Sequence record: PP274704.1
Direction: 5' to 3' (one strand)
Length of the DNA: 64,000 bases
Origin: Escherichia phage ECp13
Shown here: piece by piece, positions 1 to 64,000 of the stretch
How positions within the stretch are numbered: the first letter of the stretch is position 1
Layout: the number at the start of each line of letters is the position of its first letter
Made by a program: the position numbers and the translations under genes
Notes under the pieces: model-generated
Told to the model about the DNA's origin: nothing
The model's input: the letters and a program-made list of their open reading frames with translations, nothing else
Database searches by the model: none

Positions 1-10
1 CACTGAACTA

Positions 11-40
11 GTTTACTTTGCCACAAGGATGTGGTATAAT
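11..40 (+). promoter_or_regulatory. T4-type early promoter (GTTTAC, 18 nt, TATAAT, TGG upstream of -10)
   Basis: GTTTAC 11-16, TATAAT 35-40; near-identical copy at 43480-43509. Confidence 0.6.
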
Positions 41-68
41 GTTCTTACTTTCTACTGAGGAGATTAAT

Positions 69-1070
69 ATGACTCGTAACGAATATATCAAATCGTTCAA
101 TAGCGTTATTGATGATAAAGTTAAACCTATGTCTAGTCAGAATAGTGTGATTTCTATTATCAATCAATGGATCAATAATACTAGTGCAAGTATTGTTTCT
201 TCCGACAAATTTATTTATGAAGTTTGTGAAATTTCTAGTCGTACATATAAAGATGACATTAAGGAAACCTTTAAAGGTTCTCGTCTTCTTTCATACTTAG
301 TCAACAGAGATATTCTTAGTAAATTTGGGAAAGAAATTAAACGAACTAAAGATGTAGTAGGATATAATTGGTTCGGTGATGTTAATTCTTATCATCTTAA
401 TAATAAAGAAGACCCTGAGAATATTTTTACTCGTCGTTGGATTAGTAATTTCAGACTTTTCAAAGGACAAATTCTAAAATCAGCTTCTAAATTATGTTAT
501 GGCGATTATCGTCAAATTCATCCTTTGGCTTCTGATATGATTATCGTAAAAGAAAATGAGCTTGATAAAAATAAAGTAGCTATTTTTGTGAATTATGGAT
601 TTTTTACACCAAACGCTAACCAAAAGAATATTAATAAATTTTTCTCAATTGCTAGCACTATAACTTATCAATTAGAGGCGGCTTTGGGCTGTATGGAAAC
701 TGTAAAAAGTATTCATACATATCCTTTCAAAAATATGTGTGGTTGGGAAGGATATAAAATTATAATTAGCCTTCGTGAAGTGAAATGTGCGTACTCACCG
801 ACTGATAAAGAAATTTACCAACAAAAATGTGAAGAAATTGTGAATACTCCTAAAGAAGAAACTACCCTTGAGGAACTAATGGATAATCTTGATGATTCAC
901 CTGAACCGGTAGAAATTCGTCCAGAAGTTATTGCATTAGAAAAAGCTTATAAGGAAGTTCTAGAAATTTCTAATAAAGCGCAGAAAGAATATGAGCAGGC
1001 TAAAAGGATTTGGGAAGAATCTGTTAATCGCCTGGATCGTCTTGAACAAGCTTTACAATTAATTAAGTAA
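69..1070 (+). CDS. hypothetical early protein, 333 aa (nrdC-region ORF)
   Basis: ORF-track frame; ATG 69 follows GAGGAG; track start at 18 would include the promoter. Confidence 0.6.
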   Translation: MTRNEYIKSFNSVIDDKVKPMSSQNSVISIINQWINNTSASIVSSDKFIYEVCEISSRTYKDDIKETFKGSRLLSYLVNRDILSKFGKEIKRTKDVVGYNWFGDVNSYHLNNKEDPENIFTRRWISNFRLFKGQILKSASKLCYGDYRQIHPLASDMIIVKENELDKNKVAIFVNYGFFTPNANQKNINKFFSIASTITYQLEAALGCMETVKSIHTYPFKNMCGWEGYKIIISLREVKCAYSPTDKEIYQQKCEEIVNTPKEETTLEELMDNLDDSPEPVEIRPEVIALEKAYKEVLEISNKAQKEYEQAKRIWEESVNRLDRLEQALQLIK

Positions 1071-1122
1071 TTTAAAGCCAAGGATGGCTCGGAGTATAAA
1101 TCATTAACCAAGTGAGAAGAAC

Positions 1123-2052
1123 ATGAAAACTCGTAAACATTATATTGATTATTTTGACAGTCTTATTACTAAACACCGTAATTATCAGATCGGACACAGA
1201 GCAGTAATCAATAATATTCTTCGTGATTTCCTTCAATATGTTGGCCAGGAAAATCATATCTGTAAAGATACTCAAAACGCTTATTCTCATTCGTTAGGCA
1301 ATTTGCTTGAATGGTTTAAACGTTCTCGTATGTTATCTTCTACTGTAGCTCGCGATAACATTAAAAACTTTATGAAGCCGAGCTTCATTAAATCTGCAAC
1401 ATCTATAACCGATTTGGTTGAATTTACTATTGTTAACGATGTTAAAAAGACCCACTTGGCTGATTGGTTATCTACCATTCCTGAAACTAAATTTGCTGAT
1501 AAATTTGCTTGTCAATTCAATGACCAAGTGAATATGCTTTTTAAGCATGCTCGCAAACTATTTACCGCTGGTGATGACCGTACAAATACAGTTCATGTTA
1601 AGGACTGGGTTATTGCTGATGAAGTAACACATAAGCCAGGTGGTTCATCAGTGTTAATTAATATCCAGGTTCCTTATTATTACTCACGTAATCTCGGCAC
1701 CATGAACTCTAGAGAAATTAATAAGCACAACAAAACTATTCGTTCGTTGTCTTATAAACTCCGCATGATGTTAAAAATCATGGACGTAGTAGAAATGTAT
1801 GACGAAACCGAAGATAATGGTTCAATGTTATACAGTTCACGCATTCTAATTAAACTGAAGAACCCTAATACATATAAGACAGTTTTAAAAGAGCCTAAAG
1901 TAGAAAAGGTTGATAACCTGAGCGAAGAACGTGAATATCTCAATGCTCGTTTAATTGAAGTTGAAGCTCAGATTGCCGAACACACCAAATCGTTAAAAGT
2001 TCTTAATGCAAAAGCAAATGGTTTACGTAATGCTATTGAGGTGCTGAAATGA
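1123..2052 (+). CDS. hypothetical protein, 309 aa
   Basis: long ORF with SD-like GAGAAG upstream; co-directional with neighbours. Confidence 0.6.
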   Translation: MKTRKHYIDYFDSLITKHRNYQIGHRAVINNILRDFLQYVGQENHICKDTQNAYSHSLGNLLEWFKRSRMLSSTVARDNIKNFMKPSFIKSATSITDLVEFTIVNDVKKTHLADWLSTIPETKFADKFACQFNDQVNMLFKHARKLFTAGDDRTNTVHVKDWVIADEVTHKPGGSSVLINIQVPYYYSRNLGTMNSREINKHNKTIRSLSYKLRMMLKIMDVVEMYDETEDNGSMLYSSRILIKLKNPNTYKTVLKEPKVEKVDNLSEEREYLNARLIEVEAQIAEHTKSLKVLNAKANGLRNAIEVLK

Positions 2053-2366
2053 AAAAGCGTCTATTAGAAGATATTGCGGCTTCAAGTAATTCCAGTCTAA
2101 TTAAAATTATTATGGATGGTGAAGAAGACGATCTGGAAATGCGTGGAAAGATTCATGGTTGTGACGATTTAGATTTTAAACCTCCAGCCTGGGATGCTAT
2201 TATGGCTATGGTTGAACGTCGCGAAAGGGCTTCTAAAAACGTTCCTAATTGTCCTGAATGTGGTACTGAACAGGTTCAATTAATTCATTGGCAGACTAGT
2301 ATTCTTCGTTATAAATGCCGTCATTGCAAACACCGATTTAACCGAGAAGAAAATGACAAAGCGTAA
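2049..2366 (+). CDS. hypothetical zinc-ribbon protein, 105 aa
   Basis: ATGA start/stop overlap with upstream ORF; CPECG...CRHCKH motif. Confidence 0.55.
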
Positions 2367-2595
2367 AGAATATATGGAGACTGCTGAAAAGGCAGTCCGT
2401 GAATTAGCAATAGCGTATTATAATGAACATGGTAAATTTCCTGATAGATACAGCGTGCTTAAATCTGCTTTAACTCGTTCATATAAAAATATGCTATCAG
2501 AAGTAAGTGATATTATATACAAACATAAAGAACAAACGGGCCAAAGTCTTGATTACGACGAGACTTTTAAACAAGTACTAGGAATTAAGGAATAA
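2353..2595 (+). CDS. hypothetical protein, 80 aa
   Basis: ORF overlapping upstream stop; SD GAGAAG. Confidence 0.5.
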
Positions 2596-2596
2596 T

Positions 2597-2860
2597 ATGT
2601 TTAAAGTATATGGTTATGATAGCAACATCCATAAATGCGTGTATTGCGATAATGCAAAACGTCTTTTGACTGTAAAGAAACAGCCATTTGAATTTATCAA
2701 CATTATGCCGGAAAAAGGTGTTTTTGATGATGAGAAAATCGCTGAGCTTCTGACGAAACTAGGTCGTGATACTCAAATTGGTTTGACGATGCCACAAGTA
2801 TTTGCTCCTGATGGAAGTCATATTGGCGGATTTGACCAATTGCGGGAATACTTTAAATGA
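2597..2860 (+). CDS. nrdC: phage thioredoxin/glutaredoxin NrdC
   Basis: 87 aa, CVYC redox motif, sequence matches recalled T4 NrdC. Confidence 0.9.
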   Translation: MFKVYGYDSNIHKCVYCDNAKRLLTVKKQPFEFINIMPEKGVFDDEKIAELLTKLGRDTQIGLTMPQVFAPDGSHIGGFDQLREYFK

Positions 2861-3072
2861 TGCTCGAAGGAACTGATTATATCCATGACTACCGCGGAAG
2901 CGCGGTATATGTAGGTGATGAAGTTGCAGTTTACTATGGGTATGGAACTTTGATGACAGCCAAGGTTATTCAAATTAAAAATAACCGTGCTAAACTTGAA
3001 GTTTATTATTCTAATGGTGAAAAGTCTATTTCTAAATGGAAATATGGCGATTGTATGGTCAAATTGGGGTAA
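2857..3072 (+). CDS. hypothetical protein, 71 aa
   Basis: ATGA overlap with nrdC stop. Confidence 0.5.
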   Translation: MMLEGTDYIHDYRGSAVYVGDEVAVYYGYGTLMTAKVIQIKNNRAKLEVYYSNGEKSISKWKYGDCMVKLG

Positions 3073-3074
3073 AT

Positions 3075-3245
3075 ATGATTTACGATATTAGTGCATCAAG
3101 AACTCCGTCAATGGTTACTATTCCTGCTGAAGAATTAGATCGTCTTCAGAAAATTGAAGAACTTCTTTGGGAAATTGAATCTGATTTGCCATCAGGACTA
3201 GAATCCTGGATTGATTATGAAGAACTTAATAAATTGCGAAATTAA
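3075..3245 (+). CDS. hypothetical protein, 56 aa
   Basis: internal ATG of track ORF 3036..3245, chosen because it follows the upstream stop. Confidence 0.4.
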   Translation: MIYDISASRTPSMVTIPAEELDRLQKIEELLWEIESDLPSGLESWIDYEELNKLRN

Positions 3246-3255
3246 TTGGTGAAAA

Positions 3256-3576
3256 ATGACTATTGAAAATAAATTAGATGTTGATGCAGTTCTGAGTGAA
3301 ATCATCGAAGACCATGATGCATTTTCAGAAAATTATGATTTCGATTTTTCGGATTATCTTAAACCTATCGAAATAGAAGACTGGGTGCAAGATGGTAAAT
3401 GCCAATATCGTCAGTGCATTTATTTTAGTCCAAAACATAACGTTCATGTGTCTGTAAATGAAACTCGCTCAGGTTCTTACCATTCTGACTGGTATTATGC
3501 AGTTCCGACTGTTGAACTAGTCGAGCCCCGTGAACGTGTAGTAACTCAGACAGTACGAGAATGGATTACGCTATAA
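3256..3576 (+). CDS. hypothetical protein, 106 aa
   Basis: ORF with SD GGTGA. Confidence 0.5.
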   Translation: MTIENKLDVDAVLSEIIEDHDAFSENYDFDFSDYLKPIEIEDWVQDGKCQYRQCIYFSPKHNVHVSVNETRSGSYHSDWYYAVPTVELVEPRERVVTQTVREWITL

Positions 3577-3699
3577 AACCTTGGTGGGCGGCTAGATGGG
3601 AAACAGTAGAGCCAGAGCCGGAAGAACCGGTTTACACTGATGAAGAAACAGTATATAATGAACCAACGATAAATGACTTAATTGATATGGAGATGGGAC

Positions 3700-4146
3700 A
3701 TGATTACAGTAGATAAGTGGTTTAGAATTAATCGTGCTGATAAAGGGCTGTGTAATTATTGGCCGGAACTTAGTGCAGGTACTGTCTTTAAAGTTCGTGA
3801 ACTTGCAAAAGAATGCGAAGATGATATAGAACCTGATACTGGAATTATTGAAATTGAACTTTCTGATGGAAAGATTATTAACATCTATGATAAGCCAATT
3901 ACGTATTGGTGCTTGTGGAATACTGAATCAGTAGAAAATGGCGAAATTGAAGAGGTCGTAGAACGAGTTGATCAAGTTATTCATAAACCTGAAGCCGCTT
4001 TTCAAGGTGAACGCATTTCATATGCATTAGCTAAATTAGCTGCACAAGAAAATAACGATGGTTATGAAGGAAATTTAATGCAAGCTGCGGCAGAATATAT
4101 TGAATGGCTTGAAACTCAAAATTCTTTTTCTGACCGAGCGTTTTAA
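3700..4146 (+). CDS. hypothetical protein, 148 aa
   Basis: first ATG (3700) of track ORF that begins at a TTG; GGAG 8 nt upstream. Confidence 0.5.
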   Translation: MITVDKWFRINRADKGLCNYWPELSAGTVFKVRELAKECEDDIEPDTGIIEIELSDGKIINIYDKPITYWCLWNTESVENGEIEEVVERVDQVIHKPEAAFQGERISYALAKLAAQENNDGYEGNLMQAAAEYIEWLETQNSFSDRAF

Positions 4147-4157
4147 TACTTGAAAAT

Positions 4158-4165
4158 AATAAATA
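4158..4165 (+). promoter_or_regulatory. possible late-promoter variant AATAAATA upstream of gene 49
   Basis: 7/8 match to TATAAATA; a start just downstream would fall inside the 4165-4189 hairpin. Confidence 0.3.
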
Positions 4166-4195
4166 CCCTTATCTATTCAAGGTAAGGGTTTTATT
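4165..4195 (+). promoter_or_regulatory. hairpin immediately upstream of gene 49 start, sequestering the SD-like AAGGG
   Basis: perfect 7-bp inverted repeat ACCCTTA/TAAGGGT, 11-nt loop, then TTTATT and ATG 4196; consistent with the T4 gene 49 hairpin-masked initiation described in the literature. Confidence 0.5.
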
Positions 4196-4669
4196 ATGTT
4201 ATTGACTGGCAAATTATACAAAGAAGAAAAACAAAAATTTTATAATGCACAAAATGGTAAATGCTTAATTTGCCAACGAGAACTAAATCCTGATGTTCAA
4301 GCTAATCACCTTGACCATGACCATGAATTAAATGGACCAAAAGCAGGAAAGGTACGTGGATTGCTCTGTAATCTTTGCAATGCAGCGGAAGGTCAAATGA
4401 AGCATAAATTTAATCGTTCTGGCTTAAAGGGACAAGGTGTTGATTATCTTGAATGGTTAGAAAATTTACTTACTTATTTAAAATCCGATTACACCCAAAA
4501 TAATATTCACCCTAACTTCGTTGGAGATAAATCAAAGGAATTTTCTCGTTTAGGAAAAGAGGAAATGATGGCTGAGATGCTTCAAAGAGGATTTGAATAT
4601 AATGAATCTGACACCAAAACACAATTAATAGCTTCATTTAAGAAGCAGCTTAGAAAGAGTTTAAAATGA
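4196..4669 (+). CDS. 49: recombination endonuclease VII (Holliday junction resolvase)
   Basis: 157 aa, Cys-rich zinc motif and HxxDHDH-like segment, matches recalled T4 gp49. Confidence 0.9.
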   Translation: MLLTGKLYKEEKQKFYNAQNGKCLICQRELNPDVQANHLDHDHELNGPKAGKVRGLLCNLCNAAEGQMKHKFNRSGLKGQGVDYLEWLENLLTYLKSDYTQNNIHPNFVGDKSKEFSRLGKEEMMAEMLQRGFEYNESDTKTQLIASFKKQLRKSLK

Positions 4670-6483
4670 CAATTGAAAAAGAAATTGAAGGATTGATTCA
4701 TAAAACTAATAAAGACCTTTTAAACGAGAATGCTAATAAAGATTCTCGTGTTTTTCCAACTCAACGGGACCTTATGGCTGGTATTGTGTCTAAACACATT
4801 GCCAAAAATATGGTCCCGTCTTTTATTATGAAAGCGCATGAAAGCGGAATTATTCATTTCCATGATATTGATTATTCCCCTGCTCTTCCATTTACTAATT
4901 GCTGTTTAGTAGATTTAAAAGGAATGCTTGAGAACGGATTTAAGCTCGGTAATGCGCAGATTGAAACTCCTAAATCAATCGGCGTTGCTACTGCAATTAT
5001 GGCACAAATTACTGCGCAGGTTGCTTCTCATCAATATGGCGGAACGACTTTTGCGAATGTAGATAAAGTACTTTCTCCTTATGTTAAACGCACCTATGCA
5101 AAACATATTGAGGATGCAGAAAAATGGCAAATCGCTGATGCGTTGAATTACGCCCAGTCTAAAACAGAAAAAGACGTATACGATGCATTCCAAGCTTATG
5201 AATATGAAGTAAATACTCTCTTTAGTTCAAACGGACAAACACCTTTTGTAACAATTACGTTTGGTACGGGAACTGACTGGACTGAACGAATGATTCAGAA
5301 AGCAATTCTGAAAAATCGTATTAAAGGCCTTGGTCGCGATGGGATAACTCCTATTTTCCCTAAGCTTGTTATGTTCGTTGAAGAGGGCGTCAATCTTTAT
5401 AAAGATGATCCGAACTATGATATTAAGCAGCTTGCTCTAGAGTGTGCAAGCAAAAGAATGTATCCTGATATTATTTCAGCTAAGAATAATAAAGCTATCA
5501 CCGGTTCATCTGTTCCTGTTTCTCCAATGGGTTGCCGCAGTTTCTTGAGTGTATGGAAAGATTCGACTGGTAATGAAATTCTTGATGGACGTAATAATCT
5601 TGGCGTTGTAACACTGAATCTTCCTCGCATTGCACTAGATTCTTATATTGGAACACAGTTCAATGAACAGAAATTTGCCGAATTGTTCAATGAACGAATG
5701 GATTTGTGTTTTGAAGCTTTGATGTGTAGAATTAGTTCCTTAAAAGGAGTTAAAGCGACTGTTGCTCCTATTCTTTACCAAGAAGGTGCATTCGGGGTTC
5801 GTCTTAAACCTGATGATGACATAATTGAGTTATTTAAAAACGGTAGAAGTTCAGTGTCTTTAGGATACATTGGTATTCACGAATTGAATATTCTTGTCGG
5901 TCGTGATATTGGACAGGAAATTTTAACTAAAATGAATGCTCGTCTTAAGCAGTGGACTGAAAGAACCGGTTTTGCTTTTAGCTTGTATTCTACTCCTGCT
6001 GAAAACCTTTGCTATCGCTTCTGTAAACTTGATACTGAAAAATATGGAAGTGTAAAAGATGTTACTGATAAAGGCTGGTACACTAATAGTTTCCATGTTT
6101 CAGTAGAAGAAAATATTACTCCATTTGAAAAGATTTCCCGCGAAGCTCCATATCATTTCATTGCGACAGGTGGTCACATTTCTTATGTTGAACTTCCTGA
6201 TATGAAAAATAACCTAAAAGGTCTTGAGGCTGTATGGGATTATGCTGCACAGCATTTAGATTATTTTGGCGTTAATATGCCAGTAGATAAGTGTTTTACA
6301 TGCGGAAGTACACATGAAATGACTCCTACTGAAAACGGATTTGTTTGTTCTATTTGTGGAGAAACTGATCCTAAAAAGATGAACACAATAAGAAGAACTT
6401 GTGGTTATTTGGGAAATCCGAATGAACGCGGATTTAATCTCGGCAAAAATAAAGAAATCATGCATAGGGTTAAACACCAATGA
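4666..6483 (+). CDS. nrdD: anaerobic ribonucleoside-triphosphate reductase NrdD, intronless
   Basis: 605 aa continuous ORF; C-terminal Cys4 ribbon and glycyl-radical motif RTCGYLG. Confidence 0.95.
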   Translation: MTIEKEIEGLIHKTNKDLLNENANKDSRVFPTQRDLMAGIVSKHIAKNMVPSFIMKAHESGIIHFHDIDYSPALPFTNCCLVDLKGMLENGFKLGNAQIETPKSIGVATAIMAQITAQVASHQYGGTTFANVDKVLSPYVKRTYAKHIEDAEKWQIADALNYAQSKTEKDVYDAFQAYEYEVNTLFSSNGQTPFVTITFGTGTDWTERMIQKAILKNRIKGLGRDGITPIFPKLVMFVEEGVNLYKDDPNYDIKQLALECASKRMYPDIISAKNNKAITGSSVPVSPMGCRSFLSVWKDSTGNEILDGRNNLGVVTLNLPRIALDSYIGTQFNEQKFAELFNERMDLCFEALMCRISSLKGVKATVAPILYQEGAFGVRLKPDDDIIELFKNGRSSVSLGYIGIHELNILVGRDIGQEILTKMNARLKQWTERTGFAFSLYSTPAENLCYRFCKLDTEKYGSVKDVTDKGWYTNSFHVSVEENITPFEKISREAPYHFIATGGHISYVELPDMKNNLKGLEAVWDYAAQHLDYFGVNMPVDKCFTCGSTHEMTPTENGFVCSICGETDPKKMNTIRRTCGYLGNPNERGFNLGKNKEIMHRVKHQ

Positions 6484-6950
6484 ATTATGATAGATTTTAT
6501 CCTTGCGATTTTGTGAATGGCCCTGGATGCAGGGTCGTTCTTTTCGTTACGGGGTGTTTGCATAAATGCGAAGGGTGTTATAATAAATCAACATGGAATG
6601 CTAGAAATGGCGTTCCATTCACTGGTGAAACACTAGAACAATTAATTGAATGTTTGAATAATGATTATATAGAAGGATTAACTATAACTGGAGGAGACCC
6701 TCTCTATCCTGATAACCGAGATGCTGTTCATTGCATTGTTCAAACAGTAAAAAATCTTTATCCAAATAAAAGCATTTGGTTGTGGACAGGATATAAGTTT
6801 GAAGATATTAAACAACTAGAAATGCTTAAATATGTTGATGTTATTATTGATGGGAAGTATGAGAAAAATCTTCCGACCAAAAAGCTGTGGCGAGGATCAG
6901 ATAATCAGCGACTTTGGTCAAATACCGATGGGGTGTGGAAACATGATTAA
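6480..6950 (+). CDS. nrdG: anaerobic RNR activating protein NrdG (radical SAM)
   Basis: 156 aa; Cys-rich cluster CDFVNGPGC...CLHKCEGC; ATGA overlap with nrdD. Confidence 0.9.
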   Translation: MNYDRFYPCDFVNGPGCRVVLFVTGCLHKCEGCYNKSTWNARNGVPFTGETLEQLIECLNNDYIEGLTITGGDPLYPDNRDAVHCIVQTVKNLYPNKSIWLWTGYKFEDIKQLEMLKYVDVIIDGKYEKNLPTKKLWRGSDNQRLWSNTDGVWKHD

Positions 6951-7065
6951 ATTGAATTATATTATGGACACTATAAATGATATGATTTTTCATTTTGGTC
7001 CAGAATTTTATTCGCAATATAGTTTAGTGCTTATCAATGCTTGGTTAATCAATTAAGGGTAAAAT

Positions 7066-7278
7066 ATGTATAAATTTCGCAAAGGTTTAGCTGATTTTCT
7101 TACAACTGTAACATTCTTTCTGTTTATGGCAGTTGGAGCTATTTTCCTTATTCCTTTTATTGCTATATTTTTCGTGATTAGTTTGATTTCTCCAGAAAAA
7201 GGACTGTCTTCTAGCGAGTTCAATGAGCGTCTGGATAAAATTACTAATAAGCTGAATTCTGCTCTTAGTAAGGAATAG
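7066..7278 (+). CDS. small membrane protein, 70 aa
   Basis: hydrophobic core consistent with TM helices; SD AAGGG. Confidence 0.5.
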   Translation: MYKFRKGLADFLTTVTFFLFMAVGAIFLIPFIAIFFVISLISPEKGLSSSEFNERLDKITNKLNSALSKE

Positions 7279-7280
7279 TT

Positions 7281-7589
7281 GTGAAACAGAACAAGATTGA
7301 AGTCTATGGAATTCCAGATGAAGTAGGTCGTTGTCCTGGATGTCAATCAGTTACAAAACTTCTAAAGGAGCTCAATGCTCCTTTTACTTTCTATAAAGTT
7401 CTTACAAATAATGGTAAGATTGAGTATGATCGTCCACTGATTGTATCTCTTGCTAAACGCGCTGGATTCACATCTCTTAACATTCGTTATCCAGTCATTT
7501 TCATCAATGATTCTAGACAAAAGAATATTAAACACTTCAAAGAAACTCTCATTTCACTTGGATATGATAGAGATATCATAGAAGATTAA
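7281..7589 (+). CDS. nrdH: glutaredoxin-like protein (NrdH-like)
   Basis: 102 aa, GTG start after AAGGA, CPGC redox motif. Confidence 0.7.
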   Translation: MKQNKIEVYGIPDEVGRCPGCQSVTKLLKELNAPFTFYKVLTNNGKIEYDRPLIVSLAKRAGFTSLNIRYPVIFINDSRQKNIKHFKETLISLGYDRDIIED

Positions 7590-7592
7590 GAC

Positions 7593-7614
7593 GGGCCCTC
7601 TGGGCCTTTCTTTC
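7593..7614 (+). terminator. putative rho-independent terminator after nrdH-like gene
   Basis: GGCCC-TCT-GGGCC hairpin followed by T-rich run. Confidence 0.55.
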
Positions 7615-7642
7615 TCACATTCTGTATATTACCATTCTAAGC

Positions 7643-7680
7643 TATCGTTCCCTTCTTATCGTTCCCTTCTTATCGTTCCC
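7643..7680 (+). repeat. tandem direct repeat, 14-bp unit TATCGTTCCCTTCT x 2.7
   Basis: copies at 7643-7656, 7657-7670, partial 7671-7680; intergenic. Confidence 0.9.
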
Positions 7681-7701
7681 TAAAATAATTTTCACAAAGT
7701 T

Positions 7702-7731
7702 GTTTACAACAAGTTCAAACTGTGGTATTAT
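7702..7731 (+). promoter_or_regulatory. T4-type early promoter
   Basis: GTTTAC 7702-7707, 18-nt spacer, TATTAT 7726-7731. Confidence 0.55.
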
Positions 7732-7761
7732 TAACATATGAATTGCCTTTGAGGATTTGAT

Positions 7762-7938
7762 ATGGTTGATAAAGAGATTAAAAGAGATCAGTATTATCGT
7801 GTTAACGGACATATTGTTATTGTTACAGCAGTAGATGATCTAGATGTTCATTATACTGTACTTAAATGGAATAAACAGATGATTTGCGATCGTGCTGTAT
7901 TTAGTTCAGTTGCTAAGGAAATTAAACTCCATGGGTAA
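7762..7938 (+). CDS. hypothetical protein, 58 aa (below ORF-track cutoff)
   Basis: ATG 7762 after GAGGA; hand-translated MVDKEIKRDQYYRVNGH... Confidence 0.4.
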   Translation: MVDKEIKRDQYYRVNGHIVIVTAVDDLDVHYTVLKWNKQMICDRAVFSSVAKEIKLHG

Positions 7939-8224
7939 AACGTATCGTCGTAAAGATTTAAAAGTACGTGATTATGACTATTTCGGAAAGCGTAAAGCTC
8001 CTGATGGTGTAAGTCATAAAGATATGGTTGAAAACATTTTTCGCTCTGATAAATGGCGTAGAATGAAAGGCATTGATTCAGAAGTTAAAGATGAGCTAAA
8101 TCGCCAATTACGTGGTGAAGTAAGAAAGTTGAAAAAATCAGTTTACATTGATGATGATTTTGATTATAATACTTCTCAACGAGTTGCTAAGCGCAAATCA
8201 AACGAGTGCTATCGTTACAGCTGA
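7931..8224 (+). CDS. hypothetical basic protein, 97 aa
   Basis: ATG 7931 after AAGGA, overlapping upstream stop; in frame with track ORF 7892..8224. Confidence 0.5.
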   Translation: MGKTYRRKDLKVRDYDYFGKRKAPDGVSHKDMVENIFRSDKWRRMKGIDSEVKDELNRQLRGEVRKLKKSVYIDDDFDYNTSQRVAKRKSNECYRYS

Positions 8225-8231
8225 GGAAAAT

Positions 8232-8363
8232 ATGAATATCAAACGCATGCTTTTTAAACAAGGATTATACACTTTAAATGTTGCTCCAAAAGGCGATACG
8301 ACCAAGTGGTCAGTAAATGATTGGATTAAATTTATTGATGAAAATGGTAACTGGAAAATTTAA
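8232..8363 (+). CDS. hypothetical protein, 43 aa
   Basis: ATG 8232 after strong SD TGAGGAAAA. Confidence 0.4.
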   Translation: MNIKRMLFKQGLYTLNVAPKGDTTKWSVNDWIKFIDENGNWKI

Positions 8364-8564
8364 ATGAATCCTGAATCTAAATTATCGCAACGAATTGCTG
8401 AAGCTCGTCGTCAGTTCTTTGAAAATATGATAGCCCAAGGTATTGATGACGAAGTTTTTCTAAATTGGTTTTGGAATCACAAATATTCAAGTTGCTCAGG
8501 AGCAATATTAATATCAGCTGCAATGATGTACGAAGGCTGGAAGGGTGCCAAACAGTTTAGCTAA
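8364..8564 (+). CDS. hypothetical protein, 66 aa
   Basis: ORF immediately following previous stop. Confidence 0.5.
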   Translation: MNPESKLSQRIAEARRQFFENMIAQGIDDEVFLNWFWNHKYSSCSGAILISAAMMYEGWKGAKQFS

Positions 8565-8581
8565 GGGCTTCGGCCCTTTTT
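8564..8581 (+). terminator. rho-independent terminator (GGGC-UUCG-GCCC + T5)
   Basis: AGGGCTTCGGCCCT followed by TTTTT. Confidence 0.7.
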
Positions 8582-8616
8582 GGATAATAAAATTTTAATG
8601 AAATTGAGGATAATGT

Positions 8617-8943
8617 ATGACTATTCAAATTAAAAACGCCATCAATTCTTACGCATATGATAAAGTAGTTTCTTTGCTAGAAAAAGGCAATATTGTAACT
8701 CCTCAAATTTTGGATAAATGGGAAAAAGAGCTTCATCAGACGATGAAACAGAATGATCAGAAAATTGGTCGCAATACTGTCCGTGAATTGTTGGTTCAAT
8801 ATATCTTGTCAGAATTTGATGTTAAAGCTTTTGGCGTAGAATCTAAAGCTTATCAAAAGCATGAAATTTCTGATAAAACTATTCGTCGTATGAAAAATCA
8901 ACGCAAGAAAAAATTTGCTGATCTGAAAATTGCTAAGGTATGA
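8617..8943 (+). CDS. hypothetical protein, 108 aa
   Basis: ORF with SD TGAGGA. Confidence 0.55.
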   Translation: MTIQIKNAINSYAYDKVVSLLEKGNIVTPQILDKWEKELHQTMKQNDQKIGRNTVRELLVQYILSEFDVKAFGVESKAYQKHEISDKTIRRMKNQRKKKFADLKIAKV

Positions 8944-9161
8944 ATATGAACGAAGCTCTTATTAACGATTTACGTCTTGCCGGATATGAAGTAAATACAA
9001 ATGGCATTGGTTTAACTCAAATTGAAGGAAATGGATTCATCCTTGAGTATGAATTTAGCCAATGGTGGTTATATGCTAATTATGGCGAATTGATTGAATA
9101 CGTTGACCAGTTTGATTCACTAGATGCAGCTCTTGAAGCGGCTAAGTTGATGAATGTATGA
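8940..9161 (+). CDS. hypothetical protein, 73 aa
   Basis: ATGA overlap with upstream ORF. Confidence 0.5.
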   Translation: MNMNEALINDLRLAGYEVNTNGIGLTQIEGNGFILEYEFSQWWLYANYGELIEYVDQFDSLDAALEAAKLMNV

Positions 9162-9427
9162 AATTTATTAATATTTCTATTACTATTGAAAATTATGGCA
9201 TTTTCTATGTTGATCAATATATGAAAATTTCATTTTTCCCAAATAAGACTGGGGTTGGATATTGGGAAAGCCATGTTTCTGAATTAAATGAAAGTGAATA
9301 TGTTAGCACGCATGAAAAGTTTTTAGACTTTTTATATCACGCTGATTTAACTAGTCATTATATAGATATTCATGAATTTAAAAAGATGATGGAGAAAGTG
9401 TTCCAAGCATACTGCTTACTTAGATAA
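9158..9427 (+). CDS. hypothetical protein, 89 aa
   Basis: ATGA overlap with upstream ORF. Confidence 0.5.
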   Translation: MKFINISITIENYGIFYVDQYMKISFFPNKTGVGYWESHVSELNESEYVSTHEKFLDFLYHADLTSHYIDIHEFKKMMEKVFQAYCLLR

Positions 9428-9505
9428 TTGATATCCTCTATGCTTTAAGATAGATCTTCAAATATTATGATATAATAGATCTATGAATTGAGCTAAGAGG
9501 TGAAA

Positions 9506-10063
9506 ATGTCAGAAACTAAGCCTAAATATAATTACGTAAACAATAAAGAGCTTTTACAAGCTATTATTGATTGGAAAACAGAATTAGCAAATAATAAAGA
9601 CCCAAATAAAGTAGTTCGTCAGAATGATACTATCGGATTAGCCATTATGCTTATTGCAGAAGGCTTATCTAAACGTTTCAACTTTTCAGGATACACCCAA
9701 TCCTGGAAACAAGAAATGATTGCAGATGGTATAGAAGCTTCTATTAAGGGGCTTCATAATTTTGATGAAACGAAATATAAAAACCCACATGCATATATAA
9801 CTCAAGCTTGTTTTAATGCATTCGTCCAACGTATTAAAAAAGAACGTAAGGAAGTTGCAAAGAAATACAGTTACTTCGTTCACAATGTCTATGACAGTCG
9901 TGACGACGATATGGTTGCGTTAGTGGATGAAACTTTTATTCAAGACATCTACGATAAAATGACGCATTACGAAGAATCAACCTATAGAACACCGGGGGCT
10001 GAAAAGAAAAGTGTTGTAGACGATTCTCCTAGTTTGGATTTTTTATATGAGGCTAACGATTAA
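9506..10063 (+). CDS. 55: late-transcription sigma factor gp55
   Basis: 185 aa from ATG 9506 (SD AAGAGGTGA); matches recalled T4 gp55 N-terminus [17 protein letters not shown]. Confidence 0.9.
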
Positions 10064-10265
10064 CCTCTCCGGATTCTTGGAAGAAATACCTGAAGTTGAA
10101 GCTATTCCCTATTTACTTAAAATGTATCTCAGGGAAGTTTTAGCTCTTGACATTGATATTGATCCAGAAAATCCGTATGATACCGCTTTTAAATCTAATG
10201 GTGTAGAATTAAACTATCGGTATCATTTAACAGATGATGATTTTTATTTTATATTAGAGAAATAA
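10047..10265 (+). CDS. hypothetical protein, 72 aa
   Basis: ORF overlapping 3' end of gene 55; weak SD. Confidence 0.4.
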
Positions 10266-10266
10266 T

Positions 10267-10584
10267 ATGACTGATAAACCCGAAATTAATGATGAAGTGG
10301 AAAAGCTTATTTCTTCTATTGAAGAAAAGAACCGTCTTGAAGCAGAAAGAAAAGCAAATAAGTTATTGTCTAAAAACAAACGCGAACTGAACCGTCTTTA
10401 TAAGCACGCTCAGATTGCAGCTGAAAACAATAATTTTGCTCAATACGAATATGCTATCAAGAAAAGTCGGGATATTCTAAAACAGCCATATAACGATGAA
10501 CTCATTAGTATTCTTTGGAAGACTACTAGATCGCAGATTGAGGATATGATTGATGCTTACACACGTAAAATTCAAGCGTCTTAA
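10267..10584 (+). CDS. hypothetical protein, 105 aa
   Basis: ORF with SD GAGAAA. Confidence 0.55.
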   Translation: MTDKPEINDEVEKLISSIEEKNRLEAERKANKLLSKNKRELNRLYKHAQIAAENNNFAQYEYAIKKSRDILKQPYNDELISILWKTTRSQIEDMIDAYTRKIQAS

Positions 10585-10756
10585 AATTAATGCAGGATTT
10601 ACTGAATCTTTGAATGGTCATCTTTGCGTGAAAATTTCTGAAAAAGAATACCATGATAGTTCAATTAAAGAAGTTAATCCTCCTATTGTAAGAGCAGACC
10701 CTAATATGAAAGTGTGGGTTGATTCCTATCAAGTCAAAAAATGGTGGCAACTGTGA
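10553..10756 (+). CDS. hypothetical protein, 67 aa
   Basis: ATG 10553 after GAGGA; overlaps upstream ORF end. Confidence 0.4.
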   Translation: MLTHVKFKRLKINAGFTESLNGHLCVKISEKEYHDSSIKEVNPPIVRADPNMKVWVDSYQVKKWWQL

Positions 10757-10759
10757 AAG

Positions 10760-10933
10760 ATGAACACCCAGACTTCTGAAATAGATTATAATAAAATTCG
10801 TTCCTCTAAAGTAGAAATGATGAGACGCTTTAAAGAGTCTCATGATAAAGCTAAAGCAGAAGGAACTATAACATATAAGCGTATAAAATTTAGAAGCTCT
10901 AATGAGCCTCTGTATGGTGTATTATGCGGATAG
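10760..10933 (+). CDS. hypothetical protein, 57 aa (below ORF-track cutoff)
   Basis: hand-translated ORF ending just before hairpin 10932-10947. Confidence 0.35.
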   Translation: MNTQTSEIDYNKIRSSKVEMMRRFKESHDKAKAEGTITYKRIKFRSSNEPLYGVLCG

Positions 10934-10955
10934 GAGCTTCGGCTCCTATATTGCT
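10932..10955 (+). terminator. possible terminator hairpin (AGGAGC-UUCG-GCUCCU)
   Basis: perfect stem, UUCG loop, weak T tract. Confidence 0.4.
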
Positions 10956-10999
10956 TTATAAATTTTTGGTAAAATAAACCAAAACAATGAGGATATTAA

Positions 11000-12202
11000 A
11001 TGAAAGTATGCATTTTTATGGCTCGAGGTCTTGAAGGTTGCGGCGTAACTAAATTTTCTCTCGAGCAGCGTGATTGGTTTATTAAAAATGGTCATGAAGT
11101 AACTTTGGTTTATGCTAAAGATAAATCATTTACCCGTAATTGCGCGCATGATTATAAATCATTTTCAATTCCGGTTTTATTGGCAAAAGAATACGATAAA
11201 ACACTTAAGCTGGTAAATGATTGTGATATTCTAATTATCAATTCAGTTCCTGCTACTTCAGTCGAAGAAGACACTATTAATAACTATAAAAAAATTATTG
11301 ATAACATTAAACCTTCAGTTCGTGTTGTAGTTTATCAACATGACCATTCTTCTCTTTCTTTGCGCCGAAATTTGGGATTAGAAGAAACTGTTCGTCGAGC
11401 TGATGTTATTTTTAGTCATTCTGATAATGGCGATTTTAATAAAGTTTTGATGAAAGAATGGTATCCAGAAACAGTTTCTCTGTTTGATGATATTGAAGAA
11501 GCACCGACTGTATACAACTTTCAGCCTCCTATGGATATTGCGAAGGTTCGATCAACCTACTGGAAAGATGTTTCTGAAATTAATATGAATGTCAACCGTT
11601 GGATCGGTCGTACGACTACATGGAAAGGTTTTTATCAGATGTTTGATTTTCACGAAAAACATCTTAAACCTGCGGGATTAAGTACTATTATGGAAGGTCT
11701 GGAACGTTCTCCTGCGTTCATTCCTATTAAAGAAAAAGGAATTCCATACGAATATTATCGTCTTCATCAAGTAGACCAAATTAAAATTGCTCCTAATTTG
11801 CCGACGCAAATTCTCGACCGTTATGTAAATAGCGAAATGCTTGAACGCATGAGTAAATCCGGATTTGGTTATCAGCTGAGTAAGTTGGATAAAAAATATC
11901 TACAACGTTCTTTAGAATATACTCATCTCGAGCTTGGTGCGTGTGGAACAATTCCAGTATTTTGGAAATCTACTGGCGAAAATTTAAAATTCCGTGTTGA
12001 TAATACTCCGTTAATTTCTCATGATAGCGGTATCGTTTGGTTTGATGAAAATGACATGGAATCAACATTTGAGCGTATTAAAGAACTGTCATCTGACCGA
12101 AATCTTTATGACCGTGAACGCGAAAAAGCTTATGAATTTTTGTATCAGCATCAAGATTCAAGCTTCTGCTTTAAAGAACAGTTTGACATTATTACAAAAT
12201 AA
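11000..12202 (+). CDS. a-gt: DNA alpha-glucosyltransferase
   Basis: 400 aa, matches recalled T4 AGT length and N-terminus. Confidence 0.9.
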   Translation: MKVCIFMARGLEGCGVTKFSLEQRDWFIKNGHEVTLVYAKDKSFTRNCAHDYKSFSIPVLLAKEYDKTLKLVNDCDILIINSVPATSVEEDTINNYKKIIDNIKPSVRVVVYQHDHSSLSLRRNLGLEETVRRADVIFSHSDNGDFNKVLMKEWYPETVSLFDDIEEAPTVYNFQPPMDIAKVRSTYWKDVSEINMNVNRWIGRTTTWKGFYQMFDFHEKHLKPAGLSTIMEGLERSPAFIPIKEKGIPYEYYRLHQVDQIKIAPNLPTQILDRYVNSEMLERMSKSGFGYQLSKLDKKYLQRSLEYTHLELGACGTIPVFWKSTGENLKFRVDNTPLISHDSGIVWFDENDMESTFERIKELSSDRNLYDREREKAYEFLYQHQDSSFCFKEQFDIITK

Positions 12203-12225
12203 AGGGCTTCGGCCCTTTAGCTTTA
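12202..12225 (+). terminator. hairpin/terminator after a-gt (AAGGGC-UUCG-GCCCUU)
   Basis: perfect stem, UUCG loop, short T run. Confidence 0.5.
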
Positions 12226-12241
12226 TACGGAGTTTGATATA

Positions 12242-12382
12242 ATGATATTTCTTGGATATGTGATACTTTTTCTCGCGTTTTATCTATTCACTAGAGCATG
12301 TTGGATTGGGTTCTTTAGCACTCCAGATGGATTTATTTCAATAATTTTATTTTGCATTTCAATGACGGTTCTTGATATATGA
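12242..12382 (+). CDS. small hydrophobic peptide, 46 aa
   Basis: ATG 12242 after GGAG; stop overlaps gene 47 start (ATGA); predicted TM. Confidence 0.4.
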   Translation: MIFLGYVILFLAFYLFTRACWIGFFSTPDGFISIILFCISMTVLDI

Positions 12383-13398
12383 AAATTTTAAATTTAGGTG
12401 ATTGGCATTTAGGTGTTAAAGCCGACGACGAGTGGGTTCAATCCATTCAGTTGGATGGAATTAAACAAGCAATAGAATATTCTAAGAAAAACGGAATTAC
12501 TACATGGATTCAATACGGCGATATTTTTGATGTGCGAAAAGCAATCACGCATAAAACTATGGAGTTCGCTCGTGAAATAGTTCAAATGCTTGATGATGCT
12601 GGTATTATCCTACATACTGTTGTAGGAAACCATGATATGCACTTTAAAAATACTTTAACTCCAAATGCTTCTACTGAGCTTTTGGCTAAATATCCTAATG
12701 TTAAAGTATATGATAAGCCTACTACAGTAGATTTTGACGGATGTTTGATTGATTTAATTCCTTGGATGTGTGAAGAAAATACTGGTGAAATTCTTGAACA
12801 CATCAAAACTTCATCTGCTTCTTTTTGTGTTGGTCACTGGGAGCTGAATGGATTTTATTTTTATAAAGGAATGAAATCTCACGGTCTTGAACCTGATTTC
12901 CTTAAGACTTATAAAGAAGTGTGGTCTGGTCACTTCCATACTATCTCTGAGGCTGCTAACGTCAGATATATTGGGACACCATGGACACTAACTGCGGGTG
13001 ACGAGAATGACCCTCGCGGGTTCTGGATGTTTGATACAGAAACAGAACGAATGGAATTTATTCCAAACAACACTACCTGGCATCGTCGAATTCAATATCC
13101 ATTTAAGGGAAAAATTGACTATAAAGATTTTACAAATCTATCAGTGCGTGTTATAGTAACTGAAGTAGACAAAAATCTAACGAAGTTCGAATCTGAACTA
13201 GAAAAAGTTGTGCATTCATTACGAGTTGTGTCAAAGATTGATAACTCTGTTGAGTCAGATGATAGTGAAGAAGTTGAAGTTCAATCTCTTCAGACGTTAA
13301 TGGAAGAATACATTAATGCAATTCCAGACATCACTGATTCTGATCGCGAAGCACTTATTCAATATGCAAACCAGTTATATGTAGAGGCAACACAATGA
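12379..13398 (+). CDS. 47: recombination nuclease subunit gp47 (Mre11-like)
   Basis: 339 aa; metallophosphoesterase motifs GDWHLG, GNHD, GH.H. Confidence 0.9.
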   Translation: MKILNLGDWHLGVKADDEWVQSIQLDGIKQAIEYSKKNGITTWIQYGDIFDVRKAITHKTMEFAREIVQMLDDAGIILHTVVGNHDMHFKNTLTPNASTELLAKYPNVKVYDKPTTVDFDGCLIDLIPWMCEENTGEILEHIKTSSASFCVGHWELNGFYFYKGMKSHGLEPDFLKTYKEVWSGHFHTISEAANVRYIGTPWTLTAGDENDPRGFWMFDTETERMEFIPNNTTWHRRIQYPFKGKIDYKDFTNLSVRVIVTEVDKNLTKFESELEKVVHSLRVVSKIDNSVESDDSEEVEVQSLQTLMEEYINAIPDITDSDREALIQYANQLYVEATQ

Positions 13399-13658
13399 CT
13401 TTTGATGAATTTAAAAATGTTATGATGAGTCAGCATTTTGAATGCGAAGTAAAAGATGATATTGGGCATAAAGAAATTATTGAATATTGGTTTGAACCGC
13501 TAGAGGTTGAAGATAATTGTATTAAAAAGGTTACGGTCTGCACTGACTGGGCTGTATCTTTTAACTTCAACATTTTAGATAATGACACACCTAAATCATT
13601 ACAAGATATGGCTGTATCTTGTATTAAGGATGCATATTGTGAAGTTTTCGACATTTGA
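13395..13658 (+). CDS. hypothetical protein, 87 aa
   Basis: ATGA overlap with gene 47. Confidence 0.5.
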   Translation: MTFDEFKNVMMSQHFECEVKDDIGHKEIIEYWFEPLEVEDNCIKKVTVCTDWAVSFNFNILDNDTPKSLQDMAVSCIKDAYCEVFDI

Positions 13659-13845
13659 CATTAACGATGAATTCATAGCAAATATTGATTACACCGAAGA
13701 AGATTCTAGATATGTTGGAATAATTTATATCACATCAAAAGCAGCGCAAGGTGTTGTTTGCATGGCTGAATTTGATGAATACTTTTTAGATTATGATGAT
13801 ATGATAGAATGGTCTAAAAGATACATTAAAAGGAATCTTTTGTGA
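13630..13845 (+). CDS. hypothetical protein, 71 aa
   Basis: ATG 13630 after AAGGA; overlaps previous ORF by 29 nt. Confidence 0.45.
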   Translation: MHIVKFSTFDINDEFIANIDYTEEDSRYVGIIYITSKAAQGVVCMAEFDEYFLDYDDMIEWSKRYIKRNLL

Positions 13846-15524
13846 AGAATTTTAAACTAAACCGAGTTAGGTATCAAAATATAATGTCAGTAGGTGGAAA
13901 TCCTATTGACATTCAACTAGATAAGGTTCAAAAAACTCTTATTACTGGACGAAATGGCGGTGGTAAGTCTACTATGTTAGAAGCCATCACATTTGGGCTT
14001 TTTGGCAAGCCATTCCGTGATGTAAAGAAAGGCCAATTAATAAACAGCACAAATAAGAAAGAACTTTTAGTTGAACTGTGGATGGAATATGATGAGAAAA
14101 AGTACTATATCAAAAGAGGACAAAAACCAAATGTTTTCGAAATCACCGTTAACGGTACACGTCTTAATGAATCTGCCAGCAGTAAAGATTTCCAAGCAGA
14201 ATTTGAACAGCTTATCGGAATGTCATATGCCAGTTTCAAGCAGATTGTTGTCCTTGGTACAGCAGGGTATACCCCTTTCATGGGTTTGTCGACCCCTGCA
14301 CGAAGAAAGCTTGTGGAAGACCTGCTCGAGGTAGGAACATTAGCTGAAATGGATAAGCTTAATAAAGCACTAATACGTGAATTAAATTCACAAAACCAAG
14401 TGCTTGATGTTAAAAAAGATAGTATTATCCAACAAATTAAAATATATAATGATAACGTTGAACGCCAGAAAAAATTAACTGGTGATAACCTTACTCGTCT
14501 ACAGAATATGTATGATGATTTGGCAAAAGAAGCCAGAACGTTAAAATCGGAAATAGAAGAAGCTAATGAAAGATTAGTTAATATTGTTTTGGATGAAGAC
14601 CCGACTGATGCATTTAATAAAATCGGTCAAGAAGCATTTTTAATTAAATCAAAAATTGACTCGTATAATAAAGTCATTAATATGTATCACGAAGGTGGAT
14701 TATGTCCAACCTGTTTGTCACAATTAAGTTCCGGTGATAAAGTTGTTTCTAAAATTAAAGATAAAGTTTCTGAATGCACGCATTCGTTTGAACAGCTTTC
14801 AACACATCGTGATAATTTAAAAGTTCTCGTTGATGAATACCGAGATAATATTAAAACCCAACAGACGTTGGCAAATGATATTCGCAATAAAAAGCAATCT
14901 CTAATCACGACTGTAGATAAAGCTAAAAAAGTTAAAGCAGCTATAGAAAAAGCATCATCTGAGTTTATTGACCATGCTGATGAAATAGCACTGCTTCAAG
15001 AAGAACTTGATAAAATTGTTAAGACAAAAACTAATTTAGTAATGGAAAAATACCACAGAGGAATTTTGACTGATATGCTCAAAGATTCTGGTATTAAAGG
15101 TGCTATTATTAAAAAGTACATTCCATTATTTAATAAGCAGATTAACCATTATCTTAAAATAATGGAAGCGGATTATGTGTTTACATTAGATGAAGAATTT
15201 AATGAGACAATTAAATCCCGCGGTCGTGAAGATTTTAGTTATGCTTCATTTAGTCAAGGCGAAAAAGCACGAATTGATATTGCTCTTTTATTTACTTGGC
15301 GTGATATTGCTGAAAAAGTTTCAGGTGTTAAAATAAACACATTAATTCTTGACGAAGTTTTTGATTCAGCAACTGATGTTGAAGGTGTAAAAGCTATTTC
15401 AACTATTTTAGATAGTTTAAAAAATACTAATGTTTTTGTTATTTCGCATAGAGACCATGATCCACAAGCATACGGTCAGCATCTTCAAATGAAGAAAGTT
15501 GGTCGATTTACTGTAATGGTTTAA
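13842..15524 (+). CDS. 46: recombination nuclease subunit gp46 (Rad50/SbcC-like ATPase)
   Basis: 560 aa, GTG start after AAGGA; Walker A GRNGGGKST, coiled-coil with CPTC hook, signature/Walker B near C-terminus. Confidence 0.9.
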   Translation: MKNFKLNRVRYQNIMSVGGNPIDIQLDKVQKTLITGRNGGGKSTMLEAITFGLFGKPFRDVKKGQLINSTNKKELLVELWMEYDEKKYYIKRGQKPNVFEITVNGTRLNESASSKDFQAEFEQLIGMSYASFKQIVVLGTAGYTPFMGLSTPARRKLVEDLLEVGTLAEMDKLNKALIRELNSQNQVLDVKKDSIIQQIKIYNDNVERQKKLTGDNLTRLQNMYDDLAKEARTLKSEIEEANERLVNIVLDEDPTDAFNKIGQEAFLIKSKIDSYNKVINMYHEGGLCPTCLSQLSSGDKVVSKIKDKVSECTHSFEQLSTHRDNLKVLVDEYRDNIKTQQTLANDIRNKKQSLITTVDKAKKVKAAIEKASSEFIDHADEIALLQEELDKIVKTKTNLVMEKYHRGILTDMLKDSGIKGAIIKKYIPLFNKQINHYLKIMEADYVFTLDEEFNETIKSRGREDFSYASFSQGEKARIDIALLFTWRDIAEKVSGVKINTLILDEVFDSATDVEGVKAISTILDSLKNTNVFVISHRDHDPQAYGQHLQMKKVGRFTVMV

Positions 15525-15579
15525 TTTATAAGAGATTATGCTTTAATTTATTAGAGTATAATCTCTATGGAGGAAAAAC

Positions 15580-15768
15580 ATGGAATATTCAACTGGACAG
15601 CATCTATTAACTATTCCTGAAATAAAACGATATATTCTGAGAAATAATTTTTCTAATGAAGAGCATATAGTTACTGAATCTATGCTTAAGAATGCATTTA
15701 AAGCAGAATATACGAAAATAATGTCCAACAGAAATGAAGCTTGGACTGTTACTGATTATTATGACTAA
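15580..15768 (+). CDS. hypothetical protein, 62 aa
   Basis: ATG after GGAGGAAAAAC. Confidence 0.55.
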   Translation: MEYSTGQHLLTIPEIKRYILRNNFSNEEHIVTESMLKNAFKAEYTKIMSNRNEAWTVTDYYD

Positions 15769-15777
15769 AGGTGTATT

Positions 15778-16167
15778 ATGACTAAAATTACTGTGAATTA
15801 TACTGTTGATGTAAAAGATATTCAGCCAAAACACGTGCGTTCTGAATCAAATCCACAAAACCAAAATAAAATTCGTCGAGCATGGGTTTTGTCTCTTTCT
15901 GATAACGCGATGGAAGTTATTCAGAGCAAAATTAAATCTGCACCTGCTCGTCATGCGTATTATGAAGCTATCGATCGTGAAGTAAGCAATAAATGGATTG
16001 AACTAATGCGCAAACATACGGCAGAATCTCTAAATGCTGGTGCTAAATTTATTATGACTTCATGTGGTGAACGCCTTGAAGACGATTATTGTGGTAATGC
16101 AGATGAACGTCTAATTGTTGCTGCTCAAATTGTTGCAGAAACAATTGCTGCCGATTTTAATCGTTAA
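15778..16167 (+). CDS. rpbA: RNA polymerase binding protein RpbA
   Basis: 129 aa; position between 46 and 45 and length match T4 rpbA. Confidence 0.7.
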
Positions 16168-16222
16168 TTGCTTTATTAAATTAGTTATAAAATTAAATCT
16201 CATTTGAATTGAAGGAAATTAC

Positions 16223-16909
16223 ATGAAACTGTCTAAAGATACTACTGCTCTGCTTAAAAATTTCGCTACTATTAACTCTGGTATTATGCTTAAATCTGGT
16301 CAATTTATTATGACTCGCGCAGTTAATGGTACAACTTATGCGGAAGCAAATATTTCTGACACTATTGATTTTGATGTAGCGATTTACGATTTGAACGGTT
16401 TTCTCGGTATTCTGTCTCTAGTTAATGATGATGCAGAAATTTCCCAGTCAGAAGATGGTAATATTAAAATTGCTGATGCCCGTTCAACAATTTTTTGGCC
16501 AGCAGCCGATCCGAGTACAGTAGTTGCTCCTAATAAACCAATTCCATTCCCGGTAGCATCTGTTGTTACCGAAATTAAAGCTGAAGACCTTCAACAGCTG
16601 TTGCGTGTATCTCGCGGTCTGCAGATTGATACAATTGCTATCACAGTAAAAGAAGGTAAAATCGTAATTAACGGTTTTAATAAAGTAGAAGATTCTGCTT
16701 TGACTCGTGTTAAATATTCTTTGACTCTTGGTGATTATGATGGTGAAAATACATTTAATTTCATTATCAATATGGCAAATATGAAAATGCAACCAGGAAA
16801 TTATAAACTTCTGCTCTGGGCAAAAGGTAAACAGGGTGCTGCTAAATTTGAAGGTGAACACGCGAATTATGTAGTAGCTCTTGAAGCTGATTCTACCCAC
16901 GACTTTTAA
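16223..16909 (+). CDS. 45: sliding clamp gp45
   Basis: 228 aa, matches recalled T4 gp45. Confidence 0.9.
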   Translation: MKLSKDTTALLKNFATINSGIMLKSGQFIMTRAVNGTTYAEANISDTIDFDVAIYDLNGFLGILSLVNDDAEISQSEDGNIKIADARSTIFWPAADPSTVVAPNKPIPFPVASVVTEIKAEDLQQLLRVSRGLQIDTIAITVKEGKIVINGFNKVEDSALTRVKYSLTLGDYDGENTFNFIINMANMKMQPGNYKLLLWAKGKQGAAKFEGEHANYVVALEADSTHDF

Positions 16910-16911
16910 TA

Positions 16912-16930
16912 AAGGGCTTCGGCCCTTAAA
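16912..16930 (+). terminator. hairpin after gene 45 (AAGGGC-UUCG-GCCCUU)
   Basis: perfect stem, UUCG loop; weak T tract. Confidence 0.5.
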
Positions 16931-16958
16931 TTTACACTAAAACTTGAATGAGGAAATT

Positions 16959-17918
16959 ATGATTACTGTAAATGAAAAAGAACACATTCTTGAACAGAAA
17001 TATCGTCCATCTACTATCGATGAATGTATTCTTCCCGCCTTTGATAAAGAAACCTTTAAATCTATTACAAGTAAAGGTAAAATTCCACATATTATTCTTC
17101 ATTCTCCTTCTCCAGGAACAGGTAAAACAACTGTAGCAAAAGCATTGTGTCATGATGTAAATGCTGATATGATGTTTGTGAATGGATCAGATTGTAAAAT
17201 TGATTTCGTTCGTGGTCCTTTGACTAATTTTGCTAGTGCAGCTTCATTTGATGGTCGTCAAAAAGTAATCGTTATTGATGAATTTGACCGTTCAGGGTTA
17301 GCAGAGTCTCAGCGACATCTTCGTTCCTTTATGGAAGCTTATAGTTCAAACTGTAGTATTATTATTACTGCTAACAATATTGATGGTATTATTAAACCGC
17401 TTCAGTCACGCTGCCGAGTTATTACATTCGGTCAACCGACCGATGAAGATAAAATTGAAATGATGAAGCAGATGATTCGTCGATTGACTGAAATCTGCAA
17501 GCATGAAGGAATTGCTATAGCTGATATGAAAGTTGTAGCAGCTTTGGTTAAAAAGAATTTTCCTGATTTTCGTAAAACTATTGGTGAGCTCGATAGTTAT
17601 TCATCTAAAGGTGTTTTGGATGCTGGTATTTTATCACTGGTTACTAACGATCGTGGTGCTATTGATGATGTTCTTGAGTCTCTCAAAAATAAAGATGTTA
17701 AACAGCTCAGAGCTTTAGCACCAAAATATGCAGCTGATTATTCGTGGTTCGTAGGTAAACTTGCCGAAGAAATCTATACACGTGTAACTCCGCAAAGTAT
17801 TATTCGTATGTATGAAATTGTTGGTGAAAATAACCAGTATCATGGAATTGCGGCTAATACGGAATTACATTTAGCATATCTTTTCATTCAATTAGCATGC
17901 GAAATGCAGTGGAAGTGA
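16959..17918 (+). CDS. 44: clamp loader large subunit gp44 (AAA+)
   Basis: 319 aa from ATG 16959 (SD TGAGGAAATT); Walker A GTGKTT. Confidence 0.9.
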
Positions 17919-17919
17919 T

Positions 17920-18483
17920 ATGAGCTTATTTGAAGATGATATTCAATTAAACGAGCATCAAGTTGCTTGGTATTCAAAAGATTGGACAGCTGTCCAATCT
18001 GCTGCTGATTCTTTTAAGGAAAAAGCTGAAAATGAATTTTTTGAAATAATTGGAGCTATTAATAATAAAACTAAATGCTCTATTGCTCAAAAAGATTATT
18101 CAAAATACATGGTTGAGAATGCATTATCACAATTTCCTGAATGCATGCCAGCTGTATATGCTATGAATTTAATTGGATCAGGTTTAAGCGATGAAGCCCA
18201 TTTTAATTATCTGATGGCTGCTGTTCCTCGTGGTAAAAGATATAGTAAATGGGCAAAACTGGTTGAAGATTCTACCGAAGTATTGATTATTAAGTTACTT
18301 GCTAAGCGGTATCAAGTTAATACAAATGATGCAATTAACTATAAATCAATTCTTACTAAAAATGGAAAACTACCTTTAGTATTAAAAGAACTAAAAGGTT
18401 TAGTCACGGATGATTTTTTGAAAGAAGTGACTAAGAACGTAAAAGAACAGAAACAACTCAAAAAACTAGCATTGGAATGGTAA
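17920..18483 (+). CDS. 62: clamp loader small subunit gp62
   Basis: 187 aa, start overlaps gene 44 stop. Confidence 0.85.
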
Positions 18484-18484
18484 A

Positions 18485-18853
18485 ATGATTGAAATTACTC
18501 TTAAAAAACCTGAAGATTTTCTGAAAGTAAAAGAAACTTTGACTCGTATGGGAATTGCTAATAATAAAGATAAAGTTCTGTATCAGTCCTGCCACATTCT
18601 TCAGAAAAAAGGACTATACTATATCGTCCATTTTAAAGAAATGCTTCGTATGGATGGTCGCCAGGTTGAAATGACAGAAGAAGATGAAGTTCGCCGTGAT
18701 TCGATTGCGTGGCTGTTAGAAGATTGGGGGCTGATTGAAATCGTTCCTGGTCAAAGAACTTTTATGAAAGATTTAACTAATAACTTCCGAGTTATTTCTT
18801 TTAAACAAAAACACGAATGGAAACTCGTTCCTAAATATACGATTGGTAATTAA
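18485..18853 (+). CDS. regA: translational repressor RegA
   Basis: 122 aa, matches recalled T4 RegA. Confidence 0.85.
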   Translation: MIEITLKKPEDFLKVKETLTRMGIANNKDKVLYQSCHILQKKGLYYIVHFKEMLRMDGRQVEMTEEDEVRRDSIAWLLEDWGLIEIVPGQRTFMKDLTNNFRVISFKQKHEWKLVPKYTIGN

Positions 18854-18855
18854 GC

Positions 18856-18878
18856 AAGGGGCTTCGGCCCCTTATTTG
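18856..18878 (+). terminator. hairpin/terminator after regA (AAGGGGC-UUCG-GCCCCUU)
   Basis: perfect GC stem with UUCG loop, TT.TTT downstream. Confidence 0.55.
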
Positions 18879-18894
18879 GAGTATAATATATCAA

Positions 18895-18913
18895 GAGCCT
18901 AATAACTCGGGCT
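18895..18913 (+). promoter_or_regulatory. gene 43 translational operator hairpin
   Basis: GAGCC-UAAUAACUC-GGGCU just upstream of SD AAGGA and ATG 18932; matches the published gp43 autoregulatory RNA operator as I recall it. Confidence 0.55.
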
Positions 18914-18931
18914 ATAAACTAAGGAATATCT

Positions 18932-21628
18932 ATGAAAGAATTTTATATCTCTATCGAAACAGTCGGAAATAACATTGTTGAGCGTTATATTGATGAAAAT
19001 GGAAAGGAACGTACTCGTGAAGTAGAATATCTTCCGACTATGTTTAGGCATTGTAAGGAAGAGTCAAAATACAAAGACATTTATGGTAAAAATTGTGCTC
19101 CTCAAAAATTTCCATCAATGAAAGATGCACGAGACTGGATGAAGCGAATGGAAGACATCGGTCTCGAAGCTCTTGGTATGAACGATTTTAAACTCGCTTA
19201 TATCAGTGATACATATGGTTCAGAAATTGTTTATGACCGAAAATTTGTTCGTGTAGCTAACTGTGACATTGAGGTTACTGGCGATAAATTTCCTGACCCA
19301 ATGAAAGCAGAATATGAAATTGATGCTATCACTCATTACGATTCAATTGACGACCGTTTTTACGTCTTTGATTTGTTGAATTCAATGTACGGTTCAGTAT
19401 CAAAATGGGATGCAAAGTTAGCTGCTAAGCTTGACTGTGAAGGTGGTGATGAAGTTCCTCAAGAAATTCTTGACCGAGTAATTTATATGCCATTCGATAA
19501 TGAGCGTGATATGCTCATGGAATATATTAATCTCTGGGAACAGAAACGACCTGCTATTTTTACCGGTTGGAATATTGAGGGATTTGACGTTCCGTATATT
19601 ATGAATCGCGTTAAAATGGTTCTCGGTGAACGCAGTATGAAACGCTTCTCTCCAATCGGTCGAGTAAAATCTAAACTAATTCAAAATATGTACGGTAGCA
19701 AAGAAATTTATTCTATTGATGGCGTATCTATTCTTGATTATTTAGATTTGTACAAGAAATTCGCATTTACTAATTTGCCATCGTTCTCTTTGGAATCAGT
19801 TGCTCAACATGAAACCAAAAAAGGTAAATTGCCGTACGATGGTCCTATTAATAAACTTCGTGAAACTAATCATCAACGATACATTAGTTATAACATCATT
19901 GACGTAGAATCAGTTCAAGCAATTGATAAAATTCGTGGGTTTATCGATCTAGTTTTAAGTATGTCTTATTACGCTAAAATGCCTTTTTCTGGTGTAATGA
20001 GTCCTATTAAAACTTGGGATGCTATTATTTTTAACTCACTGAAAGGTGAACATAAGGTTATTCCTCAACAAGGTTCGCACGTTAAACAGAGTTTTCCAGG
20101 TGCATTTGTGTTTGAACCTAAACCGATTGCTCGTCGATACATTATGAGTTTTGACTTGACGTCTCTGTATCCTAGCATTATTCGTCAGGTTAACATTAGT
20201 CCTGAGACTATTCGCGGGCAGTTTAAAGTTCATCCAATTCATGAATATATCGCAGGAACAGCTCCTAAGCCAAGTGATGAATATTCTTGCTCTCCGAATG
20301 GATGGATGTATGATAAGCACCAAGAAGGTATCATTCCAAAGGAAATCGCTAAAGTATTTTTCCAGCGTAAAGATTGGAAAAAGAAAATGTTCGCGGAAGA
20401 AATGAATGCCGAAGCTATTAAAAAGATTATTATGAAAGGTGCAGGGTCTTGCTCAACTAAACCAGAAGTTGAACGATATGTTAAGTTCAGTGATGATTTC
20501 TTAAACGAATTATCGAATTACACCGAATCTGTTCTTAATAGTCTGATCGAAGAATGTGAAAAAGCAGCTACACTTGCTAACACAAATCAGCTGAACCGTA
20601 AAATTCTTATTAACAGTCTTTATGGTGCTCTTGGTAATATTCATTTCCGTTACTATGATTTGCGAAATGCTACTGCTATCACAATTTTCGGTCAAGTCGG
20701 TATTCAGTGGATTGCTCGCAAAATTAATGAATATCTGAATAAAGTATGTGGAACTAATGGTGAAGATTTCATCGCAGCAGGTGATACTGATTCGGTATAT
20801 GTTTGTGTAGATAAAGTTATTGAAAAAGTAGGTCTTGATCGCTTTAAAGAACAAAATGATTTAGTTGAATTCATGAATCAGTTTGGTAAGAAAAAGATGG
20901 AACCTATGATTGATGTTGCATATCGTGAGTTATGTGATTATATGAATAACCGCGAGCATCTGATGCATATGGACCGTGAAGCTATTTCTTGCCCTCCGCT
21001 TGGTTCAAAGGGTGTTGGTGGATTTTGGAAAGCGAAAAAACGTTATGCTCTGAACGTTTATGATATGGAAGATAAGCGATTTGCCGAACCGCATCTAAAA
21101 ATCATGGGTATGGAAACTCAGCAGAGCTCAACACCAAAAGCAGTACAAGAAGCTCTCGAAGAAAGTATTCGTCGTATTCTTCAGGAAGGCGAAGAGTCTG
21201 TCCAAGAATACTACAAGAACTTTGAGAAAGAATATCGTCAACTTGACTATAAAGTTATTGCTGAAGTAAAAACTGCGAACGATATAGCGAAATATGATGA
21301 TAAAGGTTGGCCAGGATTTAAATGCCCGTTCCATATTCGTGGCGTACTAACTTATCGTCGAGCTGTTAGCGGTTTAGGTGTAGCTCCAATTTTGGATGGA
21401 AATAAGGTAATGGTTCTTCCATTACGTGAAGGAAATCCATTTGGTGATAAGTGCATTGCTTGGCCATCAGGCACAGAACTTCCAAAAGAAATTCGTTCTG
21501 ACGTACTGTCTTGGATTGACTACTCAACTTTGTTCCAAAAATCGTTTGTTAAACCGCTTGCGGGTATGTGTGAATCGGCAGGTATGGACTATGAGGAAAA
21601 AGCTTCGTTAGACTTCCTGTTTGGCTGA
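18932..21628 (+). CDS. 43: DNA polymerase gp43 (family B)
   Basis: 898 aa; exo and pol motifs (DIE, YGDTDS-like). Confidence 0.95.
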   Translation: MKEFYISIETVGNNIVERYIDENGKERTREVEYLPTMFRHCKEESKYKDIYGKNCAPQKFPSMKDARDWMKRMEDIGLEALGMNDFKLAYISDTYGSEIVYDRKFVRVANCDIEVTGDKFPDPMKAEYEIDAITHYDSIDDRFYVFDLLNSMYGSVSKWDAKLAAKLDCEGGDEVPQEILDRVIYMPFDNERDMLMEYINLWEQKRPAIFTGWNIEGFDVPYIMNRVKMVLGERSMKRFSPIGRVKSKLIQNMYGSKEIYSIDGVSILDYLDLYKKFAFTNLPSFSLESVAQHETKKGKLPYDGPINKLRETNHQRYISYNIIDVESVQAIDKIRGFIDLVLSMSYYAKMPFSGVMSPIKTWDAIIFNSLKGEHKVIPQQGSHVKQSFPGAFVFEPKPIARRYIMSFDLTSLYPSIIRQVNISPETIRGQFKVHPIHEYIAGTAPKPSDEYSCSPNGWMYDKHQEGIIPKEIAKVFFQRKDWKKKMFAEEMNAEAIKKIIMKGAGSCSTKPEVERYVKFSDDFLNELSNYTESVLNSLIEECEKAATLANTNQLNRKILINSLYGALGNIHFRYYDLRNATAITIFGQVGIQWIARKINEYLNKVCGTNGEDFIAAGDTDSVYVCVDKVIEKVGLDRFKEQNDLVEFMNQFGKKKMEPMIDVAYRELCDYMNNREHLMHMDREAISCPPLGSKGVGGFWKAKKRYALNVYDMEDKRFAEPHLKIMGMETQQSSTPKAVQEALEESIRRILQEGEESVQEYYKNFEKEYRQLDYKVIAEVKTANDIAKYDDKGWPGFKCPFHIRGVLTYRRAVSGLGVAPILDGNKVMVLPLREGNPFGDKCIAWPSGTELPKEIRSDVLSWIDYSTLFQKSFVKPLAGMCESAGMDYEEKASLDFLFG

Positions 21629-21640
21629 TAGAAAAAATCT

Positions 21641-21663
21641 AGGGACCTCCGGGTCCCTTTTTC
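21641..21663 (+). terminator. rho-independent terminator after gene 43
   Basis: GGGACC-UCCG-GGUCCC followed by TTTTT. Confidence 0.75.
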
Positions 21664-21745
21664 ATACAAGTAATATAAATCTATACTTAGGAAAAATAGA
21701 TGATTCTAGGTCCTGTAAATTCATTAAAAATTTTTTCACAAAACT

Positions 21746-21775
21746 GTTTACAAGACTGTTCCTCTGTGGTACTAT
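21746..21775 (+). promoter_or_regulatory. T4-type early promoter
   Basis: GTTTAC 21746-51, 18-nt spacer, TACTAT; ~40-bp block nearly identical to 48462-48500. Confidence 0.55.
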
Positions 21776-21809
21776 TACTCTATCAACCAATACAAATTTG
21801 GAGAATGAA

Positions 21810-22190
21810 ATGAAAATTGCTATTTTGGTTATTGCATTGGGTCTTACTGGTTGTGTAGCTCAAGGACCAGTAGTAAATCAGTCTGATGCAGGAAAAATTG
21901 TAAACTGTTCAAGCAAATTTTATAATCCTAACGTCAAGTGTTATAAAGAAGCTCCAAAACAGACAGTAGAACAAATGCAGGCGAATTTTGACGAAGCTAT
22001 TCGTCCAGATGAATCTGCTCAAGCATATCGTAATTCAGATGTAATTACACGCGAAGAAAAAATTGAAAACTACTGCGCCGAACTTTGGGCTAATTGGGCT
22101 AATAATTACCAATGGCGAACTGGTAAAAATGCTCCAATGGAGTATGTAGTGAATTCTTATAATTCATGTGTAAAAAATTTGACTAAGTGA
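21810..22190 (+). CDS. putative lipoprotein, 126 aa (imm.1-position ORF)
   Basis: ATG 21810 after GGAGA; signal MKIAILVIALGLTGC; upstream part of track ORF is translated promoter. Confidence 0.5.
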   Translation: MKIAILVIALGLTGCVAQGPVVNQSDAGKIVNCSSKFYNPNVKCYKEAPKQTVEQMQANFDEAIRPDESAQAYRNSDVITREEKIENYCAELWANWANNYQWRTGKNAPMEYVVNSYNSCVKNLTK

Positions 22191-22197
22191 GGAAAAG

Positions 22198-22449
22198 ATG
22201 GAAACTTTAGTAGCAGGTTCAATTTTTATGGTTTTAGTTTCATGCGTGTTGGCTATTATTATATACATGCTTCCATGGTTCATCGCCTTGATGCGCGGGT
22301 CAAAATCGACAGTAGGAATCTTTTTCACATCTTTACTGTTTAACTGGTCAATTATTGGTTGGTTTATTACATTTATTTGGTCAATTGCGGGTGAAACTAA
22401 AAAATCTGTGCAGCAAAATCAAGTAATTATCATCAGAGAGAAGGAATGA
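22198..22449 (+). CDS. imm: superinfection immunity protein Imm
   Basis: 83 aa membrane protein; matches recalled T4 Imm. Confidence 0.8.
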   Translation: METLVAGSIFMVLVSCVLAIIIYMLPWFIALMRGSKSTVGIFFTSLLFNWSIIGWFITFIWSIAGETKKSVQQNQVIIIREKE

Positions 22450-22595
22450 AAAGCAAAATTTTAACAGTATTGCTTTTAATCTTGATGATTATAATAAGTA
22501 TATACTATAGCGTAACGGTTCCTTGTATGATTCCAACGCTTATTATAGGGTGGAGTTTATTACTGTTACAAGTTAAATATGAATGTATCAATTGA
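22446..22595 (+). CDS. small membrane peptide, 49 aa
   Basis: ATGA overlap with imm stop; strongly hydrophobic; below ORF-track cutoff. Confidence 0.4.
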   Translation: MKSKILTVLLLILMIIISIYYSVTVPCMIPTLIIGWSLLLLQVKYECIN

Positions 22596-22602
22596 GGTTT
22601 AA

Positions 22603-23343
22603 ATGATTAATGACTCTTTGACAGTTGAAGAAACTCGTCTTCATTTGGGAATTGCGTTAAAGGAAAAAGATTTCGTAATTGATAAAACTGGCGTTAAAAC
22701 TATTGAAATTATTGGCGCATCATTTGTAGCAGATGAACCGTTTATTTTTGGCGCTCTTAATGATGAATACATTCAGCGTGAACTTGAATGGTATAAATCT
22801 AAAAGTTTGTTTGTTAAAGATATTCCGGGTGAAACACCGAAGATTTGGCAACAGGTAGCATCTTCTAAAGGCGAAATTAACTCGAATTATGGTTGGGCCA
22901 TCTGGTCAGAAGATAACTATGCCCAGTATGATATGTGTTTAGCTGAACTTGGTCAAAATCCTGATTCTCGACGTGGTATCATGATTTATACTCGTCCATC
23001 CATGCAGTTTGACTACAATAAAGATGGTATGTCAGATTTCATGTGTACGAATACAGTACAGTACCTGATTCGTGATAAGAAAGTCAATGCAGTAGTAAGC
23101 ATGCGTTCAAATGACGTGGTCTTCGGATTCCGTAATGATTATGCATGGCAAAAATACGTACTAGATAAATTAGTATCTGATTTGAATGCAGGTGATTCAA
23201 CTCGTCAGTATAAAGCAGGTTCCATTATATGGAATGTCGGGAGCCTTCATGTGTATTCCCGTCATTTTTATTTGGTTGACCATTGGTGGAAAACTGGCGA
23301 AACTCATATTGCGAAAAAAGATTATAACGGTGAGTGGAAATGA
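22603..23343 (+). CDS. 42: dCMP hydroxymethylase gp42
   Basis: 246 aa, thymidylate-synthase-like fold motifs. Confidence 0.9.
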   Translation: MINDSLTVEETRLHLGIALKEKDFVIDKTGVKTIEIIGASFVADEPFIFGALNDEYIQRELEWYKSKSLFVKDIPGETPKIWQQVASSKGEINSNYGWAIWSEDNYAQYDMCLAELGQNPDSRRGIMIYTRPSMQFDYNKDGMSDFMCTNTVQYLIRDKKVNAVVSMRSNDVVFGFRNDYAWQKYVLDKLVSDLNAGDSTRQYKAGSIIWNVGSLHVYSRHFYLVDHWWKTGETHIAKKDYNGEWK

Positions 23344-24182
23344 TTCAATTCGTAATTCCAAGCTATCAACGCGTAGGGGCAGTTTCTGCCCTTGATATGT
23401 TTCCGACTGATTATGAACCTCATATTGTAGTACGTGAACACGAAGAAAAAGCTTATTATGACGCTTACGGGTCTAGAGCTAAAATTATAACTATTCCTGA
23501 TGATGTTAATGGAATTGCTGGTACTCGTAAAGCAATTACTGATATGTATGCAGGTCAACGAATTTGGATGATTGATGATGATACTACTATTCGTATGAGT
23601 TCAATGCGAAAGAAAGATGATCGTCGCTGCGTAGATAAAATTAATCAGTTAACTCGTGAACAGTTCTATGAATTGATTCAATACGTTGAAGATGCCATGG
23701 ATTGCGGGTATTATCACGGTCATGCTCGTCTACCTATTTTTAAAATTACTTCATCTTGGGGTAATTATCGTGAAAATTCATATGGATTCACGAATACTTG
23801 GTATGACCTCGGGAAACTTACAACAGAACAAATTGGGTATGGAAAAATTGATTTATGCGAAGATATGTATGCATTTCTCAATTTAATTAATCAAGGTTAT
23901 CCGCATTTGGCCTTGTTCAAATATCTGGTTGTGTCTGGAAAAGCACAGGCTCCTGGCGGATGTAGTTCAATTCGTAGTAATTCAAAACATAATAGAGCTC
24001 TTGAGCAAATCAATAGAGAGTTTCCAGAGCAAGCTCGTTGGAAAACATCGAATATCGAAAAGAGAAAATCGTTGGGTGAAGAAGACGAGCCATTAAAAGT
24101 TCTTCGCATGTGTGTTTCGCGCAAAGAAAAATCAGAAGCATTTCATAAGTTTAATGCTATTCATCCAATAGCAGTTGATTAA
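23340..24182 (+). CDS. glycosyltransferase, not T4 beta-gt; likely T2/T6-type beta-alpha-glucosyltransferase
   Basis: 280 aa, ATGA overlap with gene 42; DxD motif in WMIDDDTTI; does not match recalled T4 BGT sequence. Confidence 0.6.
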   Translation: MIQFVIPSYQRVGAVSALDMFPTDYEPHIVVREHEEKAYYDAYGSRAKIITIPDDVNGIAGTRKAITDMYAGQRIWMIDDDTTIRMSSMRKKDDRRCVDKINQLTREQFYELIQYVEDAMDCGYYHGHARLPIFKITSSWGNYRENSYGFTNTWYDLGKLTTEQIGYGKIDLCEDMYAFLNLINQGYPHLALFKYLVVSGKAQAPGGCSSIRSNSKHNRALEQINREFPEQARWKTSNIEKRKSLGEEDEPLKVLRMCVSRKEKSEAFHKFNAIHPIAVD

Positions 24183-24206
24183 TGCCTAAATTTATTGTGT
24201 TATAAT
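24183..24206 (+). promoter_or_regulatory. possible middle promoter for uvsX (TGCCT MotA-box-like + TATAAT)
   Basis: ATGCCTAAA 18 nt upstream of TATAAT 24201-24206; imperfect MotA box. Confidence 0.3.
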
Positions 24207-24259
24207 TACTCTATCTTTAACCAGTGAGGAAAATATAATGTTGCCTATGGAAAAAATGA

Positions 24260-25441
24260 ATGTCTATTGCAGATTTAAAATCCCGTTTGATTAAAGCTTC
24301 CACTTCTAAAATGACTGCTGAACTGACTACATCTAAATTCTTTAATGAAAAGGATGTAATCCGTACAAAAATTCCAATGCTTAATATCGCTATTTCTGGT
24401 GCGATTGATGGTGGTATGCAGTCTGGTTTAACCATTTTTGCAGGTCCTTCTAAACACTTTAAATCAAATATGTCTTTGACTATGGTTGCGGCGTATTTGA
24501 ACAAATATCCTGACGCGGTATGTCTATTCTATGATAGCGAATTTGGTATTACTCCAGCTTATTTGCGATCCATGGGAGTTGACCCGGAACGAGTAATTCA
24601 TACACCAATCCAGTCAGTTGAACAGCTGAAAATTGATATGGTGAATCAGCTTGAAGCTATTGAGCGTGGTGAAAAAGTTATTGTATTCATCGACTCAATT
24701 GGTAATATGGCTTCTAAGAAAGAAACGGAAGATGCCTTGAATGAAAAATCTGTGGCAGATATGACTCGTGCTAAATCACTGAAGTCATTATTCCGTATTG
24801 TTACTCCTTATTTTAGTATTAAAAACATTCCATGCGTTGCGGTTAACCATACAATTGAAACAATTGAAATGTTTAGTAAAACCGTGATGACAGGTGGTAC
24901 AGGCGTAATGTATTCGGCTGATACCGTATTCATTATCGGTAAGCGCCAGATTAAAGATGGTTCTGATCTTCAGGGGTATCAATTTGTTCTAAATGTAGAA
25001 AAATCTCGTACCGTTAAAGAAAAAAGTAAATTCTTTATTGATGTTAAATTTGACGGTGGTATCGATCCTTATTCTGGATTGTTAGATATGGCTCTTGAAT
25101 TAGGATTTGTGGTAAAACCTAAAAATGGCTGGTATGCTCGTGAATTTCTTGACGAAGAAACCGGCGAGATGATTCGCGAAGAAAAATCTTGGCGTGCAAA
25201 AGATACCAACTGCACTACATTCTGGGGTCCTTTATTTAAGCATCAGCCATTCCGAGACGCTATTAAACGTGCTTATCAGTTAGGTGCTATTGATAGTAAT
25301 GAAATTGTTGAAGCTGAAGTTGATGAATTGATTAACTCAAAGGTTGAAAAATTTAAATCTCCAGAAAGTAAAAGTAAATCAGCAGCTGATTTAGAAACTG
25401 ACCTAGATCAGTTAAGTGATATGGAAGAATTTAATGAATAA
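24260..25441 (+). CDS. uvsX: recombinase UvsX (RecA-like)
   Basis: 393 aa; Walker A GPSKHFKS; matches recalled T4 UvsX. Confidence 0.9.
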   Translation: MSIADLKSRLIKASTSKMTAELTTSKFFNEKDVIRTKIPMLNIAISGAIDGGMQSGLTIFAGPSKHFKSNMSLTMVAAYLNKYPDAVCLFYDSEFGITPAYLRSMGVDPERVIHTPIQSVEQLKIDMVNQLEAIERGEKVIVFIDSIGNMASKKETEDALNEKSVADMTRAKSLKSLFRIVTPYFSIKNIPCVAVNHTIETIEMFSKTVMTGGTGVMYSADTVFIIGKRQIKDGSDLQGYQFVLNVEKSRTVKEKSKFFIDVKFDGGIDPYSGLLDMALELGFVVKPKNGWYAREFLDEETGEMIREEKSWRAKDTNCTTFWGPLFKHQPFRDAIKRAYQLGAIDSNEIVEAEVDELINSKVEKFKSPESKSKSAADLETDLDQLSDMEEFNE

Positions 25442-25778
25442 AGATGATTTAGATTTAGATCTAGAAATTATCGATGAATCCCCCTCTTCGGAGGGGGAAG
25501 AAGAAAGAAAAGAACGTCTTTTTAATGAATCTCTTAAGATAATTAAATCTGCCATGGAAAATGTTATCCAGGAGATTGTTATTAAACTAGAAGACGGTTC
25601 TACACACATTGTGTATGTGACAAAATTAGATTGGGTTGATGGAAAAGTCGTAATGGACTTTGCTGTTCTTGACCAAGAAAGAAAAGCTGAGTTAGCTCCT
25701 CATGTAGAAAAATGTATTACAATGCAACTACAAGATGCATTTAATAAAAGGTCAAAGAAAAAATTTAAATTCTTTTAA
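25434..25778 (+). CDS. 40: head vertex assembly chaperone gp40
   Basis: 114 aa from ATG 25434 (SD GGAAG), overlapping uvsX stop. Confidence 0.65.
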   Translation: MNKDDLDLDLEIIDESPSSEGEEERKERLFNESLKIIKSAMENVIQEIVIKLEDGSTHIVYVTKLDWVDGKVVMDFAVLDQERKAELAPHVEKCITMQLQDAFNKRSKKKFKFF

Positions 25779-25787
25779 GGAGTAAGT

Positions 25788-27215
25788 GTGGTAGAAATTA
25801 TTCTTTCTCATCTCATATTTGATCAAGCTTATTTTTCAAAAGTTTGGCCATATATGGATTCAGAATATTTTGAAAGTGGTCCAGCTAAAAATACATTCAA
25901 ATTAATTAAATCTCATGTTAATGAGTACCATAGCGTTCCATCTATTAATGCGTTAAATGTTGCATTAGAAAATAGTTCATTTACTGAAACAGAATATTCT
26001 GGTGTAAAAACACTTATTTCGAAACTAGCCGATTCTCCAGAAGACCACAGCTGGTTAGTAAAAGAAACAGAAAAATATGTTCAGCAAAGGGCGATGTTTA
26101 ATGCTACGTCTAAAATAATTGAAATTCAAACCAATGCTGAGCTTCCTCCGGAAAAACGAAATAAGAAAATGCCGGATGTTGGTGCTATTCCTGACATTAT
26201 GCGCCAAGCATTATCAATTTCATTTGATAGCTACGTTGGTCATGATTGGATGGATGACTACGAAGCACGTTGGCTATCTTATATGAATAAAGCTCGTAAG
26301 GTTCCATTTAAACTCAAAATTCTAAATAAAATTACTAAAGGCGGAGCTGAAACTGGAACACTAAACGTTTTAATGGCTGGTGTTAACGTTGGTAAGTCAT
26401 TAGGTCTGTGTTCATTGGCAGCAGATTATTTACAGCTCGGTCATAATGTTCTTTACATTTCAATGGAAATGGCAGAAGAAGTCTGTGCTAAGCGTATTGA
26501 CGCTAATATGCTTGATGTTTCTCTTGATGACATTGATGACGGGCATATTTCTTACGCTGAGTATAAAGGAAAAATGGAAAAATGGCGTGAGAAATCTACT
26601 CTCGGCCGTTTAATCGTTAAGCAATATCCTACTGGTGGAGCAGACGCTAACACATTTCGATCGCTTTTAAACGAATTGAAGCTCAAGAAGAATTTTGTTC
26701 CAACAATCATTATTGTTGACTATCTGGGTATTTGTAAATCTTGCCGCATTAGAGTTTATTCAGAAAATAGTTACACAACTGTTAAAGCTATCGCAGAGGA
26801 ATTGCGTGCTCTGGCTGTTGAAACTGAAACTGTTCTTTGGACTGCAGCACAGGTTGGTAAACAAGCTTGGGATTCTTCTGATGTTAACATGAGCGATATC
26901 GCAGAATCTGCCGGTCTTCCAGCAACAGCCGATTTTATGCTTGCGGTCATTGAAACCGAGGAGTTAGCAGCTGCTGAACAACAACTCATTAAGCAAATCA
27001 AATCACGATATGGTGATAAGAATAAATGGAATAAGTTTTTGATGGGTGTTCAAAAAGGAAATCAGAAATGGGTAGAAATTGAACAAGATTCTACTCCAAC
27101 TGAAGTGAACGAAGTAGCAGGTTCACAGCAGATTCAGGCTGAACAGAATCGCTATCAAAGAAACGAATCTGCTCGAGCTCAGTTAGATGCTTTGGCAAAT
27201 GAATTAAAATTTTAG
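25788..27215 (+). CDS. 41: replicative DNA helicase gp41 (DnaB-like)
   Basis: 475 aa, GTG start after AAGGAG; Walker A GVNVGKS. Confidence 0.95.
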   Translation: MVEIILSHLIFDQAYFSKVWPYMDSEYFESGPAKNTFKLIKSHVNEYHSVPSINALNVALENSSFTETEYSGVKTLISKLADSPEDHSWLVKETEKYVQQRAMFNATSKIIEIQTNAELPPEKRNKKMPDVGAIPDIMRQALSISFDSYVGHDWMDDYEARWLSYMNKARKVPFKLKILNKITKGGAETGTLNVLMAGVNVGKSLGLCSLAADYLQLGHNVLYISMEMAEEVCAKRIDANMLDVSLDDIDDGHISYAEYKGKMEKWREKSTLGRLIVKQYPTGGADANTFRSLLNELKLKKNFVPTIIIVDYLGICKSCRIRVYSENSYTTVKAIAEELRALAVETETVLWTAAQVGKQAWDSSDVNMSDIAESAGLPATADFMLAVIETEELAAAEQQLIKQIKSRYGDKNKWNKFLMGVQKGNQKWVEIEQDSTPTEVNEVAGSQQIQAEQNRYQRNESARAQLDALANELKF

Positions 27216-27245
27216 TTTACAAGCTGACAAGACTATGGTATAGTA
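27216..27245 (+). promoter_or_regulatory. T4-type early promoter
   Basis: GTTTAC 27216-21, 18-nt spacer, TGG-TATAGT; 9-bp inverted repeat 27228-36/27245-53 brackets the -10. Confidence 0.5.
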
Positions 27246-27273
27246 GTCTTGTTGGTTAAATGAGGAGATTGTT

Positions 27274-27456
27274 ATGGAATTGGTAAAGGTAGTTTTTATG
27301 GGGTGGTTTAAGAACGAAAGCATATTTGCTAAAGAAATCACAATGATGAAAGATGACGTTCAATGGGCTACTACTCAATATGCTGAAGTTAATAAAGCGC
27401 TAGTTAAAGCTTTCATTGATGACAAGAAAGTATGTGAAGTGGATTGCCGAGGATAA
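27274..27456 (+). CDS. dmd: Dmd-like protein (antitoxin against host RnlA/LsoA in T4)
   Basis: 60 aa, directly downstream of gene 41 as in T4 (61.5). Confidence 0.6.
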   Translation: MELVKVVFMGWFKNESIFAKEITMMKDDVQWATTQYAEVNKALVKAFIDDKKVCEVDCRG

Positions 27457-27457
27457 T

Positions 27458-27715
27458 ATGCATATTGTTTTATTTAAACCTACTCCGTATAATGTCAGGA
27501 AAAATACTCAATTCAAAGCACTTATTGCAGATACGTGGGAATTAGTATTAGATATTCCAGCAGAAGAAAGTCCTCCATTTGGTCGAGTGGAATTTATTAA
27601 GTTTGCTGTGCGCCCTACGAAGCGACAGATTCGTCAATGCAAAAGATACTTTCGTAAAATCGTCAAGTTAGAGAAACAGTTTGTAACATGTGATTATACA
27701 GAAGTTTTAAAATAA
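27458..27715 (+). CDS. hypothetical protein, 85 aa
   Basis: ATG 27458 after GAGGATAAT. Confidence 0.5.
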   Translation: MHIVLFKPTPYNVRKNTQFKALIADTWELVLDIPAEESPPFGRVEFIKFAVRPTKRQIRQCKRYFRKIVKLEKQFVTCDYTEVLK

Positions 27716-27717
27716 TT

Positions 27718-27747
27718 GTTTACTTTTATTGGAAATTGAGATACTAT
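27718..27747 (+). promoter_or_regulatory. T4-type early promoter
   Basis: GTTTAC 27718-23, 18-nt spacer, TACTAT. Confidence 0.5.
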
Positions 27748-27773
27748 AAACATAAACTACTGAGGAGATTATC

Positions 27774-28067
27774 ATGAAAAAATTTATCTTTGCTGCAATT
27801 TTTGCTTTATCTTCTTGCGCTGCTCAGCCTGCTATGGCGGGTTATGACAAAGATTTGTGTGAATGGTCTATGACTGCAGATCAGACTGAAGTTGAAACTC
27901 AAATTGAAGCGGATATTATGAATATCGTTGAGCGTGATCATCCTGAAATGAAAGCTGAAGTGCAAAAACAACTTAAGTCTGGTGGTGTAATGCAGTATAA
28001 TTACGTTCTGTATTGCGATAAAAACTTTAATAATAAAAATATCATCGCTGAAGTGGTAGGTGAGTAA
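27774..28067 (+). CDS. sp: spackle periplasmic protein (Sp-like)
   Basis: 97 aa with signal peptide MKKFIFAAIFALSSCAAQPAMA; size and position match T4 sp (61.3). Confidence 0.65.
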   Translation: MKKFIFAAIFALSSCAAQPAMAGYDKDLCEWSMTADQTEVETQIEADIMNIVERDHPEMKAEVQKQLKSGGVMQYNYVLYCDKNFNNKNIIAEVVGE

Positions 28068-28079
28068 TTAGAGGTTAGT

Positions 28080-28436
28080 ATGTACAGTTCTGAATTTTCA
28101 TATTTAAAAATGGAAAAAATTTCATACGATTTCATAGATGAAAAGATTTATTACAGCTTCCATGAACCGCGTTTTAATAGTGAGGTTGGGTTTATTGTAG
28201 TAAAAGACAATTTCATTTTAAAGATATATTCGGCATTAAAGGATTTTCATTACGAAAATATTAACCTAAAATTTGATAAAGAAAACGTTCGTAATTGTGC
28301 AGTAACAATTACAGGAAATAAAGGTACATGTGTTATGCTATCTGATGAAATTAATGATTTGTTAAATGATGTAGAAAAGGTTGCTATTCCATCTATTGAT
28401 GACCAAATTTTTAATGCTTTTATGAATAGAGGTTAA
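28080..28436 (+). CDS. hypothetical protein, 118 aa
   Basis: ORF between sp and 61. Confidence 0.5.
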   Translation: MYSSEFSYLKMEKISYDFIDEKIYYSFHEPRFNSEVGFIVVKDNFILKIYSALKDFHYENINLKFDKENVRNCAVTITGNKGTCVMLSDEINDLLNDVEKVAIPSIDDQIFNAFMNRG

Positions 28437-28437
28437 T

Positions 28438-28602
28438 ATGAAAACATATAAAGAATTTATTAAAGAAGATATGGTAGCTGGAGATTCAGGTGGTAATCCT
28501 GAAAATATCTCCACTGGAACAACGTCAGGTGCTGTAGTAAATAAAGGTCCTGAACAGATTCCTAAAAAGAAAAAAGAGGAATCTAAAGAAAAAGAAGAGT
28601 AA
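28438..28602 (+). CDS. hypothetical Lys/Glu-rich protein, 54 aa
   Basis: hand-translated ORF; below ORF-track cutoff. Confidence 0.45.
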   Translation: MKTYKEFIKEDMVAGDSGGNPENISTGTTSGAVVNKGPEQIPKKKKEESKEKEE

Positions 28603-28604
28603 AA

Positions 28605-29633
28605 ATGTCATCAATACCTTGGATTGATAATGAGTTTGCATACCGTGCATTAGCTCATTTACCTAAATTCACACAAGTAAATAATAGTTCAACTTTTAAA
28701 TTGCGGTTTAGATGCCCTGTTTGTGGAGATTCAAAAACCGACCAAAATAAAGCCCGTGGATGGTATTATGGTGATAATAATGAAGGAAATATTCATTGTT
28801 ATAACTGCAACTATCATGCACCAATCGGAATATATTTAAAGGAGTTTGAACCTGATTTATATCGTGAGTATATCTTTGAAATAAGAAAAGAAAAAGGTAA
28901 AAGTCGTCCAGTAGAAAAACCTAAAGAACTTCCTAAACAACCTGAGAAGAAAATAATTAAATCTCTTCCGTCATGCATTAGATTAGATAAACTGGCGGAA
29001 GACCATCCAATTATAAAATATGTAAAAGCTCGTTGTATTCCAAAGAATAAATGGAAATATCTTTGGTTTACAACCGAATGGCCTAAATTAGTTAATAGTA
29101 TAGCGCCAGGAACATATAAAAAGGAAATACCTGAGCCTCGTCTTGTTATTCCAATTTATAATGCTAACGGAAAAGCTGAGTCTTTTCAAGGACGTGCATT
29201 AAAGAAAGATGCTCCTCAAAAATATATCACCATCAAAGCTTATCCTGAGGCAACAAAAATTTATGGAGTTGAACGGGTTAAAGATGGTGATGTATATGTT
29301 CTAGAAGGACCTATAGATTCACTTTTTATTGAAAATGGTATAGCTATTACGGGCGGTCAATTAGACCTAGAAATTGTTCCATTTAAAGATAGACGTGTAT
29401 GGGTTTTAGATAATGAACCTCGTCATCCTGACACTATTAAACGAATGACTAAATTGGTCGATGCAGGAGAAAGGGTTATGTTTTGGGACAAATCTCCCTG
29501 GAAATCAAAAGATGTTAATGATATGATTAGAAAGGAAGGTGCAACCCCTAAACAAATTATGGAATATATGAAAAATAATATTGCCCAAGGGTTGATGGCT
29601 AAAATGCGGCTATCTAAATATGCTAAGATTTAA
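28605..29633 (+). CDS. 61: DNA primase gp61
   Basis: 342 aa; N-terminal Cys4 zinc ribbon CPVCGDS...CYNC; TOPRIM-like core. Confidence 0.9.
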   Translation: MSSIPWIDNEFAYRALAHLPKFTQVNNSSTFKLRFRCPVCGDSKTDQNKARGWYYGDNNEGNIHCYNCNYHAPIGIYLKEFEPDLYREYIFEIRKEKGKSRPVEKPKELPKQPEKKIIKSLPSCIRLDKLAEDHPIIKYVKARCIPKNKWKYLWFTTEWPKLVNSIAPGTYKKEIPEPRLVIPIYNANGKAESFQGRALKKDAPQKYITIKAYPEATKIYGVERVKDGDVYVLEGPIDSLFIENGIAITGGQLDLEIVPFKDRRVWVLDNEPRHPDTIKRMTKLVDAGERVMFWDKSPWKSKDVNDMIRKEGATPKQIMEYMKNNIAQGLMAKMRLSKYAKI

Positions 29634-29830
29634 ATTAACCCAACTAAAGCAAATGCTAAATCTACGAATGTATCAAGAGTAATTACTGGAATATTAACGC
29701 CATGAGCAATAGCAATTGGCGATAAAACAAAATTCCAGAGTAAAATTCCTACCATAGCAGAAATAGTAAAAGCTATACGTTTTTTATTACCTTTTATGGC
29801 ATTAACAAGTGCCATTAATTTTTGTACCAT
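29630..29830 (-). CDS. small membrane protein, 66 aa, antisense to flanking genes
   Basis: minus-strand ORF with AGGAGG 4 nt before ATG; two hydrophobic segments; stop overlaps gene 61 stop. Confidence 0.4.
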   Translation of the reverse strand: MVQKLMALVNAIKGNKKRIAFTISAMVGILLWNFVLSPIAIAHGVNIPVITLDTFVDLAFALVGLI

Positions 29831-29843
29831 ATGTCCTCCTTAT

Positions 29844-29867
29844 TGCTTTATATATTTATTGTATAAT
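29844..29867 (+). promoter_or_regulatory. putative middle promoter for gene 56 (MotA box TTGCTTTA + TATAAT)
   Basis: TTGCTTTA 29844-51, TATAAT 29862-67. Confidence 0.4.
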
Positions 29868-29901
29868 TAATCTACTAACCCATGAATTGAAAGGAAAAAT
29901 A

Positions 29902-30419
29902 ATGGCTTACTTTAATGAATGTAGTCAACTGATTGAAGGCGCTGATAAAGCTCAAAATGAATACTGGGATATTCTCGGCGATGAAAAAGACCCGCTGCAG
30001 GTTATGCTTGATATGCAGAAATCTCTGCAGGTTCGTTTAGCTAAAGATAAACCTGAATATAACCGTCATCCTGATGATTTGGCTACTGCAGGTGAAGTTG
30101 TTGATTGGCTGCGTAATCAGAAAGATTATATTGATGATGAATTCCGCGAACTTCTGACTTCTCTTGGTGGTATGAGCAATGGCGAAAAAGATGCATCTGC
30201 TGTATGGAAGCTTGGAAGTCGCAACACGGTGAACGTCGTGAAACTCTGATTACTGACTTATCTCCACAAGACCAGTTGGAAATTAAATTCGAAATGATTG
30301 ATATTCTTCATTTCGTTCTGAACATGTTCCAAGGTCTCGGTCTTACGGCTGAAGAAATCTTTAAACTTTATTATCTGAAAAATGCTGAAAACTTCGCTCG
30401 TCAAGACCGAGGTTATTAA
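29902..30419 (+). pseudogene. 56: dCTPase (dCTP pyrophosphatase, MazG-like) gp56 interrupted by an apparent 1-nt deletion
   Basis: N-terminal 116 codons in one frame (stop 30247-49), C-terminal conserved part in -1 frame from ~30204; joint length ~171 aa as in T4 gp56. Confidence 0.65.
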
Positions 30420-30453
30420 TATAAACGACGGCTTAAAAGCTGTGAGAATTTAT

Positions 30454-30461
30454 TATAAATA
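30454..30461 (+). promoter_or_regulatory. late promoter TATAAATA for soc
   Basis: exact TATAAATA about 30 nt upstream of soc ATG. Confidence 0.7.
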
Positions 30462-30491
30462 GTCATGTAATTTAAATAAAAGGAGAATTAC

Positions 30492-30737
30492 ATGGCTAGT
30501 ACTCGCGGTTATGTTAATATTAAAACATTTGAGCAGAAATTAGATGGAAATAAGAAAATTGAAGGAAAGGAAATTTCTGTAGCTTTCCCTCTTTATTCTG
30601 ACGTTCACAAAATTTCTGGTGCTCATTACCAGACATTCCCTTCAGAAAAAGCAGCATATACTACTGTATACGAAGAAAATCAACGTGATGCATGGATTGC
30701 TGCAAACGAAGATCTGTGGAAAGTAACTGGTGGTTAA
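30492..30737 (+). CDS. soc: small outer capsid protein Soc
   Basis: 81 aa; matches recalled T4 Soc; late promoter upstream. Confidence 0.85.
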   Translation: MASTRGYVNIKTFEQKLDGNKKIEGKEISVAFPLYSDVHKISGAHYQTFPSEKAAYTTVYEENQRDAWIAANEDLWKVTGG

Positions 30738-30744
30738 TAAATTC

Positions 30745-30770
30745 AAGGACTCCTTCGGGAGTCCTTTTTT
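30745..30770 (+). terminator. rho-independent terminator after soc
   Basis: GGACUCC-UUCG-GGAGUCC followed by TTTTTT. Confidence 0.8.
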
Positions 30771-30780
30771 CATTTTACCG

Positions 30781-30810
30781 GTTTACTTTCCAAAACAAGT
30801 ATGGTATAAT
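30781..30810 (+). promoter_or_regulatory. T4-type early promoter
   Basis: GTTTAC 30781-86, 18-nt spacer, TGG-TATAAT. Confidence 0.6.
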
Positions 30811-30836
30811 AAAATTATCTTATAGAGGAGAGCACT

Positions 30837-31049
30837 ATGTTAAATCGTTGGATTAAACCAAATGAAGACCTCCAGAAGGTTCTTGATAAAGCTATCTCTG
30901 ATAAATGGGGTATGAAAAGCTGGGATTGTGATATCGTCACGCATTCATTCATGATGCATGCAGATGGTTCAGTCGAGTTCAATGCTGAAATGCGATACAC
31001 TGACTGGGGTGGATTTCAAAGAGTCGAATTTCAAAGAGGCTTTTTGTAA
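30837..31049 (+). CDS. hypothetical protein, 70 aa
   Basis: ATG after AGAGGAGAG. Confidence 0.5.
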   Translation: MLNRWIKPNEDLQKVLDKAISDKWGMKSWDCDIVTHSFMMHADGSVEFNAEMRYTDWGGFQRVEFQRGFL

Positions 31050-31169
31050 TGTTTATCTTTAATTGGTTTAAAAGTTTCTTTACGGATTTTTTTCTCTACA
31101 ACTCCCGGAGAAGGTGTAGTTCCTATTTCAAATGACTACCTTCCTTTAACTGTAGTTGAATATGTTTAT

Positions 31170-31388
31170 ATGGGAGATGGAACAGTAGAAGCGGTTACTA
31201 TGACTTATGAAGAAGCCCAGGAATATTATAAAAATCCTTGGCGCTGGTCAACACCTACATCATCTAATGCGCAGAATACACAGTCTAGTTCTGATTCATA
31301 TGACACTAATGTTCCTGTTCATGTATGGACGGGCGATTCATGTGGAAGTTCTTGTGATTCTAGTTGTTCATCTACATCTTGTGATTGA
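31170..31388 (+). CDS. hypothetical protein with Cys/Ser-rich C-terminus, 72 aa
   Basis: C-terminal [17 protein letters not shown]; weak start context. Confidence 0.4.
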
Positions 31389-31882
31389 GGAAAATTATGG
31401 AAGCGATTTTGTTTGAAATGTATATTAGCAGTAATAGTTTGTCGTTTGCTAAAGACGTTCCAATTACCGTAGCAGTAATGATTGATAAGGGTTATTGTGA
31501 CCCAATGTATCTTGTAGAAAATTTCGTTTCAATGCCAGTTCCAGAAGATGCTGAAATAAAACTTAAAAAGATTGGTATTATTGAAACTGTACCAAATATT
31601 CCATTTAGAGCAATTGAAGCATTTACTAAATCAGAATACATTAATGTTAGCGCAGAACAATATAATGATAATCCTTTATCTTTCTATTCGTATGATTCAG
31701 TATATAGTTGGAAAATAGATAAAGGAAATAAATTTATAATTGCGAGTGAAGATGCTTTATCATACTTTATTTCTTCTGTATGGAATAGTTTACATCCAAA
31801 TTTGCTAAAAATTCATGAATTTGATGATGCTCCTACTGTTATTTTAGGTAAAACAAATGAAAGTTCTGAAGAAGATGCTTGA
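31385..31882 (+). CDS. hypothetical protein, 165 aa
   Basis: ATGA overlap with previous ORF. Confidence 0.55.
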
Positions 31883-32060
31883 ATGGTTCAATAGACCAAA
31901 CTCAATGTATATTGACGATGGTTGGGTTGAACAAGCAAATAAAGAAATGCAGAACGAATCGGAAGAATGGATGAAATCAATGATTAGTGCTGAGAAAGAA
32001 AAGAAATTAGAACGCTCAGCACTTAAATTAATGAGAGACATCTATGGGGATAAATCGTGA
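31857..32060 (+). CDS. hypothetical protein, 67 aa
   Basis: ORF overlapping 3' end of previous gene. Confidence 0.45.
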
Positions 32061-32213
32061 ACAAAGATATGACATTAGAAGAGGCTAAAGCTAAAGCAAA
32101 CGAAGCACTGGATTTGCTTCTTAAAATCGGTAGTAAAATGATGGAAGAAAATGAGAAATATATCCAGGAAAACAAAATTCCTGACGGCCCATTAGTAGGC
32201 AAGAGGAAATCAC

Positions 32214-32684
32214 ATGATTGAAGTAGCAAAACGATATTCAATAGAATTTATGTCTAAAGAAGGTAAATCAGTAAATACACTTAATAAAAATTGCTCATTA
32301 ATTATTCCTTTAGCAGAAAATCCGGATCGTTTAATTAAAGATATAAAAGAAAGAAAATATCCAGAAAATGTTATTCTAGTTATAAAGCATACTGAAGATA
32401 TTTTGCATAATACAGATTCACCGTTTTCTTCTTCTGAAGCTTTAACTATTAAAGGCTATAAAAGAGCTCATGAATATAGTCTTTTTGACCTGTTTGAAGA
32501 CGATAAAGTTAAATTAGCTAGTCAACCTTCTAAAAGTAAAACATTCATTATTGAAGATATTAAAGATATAAATGCATTTATTAAGATGGTCTGGGCTCAT
32601 TTTGATGTTGGACTACGCTGGAGAATGTCCGAAGAAGAAAGAAAGATTATTGAAGCTAATCGTCATTTTGGTTTTTATCGCTAG
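32214..32684 (+). CDS. hypothetical protein, 156 aa
   Basis: ORF with SD AAGAGGAAA. Confidence 0.55.
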
Positions 32685-32692
32685 GAATTAAT

Positions 32693-32875
32693 ATGGATTT
32701 ATTTGAGATGTTAGAAGATAATCATTCTACGAATATCCAGAATGATTCTAGTGATTATAAGAAAGAGTACCGTATAGTATTACAGAATTATGGAATTGAA
32801 GCCCCAGATGCTCTTCTAGAAGAACTAGCTTCATACCATCTTGACCCTCCGCCCTGGGCTCCCTGGGCAAAATAA
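32693..32875 (+). CDS. hypothetical protein, 60 aa
   Basis: short ORF after AGGAATTAAT. Confidence 0.45.
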   Translation: MDLFEMLEDNHSTNIQNDSSDYKKEYRIVLQNYGIEAPDALLEELASYHLDPPPWAPWAK

Positions 32876-32886
32876 TTCAAAAAGTT

Positions 32887-32916
32887 GTTTACTTTCCTTC
32901 CTAACAATGATATGAT
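32887..32916 (+). promoter_or_regulatory. T4-type early promoter
   Basis: GTTTAC 32887-92, 18-nt spacer, TATGAT. Confidence 0.5.
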
Positions 32917-32942
32917 AGCTTCTGAAGTATATGGAGGCTATC

Positions 32943-33566
32943 ATGATTATTAATCTCGCAGATGTTGAACAGTTATCTATAAAAGCTGAAAGTGTCGATT
33001 TTCAATATGATATGTATAAAAAGGTCTGTGAAAAATTTACTGACTTTGAACAGTCAATTCTTTGGCAATGTATGGAAGCCAAAAAGAATGAAGCTCTTCA
33101 TCGGCAGTTGAATAAAATCGTTAAAAAGCATTTAACTAAATCGCCTTATCAGCTATATCGTGGTATATCAAAATCGACAAAAGAACTCATTAAAGATTTA
33201 CAAGTTGGAGAAGTGTTTTCAACGAACAGAGTAGATTCATTTACTACTAGTTTGCATACAGCATGTGGTTTTTCTTATGTTGAATATTCCACTGAAATAA
33301 TATTTCGCTTAAAAACTGATAAAGCTTTTAATTATTCTGACCATATCAGCGATATTATACTTTCTTCTCCTAATACTGAGTTTAAGTATACATATGAAGA
33401 TACTGATGGATTAGATTCAGAACGTACTGATAACTTAACGATGATTGTACGTGAACAAGAATGGATGATTCCAATTGGAAAGTATAAAATAACTTCTATT
33501 TCAAAAGAAAAATTACACGATTCATTTGGAACATTTAAAGTGTATGATATTGAGGTAGTTGAATGA
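32943..33566 (+). CDS. modB: ADP-ribosyltransferase ModB
   Basis: 207 aa from ATG 32943; R / S-T-N / E-x-E (REQEWMIP) motifs. Confidence 0.75.
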   Translation: MIINLADVEQLSIKAESVDFQYDMYKKVCEKFTDFEQSILWQCMEAKKNEALHRQLNKIVKKHLTKSPYQLYRGISKSTKELIKDLQVGEVFSTNRVDSFTTSLHTACGFSYVEYSTEIIFRLKTDKAFNYSDHISDIILSSPNTEFKYTYEDTDGLDSERTDNLTMIVREQEWMIPIGKYKITSISKEKLHDSFGTFKVYDIEVVE

Positions 33567-34165
33567 AATATTCAGCAATGCAATTAAAAGATTTTAAAAT
33601 CAAATCAATGGATGCATCGGTGCGTGCTTCTATTCGCGAAGAATTACTTTCTGAAGGATTTAATTTATCCGAAATTGAACTTTTAATTCATTGTATTACT
33701 AATAAGCCAGACGATCATTCTTGGTTAAATGAAATAATCAAATCTCGTTTGGAACCAAACGATAAACCTCTTTGGAGAGGTGTTCCAGTTGAGACTAAGC
33801 AGGTGTTAAATCAAGGAATTGATATTATTACATTTGATAAAGTAGTATCAGCTTCATATGATAAAAATATAGCTCTACATTTTGCTTCTGGATTAGAATA
33901 CAATACACAAGTTATTTTTGAATTCAAAGCTCCTATGGTATTTAATTTCCAGGAGTATGCTATAAAAGCTCTACGTTGTAAAGAATATAGTCCGAGTTTT
34001 AAGTTTCCAGATAGCCATCGCTATCGTAATATGGAATTAGTTTCAGATGAACAAGAAGTAATGATACCTGCTGGAAGTGTATTTAGAATTGCGGATAGAT
34101 ACGAGTATAAAAAGTATTCAACATACACTATCTATACTCTTGATTTTGAAGGATTTAATCTATAA
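33563..34165 (+). CDS. modA: ADP-ribosyltransferase ModA
   Basis: 200 aa; paralog of upstream ORF with DEQEVMIP motif. Confidence 0.75.
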   Translation: MKYSAMQLKDFKIKSMDASVRASIREELLSEGFNLSEIELLIHCITNKPDDHSWLNEIIKSRLEPNDKPLWRGVPVETKQVLNQGIDIITFDKVVSASYDKNIALHFASGLEYNTQVIFEFKAPMVFNFQEYAIKALRCKEYSPSFKFPDSHRYRNMELVSDEQEVMIPAGSVFRIADRYEYKKYSTYTIYTLDFEGFNL

Positions 34166-34221
34166 TGGAAGGACTTAGATTCATTATACCACGAAAGTTT
34201 TAAAGCATTTTTCATAAAGTT

Positions 34222-34251
34222 GTTTACAAACTGAAGTAAAAATGTTATAGT
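34222..34251 (+). promoter_or_regulatory. T4-type early promoter
   Basis: GTTTAC 34222-27, 18-nt spacer, TATAGT. Confidence 0.5.
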
Positions 34252-34281
34252 ATAAGTAGTTAACCCGTCCGTGAGAAAAAT

Positions 34282-35028
34282 ATGAAACTGTCTAAAAATC
34301 AAATTCGTAAAATTACACGTCGTCTAGAGCATACCCAGGCATCTGCTAAAAGACGTTCTAAAGATTTTAACTTAGACTTCAATTACATTAAGAACATTTT
34401 AGATCAGAAAGTTTGCGCTTACTCAGGAGAACCTTTTGATAATCGTATTGAAGGAGAGAAATTATCATTAGAACGTTTTGATAATAACGTTGGATACATT
34501 AAAGGGAATGTTATTGCAGTAAAGAAAAAGTACAATACATTTCGTTCTGATTATACTTTAGAAGAGTTGATTGAAAAGCGTGATTTATTTGCTTTGCGAA
34601 TTGGTCGTTCATCTGCGAAAAAGGTTCATAAACTAAATTTAGATGAAAAGAAATGGGCTAAAATCAAAAAGACTTATAATCAAATTAAAGCTATACAGAA
34701 AAAACGTGAAAACCGAATTGAACACATTTCTCAGCTTTCTAAATCAAAACAAACCTCTGACATTAAGCTAACGATTGTAGCACTCAAAGCTCGTATTGAT
34801 GGTTCTCGTATAGCAGAAGGAACTGAAGTTGTTAAATTGAACGTTCTTCTTAAAGGCTCTGATTGGAAAACTGTGAAAAAGTTGTCAGAAGCAGAAATGC
34901 AATATGATATGTGTGATAAAATTATTCAAGGTGTAGAGCGGTATCAAAACTTGTCTTTTATTGATAAACTTAAACTGAAAAGAGGATACCCGCTAAATTG
35001 TTCAATTTTTAAACTTATCCGAGGATAA
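34282..35028 (+). CDS. srd: Srd-like protein
   Basis: 248 aa; position upstream of dda.1/dda as in T4; name from position and length only. Confidence 0.5.
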   Translation: MKLSKNQIRKITRRLEHTQASAKRRSKDFNLDFNYIKNILDQKVCAYSGEPFDNRIEGEKLSLERFDNNVGYIKGNVIAVKKKYNTFRSDYTLEELIEKRDLFALRIGRSSAKKVHKLNLDEKKWAKIKKTYNQIKAIQKKRENRIEHISQLSKSKQTSDIKLTIVALKARIDGSRIAEGTEVVKLNVLLKGSDWKTVKKLSEAEMQYDMCDKIIQGVERYQNLSFIDKLKLKRGYPLNCSIFKLIRG

Positions 35029-35029
35029 T

Positions 35030-35341
35030 ATGTTTTATGTATATGCGATAGTGTATAGAGACAAAGATGGATTTGCAGTGCCTGTTCCTCTTGATGAACA
35101 TCGTCCTGCTGTATTTTTTGAAAGGGAGATTGCTGATAAAGTTTTTACAACTCTTAAAGAGCAGTATCTACTAGCTTTAGGTATGGGAATTCCTAGATTA
35201 GTTGAGACTCCACGCAAGTTTTGGTTTAATAAAATAGAAGTTAAACATGTTAAGCCTGATGTAGACACACAAAGATTATATCGGCGAATTTTAGATACTG
35301 GGCGTATTGTTAGTATACCAATTGCAGGGAATTTACGATGA
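35030..35341 (+). CDS. hypothetical protein, 103 aa
   Basis: ORF overlapping dda start. Confidence 0.5.
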   Translation: MFYVYAIVYRDKDGFAVPVPLDEHRPAVFFEREIADKVFTTLKEQYLLALGMGIPRLVETPRKFWFNKIEVKHVKPDVDTQRLYRRILDTGRIVSIPIAGNLR

Positions 35342-36657
35342 CATTTGATGATTTGACAGAAGGCCAGAAAAATGCCTTTAACATCGTTATGAGGGCTATT
35401 AAAGAAAAGAAACATCATGTAACTATTAATGGACCTGCTGGTACTGGTAAGACTACTCTTACTAAGTTCATCATTGAAGCCTTAATATCTACGGGCGAAA
35501 CTGGCATTATTTTAGCAGCTCCTACTCATGCAGCTAAAAAGATTCTTTCAAAACTGTCAGGGAAAGAAGCGAGTACTATTCACAGTATTCTCAAAATTAA
35601 CCCGGTAACATATGAAGAAAACGTTCTTTTTGAACAAAAAGAAGTACCGGATTTAGCTAAATGTAGAGTATTAATCTGCGACGAAGTGTCAATGTATGAT
35701 AGAAAGCTATTTAAAATTCTGCTTTCAACTATCCCGCCGTGGTGTACTATAATTGGAATAGGCGATAATAAGCAAATTAGACCTGTTGACCCAGGAGAAA
35801 ACACCGCTTATATCAGTCCGTTCTTTACACATAAAGATTTTTATCAGTGTGAACTCACTGAAGTTAAACGCAGTAATGCTCCTATTATTGATGTAGCTAC
35901 TGATGTTCGCAACGGTAAGTGGATTTATGATAAAGTTGTTGACGGGCATGGAGTACGTGGATTTACTGGTGATACCGCTTTACGTGATTTTATGGTAAAT
36001 TATTTTTCAATCGTAAAATCACTAGACGATTTGTTTGAAAATCGCGTAATGGCATTTACGAATAAATCTGTTGATAAGTTAAATAGCATTATTCGCAAAA
36101 AGATTTTTGAAACTGATAAAGATTTTATCGTTGGTGAAATTATTGTAATGCAGGAACCATTAATTAAAACATATAAAATTGATGGAAAGCCTGTGTCAGA
36201 AATTATTTTTAATAACGGACAATTAGTTCGTATTATAGAAGCAGAGTATACATCAACATTTGTTAAAGCTCGTGGTGTTTCTGGAGAATATCTAATTCGT
36301 CATTGGGATTTAACGGTAGAAACTTACGGCGATGATGAATATTATCGTGAAAAGATTAAAATAATTTCATCTGATGAAGAGCTGTATAAGTTTAACTTAT
36401 TTTTAGGTAAAACGGCAGAAACGTATAAAAATTGGAATAAAGGTGGAAAAGCTCCGTGGAGTGATTTTTGGGATGCTAAATCACAGTTTAGTAAAGTGAA
36501 AGCACTTCCTGCATCAACATTCCATAAAGCTCAGGGCATGTCTGTAGACCGTGCTTTCATCTATACACCTTGTATTCATTATGCAGATGCTGAATTGGCT
36601 CAGCAGCTTCTTTATGTTGGTGTCACTCGTGGTCGTTATGATGTGTTTTATGTGTGA
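35338..36657 (+). CDS. dda: Dda DNA helicase (SF1B)
   Basis: 439 aa; Walker A GPAGTGKTT. Confidence 0.9.
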   Translation: MTFDDLTEGQKNAFNIVMRAIKEKKHHVTINGPAGTGKTTLTKFIIEALISTGETGIILAAPTHAAKKILSKLSGKEASTIHSILKINPVTYEENVLFEQKEVPDLAKCRVLICDEVSMYDRKLFKILLSTIPPWCTIIGIGDNKQIRPVDPGENTAYISPFFTHKDFYQCELTEVKRSNAPIIDVATDVRNGKWIYDKVVDGHGVRGFTGDTALRDFMVNYFSIVKSLDDLFENRVMAFTNKSVDKLNSIIRKKIFETDKDFIVGEIIVMQEPLIKTYKIDGKPVSEIIFNNGQLVRIIEAEYTSTFVKARGVSGEYLIRHWDLTVETYGDDEYYREKIKIISSDEELYKFNLFLGKTAETYKNWNKGGKAPWSDFWDAKSQFSKVKALPASTFHKAQGMSVDRAFIYTPCIHYADAELAQQLLYVGVTRGRYDVFYV

Positions 36658-36663
36658 GGATAT

Positions 36664-36924
36664 ATGATTAACATCAATTCAAAATATTTAAATCGTCTAA
36701 TAGATGGTATAAAGAAGCACACTGATAAGCAAGATAACCTCAGTGTTATGGTAACAGGAGCTGAGCTCCTTTATAAGCTTAATCTTATAAGTGATACTAT
36801 ACTAGCAATTAAACGAATTGAAAAACAATCATATCACAGTAATACAGACACGGTAATTACGCTAGATGAAAGTGTCTGTAAGCTGTTGATTAAATTTGAG
36901 GAAGCTATTCGTGGAAATAACTAA
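36664..36924 (+). CDS. hypothetical protein, 86 aa
   Basis: ORF after GTGAGGATAT. Confidence 0.5.
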   Translation: MININSKYLNRLIDGIKKHTDKQDNLSVMVTGAELLYKLNLISDTILAIKRIEKQSYHSNTDTVITLDESVCKLLIKFEEAIRGNN

Positions 36925-37156
36925 AGACCAGTTTTATCTGCTTCAAGATAAAGTGAGCGAAATTTATGAAATAGCTTATAGTAAAAATCGTACAAATGTA
37001 AAAATTGAATCAGGCAAGTTAATGCTTCAATTGGAAGAAATTGAACGAGATTTGATTGCGTTAGAATTCTTTTGCGGTGAAGTGAAAACTGTTACAATCA
37101 GTGATTATGTTTTAGGTGAAATTAGCCATCTTTATAAGGCGGTTATTAATGATTGA
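36911..37156 (+). CDS. hypothetical protein, 81 aa
   Basis: GTG 36911 after GAGGAAG; paralogous to next ORF. Confidence 0.4.
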   Translation: MEITKDQFYLLQDKVSEIYEIAYSKNRTNVKIESGKLMLQLEEIERDLIALEFFCGEVKTVTISDYVLGEISHLYKAVIND

Positions 37157-37391
37157 ATTAAGTTTGCATCAGTTTAAGTCTCTTATGGCAAATGTTAAAG
37201 CTGTCATTCAAGAAAATTCAGGACCTGATAATGTTACTATTCGCGAAAAAGCTTTAAAGATAGTATACAGTCTTGAAGAGATACAAAAAGATATTGAATC
37301 TATGGCAAAATTTATTGATGAGCCCATTAATAAAGTTTATATCCAAGATTATACTGTAGGTCAAATTCGCGATTTAGCGAGGAAAATTTAA
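37149..37391 (+). CDS. hypothetical protein, 80 aa
   Basis: ATG 37149 after TAAGGCGG; paralogous to previous ORF. Confidence 0.45.
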   Translation: MIELSLHQFKSLMANVKAVIQENSGPDNVTIREKALKIVYSLEEIQKDIESMAKFIDEPINKVYIQDYTVGQIRDLARKI

Positions 37392-38074
37392 TGTTTGATT
37401 TTATTATAGATTTTGAAACAATGGGAAGCGGTGAAAAGGCAGCTGTTATTGATTTGGCTGTTATTGCCTTTGACCCTAATCCAGAAGTAGTTGAAACATT
37501 TGATGAATTAGTTTCACGCGGCATTAAAATCAAGTTTGATTTAAAAAGCCAAAAAGGACATCGTCTTTTTACTAAAAGCACTATCGAATGGTGGAAAAAT
37601 CAATCTCCTGAAGCTCGAAAAAATATTGCACCATCAGATGAAGATGTAAGCACTATCGATGGTATTGCAAAATTTAATGATTACATCAATGCGCATAATA
37701 TCGATCCTTGGAAATCTCAAGGCTGGTGCCGTGGAATGTCGTTTGATTTTCCAATTTTAGTTGATCTCATTCGTGATATTCAGCGTCTTAACGGCGTTTC
37801 CGAGAATGAGCTTGATACGTTTAAGTTAGAACCTTGTAAATTCTGGAATCAACGCGATATTCGCACCAGAATTGAAGCACTTCTGCTTGTTCGTGATATG
37901 ACCACATGTCCTCTTCCAAAGGGAACTTTAGACGGGTTCGTTGCGCATGATTCTATTCATGACTGTGCGAAAGACATCCTGATGATGAAGTATGCTTTGC
38001 GATATGCTATGGGTCTTGAAGATGCTCCGTCAGAGGAAGAGTGCGATCCTCTATCTCTTCCAACAAAACGATAA
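37391..38074 (+). CDS. dexA: exonuclease A (DnaQ-like 3'-5' exonuclease)
   Basis: 227 aa; DFET exonuclease motif. Confidence 0.85.
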   Translation: MFDFIIDFETMGSGEKAAVIDLAVIAFDPNPEVVETFDELVSRGIKIKFDLKSQKGHRLFTKSTIEWWKNQSPEARKNIAPSDEDVSTIDGIAKFNDYINAHNIDPWKSQGWCRGMSFDFPILVDLIRDIQRLNGVSENELDTFKLEPCKFWNQRDIRTRIEALLLVRDMTTCPLPKGTLDGFVAHDSIHDCAKDILMMKYALRYAMGLEDAPSEEECDPLSLPTKR

Positions 38075-38080
38075 AAAGTT

Positions 38081-38110
38081 GTTTACTTCCTCGGTTAGTT
38101 GTGGTATTAT
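38081..38110 (+). promoter_or_regulatory. T4-type early promoter
   Basis: GTTTAC 38081-86, 18-nt spacer, TGG-TATTAT. Confidence 0.55.
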
Positions 38111-38137
38111 AACACCATAGCTACTGAGGATAATAAA

Positions 38138-38647
38138 ATGAAAATTTATCGTGTTGAATCATCGTTTAGTATTCTTGATTATGAAGATGCTATAACAATA
38201 CGTCGAAATCTTTGTGTTCAAATAACGCCGTACAGGAGTATAATAGATTCATGGAGCGAAGAGTGGCTATTACGTGTAGGTTATAGTAGACCTAATTTTA
38301 TGCATCATAGCGATAATAATAAAAGAATTCCTCTTCCGCGCGAAGACAAATTATTAGTTAAAAATGCTAATATAGCAATTAATACTAAATTTGAGAAAGA
38401 GGAATATGTAGGCGTAGATCACTATATTCCAGGATGGTTTATAGCTCTTTATCATTTTGCTTTCGCTAGTGAATATGATATGATGAGATGGTTCACACGA
38501 GAAGAGCGTGAAGAATTATCTTCTAAAGGATTTTATCTCGCTGTATACGAAGTTCCTGAAGATGAAGTTATCATTGGCGGACACCAAGTAATGTTCCGTA
38601 AATCCCATGCTGAACTTGTAGATTTTATTGAAATGAGACAATTATGA
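38138..38647 (+). CDS. hypothetical protein, 169 aa
   Basis: ATG 38138 after TGAGGATAATAAA. Confidence 0.5.
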   Translation: MKIYRVESSFSILDYEDAITIRRNLCVQITPYRSIIDSWSEEWLLRVGYSRPNFMHHSDNNKRIPLPREDKLLVKNANIAINTKFEKEEYVGVDHYIPGWFIALYHFAFASEYDMMRWFTREEREELSSKGFYLAVYEVPEDEVIIGGHQVMFRKSHAELVDFIEMRQL

Positions 38648-39186
38648 AATTTAATTATAATCCTGAATACACCCCAAATCCTATAGATAAAATATTTGAT
38701 ATGGATACAGCAAGCATGTACGGCACTCTTGTTAAACCATTAGAAATTAAGGAAACCTTTATGACTGCTCGGATCATCGAAATTGGCAAAACCTACAAAC
38801 TGGTTGAAACTGAAATTAAAACTACTGAACTAAGTTTGGGTTATAAAGCATTGACCAGTGTTTTGGGTGAAGGCGAGTTTGTGGTTAAAAGTTTTTCAAA
38901 AAGTAATTGGCATGATAAGAATAAAGCTTACGTGATTCGAGCACAACGCTTAGATAATGATGAAGTAATTAAAACTATAGTCTTTGAAGTAGAGCTTATC
39001 CTCTTCCAAGAATGCGATCCTACTGACCTTCTAACTCGTGCTGTAGCTATCAAGACTCCATTTGTTTCGGTCTATGGTTGGGTAACAGACCAGTGGATTG
39101 AAGATGGTGTTGAACTTCTGAACGTGGTTCATGCAGGCGATTTTAGCGTAGTACCTCGTAGTGCAGTGGTAGCTATTTTGAATTAA
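38644..39186 (+). CDS. hypothetical protein, 180 aa
   Basis: ATGA overlap with previous ORF. Confidence 0.55.
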   Translation: MKFNYNPEYTPNPIDKIFDMDTASMYGTLVKPLEIKETFMTARIIEIGKTYKLVETEIKTTELSLGYKALTSVLGEGEFVVKSFSKSNWHDKNKAYVIRAQRLDNDEVIKTIVFEVELILFQECDPTDLLTRAVAIKTPFVSVYGWVTDQWIEDGVELLNVVHAGDFSVVPRSAVVAILN

Positions 39187-39188
39187 TA

Positions 39189-39218
39189 GTTTACAAACTC
39201 TTGGGACCAGAGTATAAT
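39189..39218 (+). promoter_or_regulatory. T4-type early promoter with inverted repeat across the -10
   Basis: GTTTAC 39189-94, TATAAT 39213-18; GGGACCA 39202-08 and TGGTCCC 39218-24. Confidence 0.5.
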
Positions 39219-39262
39219 GGTCCCGTGGAGTATAAAATCTTTTTAACAAGTGAGAGATAACT

Positions 39263-39760
39263 ATGATTATTAATATTGGTGAAATTGCTCGTGTATCTGA
39301 TAAATCCCGTTCTAAAGCAGCAGGAAAATTGGTTGAAATTGTAAGCATTCAGCTTAAACACGGTGTTAAAGATGAAGATTCTGAAGTAAAAGTGCGTATC
39401 ATTCCTAAAGATGGAAAATCTAAACCTCAGTTTGGCTATGTTCGTGCGAAATTTATTGAGTCTGCGTTTTTGAAAGCTGTTCCTGCTAAAGGAATTGAAA
39501 CGATTGATACTTCGCATGTAGGCGTAGACTTTAAGTGGAAACTCGGTCAAGCTATTAAGTTCGTTGCTCCTTATGAATTCGAATTTACTGAAGATGAGGA
39601 AGGGGTTGTTCAAAAACACCGTACTCGCGCTATGTGTGCATACATTACCGATCAGTGGGTAGAAGATGGCGTTAAGTTGTACAACGCGGTATTTTTAGGA
39701 ACATACAAAGTCATTCCAGAAAGTTGGATTAAACACTATAGCAAAGCCCGCTGTGCATAA
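39263..39760 (+). CDS. motB: MotB-like protein
   Basis: 165 aa; position relative to dexA and 39 as in T4; name from position and length only. Confidence 0.5.
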   Translation: MIINIGEIARVSDKSRSKAAGKLVEIVSIQLKHGVKDEDSEVKVRIIPKDGKSKPQFGYVRAKFIESAFLKAVPAKGIETIDTSHVGVDFKWKLGQAIKFVAPYEFEFTEDEEGVVQKHRTRAMCAYITDQWVEDGVKLYNAVFLGTYKVIPESWIKHYSKARCA

Positions 39761-39790
39761 AGTTTAAAATTTTTTCATAAAACTATATAC

Positions 39791-39833
39791 ATCAGTAGTT
39801 GATTATGGTACTATATCAATATCAACTACTGAT
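39791..39833 (+). promoter_or_regulatory. 13-bp perfect inverted repeat enclosing a -10-like TACTAT
   Basis: ATCAGTAGTTGAT 39791-803 and ATCAACTACTGAT 39821-833, 17-nt spacer; leader shared with motA promoter region. Confidence 0.45.
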
Positions 39834-39857
39834 ACAGAAAACAACTTGGAGAATAAA

Positions 39858-40127
39858 ATGGAAAACTTAATTATCATCGAACAATCTTTCAACGATTATG
39901 GTATGGCTTACGGTTATCGTGCGATAATGGAAGATTCTCGTGGATGTGTTATCGATATTGCTGAATGTAAAGATTTACTGCAGCTTTTGAAGATTGTTCG
40001 TAAAAATTGGGATTGTGAAAACATTAAAGTTCGTGTTGTAACGGAAGAAGAAACTGTTTTTCATGATGTAAAATTCGCCAAAGGTGCTGCCACTCTTCTG
40101 AAACGCATCGCTCCAATGTTCAATTAA
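39858..40127 (+). CDS. hypothetical protein, 89 aa
   Basis: ATG 39858 after GGAGAATAAA. Confidence 0.5.
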   Translation: MENLIIIEQSFNDYGMAYGYRAIMEDSRGCVIDIAECKDLLQLLKIVRKNWDCENIKVRVVTEEETVFHDVKFAKGAATLLKRIAPMFN

Positions 40128-40140
40128 TGAGGAAATTGTA

Positions 40141-40356
40141 ATGAAACGTAAAAATGTTCAGAATTGCACTAATGACGAATTTGAAGATGTATTATTCGAT
40201 CCAGATTTGGTAGTAGTTCAAAAGGAACACACCGTTAAGTTTACTCACTTGACTTCGGTTTATGTGTATGAAAAGGTTGGTGATAAACAACCCATTTACG
40301 GTGTATTCCGTGAAATTACTGAAAATGGCACAACTTACTGGAAGGAAATTTATTAA
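40141..40356 (+). CDS. hypothetical protein, 71 aa
   Basis: ORF after GAGGAAATTGTA. Confidence 0.5.
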
Positions 40357-40775
40357 TGGCTATTAGATTTGAAGTTAATAAATGGTATCAATTTAAAAAT
40401 AAACAAGCTCAAGAAAATTTTATTAAAGACCATACTGATAACGGAATCTATGCACGCCGTTTAGGTATGCATCCTTTTAAAATTTTAGATGTTGACCATC
40501 TTGGTCGTCCTACTAAAATTGTGACATCTACTGGCACAGTTGGATATGCAAAACATGGTGATATCCTTGATGAAAACTTTATCTGGCTCTCTACCAACGA
40601 AGCTGGGTTCTTTGATGAAGTGGAAAATCCATATCAGGCAGCTGAAGAGCAAGAGCAGGAAGAGCAAGAACAAATAGAAGATTTCACAGAATTTCCTATC
40701 ATGAAAGTTACTATTGAAAATAATGAACAGGCATGGTCCTTGTATCAGATGTTGAAAGCACACTTTAAGGAATAA
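40356..40775 (+). CDS. hypothetical protein with acidic Glu/Gln repeat, 139 aa
   Basis: ATGA-type overlap; [16 protein letters not shown] tract. Confidence 0.5.
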
Positions 40776-40777
40776 TT

Positions 40778-40954
40778 ATGCCAATGTATGATTATAAATG
40801 CCAATCCGAAGATTGCGGGCATGAATATGAAAAAATTAAAAAGATTTCTGAACGAGAAAATGATGTTTGTCCTAAATGTCATCGTCTGTCTACTCGTCGG
40901 CCTTCTGCTCCTAAGCATGTGAATGGTGGATTTTACGACTTACTTAAAGGGTGA
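40778..40954 (+). CDS. small zinc-ribbon protein, 58 aa
   Basis: hand-translated; CQSEDCGH...CPKCH four-Cys ribbon; below ORF-track cutoff. Confidence 0.45.
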   Translation: MPMYDYKCQSEDCGHEYEKIKKISERENDVCPKCHRLSTRRPSAPKHVNGGFYDLLKG

Positions 40955-40956
40955 TT

Positions 40957-41328
40957 ATGTTTAAAATCGGTAAGAAATATCGTGTTCGTGAAGGTGAAGA
41001 AAAGAAATATCTGCTTTCTTCTATTTATAGGAATGGTTCTATTAATGCCGTAATATCTACAAGCGAATTTATCGTTGAAGATATGAAAGGTAATAATGTT
41101 ACAATGATTAGTACAGCATCTGGAAATGACGGAAAAATTCTTCACAGTTTTCAGAGTAATGTTCTAATATATGATGAAGAATTTGACTTCTTCGAAGAAG
41201 TTCCTGAAGATTTTAGTTTTGAATGCACTATCACTATGAAATCTGGCGACCCTCTTTCTTTTACGGTTAAAGATGAAAGAAGCCGCTTGAGAATTATTAG
41301 TCTCCTTCAAGCCATTAAATTTGAGTGA
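40957..41328 (+). CDS. hypothetical protein, 123 aa
   Basis: ATG 40957 after AAGGGTGATT. Confidence 0.5.
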   Translation: MFKIGKKYRVREGEEKKYLLSSIYRNGSINAVISTSEFIVEDMKGNNVTMISTASGNDGKILHSFQSNVLIYDEEFDFFEEVPEDFSFECTITMKSGDPLSFTVKDERSRLRIISLLQAIKFE

Positions 41329-41332
41329 AATT

Positions 41333-41593
41333 ATGAAATATGTTAATCGTTCTATCGCGGCATTAGTATTAGCAGTGTCTTTAGCAGGATGTACTGATGC
41401 TGATAATGCAACCAAAGTTTTGTCTTCAAGTGGGTTTACTAATATTGAAATCACTGGATACAATTGGTTCGGTTGCTCTGAAAATGATTTCCAACATACT
41501 GGATTTCGTGCTATTGGACCTACCGGGCAGAAAGTAGAAGGAACCGTATGTTCTGGTCTATTCTTCAAGGATTCGACTATCCGTTTTAAATAA
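41333..41593 (+). CDS. putative lipoprotein, 86 aa
   Basis: signal and lipobox ALVLAVSLAGC. Confidence 0.5.
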   Translation: MKYVNRSIAALVLAVSLAGCTDADNATKVLSSSGFTNIEITGYNWFGCSENDFQHTGFRAIGPTGQKVEGTVCSGLFFKDSTIRFK

Positions 41594-41617
41594 AAGGCCT
41601 TCGGGCCTTTAGCTTTA
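41594..41617 (+). terminator. hairpin/terminator (AAGGCC-UUCG-GGCCUU)
   Basis: perfect stem with UUCG loop, short T run. Confidence 0.5.
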
Positions 41618-41662
41618 TGATTACCGGAGTATAATATTCCCGAAACCAAACGAGGATAAGTG

Positions 41663-43480
41663 ATGATTAAGAATGAAATTAAAATTCTGAGCGATATTGA
41701 ACATATCAAAAAGCGTAGCGGCATGTACATTGGCTCTTCCGCTAATGAAATGCATGAGCGCTTTCTGTTTGGTAAATGGGAAAGTGTTCAGTATGTACCT
41801 GGTCTTGTTAAGCTTATTGATGAAATTATCGATAACTCAGTAGATGAAGGTATTCGTACTAAGTTTAAATTCGCGAATAAAATTAATGTTACTATCAAAA
41901 ACAATCAAGTAACAGTTGAAGATAACGGTCGTGGTATTCCACAAGCGATGGTTAAAACACCTACTGGTGAAGAAATTCCCGGTCCTGTTGCCGCCTGGAC
42001 TATTCCAAAAGCAGGTGGTAACTTCGGTGATGATAAAGAACGTGTCACTGGCGGTATGAACGGTGTTGGTTCTAGTTTAACTAACATTTTTTCTGTGATG
42101 TTTGTCGGTGAAACTGGCGACGGTCAAAATAATATTGTAGTTCGTTGTTCAAATGGCATGGAAAATAAATCATGGGAAGATATTCCCGGAAAATGGAAAG
42201 GAACTCGTGTTACTTTCATTCCTGATTTTATGTCATTTGAAACTAATGAGCTGTCTCAAGTTTATCTTGACATTACACTGGATCGTCTCCAGACACTTGC
42301 AGTAGTTTATCCTGATATTCAATTTACCTTTAATGGTAAAAAGGTTCAGGGTAATTTTAAGAAATATGCACGCCAATATGATGAGCATGCTATTGTTCAA
42401 GAACAAGAAAATTGTTCTATTGCGGTTGGTCGTTCACCAGATGGTTTTCGTCAATTAACATACGTCAATAACATTCATACTAAGAATGGTGGCCATCACA
42501 TTGACTGCGTTATGGATGATATTTGTGAAGACCTTATTCCACAAATCAAACGTAAGTTCAAAATTGATGTAACTAAAGCACGTGTTAAAGAATGTTTGAC
42601 TATCGTTATGTTTGTTCGTGATATGAAAAACATGCGATTTGATTCTCAGACTAAAGAGCGTTTGACTTCTCCATTTGGTGAAATTCGTAGTCATATTCAG
42701 CTTGATGCTAAAAAGATTTCACGTGCTATTTTAAATAATGAAGCAATTTTAATGCCAATTATTGAAGCTGCCTTGGCTCGTAAATTGGCAGCAGAAAAAG
42801 CAGCAGAAACTAAAGCAGCTAAAAAGGCTTCTAAAGCTAAGGTTCATAAACATATTAAAGCGAATCTTTGTGGTAAAGACGCTGACACTACTCTTTTCTT
42901 GACTGAGGGTGATTCTGCTATCGGATATCTTATTGATGTTCGTGATAAAGAACTTCATGGTGGTTATCCATTGCGTGGTAAAGTTCTCAACAGTTGGGGT
43001 ATGTCATATGCTGATATGCTTAAAAACAAAGAACTGTTTGATATTTGTGCAATTACTGGATTAGTTCTTGGTGAAAAAGCTGAAAACTTGAATTATCATA
43101 ATATTGCTATTATGACCGATGCTGACCATGATGGTCTAGGAAGCATTTATCCTTCTCTGCTCGGATTTTTTAGTAATTGGCCAGAACTGTTTGAACAAGG
43201 AAGAATTCGCTTCGTCAAAACTCCTGTAATCATCGCTCAGGTCGGTAAAAAACAAGAATGGTTTTATACAGTCGCTGAATATGAGAGTGCCAAAGATGCT
43301 CTACCTAAACATAGCATCCGTTATATTAAGGGACTTGGCTCTTTGGAAAAATCTGAATATCGTGAGATGATTCAAAACCCAGTATATGATGTTGTTAAAC
43401 TTCCTGAGAACTGGAAAGAGCTTTTTGAAATGCTCATGGGAGATAATGCTGACCTTCGTAAAGAATGGATGAGCCAATAG
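41663..43480 (+). CDS. 39: DNA topoisomerase II large subunit gp39 (GyrB-like), single ORF covering T4 genes 39+60
   Basis: 605 aa from ATG 41663 (SD GAGGATAAG); GHKL ATPase and TOPRIM motifs; no interruption. Confidence 0.9.
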   Translation: MIKNEIKILSDIEHIKKRSGMYIGSSANEMHERFLFGKWESVQYVPGLVKLIDEIIDNSVDEGIRTKFKFANKINVTIKNNQVTVEDNGRGIPQAMVKTPTGEEIPGPVAAWTIPKAGGNFGDDKERVTGGMNGVGSSLTNIFSVMFVGETGDGQNNIVVRCSNGMENKSWEDIPGKWKGTRVTFIPDFMSFETNELSQVYLDITLDRLQTLAVVYPDIQFTFNGKKVQGNFKKYARQYDEHAIVQEQENCSIAVGRSPDGFRQLTYVNNIHTKNGGHHIDCVMDDICEDLIPQIKRKFKIDVTKARVKECLTIVMFVRDMKNMRFDSQTKERLTSPFGEIRSHIQLDAKKISRAILNNEAILMPIIEAALARKLAAEKAAETKAAKKASKAKVHKHIKANLCGKDADTTLFLTEGDSAIGYLIDVRDKELHGGYPLRGKVLNSWGMSYADMLKNKELFDICAITGLVLGEKAENLNYHNIAIMTDADHDGLGSIYPSLLGFFSNWPELFEQGRIRFVKTPVIIAQVGKKQEWFYTVAEYESAKDALPKHSIRYIKGLGSLEKSEYREMIQNPVYDVVKLPENWKELFEMLMGDNADLRKEWMSQ

Positions 43481-43509
43481 TTTACTTTACCACAAGGATG
43501 TGGTATAAT
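43480..43509 (+). promoter_or_regulatory. T4-type early promoter
   Basis: GTTTAC 43480-85, 18-nt spacer, TGG-TATAAT; near-identical to 11-40. Confidence 0.6.
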
Positions 43510-43534
43510 TAATTGGGCAAATGAGGATATTGAA

Positions 43535-43738
43535 ATGAAATCATATAGAGTAAATTTAGAACTTTTTGATAAAGCAGTTCATCGAGAATATAGAATCATT
43601 CAACGCTTTTTCGATATGGGAGAAGCTGAAGAGTTTAAAAACCGCTTTAAGGATATTAGAGATAAAATTCAATCCGACACCGCAACTAAAGATGAACTAC
43701 TAGAAGTTGCTGAAGTTATTAAACGCAATATGAATTAA
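43535..43738 (+). CDS. hypothetical protein, 67 aa
   Basis: ORF after ATGAGGATATTGAA. Confidence 0.5.
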
Positions 43739-43748
43739 TGAGGAAATT

Positions 43749-45925
43749 ATGATTATCACCACTGAAAAAGAAACAATTCTTGGTAATGGTTCTAAATCAA
43801 AAGCATTTAGCATCACAGCATCTCCTAAAGTATTCAAAATTCTGTCATCTGATTTGTATACAAACAAGATTCGCGCAGTAGTCCGTGAATTGATTACCAA
43901 CATGATTGATGCCCATGCTCTCAATGGAAATCCTGAAAAATTTATCATTCAAGTTCCAGGACGATTAGATCCGCGATTTGTTTGTCGAGATTTTGGTCCA
44001 GGTATGAGCGATTTTGATATTCAAGGTGATGATAATTCTCCTGGGTTGTATAATTCATACTTTAGTTCATCTAAGGCTGAATCTAACGATTTCATTGGTG
44101 GATTTGGTTTAGGTTCTAAATCTCCGTTTAGTTATACTGATACATTTAGTATTACTTCATATCATAAAGGCGAAATTCGTGGTTATGTAGCTTACATGGA
44201 TGGCGATGGTCCACAAATTAAACCTACATTTGTAAAAGAAATGGGTCCAGATGATAAAACTGGTATTGAAATCGTAGTTCCAGTTGAAGAAAAAGACTTT
44301 AGAAACTTTGCTTATGAAGTTTCTTATATCATGCGACCATTCAAAGATTTAGCTATCATTAATGGTCTTGACCGCGAAATTGATTATTTTCCGGATTTTG
44401 ATGACTATTACGGCGTAAATCCAGAAAGATACTGGCCAGATCGTGGTGGATTGTATGCTATCTATGGCGGTATTGTTTATCCTATCGATGGTGTTATTAG
44501 AGACCGTAACTGGTTAAGCATCCGTAATGAAGTGAATTACATTAAGTTTCCAATGGGTTCACTTGATATTGCTCCATCACGCGAAGCTCTTTCACTAGAT
44601 GATCGTACTCGTAAAAATATTATTGAGCGTGTTAAAGAGCTTAGTGAGAAGGCATTCAATGAAGATGTAAAACGATTTAAAGAATCTACATCTCCTCGTC
44701 ATACATACCGTGAATTGATGAAGATGGGATATTCTGCTCGAGATTATATGATTAGTAATTCAGTCAAATTTACGACTAAAAATCTGTCATATAAGAAGAT
44801 GCAAAGCATGTTTGAACCAGATAGTAAGCTATGCAATGCAGGAGTTGTGTATGAAGTAAATCTTGACCCTCGACTGAAACGCATTAAGCAAAGTCATGAA
44901 ACTTCAGCCGTTGCATCAAGTTATCGTCTGTTCGGTATTAATACAACAAAAATTAATATCGTTATTGATAATATTAAAAATCGCGTTAATATTGTCCGTG
45001 GATTAGCGCATGCGTTAGATGATAAAGAATTTAATAACACTTTAAATATTCATCACAACGAGCGTCTTCTGTTTATTAATCCGGAAGTAGAATCGCAGAT
45101 TGATTTACTCCCTGATATTATGGCAATGTTTGAAAGTGATGAAGTTAACTTCATCACTTGTCAGAAATTGAAGCTTTAGTTAAAAGTTATATTCCGAAGG
45201 CAGTTAAAAGTAAAGCTCCTCGTCCTAAAGCTGCTACTGCGTTTAAGTTTGAAATTAAAGACGGGCGCTGGGAAAAAGAGGAACTGTTTACACTTACGTC
45301 AGAAGCAGATGAAATTACTGGTTATGTAGCATACATGCATCGTTCTGATATTTTCTCTATGGATGGTACTACATCGCTCTGTAATCCGTCTACGAGTATT
45401 TTGACTCGTATGGCTAATCTTATTGGCATTAATGAATTTTATGTTATTCGTCCACTTTTGCAGAAAAAGGTAAAAGAACTTGGTCAGTGCCAATGTATTT
45501 TTGAAACTCTACGTGATTTATATGTAGATGCTTTTGATGATGTAGATTATGATAAGTATGTAGGTTATTCAAGTTCAGCTAAACGATATATTGATAAAAT
45601 TATCAAGTATCCTGAGTTAGATTTTATGATGAAGTACTTCAGTGTAGATGAAGTTTCCGAAGAATATACACGACTCGCTAATATGGTTAGTTCATTACAG
45701 GGTGTATATTTCAACTGTGGAAAAGATACCATCGGTCATGACATCTGGACAGTAACTAATCTTTTTGATGTATTATCAAACAATGCTTCAAAAAACAGTG
45801 ATAAAATGGTTACTGAGTTTACTAAGAAATTCCGTATTGTTTCCGACTTCATCGGTTATCGCAACTCTTTAAGTGATGATGAAGTTTCCCAAATCGCTAA
45901 AACTATGAAGGCCCTTGCGGCCTAA
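43749..45925 (+). pseudogene. rIIA: rIIA interrupted by an apparent 1-nt deletion
   Basis: 476-codon ORF (43749..45179) continues in -1 frame as 255-codon ORF (45158..45925); sum ~ rIIA length (~725 aa in T4); GHKL ATPase-like N-terminus. Confidence 0.65.
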
Positions 45926-45936
45926 TAAGGAAAATT

Positions 45937-46875
45937 ATGTACAATATTAAATGCCTGACCAAAAACGAACAATCTGAAATTGTCAAACTGTATTCAAGTG
46001 GTAATTACACCCAACAGGAATTGGCTGATTGGCAAGGTGTATCGGTGGACACAATCCGTCGTGTTTTGAAAAATGCTGAAGAAGCTGAGCGCTCTAAAGT
46101 TACTATTAGTGGTGATATTACAGTTAAAGTTAATAGCGATGCAGTTATTGCTCCAGTTGCTAAATCTGACATTATTTGGAATGCATCTAAAAAATTCATT
46201 TCAATTACTGTTGACGGTGTAACTTATAACGCAACTCCTAATACTCATTCAAACTTCCAGGAAATTCTTAATCTGCTTGTTGCAGATAAATTGGAAGAAG
46301 CGGCACAAAAAATTAATGTTCGACGCGCTGTTGAAAAATATATTTCCGGTGATGTTCGAATTGAAGGTGGAAGCTTGTTCTATCAAAATATTGAATTGCG
46401 ATCTGGTTTAGTTGATCGTATTCTCGATTCGATGGAAAAAGGCGAAAACTTTGAATTTTATTTTCCGTTCTTGGAAAATCTGTTGGAAAACCCGAGCCAA
46501 AAAGCGGTATCTCGACTCTTTGATTTCTTGGTAGCAAACGATATTGAAATCACAGAAGATGGTTACTTCTATGCTTGGAAAGTAGTTCGCAGTAATTACT
46601 TTGATTGTCATTCAAATACTTTTGATAACAGTCCTGGTAAAGTAGTTAAAATGCCACGTACTCGTGTGAATGACGATGATACACAAACTTGTTCTCGTGG
46701 TCTGCATGTGTGTTCTAAATCTTATATTCGTCACTTTGGCAGTTCAACCAGCCGAGTTGTAAAAGTTAAAGTACATCCTCGCGATGTAGTATCAATTCCG
46801 ATTGATTACAATGATGCTAAAATGCGTACCTGCCAATACGAAGTAGTTGAAGACGTTACTGAACAATTTAAATAA
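45937..46875 (+). CDS. rIIB: rIIB protein
   Basis: 312 aa; matches recalled T4 rIIB. Confidence 0.9.
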   Translation: MYNIKCLTKNEQSEIVKLYSSGNYTQQELADWQGVSVDTIRRVLKNAEEAERSKVTISGDITVKVNSDAVIAPVAKSDIIWNASKKFISITVDGVTYNATPNTHSNFQEILNLLVADKLEEAAQKINVRRAVEKYISGDVRIEGGSLFYQNIELRSGLVDRILDSMEKGENFEFYFPFLENLLENPSQKAVSRLFDFLVANDIEITEDGYFYAWKVVRSNYFDCHSNTFDNSPGKVVKMPRTRVNDDDTQTCSRGLHVCSKSYIRHFGSSTSRVVKVKVHPRDVVSIPIDYNDAKMRTCQYEVVEDVTEQFK

Positions 46876-46889
46876 GGGCTTCGGCCCTT
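46874..46889 (+). other. GC-rich UUCG hairpin without T tract after rIIB
   Basis: AAGGGC-UUCG-GCCCUU directly followed by SD of next ORF. Confidence 0.5.
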
Positions 46890-46903
46890 AACTAAGGAAA
46901 ATT

Positions 46904-47098
46904 ATGTTAGGTTATCAAGCACGAGTAAAAGAAGAATACGATCAATTAATGCTCAAAATTAATGCACTGAGCAAATTTTTAGAAAGCACAAAGTTTCTAA
47001 CGATTAATGAAGTTGAGCAAGAACTGCTGCTTTCGCAGCTCATCTCAATGAAATCTTACGCAGATTGTTTAGAAAAAAGAATTGCACAATTCAAATAA
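46904..47098 (+). CDS. hypothetical protein, 64 aa
   Basis: ORF after AAGGAAAATT. Confidence 0.5.
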   Translation: MLGYQARVKEEYDQLMLKINALSKFLESTKFLTINEVEQELLLSQLISMKSYADCLEKRIAQFK

Positions 47099-47102
47099 AA
47101 TA

Positions 47103-47125
47103 AGGGGCTTCGGCCCTTTTGTTTT
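47103..47125 (+). terminator. rho-independent terminator (GGGGC-UUCG-GCCC + TTTTGTTTT)
   Basis: GC stem, UUCG loop, T-rich tail. Confidence 0.7.
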
Positions 47126-47136
47126 AAGGAAAAATT

Positions 47137-47466
47137 ATGATTTATTGTATGAATATCGGTGATTCCGACATAAAAGAGATTAAACTGCACGGAAATCATC
47201 ATGCTAATATTGTGTACTGCAATAAATTTGAGTTTGGTCACGAAAAACTTGGGTTTCTTTACTGCAATGATATTATAGTCATGGATAAAAAGGAACTCGA
47301 TGAACTTGACCATGAGTCTTTAGATGAAAATGACCGAATTTATTACGGCACTCTTAAAGTATATAACGCTTATCTCAGCGGTAAAAAGGAAAGTCTAAAT
47401 GCAGAAAACGAATCCGGGTTTACAGAGACTATTTCAGATTCCGACATTTACCCTATCGAACAGTGA
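47137..47466 (+). CDS. hypothetical protein, 109 aa
   Basis: ORF after AAGGAAAAATT; 3' end overlaps next ORF by 68 nt. Confidence 0.45.
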   Translation: MIYCMNIGDSDIKEIKLHGNHHANIVYCNKFEFGHEKLGFLYCNDIIVMDKKELDELDHESLDENDRIYYGTLKVYNAYLSGKKESLNAENESGFTETISDSDIYPIEQ

Positions 47467-47956
47467 CTTGACTAGTGAAATGAAGGTCAAAATTGCTGAT
47501 ACAGCAAGATACTCTTTAAAACAAAATCCAAATCAGGATAAAGCAGAAGTTATTGAAAGATGTCGTATCGCGGTGTACGCAGAATTTTTTGTAGCAGATT
47601 GGCTAAGTGGGTATGTTAACAAAGGCCAAGAAGATGTTAATGACCCGTATACATATGCATGGGATGTATTGGCGCATCCAAGATACTGCGGGCTTCGTGT
47701 AGAAGTTAAGACACATCAAACTGACTCACGTTGGATTTCTGTAACAACAGGATGCAGCGGAGAGTATCCATATGGTTCTGGAATAAATCTAGGGCCCATT
47801 CTGAATCATCAGGTCGCTGACTGTATAATTATATTCAACACTAAAGAAATTCATCCAGGTGTCATCCAGTACACTCCGAAGTTCATTGGTGATAGAGAAG
47901 ACCTTCGTAAGGTTGTAAGAAAAAGCAACTACAACGGATGGTATCTTTCCATTTAA
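47399..47956 (+). CDS. denB: endonuclease IV (DenB-like)
   Basis: 185 aa as in T4 DenB; position after rIIB; start could instead be internal Met at 47480; name from position and length only. Confidence 0.55.
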   Translation: MQKTNPGLQRLFQIPTFTLSNSDLTSEMKVKIADTARYSLKQNPNQDKAEVIERCRIAVYAEFFVADWLSGYVNKGQEDVNDPYTYAWDVLAHPRYCGLRVEVKTHQTDSRWISVTTGCSGEYPYGSGINLGPILNHQVADCIIIFNTKEIHPGVIQYTPKFIGDREDLRKVVRKSNYNGWYLSI

Positions 47957-47973
47957 AAAATTTTCACAAAACG

Positions 47974-48003
47974 GTTTACATACCACAAGGACTGTGGTAC
48001 TAT
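47974..48003 (+). promoter_or_regulatory. T4-type early promoter
   Basis: GTTTAC 47974-79, 18-nt spacer, TGG-TACTAT. Confidence 0.55.
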
Positions 48004-48037
48004 ACAACTATCAACTGATACGGATTTGGAGAATAAA

Positions 48038-48244
48038 ATGTTTACTACAGCTGAATTAAAACGAGCAAAAGCTAAGAAAGGGCAAGGAAAATATAAAGCT
48101 GAATTAGTTAAAGAACTTCAGTTTGCTGAGGCTGAATTGAATTCAATGATTATTCAAAATGCTCCAGAAACTGAAATTGCTCTTAAACGTATTGCGAATA
48201 AGTGTCTTCGTGATGCAATCGTCGATCTTTTAGCAGATTATTGA
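48038..48244 (+). CDS. hypothetical protein, 68 aa
   Basis: ATG 48038 after GGAGAATAAA. Confidence 0.5.
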   Translation: MFTTAELKRAKAKKGQGKYKAELVKELQFAEAELNSMIIQNAPETEIALKRIANKCLRDAIVDLLADY

Positions 48245-48461
48245 GTAAAATGAAAATCATTGAGATTGAACTATGAGTTCATTGTGGTGGTGTTTTGTTT
48301 GGTTAATTAGTATTCCATTAATTTGTTTAACATTTACTTTTGTAATGAGGTTATTATGAAAATTTTGAATTCTGTGCTTATTGCTTGTGCGTGGTGGGTT
48401 GCGCAAGTTTCGGCAGTGGTGATTGGTATTCACATTTATTACGAATATTTTTAAAAAAGTT

Positions 48462-48491
48462 GTTTACAAGACTGTTCCTCTGTGGTATTAT
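48462..48491 (+). promoter_or_regulatory. T4-type early promoter
   Basis: GTTTAC 48462-67, 18-nt spacer, TGG-TATTAT. Confidence 0.55.
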
Positions 48492-48519
48492 TACCCTATC
48501 AACTACGGAGGAACAGAAA

Positions 48520-48633
48520 ATGAAAAAGATTGTTAAAGCTATATGGAATGTAGTTATAATACTAGTAGTTTTGAGTATATTCCCAATCGTTTTAATGATT
48601 GATGTATTAAACGCTTACTTTGGATTTATGTGA
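48520..48633 (+). CDS. small membrane peptide, 37 aa
   Basis: ATG 48520 after CGGAGGAACAG; hydrophobic. Confidence 0.35.
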   Translation: MKKIVKAIWNVVIILVVLSIFPIVLMIDVLNAYFGFM

Positions 48634-48640
48634 GGAAAAT

Positions 48641-48838
48641 ATGAAGCGTAAACGCAGTGCTTTTACATTTATTGAATGGTTTTTCGATAATATTTTTCCA
48701 GCTTTATTCATTTTCATGCTGATTTTTGCCTTAGGTTCAGTTGTAGTTGGAATTTATTTGATGGCAGTTGTCGGAATGGACATTCATCAAAATGGCTTAA
48801 AATCTGTTGTTGAAACAATTTGGAATGGTGTAAAATAA
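48641..48838 (+). CDS. small membrane protein, 65 aa
   Basis: ATG 48641 after TGAGGAAAAT; hydrophobic core. Confidence 0.45.
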   Translation: MKRKRSAFTFIEWFFDNIFPALFIFMLIFALGSVVVGIYLMAVVGMDIHQNGLKSVVETIWNGVK

Positions 48839-48953
48839 TGAATTTACTAAGCATTTGGTTTTATATTTTCATGTTTTACGTTGGTGCAAATTTTCCGTAT
48901 TGGATGGGATGGTCAACAACTGCATTTGGATTTTATACTCCCTGAGGTGAATT

Positions 48954-49169
48954 ATGAAAATTTTTAAAGATGTAAAAGTTGGTGAAATTTTTTGCTTGGA
49001 TAGTGGTGATCAGTTAATTCGTATTTCACCTCTTAAGAGCACTAGCGAGAAAATGACAGTTAATGCTACTTTAGCAAATAACAGTAATGAACGTTTCTGT
49101 ATTGAAAACGATACTGAAACTTATACTGTAGAAGAGTTCTGGGAATTGAGCGTCGACTGCGACGATTAA
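48954..49169 (+). CDS. hypothetical protein, 71 aa
   Basis: ORF after TGAGGTGAATT. Confidence 0.5.
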   Translation: MKIFKDVKVGEIFCLDSGDQLIRISPLKSTSEKMTVNATLANNSNERFCIENDTETYTVEEFWELSVDCDD

Positions 49170-49228
49170 TTTATCGGCCGTGTGTATTCATGCGGCCTTG
49201 GAGTAGAAAATAATTAGAGGAAATTAAT

Positions 49229-49684
49229 ATGAAATACATGACTGTTACTGATTTGAATAATGCAGGTGCTACTGTTATTGGTACAATCAAGGGCGGTGAA
49301 TGGGTTTTTGGAACTCCACATAAAGACATTTTATCTACACCTGGATTTTACTTTTTAGTGAGTAAATTTGGTGGTCCATTTGATAGTCCGTGTGTATCTG
49401 CACGATTTTATGTAGGTAATCAGCGTTCTAAGCAAGGATTCAGTGCAGTTCTAAGTCATATTCGTCAGCGTCGGTCTCAGCTTGCGCGTACTATTGCAAA
49501 TAATAATGTTCCATATACAGTATTTTATCTTCCTGCTTCTAAGATGAAACCTTTGACGACAGGATTTGGAAAAGGTCAGTTAGCTTTAGCGTTTACTCGT
49601 AATCATCATTCTGAGTATCAAACACTTGAAGAAATGAATCGTATGTTGGCTGATAACTTTAAATTTGTTTTACAGGCATACTAA
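49229..49684 (+). CDS. ndd: nucleoid disruption protein Ndd
   Basis: 151 aa; matches recalled T4 Ndd. Confidence 0.8.
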
Positions 49685-49857
49685 TGAAAGCTCTATTTGT
49701 AATGGGTTACCTATTAGTTTTAGCCTTATTCACAGTGACCGGAATCTTTATGGCTTTAGGTCTACCTCTTAATGATAATGCGGCTGTCGTGATGTGTGTA
49801 GGTGGCGGATTTATCTGTTTTGAACGTTTATGCAAAATGTGTGGTGTGTATGAGTAA
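49684..49857 (+). CDS. small membrane protein, 57 aa
   Basis: ATG overlapping ndd stop (TAATG); hydrophobic. Confidence 0.4.
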
Positions 49858-49930
49858 TTTCCATAACGAACATGTGATGCAGTTCTATCGTAACAATCTT
49901 AAAACCAAAGGCGTCTTCGGACGCCAGTGA
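49850..49930 (+). CDS. stp: Stp peptide (activator of host PrrC anticodon nuclease in T4)
   Basis: 26 aa [26 protein letters not shown], matches recalled T4 Stp; hairpin GGCGTC-UUCG-GACGCC inside 3' end. Confidence 0.7.
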
Positions 49931-49937
49931 GGAAAAT

Positions 49938-50096
49938 ATGAATATCGCAAAATTATTAGGAGTTATTTCATTTATTTGTTGGATAGTAGCATGTGTTTTA
50001 ACTATCTGTATCGATGCTAGCAGTGTGTTTTCACAAGCTTTAGCCCAGGGTATGTGTGCATATTTAACATTTGTGTTGTTATCTACTAATGATTAA
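49938..50096 (+). CDS. small membrane protein, 52 aa
   Basis: ATG after TGAGGAAAATA; hydrophobic, Cys-containing. Confidence 0.4.
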   Translation: MNIAKLLGVISFICWIVACVLTICIDASSVFSQALAQGMCAYLTFVLLSTND

Positions 50097-50233
50097 GAAA
50101 ATCTTGGGCTATTCATTAGCCCTTGCTACTTTATTGGTAGCACTATATTATGGAGTAATGTTCGGATTAATTCAAGTCGTGCTTTTCATTTCTGATGTTA
50201 TTATGGCACTACATTCACTAGTATGGTAAATTT

Positions 50234-51562
50234 ATGCAACTGAATAATCGCGATTTAAAAAGTATCATTGATAATGAAGCATTGGCTTATGCTATGTACA
50301 CGGTTGAAAATCGTGCTATCCCAAATATGATTGATGGATTTAAGCCAGTTCAACGATTTGTTATTGCTCGAGCTCTTGATTTGGCACGAGGAAATAAAGA
50401 TAAGTTTCACAAACTCGCTTCTATTGCAGGTGGTGTAGCAGACCTTGGATATCATCATGGTGAAAACTCTGCACAAGATGCTGGGGCTTTGATGGCTAAT
50501 ACTTGGAATAATAACTTTCCTTTGTTAGACGGTCAAGGAAACTTTGGTTCTCGTACCGTTCAAAAAGCAGCGGCAAGTCGTTATATTTTTGCTCGTGTAA
50601 GTAAAAATTTCTATAACGTATATAAAGATACTGAATATGCTCCGGTACATCAAGATAAAGAACACATTCCGCCTGCTTTCTATTTGCCTATTATTCCTAC
50701 TGTTCTTCTTAATGGTGTTTCCGGTATTGCAACTGGTTATGCAACTTACATTCTTCCTCATAGTGTTTCTTCTGTCAAGAAAGCTGTATTGCAAGCTCTT
50801 CAAGGAAAGAAAGTAACTAAACCGAAGGTAGAATTCCCAGAATTTCGCGGTGAAGTCGTTGAAATTGACGGTCAATATGAAATTCGTGGAACATACAAGT
50901 TTACTTCACGAACTCAAATGCATATCACTGAGATTCCATATAAGTATGATCGTGAAACTTACGTGAGTAAAATCTTAGACCCGCTTGAAGATAAAGGTTT
51001 CATTACGTGGGATGATGCTTGCGGTGAGCATGGTTTTGGCTTTAAAGTTAAATTCCGTAAAGAATACTCTTTGAGTGATAACGAAGAAGAACGTCATGCA
51101 AAAATTATGAAAGACTTCGGGTTGATTGAGCGTCGTTCCCAGAATATTACCGTTATTAATGAGAAAGGAAAACTACAAGTTTACGATAACGTAGTTGATT
51201 TAATCAAAGACTTCGTTGAAGTTCGTAAAACTTATGTCCAAAAACGAATTGATAACAAAATCAAAGAAACTGAATCAGCATTTCGTTTAGCCTTTGCCAA
51301 GGCACATTTCATTAAGAAAGTAATTTCAGGTGAAATTGTTGTACAGGGTAAAACTCGCAAAGAACTGACCGAAGAACTTTCTAAAATTGATATGTATTCT
51401 TCTTATGTTGATAAACTAGTTGGAATGAATATTTTTCATATGACTTCCGACGAAGCAAAGAAACTTGCTGAAGAAGCTAAAGCTAAAAAAGAAGAAAACG
51501 AATATTGGAAAACTACTGATGTAGTTACAGAATACACCAAAGATTTAGAGGAAATCAAATGA
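50234..51562 (+). CDS. 52: DNA topoisomerase II medium subunit gp52 (GyrA-like)
   Basis: 442 aa; matches recalled T4 gp52. Confidence 0.9.
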   Translation: MQLNNRDLKSIIDNEALAYAMYTVENRAIPNMIDGFKPVQRFVIARALDLARGNKDKFHKLASIAGGVADLGYHHGENSAQDAGALMANTWNNNFPLLDGQGNFGSRTVQKAAASRYIFARVSKNFYNVYKDTEYAPVHQDKEHIPPAFYLPIIPTVLLNGVSGIATGYATYILPHSVSSVKKAVLQALQGKKVTKPKVEFPEFRGEVVEIDGQYEIRGTYKFTSRTQMHITEIPYKYDRETYVSKILDPLEDKGFITWDDACGEHGFGFKVKFRKEYSLSDNEEERHAKIMKDFGLIERRSQNITVINEKGKLQVYDNVVDLIKDFVEVRKTYVQKRIDNKIKETESAFRLAFAKAHFIKKVISGEIVVQGKTRKELTEELSKIDMYSSYVDKLVGMNIFHMTSDEAKKLAEEAKAKKEENEYWKTTDVVTEYTKDLEEIK

Positions 51563-51713
51563 GTCCATTCATAGGTATTACAAGCGCTGCATTAGTATCT
51601 GGTAGCATTTTACTGGCGGGTTTAGGTGTTGTTCCTGCCGTAGCAGGAGGTCTTCTTGCGTTCGGAATTCAACGTGTTATCATGACAGTTATCACAGTCA
51701 TGCAGTAATTTTA

Positions 51714-51740
51714 GGGAGAGCCAAGGCTCTCCCTTTTTTA
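51714..51740 (+). terminator. rho-independent terminator
   Basis: GGGAGAGCC-AA-GGCUCUCCC followed by TTTTTT. Confidence 0.8.
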
Positions 51741-51764
51741 TTTCAAAAATTTTTTCACAAAACG

Positions 51765-51794
51765 GTTTACAACCAAAGCATACTGTGGTATTAT
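51765..51794 (+). promoter_or_regulatory. T4-type early promoter for motA
   Basis: GTTTAC 51765-70, 18-nt spacer, TGG-TATTAT. Confidence 0.6.
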
Positions 51795-51835
51795 ACAACT
51801 ATCAACTACTGATACAGAATTACGGAGATTAGAAA

Positions 51836-52471
51836 ATGTCTAAAGTAACTTACATCATCAAAGCTTCTAACGATGTTCTGAATGAAAAAACTGCTGCGAT
51901 TTTAATTACCATTGCTAAGAAAGATTTCATTACAGCTGCAGAAGTTCGTGAGGTGCATCCAGATTTAGGTAACGCAGTAGTTAATAGTAATATTGGGGTA
52001 TTGATTAAAAAAGGCCTGGTGGAGAAATCTGGTGATGGATTAATCATTACAGGTGAAGCTCAGGATATTATTTCAAATGCAGCAACTTTATATGCGCAGG
52101 AAAATGCTCCTGAACTGCTGAAAAAACGAGCAACTCGTAAAGCTCGTGAGATTACTTCCGATATGGAAGAAGATAAAGACTTCATGTTAAAACTTTTAGA
52201 TGAAAATGGATTTGTTCTTAAAAAGGTTGAAACTTACCGCAGTAACTATCTTGCTATTTTAGAAAAACGCACTCACGGAATTCGTAATTTTGAAATTAAT
52301 AACAATGGAAATATGCGAATTTTTGGATACAAAATGATGGAACACCATATTCAGAAATTTACTGATATCGGAATGTCATGTAAAATCGCTAAAAACGGCA
52401 ATGTGTATCTTGACATTAAACGCTCAGCAGACAACATTGAAGCAGTAATCACCGTAGCATCCGAACTGTGA
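51836..52471 (+). CDS. motA: middle transcription activator MotA
   Basis: 211 aa; matches recalled T4 MotA. Confidence 0.9.
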   Translation: MSKVTYIIKASNDVLNEKTAAILITIAKKDFITAAEVREVHPDLGNAVVNSNIGVLIKKGLVEKSGDGLIITGEAQDIISNAATLYAQENAPELLKKRATRKAREITSDMEEDKDFMLKLLDENGFVLKKVETYRSNYLAILEKRTHGIRNFEINNNGNMRIFGYKMMEHHIQKFTDIGMSCKIAKNGNVYLDIKRSADNIEAVITVASEL

Positions 52472-52481
52472 GGAATAAATA

Positions 52482-52811
52482 ATGAACAAGTTAGAAATTG
52501 TTAATGAACTTCGTCGTTGTGCAGAACCCACTCAAGAGGGGTGGGACATCTGGTACCATGGAGCTTATCTTGGAAGTATCGTAAAGATTAAGACTGGTAA
52601 ATACATGATTATTCGTGAAAGTAAAGATGCTCCAGTAGGTATTCGCAATAATTTTATGGCAGCGATAAGTTCCTTTACAGATTCAGCTTATGAAATTTAT
52701 CTCGCCGATTGTAAAGAATTCCAGGAATCTCAACCGGTTATTCGCTCAATTGGTGTTAACAAAGCACAGCAGAAAACTTTGTGGCAGCGTATTAAAGGAT
52801 GGTTTAAATGA
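52482..52811 (+). CDS. hypothetical protein, 109 aa
   Basis: ORF after GAGGAATAAATA. Confidence 0.55.
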
Positions 52812-53269
52812 ACCCATTTATTAATCGTTTAAAAATGCTGAATGTGCCTTTATCTCGTGAAACTCCAGAAAGTCTTGTTGAAAAATTTAAAGCGCATGGT
52901 TATAAATGCACAGAAGAAGATATTCTTACAGAAGTTCCTGAAATCTGTTGGCAGACTGCGTATTGGGACGAAAACCAAAAATATCAACGACGAATTGTTT
53001 GCGCAGCCAACCGTTTTAAATTAAAAGATGGACGAACTCTTGTTATTCCGGGTGCTCGTCATTATTCTAAAGATATGGCAGAAGTTTTAGATGTAGTTAA
53101 ACCTCAATTAGTTACTCAACAAGTTTGTGATGATGACCAAGGGTTTATTGATCAGTATAGTAATTATTGGACACGTGAAGAAGCAATGATTATTGCAACT
53201 TACGCCGGACAAGTACGTATTGAACGCGGTGGTAGTGAAAAAGAACTTTACTCTGAGGACCTTTACTAA
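52808..53269 (+). CDS. hypothetical protein, 153 aa
   Basis: ATGA overlap. Confidence 0.55.
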
Positions 53270-53565
53270 TGAATATTAAAAAGTTTCAAATTGATGGAAT
53301 TAAGAATCAAATCCAGGCGTTGGAATATGCCAATAAAATGATGTCAACTAATTGGGGAATTTATGCCAATGAACCGGCATTTCAATTCTGTAATATGGAA
53401 TTCACGAAAAAGCTCGTAGGAAAAGATTATGTATGTCCATTTAGTTCTCCAGTAAATGGAATGTTAAAACCTGCTTTACGCGATCTTTATATTGCGATGA
53501 ACGAAGAAATGATAAAAGAACTAAAACGTCAACTGAAGGTGATTCAATTTGGCCAGGGAAATTAA
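53269..53565 (+). CDS. hypothetical protein, 98 aa
   Basis: TAATG overlap. Confidence 0.5.
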   Translation: MNIKKFQIDGIKNQIQALEYANKMMSTNWGIYANEPAFQFCNMEFTKKLVGKDYVCPFSSPVNGMLKPALRDLYIAMNEEMIKELKRQLKVIQFGQGN

Positions 53566-53767
53566 TTCAAAATCCGATTATTTTAATTCTCTCAATGATA
53601 AAGATAAAAATTTAATACGGCATTTTATTGTTGAGATGGGATATACTGACACACGTGATTTAAGAGAACATATATTTGAATGTGGTGTAGCTAAAAAGTT
53701 TTCATTCACATGCAAATGTTTGAGAGAGGTAATTCAGCACTATGAACAATTTAGTCGCAAAACATAA
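53549..53767 (+). CDS. hypothetical protein, 72 aa
   Basis: overlaps previous ORF end. Confidence 0.4.
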   Translation: MAREINSKSDYFNSLNDKDKNLIRHFIVEMGYTDTRDLREHIFECGVAKKFSFTCKCLREVIQHYEQFSRKT

Positions 53768-53850
53768 TTTTAATAAAGCTTCTGTCCATAAGGATAAGAA
53801 GAAAGCGTTTAAAGAATCTAATCGCAAACAGAAACATAAGGGGAAGGTCT

Positions 53851-54129
53851 ATGATTATTGATTCTCAGTCTGTGGTTCAATACACAATCAAAATTGATAT
53901 TCTAGAAAAGCTATATAAGTTTTTACCAAATTTATACCACTCAATTGTTAATGAATTAGTTGAAGAACTGCATCTTGAGAATAATGATTTCTTGGTTGGA
54001 ACTTATAAAGACCTCTCAAAAGCAGGATATTTTTACGTAATTCCAGCTCCAGGAAAAAGTATTGATGATGTATTAAAAACTATAATGATTTATGTCCATG
54101 ATTATGAAATTGAAGATTATTTCGAATGA
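53851..54129 (+). CDS. hypothetical protein, 92 aa
   Basis: ORF after AAGGGGAAGG. Confidence 0.5.
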   Translation: MIIDSQSVVQYTIKIDILEKLYKFLPNLYHSIVNELVEELHLENNDFLVGTYKDLSKAGYFYVIPAPGKSIDDVLKTIMIYVHDYEIEDYFE

Positions 54130-54290
54130 GTCATAATCTTGAAAAGGTAATCGAGCATAATGTAGCTCAGGAACGTAAGTCGTTCAAGGAATTCGTAGAA
54201 AAAATTTTTGAAGAAAATACTACAGACCAGTTTACAAATCAAGCGTCTGATGATATTATAACAAAGTCAACTAATTGAGTGGTATAGTTA

Positions 54291-54563
54291 ATGAATAAAA
54301 ATATTGATACAGTTCGTGAAATTATTACTGTTGCGTCTATTTTGATTAAATTTTCCAGAGAAGATATTGTTGAGAATCGCGCTAATTTTATTGCATTTCT
54401 GAATGAGATTGGAGTAACGCATGAAGGTAGAAAGTTAAATCAGAATTCATTCCGTAAAATTGTTTCTGAATTAACTCAAGAAGATAAGAAAACCCTCATC
54501 GACGAATTCAACGAGGGTTTTGAGGGTGTATATCGATATCTAGAGATGTATACAAACAAATAA
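54291..54563 (+). CDS. asiA: anti-sigma-70 protein AsiA
   Basis: 90 aa; matches recalled T4 AsiA. Confidence 0.85.
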   Translation: MNKNIDTVREIITVASILIKFSREDIVENRANFIAFLNEIGVTHEGRKLNQNSFRKIVSELTQEDKKTLIDEFNEGFEGVYRYLEMYTNK

Positions 54564-55220
54564 TTATTTAGCCCTTCCTAATATTCTGGCCGCCTGAGCA
54601 CATATTGATTCAAGGCGGTCATTACTTATATGATCATTTCTATACCAGTACATGGTTATTGTTCCAGCATAGATATTATCCAAATTGAAATATGGACAAC
54701 TGTACATGTAATTTATTTCGGGAGTAGGCTTTTTAGTCGGTAAAAAAGCAAATTTTGAGTTGGAATAATAATGACGTCCATTTAAATGAACTGCATATTC
54801 ATCCATAGTTTTATCAACAGGATATCCTCCAAGTGATTTTTCACTTATTGTTGAAGGTAATTTTCCTTCATATGCTATAATATCAACAAAATAGTTTAAG
54901 TTTTTAGGGCGGAAAGAATACACCGCACTAAAGTCTGCCTCAGATGATATATGAACTATCTGGAGTTGTTCCAGGGCGACAGATTCAAAGCGTGCATTTC
55001 TTTCCTTTTCAATAATTTCACTGTATGTTTCATACTTTGATTGCTTATAGTACTCAAAGAAACTATCTCCCCTATACCAAACAATCGCCATTATAAACAA
55101 AAGAATTACGACAGCTACCCGGGAAGCAAGAACTTTCCCGGTAGCGTTATCTTTGAACAAGCGATCTAGAACACCAAACAGAACATCAGAGGGCGAAAAT
55201 GATATTCTAGGTGCTGCCAT
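54564..55220 (-). CDS. t: holin T
   Basis: 218 aa; one TM segment near N-terminus; matches recalled T4 holin t. Confidence 0.9.
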   Translation of the reverse strand: MAAPRISFSPSDVLFGVLDRLFKDNATGKVLASRVAVVILLFIMAIVWYRGDSFFEYYKQSKYETYSEIIEKERNARFESVALEQLQIVHISSEADFSAVYSFRPKNLNYFVDIIAYEGKLPSTISEKSLGGYPVDKTMDEYAVHLNGRHYYSNSKFAFLPTKKPTPEINYMYSCPYFNLDNIYAGTITMYWYRNDHISNDRLESICAQAARILGRAK

Positions 55221-55250
55221 AGACCCTCCTTTTAAGGATATTTATTCAAA

Positions 55251-59373
<4,123 letters not shown>

Positions 59374-59381
59374 AAGTCCTC

Positions 59382-60038
59382 TTAATAATAGCCGAAATCT
59401 TGAACAGAATCCTTAATAACAATTTGATCAAATCGTGGAACATGCGAAGGTTGAGATGCAGGATTCTGTGAAAAAAGGTTTGGCGCGGTTAAGTTACCTG
59501 TCATAGTATCTCCAGAGCGTAATACCCTAGAGTTTGCGTTTGCTGTAACAATATTTATTGCTCCATCGACATAATCTTTCCGCGTGAGGTCATAATTATT
59601 TACTGGAGATAATGAAGTTGCGCGTATTTGTGATGCTTCAATTACGCCCTTTGAGCTAATATCTCCATTTCGTGTGTTAATTACTACAGTTCTACCTGCT
59701 GTTCCTTGTGATGATTTAAAACCAATACCATACCACGAAACAATATCCATATTTGTAGTATCATACGTGGCATTATCACCAGGACCAGCAAAAATACCAT
59801 TGTCACCTGACCCTGCACCGGGAACAGTCATTCCTTTATTAAAAATTACTTTATTTAAATACGTGCCACCATTAGCTTTAGAAACGAAATCATTATCAGC
59901 AGCTTGTGGTTTATTATATTCTGAATATATTTTAAATGATTTATAGAGTACATCGTCACCGGCTGGATTCAATGGAAAATTTCCTTGATGCCAAATGACA
60001 GAGCCTCCAGTTGTTGAACCTACTTTTAAATCAGCCAT
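59382..60038 (-). CDS. 36: long tail fibre hinge connector gp36
   Basis: 218 aa; position and size match T4 gp36. Confidence 0.85.
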   Translation of the reverse strand: MADLKVGSTTGGSVIWHQGNFPLNPAGDDVLYKSFKIYSEYNKPQAADNDFVSKANGGTYLNKVIFNKGMTVPGAGSGDNGIFAGPGDNATYDTTNMDIVSWYGIGFKSSQGTAGRTVVINTRNGDISSKGVIEASQIRATSLSPVNNYDLTRKDYVDGAINIVTANANSRVLRSGDTMTGNLTAPNLFSQNPASQPSHVPRFDQIVIKDSVQDFGYY

Positions 60039-60062
60039 TGTATGCCCCTTTATTTTAATAGT

Positions 60063-60070
60063 ATTTATAA
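60063..60070 (-). promoter_or_regulatory. late promoter TATAAATA for gene 36
   Basis: plus-strand TATTTATA about 25 nt upstream of gp36 start on minus strand. Confidence 0.6.
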
Positions 60071-60073
60071 AGA

Positions 60074-60096
60074 AAAAGGGAACCCGAAGGCTCCCT
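60074..60096 (-). terminator. rho-independent terminator after gene 35
   Basis: minus-strand GGGAGCC-UUCG-GGUUCCC (one G-U pair) followed by UUUUU. Confidence 0.65.
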
Positions 60097-60100
60097 CAAT

Positions 60101-61216
60101 TTAAACTTCTCTAAATTCTTGTCCAAACACTTTACCAGTTTTAGACGATGCTTGTGTAGGAAGTACCATTATATCCGGAGGTGAAGCAGATTCACAGACA
60201 TAATTAACTCGAATACCATTGACGCCAAATTCAGCAGGTTTTGAAATTCCGCCATTTCTTGATACTTCAGAAAAGCTTAAATTTTTCATGCCACCTTGAC
60301 CTGCTTGCGCAGTTCTTTGTGCATATATCGTAAATCCTACTGCATTTTCTGGAATAACTACATAATCTTCCTTTAATTCCCATGACCCAGCTTGTCCAGT
60401 AAACTCGGCATGTGTTGAAGAAATATATCCATTCGATTCATCATAAAAACGGATAGATATATTTGTAGTTCCAAGCGCAAGTAAATCTGCATCAGCATAT
60501 AACTGCGCTTTAAGATAAAGAACATCGCCAGGAATTAAATTATAATCAGAGAGTTTACTTATTGCGGATGAAGTTGGTAAACGTGCAATTTCGTTATTAG
60601 TTCCACCGACTGCTGACATAAATTGCTCCACGCTTTCATATGTTCTTTTAGGAAATCCCGTAGCTCCAACGTCTTCTAAACTGTCAAATACAACATCTAA
60701 AATAGTTTGATAGTCATCTGTGCTTTTTCTATTACTTAGTTTAACATGTTCTAATGCAATAGCTCCTTTGGAAGAAGTATAAAAGGCAGCATATGATACG
60801 TCAAATCTTGACAATAAAGAATCAGATGGAAAAGCAGACGTTCCTGCTGCTCTTAACCAAGATACTACTTCAGGAGGAAAATTAACCTTTCCGCTAGTTA
60901 ATATAGCAACAAGTCTGTTATTCGCCAAAGAATTCATGAAACTAACAAAAGCAGCTGATGTAGTATCATTTGAAGTCGAAAAAGCATATGACTTACTATC
61001 AACTAATGCTCCAGTGGAAGGGTCAAAAACTCTTAAATGAAGACCTGCGCTAAATGTTTGGCTTCCAACAAGATTATCCTGAAATTTAACATATGGACCT
61101 GCTGTAGAAAGCGGGCAAGAACCCGCTATACTTATTTTATATCTTACTGAATTGCTTTCCGATAAAAATGGCGTTTGGACATATCCTTGTCCAAACTCTG
61201 CCATAAATTTTTCCAT
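60101..61216 (-). CDS. 35: long tail fibre hinge subunit gp35
   Basis: 371 aa; position and size match T4 gp35. Confidence 0.85.
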   Translation of the reverse strand: MEKFMAEFGQGYVQTPFLSESNSVRYKISIAGSCPLSTAGPYVKFQDNLVGSQTFSAGLHLRVFDPSTGALVDSKSYAFSTSNDTTSAAFVSFMNSLANNRLVAILTSGKVNFPPEVVSWLRAAGTSAFPSDSLLSRFDVSYAAFYTSSKGAIALEHVKLSNRKSTDDYQTILDVVFDSLEDVGATGFPKRTYESVEQFMSAVGGTNNEIARLPTSSAISKLSDYNLIPGDVLYLKAQLYADADLLALGTTNISIRFYDESNGYISSTHAEFTGQAGSWELKEDYVVIPENAVGFTIYAQRTAQAGQGGMKNLSFSEVSRNGGISKPAEFGVNGIRVNYVCESASPPDIMVLPTQASSKTGKVFGQEFREV

Positions 61217-61224
61217 AATACCTC

Positions 61225-64000
61225 TTATTCAACCCATTCAAATTTAACCGTTTTATTCACTGGGTCAGGAATAATGCGAACATTACCAATTCGTAAGAAA
61301 TCACGAATAGTAAGATTCCCCATTATAGCATTATCAGATGGTAAAGCACCGATATCAGATGGCTGAGGAGGGTTACCTCCATCAAATACCTGAACAAAAC
61401 TTGACCAAGAGTTTTTGGTTTTCTGCCATGTACGCGTCCAGCGAGTGGTACGTGCTTCTGGAGTCGTTGGATAAGTAATCCAATCTTGGTAAAGTGAATC
61501 GAGTGTGTTACCAAACTGAGTCAATGTACCAGGAGATTTAACCTCTTCGCCACGTTCTAAGTATGGAAGCCCAGTCACTTCATTAGTTTTTTCAACCATT
61601 TCAAAATAACCCGGGAACTGGTTATAAGTGGCTGAATCATTAATATCGATTGACCAGAATCCTACAGTATCAGATGTTGGCGCACGGGTATATAAGTCAG
61701 ATGTTTTAACACCTTGAGAACGAATTCTCGAGTTAACAGTCAAACCACCTGAATTTATAGTAGCACCTTTGGCAATGATTAAGCTTTCACCAATCGTTAC
61801 TTGACCAGATGCATTATTAATAGTTAATGGACGTAATCCATTAAATCCACCAGTCTGATCGCCCGATGCAGTAAGCATAAAATTCGTTACTGACCCGTCA
61901 TTGCGAACAATAAAACCATAATTTCCGTTAATAGCACGGAAAGCATTTGCGCTTCGAGAAATAATTTCACCACTTGCAGTGACTGAATTACCAAATGTTG
62001 CTACACCATTTGCATTCAATGTTCCTAAAGCATTCACATTTATTGGCATTACAGTACCATTAATGCTAAATGCTATATTACCATCTTTATCGCGTTGAGA
62101 ATAAAAGTGATAAGATGTTTCATCACTAACTTCAAATACGGTAGAACGTGTTGTGTTTGATTCCCCACTAAATTGATTCCCCCACACGCTGACTGTCATC
62201 GTTTGAGCCGGGTTCGTTCCAGTTTGAGGTCCTTTCTCAAAAATCAGACGAGTTGCTGTTCCATCAGTATTAGAAATAGTTAGTGTACTATTTGCCGAAA
62301 CTGATCCACCAAACGTAGCAGTACTAGATGATACAAGAGGGGCACTCAGATTCGTTTGTTGTGTTAAGGTTAGTGAACCATTAACCGTCTGCGCAATATC
62401 CCTACGAATGAACTGGGATGAATCTAGACCATCCAATAAATTACTATCTGCAGCTTTTGCTTTTAACGGCAAATAATTTGCTAATACACGGTTTAATTCA
62501 TATGGCGATACTGCATAGCTATTTTTTTCGTATAATTCTAATGACTGTGTTGAACCAACGGTATCATTACCAACGAATGTAATTGAACCAGATGAAGTTT
62601 TAACAAAACCTCTTACCAGAGTAGTTGCTGCCCAAGTAGGTTCACTCTGTACAATCCATTTTAAATTTTTTGGAGATACAGCAGTATTTGCTGACGTTCC
62701 AGCTACAGTTTCAACCTGAGTTGCAACTTTAATAACGCCTTCTTGCGCTTCAGTAGATTTAGTACCTAAAAGCTTTTTAGGAGTTATTAGAACATTATCT
62801 AATGTTCCTGCAGCAGCTTCAACTTGTGTAGCCACACGAAGTGTACCACGCTGTGTCTCATTTGCTTCAAGAATATTAAGGGTATAATGGTCCCAGAGAG
62901 TTCCTGATTCAACTAATCCAGATAGAGCAACAACAGAAGTACGATCAGTACTATTAAATCTAGTTTTAATTTTTAATGGTGTAGAGATACGAGTATCGTC
63001 GACGCCTGCGTCGAATTCAACTTGTGTAGCAATTTCAGCTATACCACTTAAACTTTCAGTTGCTTTACGGTCATTTAAAGTTTTAGGAGTGACTGCACGA
63101 GTATAATCAGTTCCAGTATTAACTTCACTTTGCGTAGCAATTTCAATTAAACCAATTCTTCCATCAGTTGATGTCTTTTTATGTAACGTTTCTGGCGTTA
63201 CAACCGCATTTGCCCATCCTTCTTGACTCTGTCCAGCAATTACTTCACTTTCAACTGCTAAAATTACTGCGCCTTGCTGTGTTGGAGTAGCTTTATACTG
63301 ATCCAGTGCTTTAGGCGAAACAACTAAATTATTAGTGTTTTTATTGTAAACATTTGTACCATTTAATTCACGACTAGAAGCTGGAGTAGCTCCTGCAGTA
63401 GATACAAAGGTTACAATACCAGATAATGATTCAGAACCTTGTCGAGCTTGAAGCTTTTTAGGAGTGATGATTGTAGTATCATCAGTACCTGCGTTAGTTT
63501 CTTGCTGTGTAGCAATTTCAGCAACACCTCTACGAGTTTCTGTAGCAGTTCTTTCATTCAGCTTTTTAGGAGTGATGATAATATCGTCAGCAAAAGAGAA
63601 CGTAGTATCCTGATTCACTTGAGCGGTAGTTGCTATTCTTGCGATACCTCTACGAGTTTCTGTAGCAGTACGGTTAGCTAATGTTTCTGGAGTAATTGCT
63701 AATTCTTTTTGTGGAGAATTTTCTAAATCGACGTTAGCTTGAGCTTGTGTAGCTAAAGCAATTACACCTAATCTTGCTCTAGTAGAATTATTTAAAGAAT
63801 CGACTCTTTCAACCGTTGGAACGTTTTGCTGTACAACCCAGTATTTTCCGTCAGAATCTTCGATATAAGCAAGTTGTAAAACTGGAACATAATTAGTTTC
63901 ACCGTTAAAAACTAATTCTTGAACAGTCACCCATTCAGCCTCAGGCGGATATTCTGAACGTTTTGGGAATTGCAGCAATTGAACTGAAGAAGCAATTTTA
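61225..64000 (-). CDS. 34: long tail fibre proximal subunit gp34, 5' end beyond window
   Basis: open frame to window edge; the 917 aa in window match recalled T4 gp34 C-terminal region; track start at 63978 is a TTG artefact. Confidence 0.9.
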   Translation of the reverse strand, partial: KIASSVQLLQFPKRSEYPPEAEWVTVQELVFNGETNYVPVLQLAYIEDSDGKYWVVQQNVPTVERVDSLNNSTRARLGVIALATQAQANVDLENSPQKELAITPETLANRTATETRRGIARIATTAQVNQDTTFSFADDIIITPKKLNERTATETRRGVAEIATQQETNAGTDDTTIITPKKLQARQGSESLSGIVTFVSTAGATPASSRELNGTNVYNKNTNNLVVSPKALDQYKATPTQQGAVILAVESEVIAGQSQEGWANAVVTPETLHKKTSTDGRIGLIEIATQSEVNTGTDYTRAVTPKTLNDRKATESLSGIAEIATQVEFDAGVDDTRISTPLKIKTRFNSTDRTSVVALSGLVESGTLWDHYTLNILEANETQRGTLRVATQVEAAAGTLDNVLITPKKLLGTKSTEAQEGVIKVATQVETVAGTSANTAVSPKNLKWIVQSEPTWAATTLVRGFVKTSSGSITFVGNDTVGSTQSLELYEKNSYAVSPYELNRVLANYLPLKAKAADSNLLDGLDSSQFIRRDIAQTVNGSLTLTQQTNLSAPLVSSSTATFGGSVSANSTLTISNTDGTATRLIFEKGPQTGTNPAQTMTVSVWGNQFSGESNTTRSTVFEVSDETSYHFYSQRDKDGNIAFSINGTVMPINVNALGTLNANGVATFGNSVTASGEIISRSANAFRAINGNYGFIVRNDGSVTNFMLTASGDQTGGFNGLRPLTINNASGQVTIGESLIIAKGATINSGGLTVNSRIRSQGVKTSDLYTRAPTSDTVGFWSIDINDSATYNQFPGYFEMVEKTNEVTGLPYLERGEEVKSPGTLTQFGNTLDSLYQDWITYPTTPEARTTRWTRTWQKTKNSWSSFVQVFDGGNPPQPSDIGALPSDNAIMGNLTIRDFLRIGNVRIIPDPVNKTVKFEWVE

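Follow-up and report, generated by a model that had tools for sequence, protein, structure and literature searches.

Why should the -10 box of an early promoter lie inside a perfect inverted repeat? The question is raised by positions 39791-39833 of the stretch of DNA analysed here, a 64-kb window from a T4-like phage (Tequatrovirus). The repeat belongs to an early-promoter cassette, with motB on one side and, on the other, a small ORF that precedes cef (Table 1). A first-pass annotation had described a perfect 13-bp repeat with a 17-nt spacer containing TACTAT, and had suggested either an operator-like DNA site or, on read-through from upstream, an RNA hairpin. Sequence reading and a script agree with this description: ATCAGTAGTTGAT is the exact reverse complement of ATCAACTACTGAT, 17 nt separate the two arms, and TACTAT lies between them at 39809-39814. 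We consider it probable that the repeat is the stem-loop part of a T4-like composite early-promoter/stem-loop (PeSL) cassette and that the hairpin acts on read-through RNA.

The cassette is compact. The motB stop codon TAA (39758-39760) is followed by the UP-like element AAGTTTAAAATTTTTTCATAAAAC, which is common to the early-promoter cassette family and whose T-run differs in length among relatives. The -35 region, degenerate according to the first-pass annotation, is more aptly seen as a conserved variant: TATACA recurs at the orthologous site in JS98 and Eco005 and lines up with GTTTACA, which the depositors annotated as the -35 of the T4 msp1 promoter. TATACA matches TTGACA at four of six positions and the published PST/T4 PeSL consensus TTTACW at five of six. 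The extended -10 differs from the family consensus GTGG by one base, and the substitution A39805G in PEC04 and SG1 leads to that consensus. Judged from the position of the -10 box, transcription probably starts at about 39821, the first A of AUCAACUAC. At the 3' end, GGAG (39848-39851) and the ATG at 39858 provide a Shine-Dalgarno (SD) sequence and a start codon. A generic sigma-70 scan omits this promoter because its score of 8/12 is below the cut-off, and the T4 reference record carries no annotated promoter features. A search of the literature, with Miller 2003 outside its scope, turned up no data on transcription starts, 3' ends or RegB cleavage at this site, and nothing usable on T4 start sites, Term-seq or a promoter name such as Pe6.6. 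The paralogous cassette of T4 msp1 is near-identical, has a different spacer and forms no hairpin.

Table 1 Features of the cassette between motB and cef and of related promoter hairpins in the window (fold energies in kcal/mol)
Feature	Position	Strand	Basis or remark
dexA-motB.2 promoter hairpin	38088..38130	+	Encloses -10; 3' arm includes motB.2 SD GAGGA
motB-promoter hairpin	39197..39231	+	Encloses -10 (TTTACA N17 TATAAT); RNA fold -19.7
motB, 165 aa	39263..39760	+	ORF list; megablast/tblastn matches annotated MotB or modifier of transcription
UP-like A/T-rich element	39761..39784	+	Alignment of window cassettes and T4 msp1 cassette
-35 hexamer TATACA	39786..39791	+	17 nt upstream of TACTAT; predicted promoter
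Left arm ATCAGTAGTTGAT	39791..39803	+	Occupies the spacer of the promoter (about -30 to -18); present in this cassette only
Extended -10 (ATGG) and -10 TACTAT	39805..39814	+	Hairpin apex; aligns with annotated T4 msp1 -10
Inner 5-bp helix UGGUA/UAUCA	39806..39818	+	Fold; one G·U, 3-nt loop; unconserved
Right arm ATCAACTACTGAT	39821..39833	+	Predicted +1 to +13 of own transcript
GGAGAATAAAA, SD of downstream ORF and exact RegB/S1 optimum	39848..39858	+	14 nt 3' of hairpin base
89-aa ORF (MENLIIIEQSF...)	39858..40127	+	Annotated hypothetical protein in relatives
cef	40141-40356		Downstream of 89-aa ORF
goF	40356-40775		After cef
Hairpin of cassette 27216	27222..27257	+	15 bp, 4 G·U; encloses -10 TATAGT; -18.9
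Hairpin of cassette 48463	48472..48516	+	15 bp, 2 G·U; encloses -10; -23.2

The window contains no longer perfect inverted repeat (loops of 3-40 nt), and this one extends imperfectly to 20-nt arms around a 3-nt loop. Folded as RNA it forms a 13-bp outer helix with 5 G-C among its 13 pairs, a 2x2 internal loop and a 5-bp inner helix, and spans promoter positions -30 to +12. RNA folding, which the first-pass annotation had proposed as a check, gives a stable hairpin of -20.2 kcal/mol compared with -6.9 ± 2.2 for shuffled sequences (z = -6.1; 0 of 200 shuffles as good). The pairing is specific to the cognate spacer and leader, whose duplex has -18.2 kcal/mol (P = 0.001 against 3000 random positions). 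Taken alone, a 13-bp repeat is only moderately improbable: perfect repeats with arms of at least 13 bp occur in 6.3% of random 64-kb sequences (Markov-1), or about 0.06 expected per window. Its position, extension and context together make chance untenable. An Rfam covariance-model search of 38900-40400 gave no match with E ≤ 1.

The predicted start coincides with the first base of the right arm, so both arms would be present only in RNA that comes from motB. Transcripts reading through from motB would hold the complete repeat, and a terminator scan found no terminator-like site on the way from the motB promoter to the repeat. Other early promoters share the right arm as a leader, and an identical copy stands at 51801-51813. 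In the four sister hairpins tested, which contain one to four G·U pairs each, the sense RNA is 2.2 to 8.5 kcal/mol more stable than the antisense RNA; it is these G·U pairs that favour the sense strand. An RNA or terminator on the antisense strand was rejected, as the antisense folds are weaker and the T-run there begins 8 nt after the stem.

Hairpins of this kind are a recurrent property of early promoters in the window. Twelve early-promoter cassettes were found by pattern and one more at 38082, giving 13, and alignment shows that they have in common the UP element, the -35, GTGG-TAyTAT and the leader ATCAACTAC; by BLAST the cassette occurs at 2-6 places per genome. Five of the 13 carry a hairpin around the -10 box, with different arms in each, and the spacer-leader duplex reaches P ≤ 0.04 in four of 12 cassettes (3000 random positions). 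A scan of the + strand yielded 53 hairpin clusters of -16 kcal/mol or below, five of which enclose a promoter -10, where about 0.4 would be expected. The hairpin is not an obligatory part of such a promoter, for seven or eight of the 13 cassettes lack a strong stem-loop. Two of the sister repeats had already been noticed in the first-pass annotation and are real, although its coordinates were off by one at the start: our script places GGGACCA and TGGTCCC at 39203-39209 and 39218-39224 in the motB promoter, and ACAAGACTA and TAGTCTTGT at 27227-27235 and 27244-27252 in cassette 27216. In the motB promoter the extended 3' arm overlaps the RegB site of the motB leader (39227-39237). The hairpin at 38088-38130 has -23.7 kcal/mol in the scan, and the 86-nt fold of the whole gap, with a second small upstream helix, reaches -27.1 (z = -5.8); at this site the annotators of SA20RB marked an overlapping promoter and terminator. 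Cassettes 21747 and 48463 have a common spacer and different leaders, a mosaicism indicating that sequence is often exchanged among cassettes. This shared spacer and a loop conversion in ECO07P2, in which the inner helix of the 39791-39833 hairpin is changed by conversion of the discriminator to the family consensus ACAACT, are indirect signs of the modular shuffling that, along with mini-circles, would result from recombination between PeSL cassettes. A paper on toxIN evolution places recombination at homologies of 2-10 bp and does not implicate promoter cassettes.

In relatives, the arms of the 39791-39833 hairpin are exact in 474 of 497 records. Flanks and loop vary while the arms are invariant in every orthologue sampled; an alignment of ten orthologues has 13 variable columns, none of them among the 26 of the arms (P = 0.018). 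The same element is found unchanged in T4 (49-nt element at 6566-6614, minus strand, MT984581) and in PST. The first-pass annotation had made its reading depend on arms that are conserved or co-vary in relatives. Conserved they are, and covariation of their own they do not show; the invariance is weak evidence because the sampled phages are more than 95% identical and recent common descent would give the same picture. Two scans of IMG/VR found too few loci for covariation: three with an exact 21-mer downstream anchor, of which two were unrelated, and five close relatives with a locus search built on MotB. The GenBank phage collection was used instead.

The hairpin upstream of motB is more informative. 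In a formal test it shows covariation across Tequatrovirus, Gaprivervirus and Dhakavirus: 100% of cells are paired, four of seven pairs are changed on both sides, and the observed score is reached by none of 500 shuffles, with slid registers attaining at most 49% pairing. In JY01 a deletion of 1 nt in the loop shifts the register, for which reason this phage was excluded; perfect pairing of its arms, GAGAGCC/GGCTCTC, is retained. At the site orthologous to 39791-39833, JS98 and Eco005, which belong to other genera, have the same UP element, -35 and leader (the -10 is kept in JS98) and a hairpin around the -10 whose arms are unrelated to those studied here. Gapriverviruses have kept a stem-loop at this site and lost the -10. 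The JS98 and Gaprivervirus stems, being in another register, do not allow a pair-by-pair alignment with the 39791-39833 stem. Mosigvirus cassettes display the same architecture, a 13-bp outer helix plus an inner helix, in C·A, perfect and U·G variants. The RNA-hairpin reading of the first-pass annotation is thus favoured by the start position, the G·U bias and covariation in a sister hairpin, with the reservation that the 39791-39833 stem itself does not covary; what that annotation lacked was recognition of the right arm as a common leader and of the published PeSL class.

Gene content around the cassette is variable. The upstream gene is replaced in JY01, RB27 and GiZh, and the 89-aa ORF is internally deleted in T4, SA20RB and D5505 (in T4 a 208-nt out-of-frame deletion disrupts it) and wholly absent in ES26. 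The junctions map to the stop codon upstream, to the interior of the ORF or to the SD, and none lies in the arms.

This combination of features has been described before. PeSLs are promoter-early stem-loop cassettes of T4-type phages (Arbiol et al. 2010, PMC2839356; Comeau et al. 2014, PMC4122927), a class described in PST/T4. As in published PeSLs, the 39791-39833 cassette is intergenic and begins at an upstream stop codon in an A/T-rich stretch, and it carries a sigma-70-like early promoter with 17-nt spacing. At the level of sequence, the PST/T4 promoter consensus TTTACW-N17-TAYWAT is matched by TACTAT at six of six positions, besides the five of six of TATACA. A stable stem-loop lies between -35 and -10 or overlaps the -10, as it does here, and is followed by an SD and a start codon. 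PeSLs occur in many copies in hyperplastic regions, adjoining small ORFs of unknown function and indels or replacements; the window likewise has many related copies among small non-essential early genes, and ours is associated with indels and replacements among close relatives, with breakpoints outside the stem. The repeat is therefore a good example of the known PeSL design and not a new one, and no new category is opened, because the class is published and the sequence is identical in T4 and PST. Some differences exist. In the portions of the PeSL papers available to us, the stem-loops of PST are placed "just upstream" of the promoter and follow an AGNA-loop-TCNT pattern, unlike the present stem of 13 perfect pairs, which straddles the -10 as in the RB49/phi1 subclass. 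The same portions do not discuss the G·U sense bias, compensatory evolution or the absence of the 5' arm from the promoter's own RNA.

Promoters embedded in hairpins are also known from the late genes of T4. For e, soc, 49 and I-TevI, the promoter lies within DNA encoding the 5' strand of an RNA helix, and long transcripts started upstream fold whereas those from the internal promoter do not, which provides translational control (PMC3014915). Cassettes 48463 and 38082 and those of JS98 and the Mosigviruses follow this logic, with an SD in the 3' arm. In cassette 48463, where the arm contains GGAGG, the SD has a predicted accessibility of 0.89 when the promoter itself starts the transcript and of 0.00 in read-through RNA, and the mean unpaired probability of the translation-initiation region falls from 0.91 to 0.29. 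The 39791-39833 promoter is of the early sigma-70 type, unlike the late (gp55) promoters whose hairpins sequester an SD or AUG, and its SD lies 14 nt outside the helix. The predicted mean unpaired probability of its translation-initiation region is nearly equal in the two RNAs (0.60 in its own transcript, 0.64 in read-through), so masking of the ribosome site, which fits 48463 and 38082, was rejected for this copy.

A second known system is RNA processing by RegB. The RegB/S1 site is a single-stranded 11-nt motif, GGAGRAYARAA, with the optimum GGAGAAUAAAA (PMC1702504). The exact optimum lies at 39848-39858 and is predicted to be largely unpaired in both RNA forms, making it a candidate site. 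Its place 14 nt 3' of a stable hairpin resembles RegB processing with 3' protective stem-loops: cleavage would leave the hairpin near the new 3' end of the motB mRNA. Unlike in those RegB systems, the link between hairpin and cleavage at 39791-39833 is one that we infer.

How might the cassette work? The arrangement, read as motB stop, UP element, TATACA, a 17-nt spacer, ATGG-TACTAT, leader, SD/RegB site GGAGAAUAAAA and ATG, with a spacer exactly complementary to the first 13 bases predicted to be transcribed, points to an active promoter and to two kinds of RNA. Host sigma-70 RNA polymerase would start at about 39821 and make RNA with the 3' arm only, leaving the leader unstructured. RNA from the motB promoter would contain both arms and fold into a hairpin of -20 kcal/mol with the -10 sequence at its tip. 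With both arms in motB-derived RNA only, the hairpin would mark, and act on, read-through transcripts alone. It would have to straddle the -10 because spacer and leader are the only parts of the compact cassette that are unconstrained in sequence. The role that we prefer is that of a transcript-boundary element: a barrier to 3' exonucleases that would define and stabilise the 3' end of motB mRNA after RegB cleavage at the GGAG that lies 14 nt downstream, and/or a site at which read-through polymerase pauses or is attenuated.

Other accounts of the repeat deserve attention. Correction of quasipalindromes is a mechanism that was first described in T4 rII, and the perfect repeat could be a mutational by-product without a function of its own, its spacer having been copied or corrected from the leader by intrastrand template switching and persisting solely through the recent divergence of the sampled relatives. 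Such an origin would explain why the arms are perfect rather than merely complementary and why they are without variation, and hence without compensatory change, across the 497 records; it would also fit the non-complementary spacer of T4 msp1, an annotated promoter, the lack of any hairpin in over half of the cassettes and the frequent sequence exchange seen in the 21747/48463 mosaics. It does not readily explain why five independent cassettes have different hairpins at the same position, about ten times the chance expectation, why a sister hairpin is kept by compensatory and G·U substitutions across three genera, why the Dhakavirus site has a hairpin with unrelated arms, or why substitutions and indels pile up right beside the arms and not within them. 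We regard a by-product as unlikely. A terminator or attenuator of motB transcription, intrinsic or acting through polymerase pausing for Rho, overlaps part of the explanation that we prefer. The stable hairpin does lie just past the motB stop codon, where ribosomes leave, and one annotation pipeline (WebGeSTer, used by the annotators of SA20RB) marked exactly this repeat as a rho-independent terminator. In addition, a PeSL stem-loop of RB49 reduced downstream lacZ about as much as rrnB T1 (Arbiol et al., PMC2839356), but that stem-loop is a different, G/C-rich one and the assay did not separate termination from RNA processing. A canonical intrinsic terminator, with a G+C-rich stem directly followed by a U-run, was rejected: the stem here is A/U-rich, no U-tract follows it (tail ACAGAAAACA / ACAGAAAACAAC; no U-run within 8 nt) and the consensus terminator scan does not report it, in contrast to the canonical terminator with a T6 tail at 51701-51745. 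The missing U-tract also weakens the terminator role published for PeSLs, which is doubtful for this copy, and we hold termination or attenuation to be clearly unlikely as the main explanation.

The repeat might instead act as DNA, either as the operator of a dimeric protein or as a cruciform extruded when the DNA is negatively supercoiled, which would shut off the promoter or draw in endonuclease VII and recombination. Its half-sites bracket the -10, their centres lying 30 bp or about three helical turns apart, so that polymerase would be blocked by a protein bound there or by the cruciform. The core stem of this copy is all Watson-Crick and can pair as DNA (-11.5 kcal/mol), and the cassette lies at module junctions, PeSLs having been proposed as recombination sites. 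Nevertheless, the junctions in relatives never fall in the arms, a 17-nt centre disfavours cruciform extrusion, and half-sites of 13 perfect bases are atypically long for an operator. A common operator was rejected because the arms are unrelated among the five promoter-embedded repeats; at the level of sequence, they show neither a shared half-site nor symmetry maintained as DNA. The sister hairpins need G·U pairs, which are mismatches in DNA, and their natural variants are G·U or compensatory. The T4 reviews consulted know of no sequence-specific repressor of early promoters, and MotB binds DNA non-specifically. With arms unshared, G·U dependence and compensatory substitutions, the operator-like site of the first-pass annotation is unsupported, and we judge any action as DNA very improbable.

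If the boundary role is extended to the family, spacer-leader complementarity could be a general, selected device of Tevenvirinae early promoters for sorting transcripts by origin, a proposal that we make only tentatively. Read-through RNA would fold a hairpin around the -10 of the next promoter, which RNA started there cannot do. An SD in the 3' arm would make read-through RNA translationally silent for the next gene, and a GGAG in the 3' arm would shield it from RegB. At 39791-39833, RegB cleavage a short way downstream would leave read-through RNA with the stem as a protective 3' cap. Expression and decay of each early gene would then be set by its own promoter, insulated from its neighbours, and PeSLs would gain a post-transcriptional insulation function beyond their published roles in termination and recombination.

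Overall, the stems behave as sense-strand RNA structures under compensatory evolution that are placed to form in read-through RNA only, and some mask the ribosome or RegB site of the next gene. These points make the function of PeSL stem-loops directly testable in T4. If the transcript-origin model is true, it would account for the insulation from one another of early genes that are tightly packed and have strong promoters, and would supply compact promoter/insulator parts for phage engineering.

Two 13-nt segments, 39791-39803 and 39821-39833, match each other exactly as reverse complements around a 17-nt centre, as established by reading the sequence and by script, and TACTAT lies inside this centre at 39809-39814. 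The first-pass annotation had described a perfect 13-bp inverted repeat enclosing a -10 element, and this observation is correct and non-random. Complementarity continues inward, imperfectly, down to a 3-nt loop. In the RNA fold an outer helix of 13 bp, Watson-Crick throughout, is separated by a 2x2 internal loop from an inner helix of 5 bp. The energy is -20.2 kcal/mol, and dinucleotide shuffles average -6.9 +/- 2.2 (z = -6.1). At loop lengths of 3-40 nt no other perfect inverted repeat in the window is as long; among random 64-kb sequences from a Markov-1 model, 6.3% contain one with arms of at least 13 bp.

The phage is T4-like (genus Tequatrovirus), with 97.9% identity to vB_EcoM_G10400 across the stretch. 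The repeat sits in a 97-nt gap between motB and an 89-aa ORF, and the sequence of this gap is 100% identical in T4, SA20RB, G10400 and JY01. Gene 39 (41660-43480) encodes an unsplit topoisomerase II large subunit of 606 aa, the T4 counterpart of which is the 39 / mobA remnant / 60 arrangement. A 180-aa ORF upstream of motB (38644-39186) has a C-terminal motif in common with MotB (VYGWVTDQWIEDGVELLNVV... in the ORF, CAYITDQWVEDGVKLYNAV... in MotB) and is distinct from the 119-aa MotB.1 of T4; the number and kind of MotB-like paralogues upstream of motB vary among relatives.

Genes, promoter-enclosing hairpins and terminator in the window
Feature	Position	Strand	Remarks
dexA	37391-38074	+	early region, first in listed order
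motB.2	after dexA	+	early region
MotB.1-like gene	between motB.2 and motB	+	early region
motB	39263-39760	+	early region, upstream of repeat
89-aa ORF	39858-40127	+	between motB and cef, intact in window
cef, goF, 39.2, 39.1, gene 39	after 89-aa ORF, in that order	+	
Hairpin enclosing -10	27222-27257	+	sliding-window scan
Hairpin enclosing -10	38088-38130	+	sliding-window scan; dexA-motB.2 gap
Hairpin enclosing -10	39197-39231	+	sliding-window scan; motB-upstream hairpin
Hairpin enclosing -10	39791-39833	+	sliding-window scan; the repeat
Hairpin enclosing -10	48472-48516	+	sliding-window scan; cassette 48463
Intrinsic terminator	51701-51745		GGGAGAGCC-AAGG-GGCTCTCCC then TTTTTT; replaces embedded stem at cassette 51766

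Searching with a pattern fitted to T4 early promoters gave 12 strong cassettes on the + strand, and a 13th lies at 38082. Aligned on the -10 box, they have in common a UP-like element (aaaattttttcacaaaac), the -35 hexamer TTTACA, a 17-nt spacer with the 3' end ctgtgg, the -10 hexamer TAyTAT, a leader (acaactATCAACTAC...) and the SD ttGGAGaataaaATG. The cassette with the repeat has TATACA as its -35 and ATGG-TACTAT as an extended -10. TATACA and TACTAT align column for column with the depositor-annotated -35 and -10 of the T4 msp1 cassette (GenBank L13089), a sequence with 85% identity across 100 nt that is nearly the same from the -10 to the ATG; its spacer differs and it has no hairpin. The right arm of the repeat is the shared leader, with an exact second copy at 51801-51813 behind another promoter, and the left arm, filling the spacer, is the unique part of the cassette. 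With the usual 7 nt counted from the -10, the predicted start is ~39821, where the right arm begins. RNA from this promoter would thus lack the left arm and, given the inferred start site, only read-through RNA from motB would be able to fold the hairpin. The 17-nt spacer agactgttcctctgtgg is the same in two cassettes named by window position, 21747 (spacer at 21753-21769) and 48463 (48469-48485); their leaders differ, and a hairpin is possible only in 48463. The shared spacer indicates that promoter cassettes undergo mosaic exchange.

The association of hairpins with early promoters is not due to chance. An unbiased sliding-window scan of the + strand yielded 53 hairpin clusters at or below -16 kcal/mol, five of which enclose a promoter -10 compared with about 0.4 expected (arithmetic from the scan numbers). 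Counted from the start site, these stems begin at about -30 and end between +5 and +18. Two of them had been reported earlier as further inverted repeats around promoters; both are present, with starts one base off from those first given. Spacer-leader duplexes are strong only in cognate pairs: that of the repeat reaches -18.2 kcal/mol (P = 0.001 against 3000 positions drawn at random with this geometry), and P is at most 0.04 in 4 of 12 cassettes. Cassette 51766 is the sole one with a canonical terminator (T6 tail) directly upstream of its UP element; beyond it and the five embedded stems, the remaining cassettes contain no strong stem-loop. Small hairpins wholly within the promoter spacer, such as TACCACA-AGGAC-TGTGGTA and AACCA-AGGA-TGGTT, occur at 47981-47999 and in the APCEc01 locus (L026, ~900-930 and ~1455-1475), and make up a second positional subclass of the cassette stem-loop.

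The 49-nt element is found in 497 GenBank phage records, 474 of them with an exact copy. Among the ten most divergent orthologous copies obtainable (104-column cassette, 26 arm columns), all 13 variable columns lie outside the arms (hypergeometric P = 0.018) and belong to the UP T-run, to the loop/discriminator or to the leader past the right arm; the outer arms are thus conserved. A39805G in PEC04 and SG1 falls within the internal loop, and in ECO07P2 conversion of the discriminator to the family consensus abolishes the inner helix. The Tequatrovirus copies compared contain no compensatory change in the outer arms. Arm conservation in relatives, proposed in the first-pass annotation as a check, therefore holds in that the arms are kept, without covariation of their own. 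As these phages are closely related, the invariance is weak evidence, and distant genera are more informative.

In the motB-cef gap of the Dhakaviruses JS98 and Eco005 we found the same UP element, the -35 TATACA and the leader CTATCAAC; the -10 is kept as TACTAT in JS98 and is TAAGAT in Eco005. Around it, both form a 12-bp hairpin with unrelated arms (GGTAGGGTAGTG / TATTACCCTATC) and three G·U pairs. The Gapriverviruses VR25, VR26 and RZ (L022-L024) keep a homologous stem-loop, GATAGGGTA-ATTT-TGCCCTATC, in a gap of ~50 nt from which a recognisable -10 is absent. This looks like half of a promoter-early stem-loop (PeSL) cassette of T4-type phages, the stem surviving without the promoter. Mosigvirus cassettes are likewise built of two helices, the outer one with 13-bp arms, and occur naturally in C·A, perfect and U·G variants. 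The motB-upstream hairpin, a sister element around the -10 of the motB promoter, varies stepwise across sources: its arms are GGGACCA/TGGTCCC in the window and T4, GGGACCA/TGGTCCT in SA20RB, GGGATCA/TGGTCCT in an IMG/VR contig (L020), GGGGCCA/TGGTCCC in VR25, GGGGTCA/TGACCCC in RZ and GAGAGCC/GGCTCT(T/C) in JS98 and Eco005. When these sequences are aligned on the -10 without gaps, 100% of cells are paired and both sides have changed in four of seven pairs; none of 500 shuffles attained the covariation score of the real alignment, and sliding the register gave at most 49% pairing. These results are direct evidence that the class of promoter-embedded stems is selected as a base-paired structure.

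An operator-like DNA site and an RNA hairpin formed on read-through had both been suggested for the repeat. No sequence is common to the five repeats, which makes a shared operator protein implausible, and the operator is not supported. Sense RNA is more stable than antisense RNA in all four hairpins tested, by 8.5, 4.2, 2.2 and 7.7 kcal/mol, owing to 4, 2, 1 and 2 G·U pairs, respectively; at these positions a DNA cruciform, like the opposite strand, would be mismatched. The bias of the repeat itself is small (2.2 kcal/mol) and stems from the inner helix only. The read-through RNA hairpin is the alternative that finds support. The annotators of SA20RB labelled the repeat a rho-independent terminator via WebGeSTer; its tail, ACAGAAAACAAC, contains no U-tract, and our terminator scan did not report the stem. 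Masking of the ribosome site by this hairpin was rejected, the predicted mean unpaired probability of the translation-initiation region being 0.60 in promoter-initiated and 0.64 in read-through RNA. At cassette 48463, predicted SD accessibility falls from 0.89 in the promoter's own RNA to 0.00 in read-through RNA. The SD lies within the 3' arm in this stem and in those of the dexA-motB.2 gap, JS98 and Mosigvirus, and the first two are an early-promoter analogue of T4 lysozyme-type translational masking. The logic of the repeat resembles that of T4 late promoters in inhibitory hairpins (e, soc, 49, I-TevI; PMC3014915), a class from which it is set apart because its SD lies beyond the helix.

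What the stems have in common is most likely a stable structure confined to read-through RNA; it is assembled from spacer and leader, the two stretches that are free of constraint in so compact a cassette. GGAGAAUAAAA, an exact copy of the optimal target of T4 RegB endoribonuclease and ribosomal protein S1 (defined in PMC1702504), is found at 39848-39858, 14 nt past the end of the stem, and at 48028-48038, both times as a cassette SD. After a RegB cut at the former, motB mRNA would end a short way past the hairpin, which would then bar 3' exonucleases; the stem may also pause polymerase just past ribosome release at the motB stop codon. On account of the nearby RegB site and possible pausing we favour a boundary role on read-through RNA, and we infer as its specific biochemical form a 3' cap and/or attenuator. 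In the motB leader, a RegB site that has been studied by experiment, GGAGUAUAAAA (39227-39237), shares bases with the extended 3' arm of the motB-upstream hairpin; in read-through RNA this might protect the site from RegB.

PeSL features described by Arbiol et al. 2010 (PMC2839356) and Comeau et al. 2014 (PMC4122927) include a stop codon within A/T-rich sequence, an early promoter that is strong and sigma-70-like, and an SD with start codon; many copies lie in hyperplastic regions, adjoining indels between close relatives, and the functions proposed there include terminator and mini-circle. The cassette of the repeat shows all sequence-level PeSL features, module junctions included. Its upstream gene is swapped for another MotB-like gene in JY01, RB27 and GiZh. 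In T4 an out-of-frame deletion of 208 nt (window 39862-40069), with AAAA microhomology, inactivates the ORF downstream and leaves an 11-codon remnant (T4 locus L001, ~2148-2222); the 170-bp motB-cef 'intergenic' region of T4 is therefore a gene remnant. ES26 (L009) lacks the 89-aa ORF, an SD-to-SD junction fusing the cassette to cef. Judged by its sequence, the element is a member of the published PeSL class, and we regard this assignment and the RNA-level reading as fairly secure. Since the class is published and the element is identical in T4 and PST, novelty is low; the remaining interest lies in the function of PeSL stems and in the transcript-origin model suggested by the comparative data.

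Follow-up and report, generated by a model that had tools for sequence, protein, structure and literature searches.

The rIIA gene in the window, the 64-kb stretch of phage DNA analyzed here, is disrupted by a complex frameshift that was probably acquired very recently as a genuine mutation in vivo, through a one-step template switch at a quasi-palindrome. One base is missing and two others are substituted within the same short inverted repeat, which has become perfect, and the reading frame runs to a premature stop. The event adds one more case to a known type of mutation, in a locus with a fitting history.

According to the ORF list, rIIA in the window is divided between two reading frames of 476 and 255 amino acids (Table 1), the second shifted by −1 against the first and overlapping it by 22 nt, with a total of 731 codons. 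The gene is one CDS of 2178 nt (725 codons) in ESh16, pSs-1, PBM-1, Sfk20, KNP5, and T4 and measures 2177 nt in the window, where it fails to form an intact single frame, with a break at 45149/45150 and a premature TAG at 45177. The first-pass annotation had described the two ORFs in this way, with about 731 codons between them, and had given rIIA as a single gene of about 725 codons in T4; the ORF list agrees with the former and the CDSs of T4 and its relatives with the latter. A megablast against 50,697 phage records returned 499 Tequatrovirus-type records, the best of them 98.7% identical, and the aligned span was one base longer in the relatives than in the window. With one A put back, the window aligned without a gap to the 2178-nt rIIA CDSs of 11 relatives, and the 3′ fragment aligned to residues 473–730 of the stop-to-stop segment of Sfk20. 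The TTG “start” of this fragment is a product of the mechanical ORF call and says nothing about expression. Residues 43–143 of the 5′ fragment gave a weak match to the Pfam family HATPase_c_3 (E = 4e-5; 24 bits, below the cut-off of 25), suggesting that this fragment may hold an N-terminal GHKL-type ATPase-like region. The two ORFs are the halves of one rIIA and constitute a disrupted allele, not a new gene arrangement.

The phage itself is T4-like, a pSs-1/KNP5-like member of the genus Tequatrovirus, and the genomes closest to the window are about 97.5% identical to it. Gene order in the window, with the topoisomerase large subunit (41660..43480) followed by rIIA.1, rIIA, and rIIB, is the order found in pSs-1, ESh16, KNP5, and T4. 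The large subunit of topoisomerase II is a single uninterrupted ORF of 606 codons, as it is in pSs-1, KNP5, and Sfk20; T4 differs in that genes 39 and 60 are split, gene 60 being annotated as a joined CDS, and one Logan contig (L029) has a split large subunit with extra ORFs inserted.

Table 1 Positions of the rIIA fragments, the palindrome and its arms, the genes flanking rIIA, and the second split gene in the window
Feature	Position	Strand	Remarks
rIIA 5′ fragment	43749..45179	+	codons 1–467 native, then 9 out-of-frame codons (FITCQKLKL), premature TAG 45177–45179
rIIA 3′ fragment	45158..45925	+	−1 frame; native residues 471–725
rIIA.1, intact	43535..43738	+	PF24210 T4_RIIA1 in orthologous genes
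rIIB, intact, 312 aa	45937..46875	+	from the ORF list; identical protein on six public contigs
Perfect 26-bp zero-spacer palindrome, AAGTGATGAAGTT/AACTTCATCACTT	45134..45159	.	center GTTAAC; imperfect (quasi-palindrome) in all relatives
Left arm, AAGTGATGAAGTT, putative switch template	45134..45146	+	unchanged compared with all relatives
Right arm, AACTTCATCACTT, converted arm	45147..45159	+	A deletion 45149/45150; T>C at 45155 and 45157
Gene 56 (dCTPase / NTP pyrophosphohydrolase), split	29809–30419		ORFs: one ending at 30249, the other 30204..30419

Alignment against three relatives placed the missing base between 45149 and 45150, where the window reads GTTAAC-TTCATCACTTGTCAG and the relatives read GTTAACATTCATTATTTGTCAG. 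This base is an A, the first of codon 468 (ATT), and its context, AAC-A-TTC, contains no homopolymer run. Written as codons, the wild type has GTT AAC ATT CAT TAT TTG TCA and the window has GTT AAC TTC ATC ACT TGT CAG. Two T>C substitutions, at 45155 and 45157, accompany the deletion; both lie in codon 470, which changes from TAT to CAC (Tyr470His), and they are the sole substitutions in the 2178 nt of rIIA that are absent from all 11 relatives compared. In ESh16, one nucleotide differs 3′ of the break in addition to these two. As read from the alignments, the lesion is therefore a three-change cluster and not a lone single-base deletion. The product consists of 467 native residues followed by 9 aberrant ones, and the C-terminal 258 of 725 residues are gone. 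Such a truncated rIIA is predicted to be an rII null, and the predicted phenotype is rapid lysis on E. coli B-type hosts together with exclusion by the RexAB system of lambda lysogens, the rIIA-null phenotype as summarized in bioRxiv 10.1101/2025.10.21.683753.

The first-pass annotation had proposed a single-nucleotide deletion within 45156–45162, with NFIT-VSEIE as the repaired reading. The net −1 shift that breaks rIIA was borne out, but the deletion did not come singly, being accompanied by the two T>C changes; the missing A maps 7–13 nt upstream of that interval, and the native translation across the junction differs from the proposed one. The annotation had also suggested an alignment to rIIA of T4, which we made: with the A put back, the window differs from T4 at 113 nt and from the Logan contig L031 (ERR14760790) at 2 nt, and the quasi-palindrome of T4 is wild type.

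All three changes (the A deletion and both T>C substitutions) render the right arm of the inverted repeat the exact complement of its left arm. In the wild type, pairing of the 13-nt arms AAGTGATGAAGTT and AACATTCATTATTT is interrupted by 2 mismatches and a 1-nt bulge, an arrangement present in all 29 fetched loci spanning the site; the right arm has one extra A and two T’s that stand opposite left-arm G’s, with which C’s would pair. A repeat search of the window recovered arms of 13 + 13 nt with 100% complementarity and a 0-nt spacer, for which there was no counterpart in ESh16, and the resulting palindrome exceeds in length every other perfect zero-loop palindrome in the 64 kb. The calculated stability of the single-strand DNA hairpin was −10.5 kcal/mol (z = −4.7) for the window, compared with −2.0 kcal/mol (z = 0.2) for the wild type, whose hairpin is no more stable than that of shuffled sequence. 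When 200,000 random clusters, each of one deletion plus two substitutions inside 10 nt, were placed in the wild-type gene in simulation, a perfect arm of at least 13 nt arose in 2, a chance of about 1e-5. An ectopic donor for the new right arm was considered and rejected, since the left arm is the sole near-exact copy of its complement and no other near-exact donor was found in the window. One other perfect palindrome with arms of at least 9 nt occurs in the window, the 22-bp AGATTGGACAGCTGTCCAATCT at 17979–18000; it is identical in Sfk20 and is thus a lineage-conserved feature rather than a recent event.

The altered allele was private to the window in every collection searched. The wild-type 25-mer GTGATGAAGTTAACATTCATTATTT was invariant in 29 of 29 fetched loci spanning the site, T4, IMG/VR contigs, metagenome contigs, and Logan assemblies among them. 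A 91-nt stretch around the lesion had no match above 96.7% in 497 phage records, a value that corresponds to exactly 3 differences. The mutant 22-mer had no exact match in IMG/VR, the JGI metagenome contigs, or the GTDB genomes; as a positive control, a wild-type 23-mer was found 5 and 8 times. A look-up of the rIIB protein of the window returned six contigs, every one with an intact 725-aa rIIA upstream. A naturally split rIIA in otherwise intact relatives, which the first-pass annotation had named as an observation that would speak against a mutation, was looked for and seen in none.

The closest sequence was L031, which is the same as the window over 43549–46739 (3.19 kb) apart from exactly the three changes of the lesion, and which appears to be effectively the ancestral allele of the rIIA in the window. 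Because L031 shows no other difference over the 3.19 kb, the event would be very recent and without later decay, and the absence of intermediates suggests that the three changes arose together in one event. Beyond the identical block, 36 differences between the window and L031 fall in gene 39 and rIIA.1 (41938–43548) and 8 at the end of rIIB (46740–46839), the latter synonymous as the rIIB proteins are identical; a sharp mosaic boundary of this kind is typical of T-even recombination.

We infer that the + (rIIA-sense) strand was nascent and was being extended from left to right, because the arm synthesized second is the one that gets rewritten and the right arm is the changed one. Its 3′ end, ...GAAGTTAAC, just past the self-complementary center, would have left its proper template and paired through GTTAAC, after which the strand would have copied TTCATCACTT, about 8–10 nt, from the left arm (45134–45146) and returned to its own template via the terminal TT. 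The outcome would be a right arm converted from AACATTCATTATTT to AACTTCATCACTT, with one A lost on balance, two T’s changed to C, and the palindrome perfect over 26 bp, and the −1 shift would then stop translation at the TAG at 45177–45179. Sterically, it would be easier for the nascent 3′ end to move to the opposite strand at the fork than to fold back intramolecularly, because the corrected base adjoins the spacer-less center and a fold-back hairpin would have almost no stem. The simple intramolecular version of a mutation in vivo is weakened accordingly: a zero-spacer palindrome needs a loop to fold, and the loss of the A beside the center is poorly explained by it.

The quality of the record was assessed by comparing the whole window to Sfk20 and KNP5, using the 101 stop-to-stop segments of at least 90 aa that have a counterpart in the window. 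Exactly two genes were split, rIIA and gene 56, and the remaining 1-nt indels across the 64 kb were all intergenic, with none inside a conserved CDS. In gene 56, one C of a CC dinucleotide in GGAAGCCTTGG is lost at about 30211/30212, a deletion that was not seen in any of 718 phage records and is private to the window. There is no direct or inverted repeat or palindrome context at this site, and a templated origin of the gene 56 deletion was rejected on that ground. Gene 56 is essential in T4, and for this reason the deletion is probably a sequencing error; a real loss would sit badly with the viability of a phage that retains denB. The record is thus probably not flawless, which makes it likelier from the outset that the rIIA change, too, is absent from the phage, and the gene 56 frameshift means that the record needs read-level verification at two sites. 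Two intergenic insertions were also seen in this comparison. One, of 42 nt compared to Sfk20, lies at 51733–51774, where KNP5 has the same sequence save one T in a T-run; the other, of 15 nt, lies at 7641–7655 and resembles a short duplicated stretch containing CTATCGTTCC.

The probable error in gene 56 bears on the serious rival to mutation in vivo, namely a templated switch in vitro at the same quasi-palindrome, during PCR or whole-genome amplification of modified T-even DNA or in a cloned fragment, that was caught by a low-coverage consensus, the phage itself being rIIA+. A template switch has the same signature in vitro and in vivo, and gene 56 shows that the consensus is imperfect. Under ordinary deep shotgun coverage, however, switched molecules would account for too few of the reads to reach the consensus, and the conserved CDSs across the 64 kb are free of 1-nt indels beyond rIIA and gene 56. 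Spontaneous r mutants, moreover, are common in T-even stocks, and the picking of large plaques favors them. On balance we regard an origin in vitro as unlikely, if worth taking seriously. Plain base-calling or assembly errors, which would have to be three independent ones within 9 nt, also find some support in the C lost from the CC dinucleotide of gene 56, but they are quite improbable, given that the deleted A lies outside any homopolymer, that T>C miscalls are untypical of homopolymer-error platforms, that the adjoining 3.19 kb is error-free relative to L031, and that all three errors would have to fall exactly where the palindrome is perfected. The first-pass annotation had offered a choice between an r-type mutation and a base-calling error; the r-type mutation is favored, but the bare choice is too narrow, since the cluster points to a templated strand switch by the polymerase.

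A stepwise origin, in which a natural Tyr470His (TAT>CAC) came first and was followed by an independent single-base deletion 6 nt upstream, either real or a sequencing error, would make the palindrome a coincidence. Room for it comes from the nature of the 91-nt comparison, which bounds only the total number of differences: the site was read base by base in 29 of about 500 relatives, and a record with one of the C’s plus another difference in the 91-nt stretch would not stand out. Yet neither C occurs in any inspected sequence, the best match has 3 differences, and L031 is without all three changes in an otherwise identical 3.19 kb. TAT>CAC also requires two substitutions in one codon, both of which match the left arm, and a 13-nt perfect arm would come from such a cluster with a chance of only about 1e-5, which together make this order of events very improbable. 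Hardly credible at all is a functional arrangement, whether a natural two-gene rIIA or programmed −1 ribosomal frameshifting aided by an mRNA hairpin. The 22-nt overlap of the ORFs and the strong hairpin at their junction are what such an arrangement might look like, but no X XXY YYZ heptamer is present in 45120–45179, a stretch that includes the overlap, the hairpin sits over the shift site and not 3′ of it, the second ORF lacks a start codon preceded by an evident ribosome-binding site, and the arrangement is found in no relative, on an allele otherwise identical to the intact one of L031. Programmed frameshifting had already been judged unlikely in the first-pass annotation for want of a slippery heptamer, an assessment that holds and is strengthened by the absence of the change from about 497 phage records and from three contig collections; it was rejected here together with a natural split.

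A mutation in vivo by template switching, the reading we favor, places the lesion in a well-described class. Quasi-palindrome mutations arise when a polymerase that has stalled at an imperfect inverted repeat takes the opposite arm as its template before resuming on its own, and the repeat ends up more perfect or perfect (PMC7202029). The rIIA site has an imperfect repeat in the wild type, perfect arms in the mutant, and no change that the other arm does not predict; judged by sequence-level features, the lesion is of this known type in every respect and does not represent a new system. Such mutations were first recognized by Ripley in 1982, in yeast CYC1 and in T4 rIIB, according to PMC7202029, and de Boer and Ripley (1984) is a further reference for T4 rIIB, as cited in PMC3820800. 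As cited in these two articles, the T4 rIIB frameshifts resemble the present lesion in phage group, in the rII locus, in the step from an imperfect to a perfect repeat, and in combining a frameshift with substitutions predicted by the opposite arm. In contrast to them, the present lesion lies in rIIA and comes from a deposited genome rather than a mutant screen; its palindrome has no spacer, and the correction extends to the base adjoining the 6-bp center. A literature search found no earlier description of this rIIA site. The template-switch hotspots and reporters in E. coli thyA and lacZ (Viswanathan 2000; Dutra & Lovett 2006; Seier 2011), as outlined in PMC7202029, share the mutation class, the raised complementarity of the arms, and a multi-nucleotide change per event; they are, however, recurrent and measured, with an intramolecular mechanism shown genetically (PMC7202029), whereas the rIIA lesion is one occurrence known from sequence.

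Frameshifts in rIIA also arise at a “contingency locus” in T4, T2, and T6, an A6 homopolymer in which slippage, in a run of at least six identical bases, inactivates the gene and reverts readily (bioRxiv 10.1101/2025.10.21.683753). The lesion in the window shares with that locus the inactivation of rIIA by a frameshift and the same predicted trade-off between rapid lysis and RexAB sensitivity. It is not an indel in a homopolymer of at least six bases; its deleted A stands outside any run and has two substitutions alongside, and simple reversion is not expected. The classical rII frameshift mutants associated with Benzer and with Crick and colleagues in 1961, spontaneous or proflavine-induced, were reportedly for the most part single-base gains or losses in repeated bases. 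They are like the present lesion in their net −1 shift and truncated rII protein, but the latter is a templated three-change cluster.

For annotation, the rIIA of the window is best labeled as a disrupted gene (a pseudogene or frameshifted gene) and not as two genes. Should read-level checks bear the sequence out, the phage would probably be an rII mutant whose lysis timing is altered and which is sensitive to RexAB-type exclusion; this is relevant to its use in host-range or therapy work. In comparative genomics, a cluster of this kind, with its one indel and two substitutions, should enter the tally as a single event rather than as three. The lesion also provides an unusually clean example of quasi-palindrome template switching from outside a mutant screen, with a near-isogenic ancestral allele in public data, and it sits in the locus where the template-switch model was first proposed.

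Whether the site is special is a separate matter. It was rejected as the best quasi-palindrome of rIIA, the gene having about 20 similar sites (13-nt arms, at most 3 edits), and with so unexceptional a wild-type repeat there was no prior reason to expect an event here, a point that weighs against the reading of a mutation in vivo. Because of these comparable sites, we do not claim it as a predictable or exceptional hotspot. A bolder proposal, doubtful as it stands, is that the conserved quasi-palindrome at rIIA codons 462–471 is a recurrent natural hotspot, at which strand switching by a T4-type replisome would generate one-step, essentially irreversible rIIA nulls; the zero-spacer geometry would again argue against simple fold-back of the nascent strand. 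Were this so, the site would be a second source of r-type variants, independent of simple-sequence repeats, beside the reversible A6 locus. The quasi-palindrome is identical in T4 and in all Tequatrovirus relatives inspected, and r mutants could arise there repeatedly in T4 as well.
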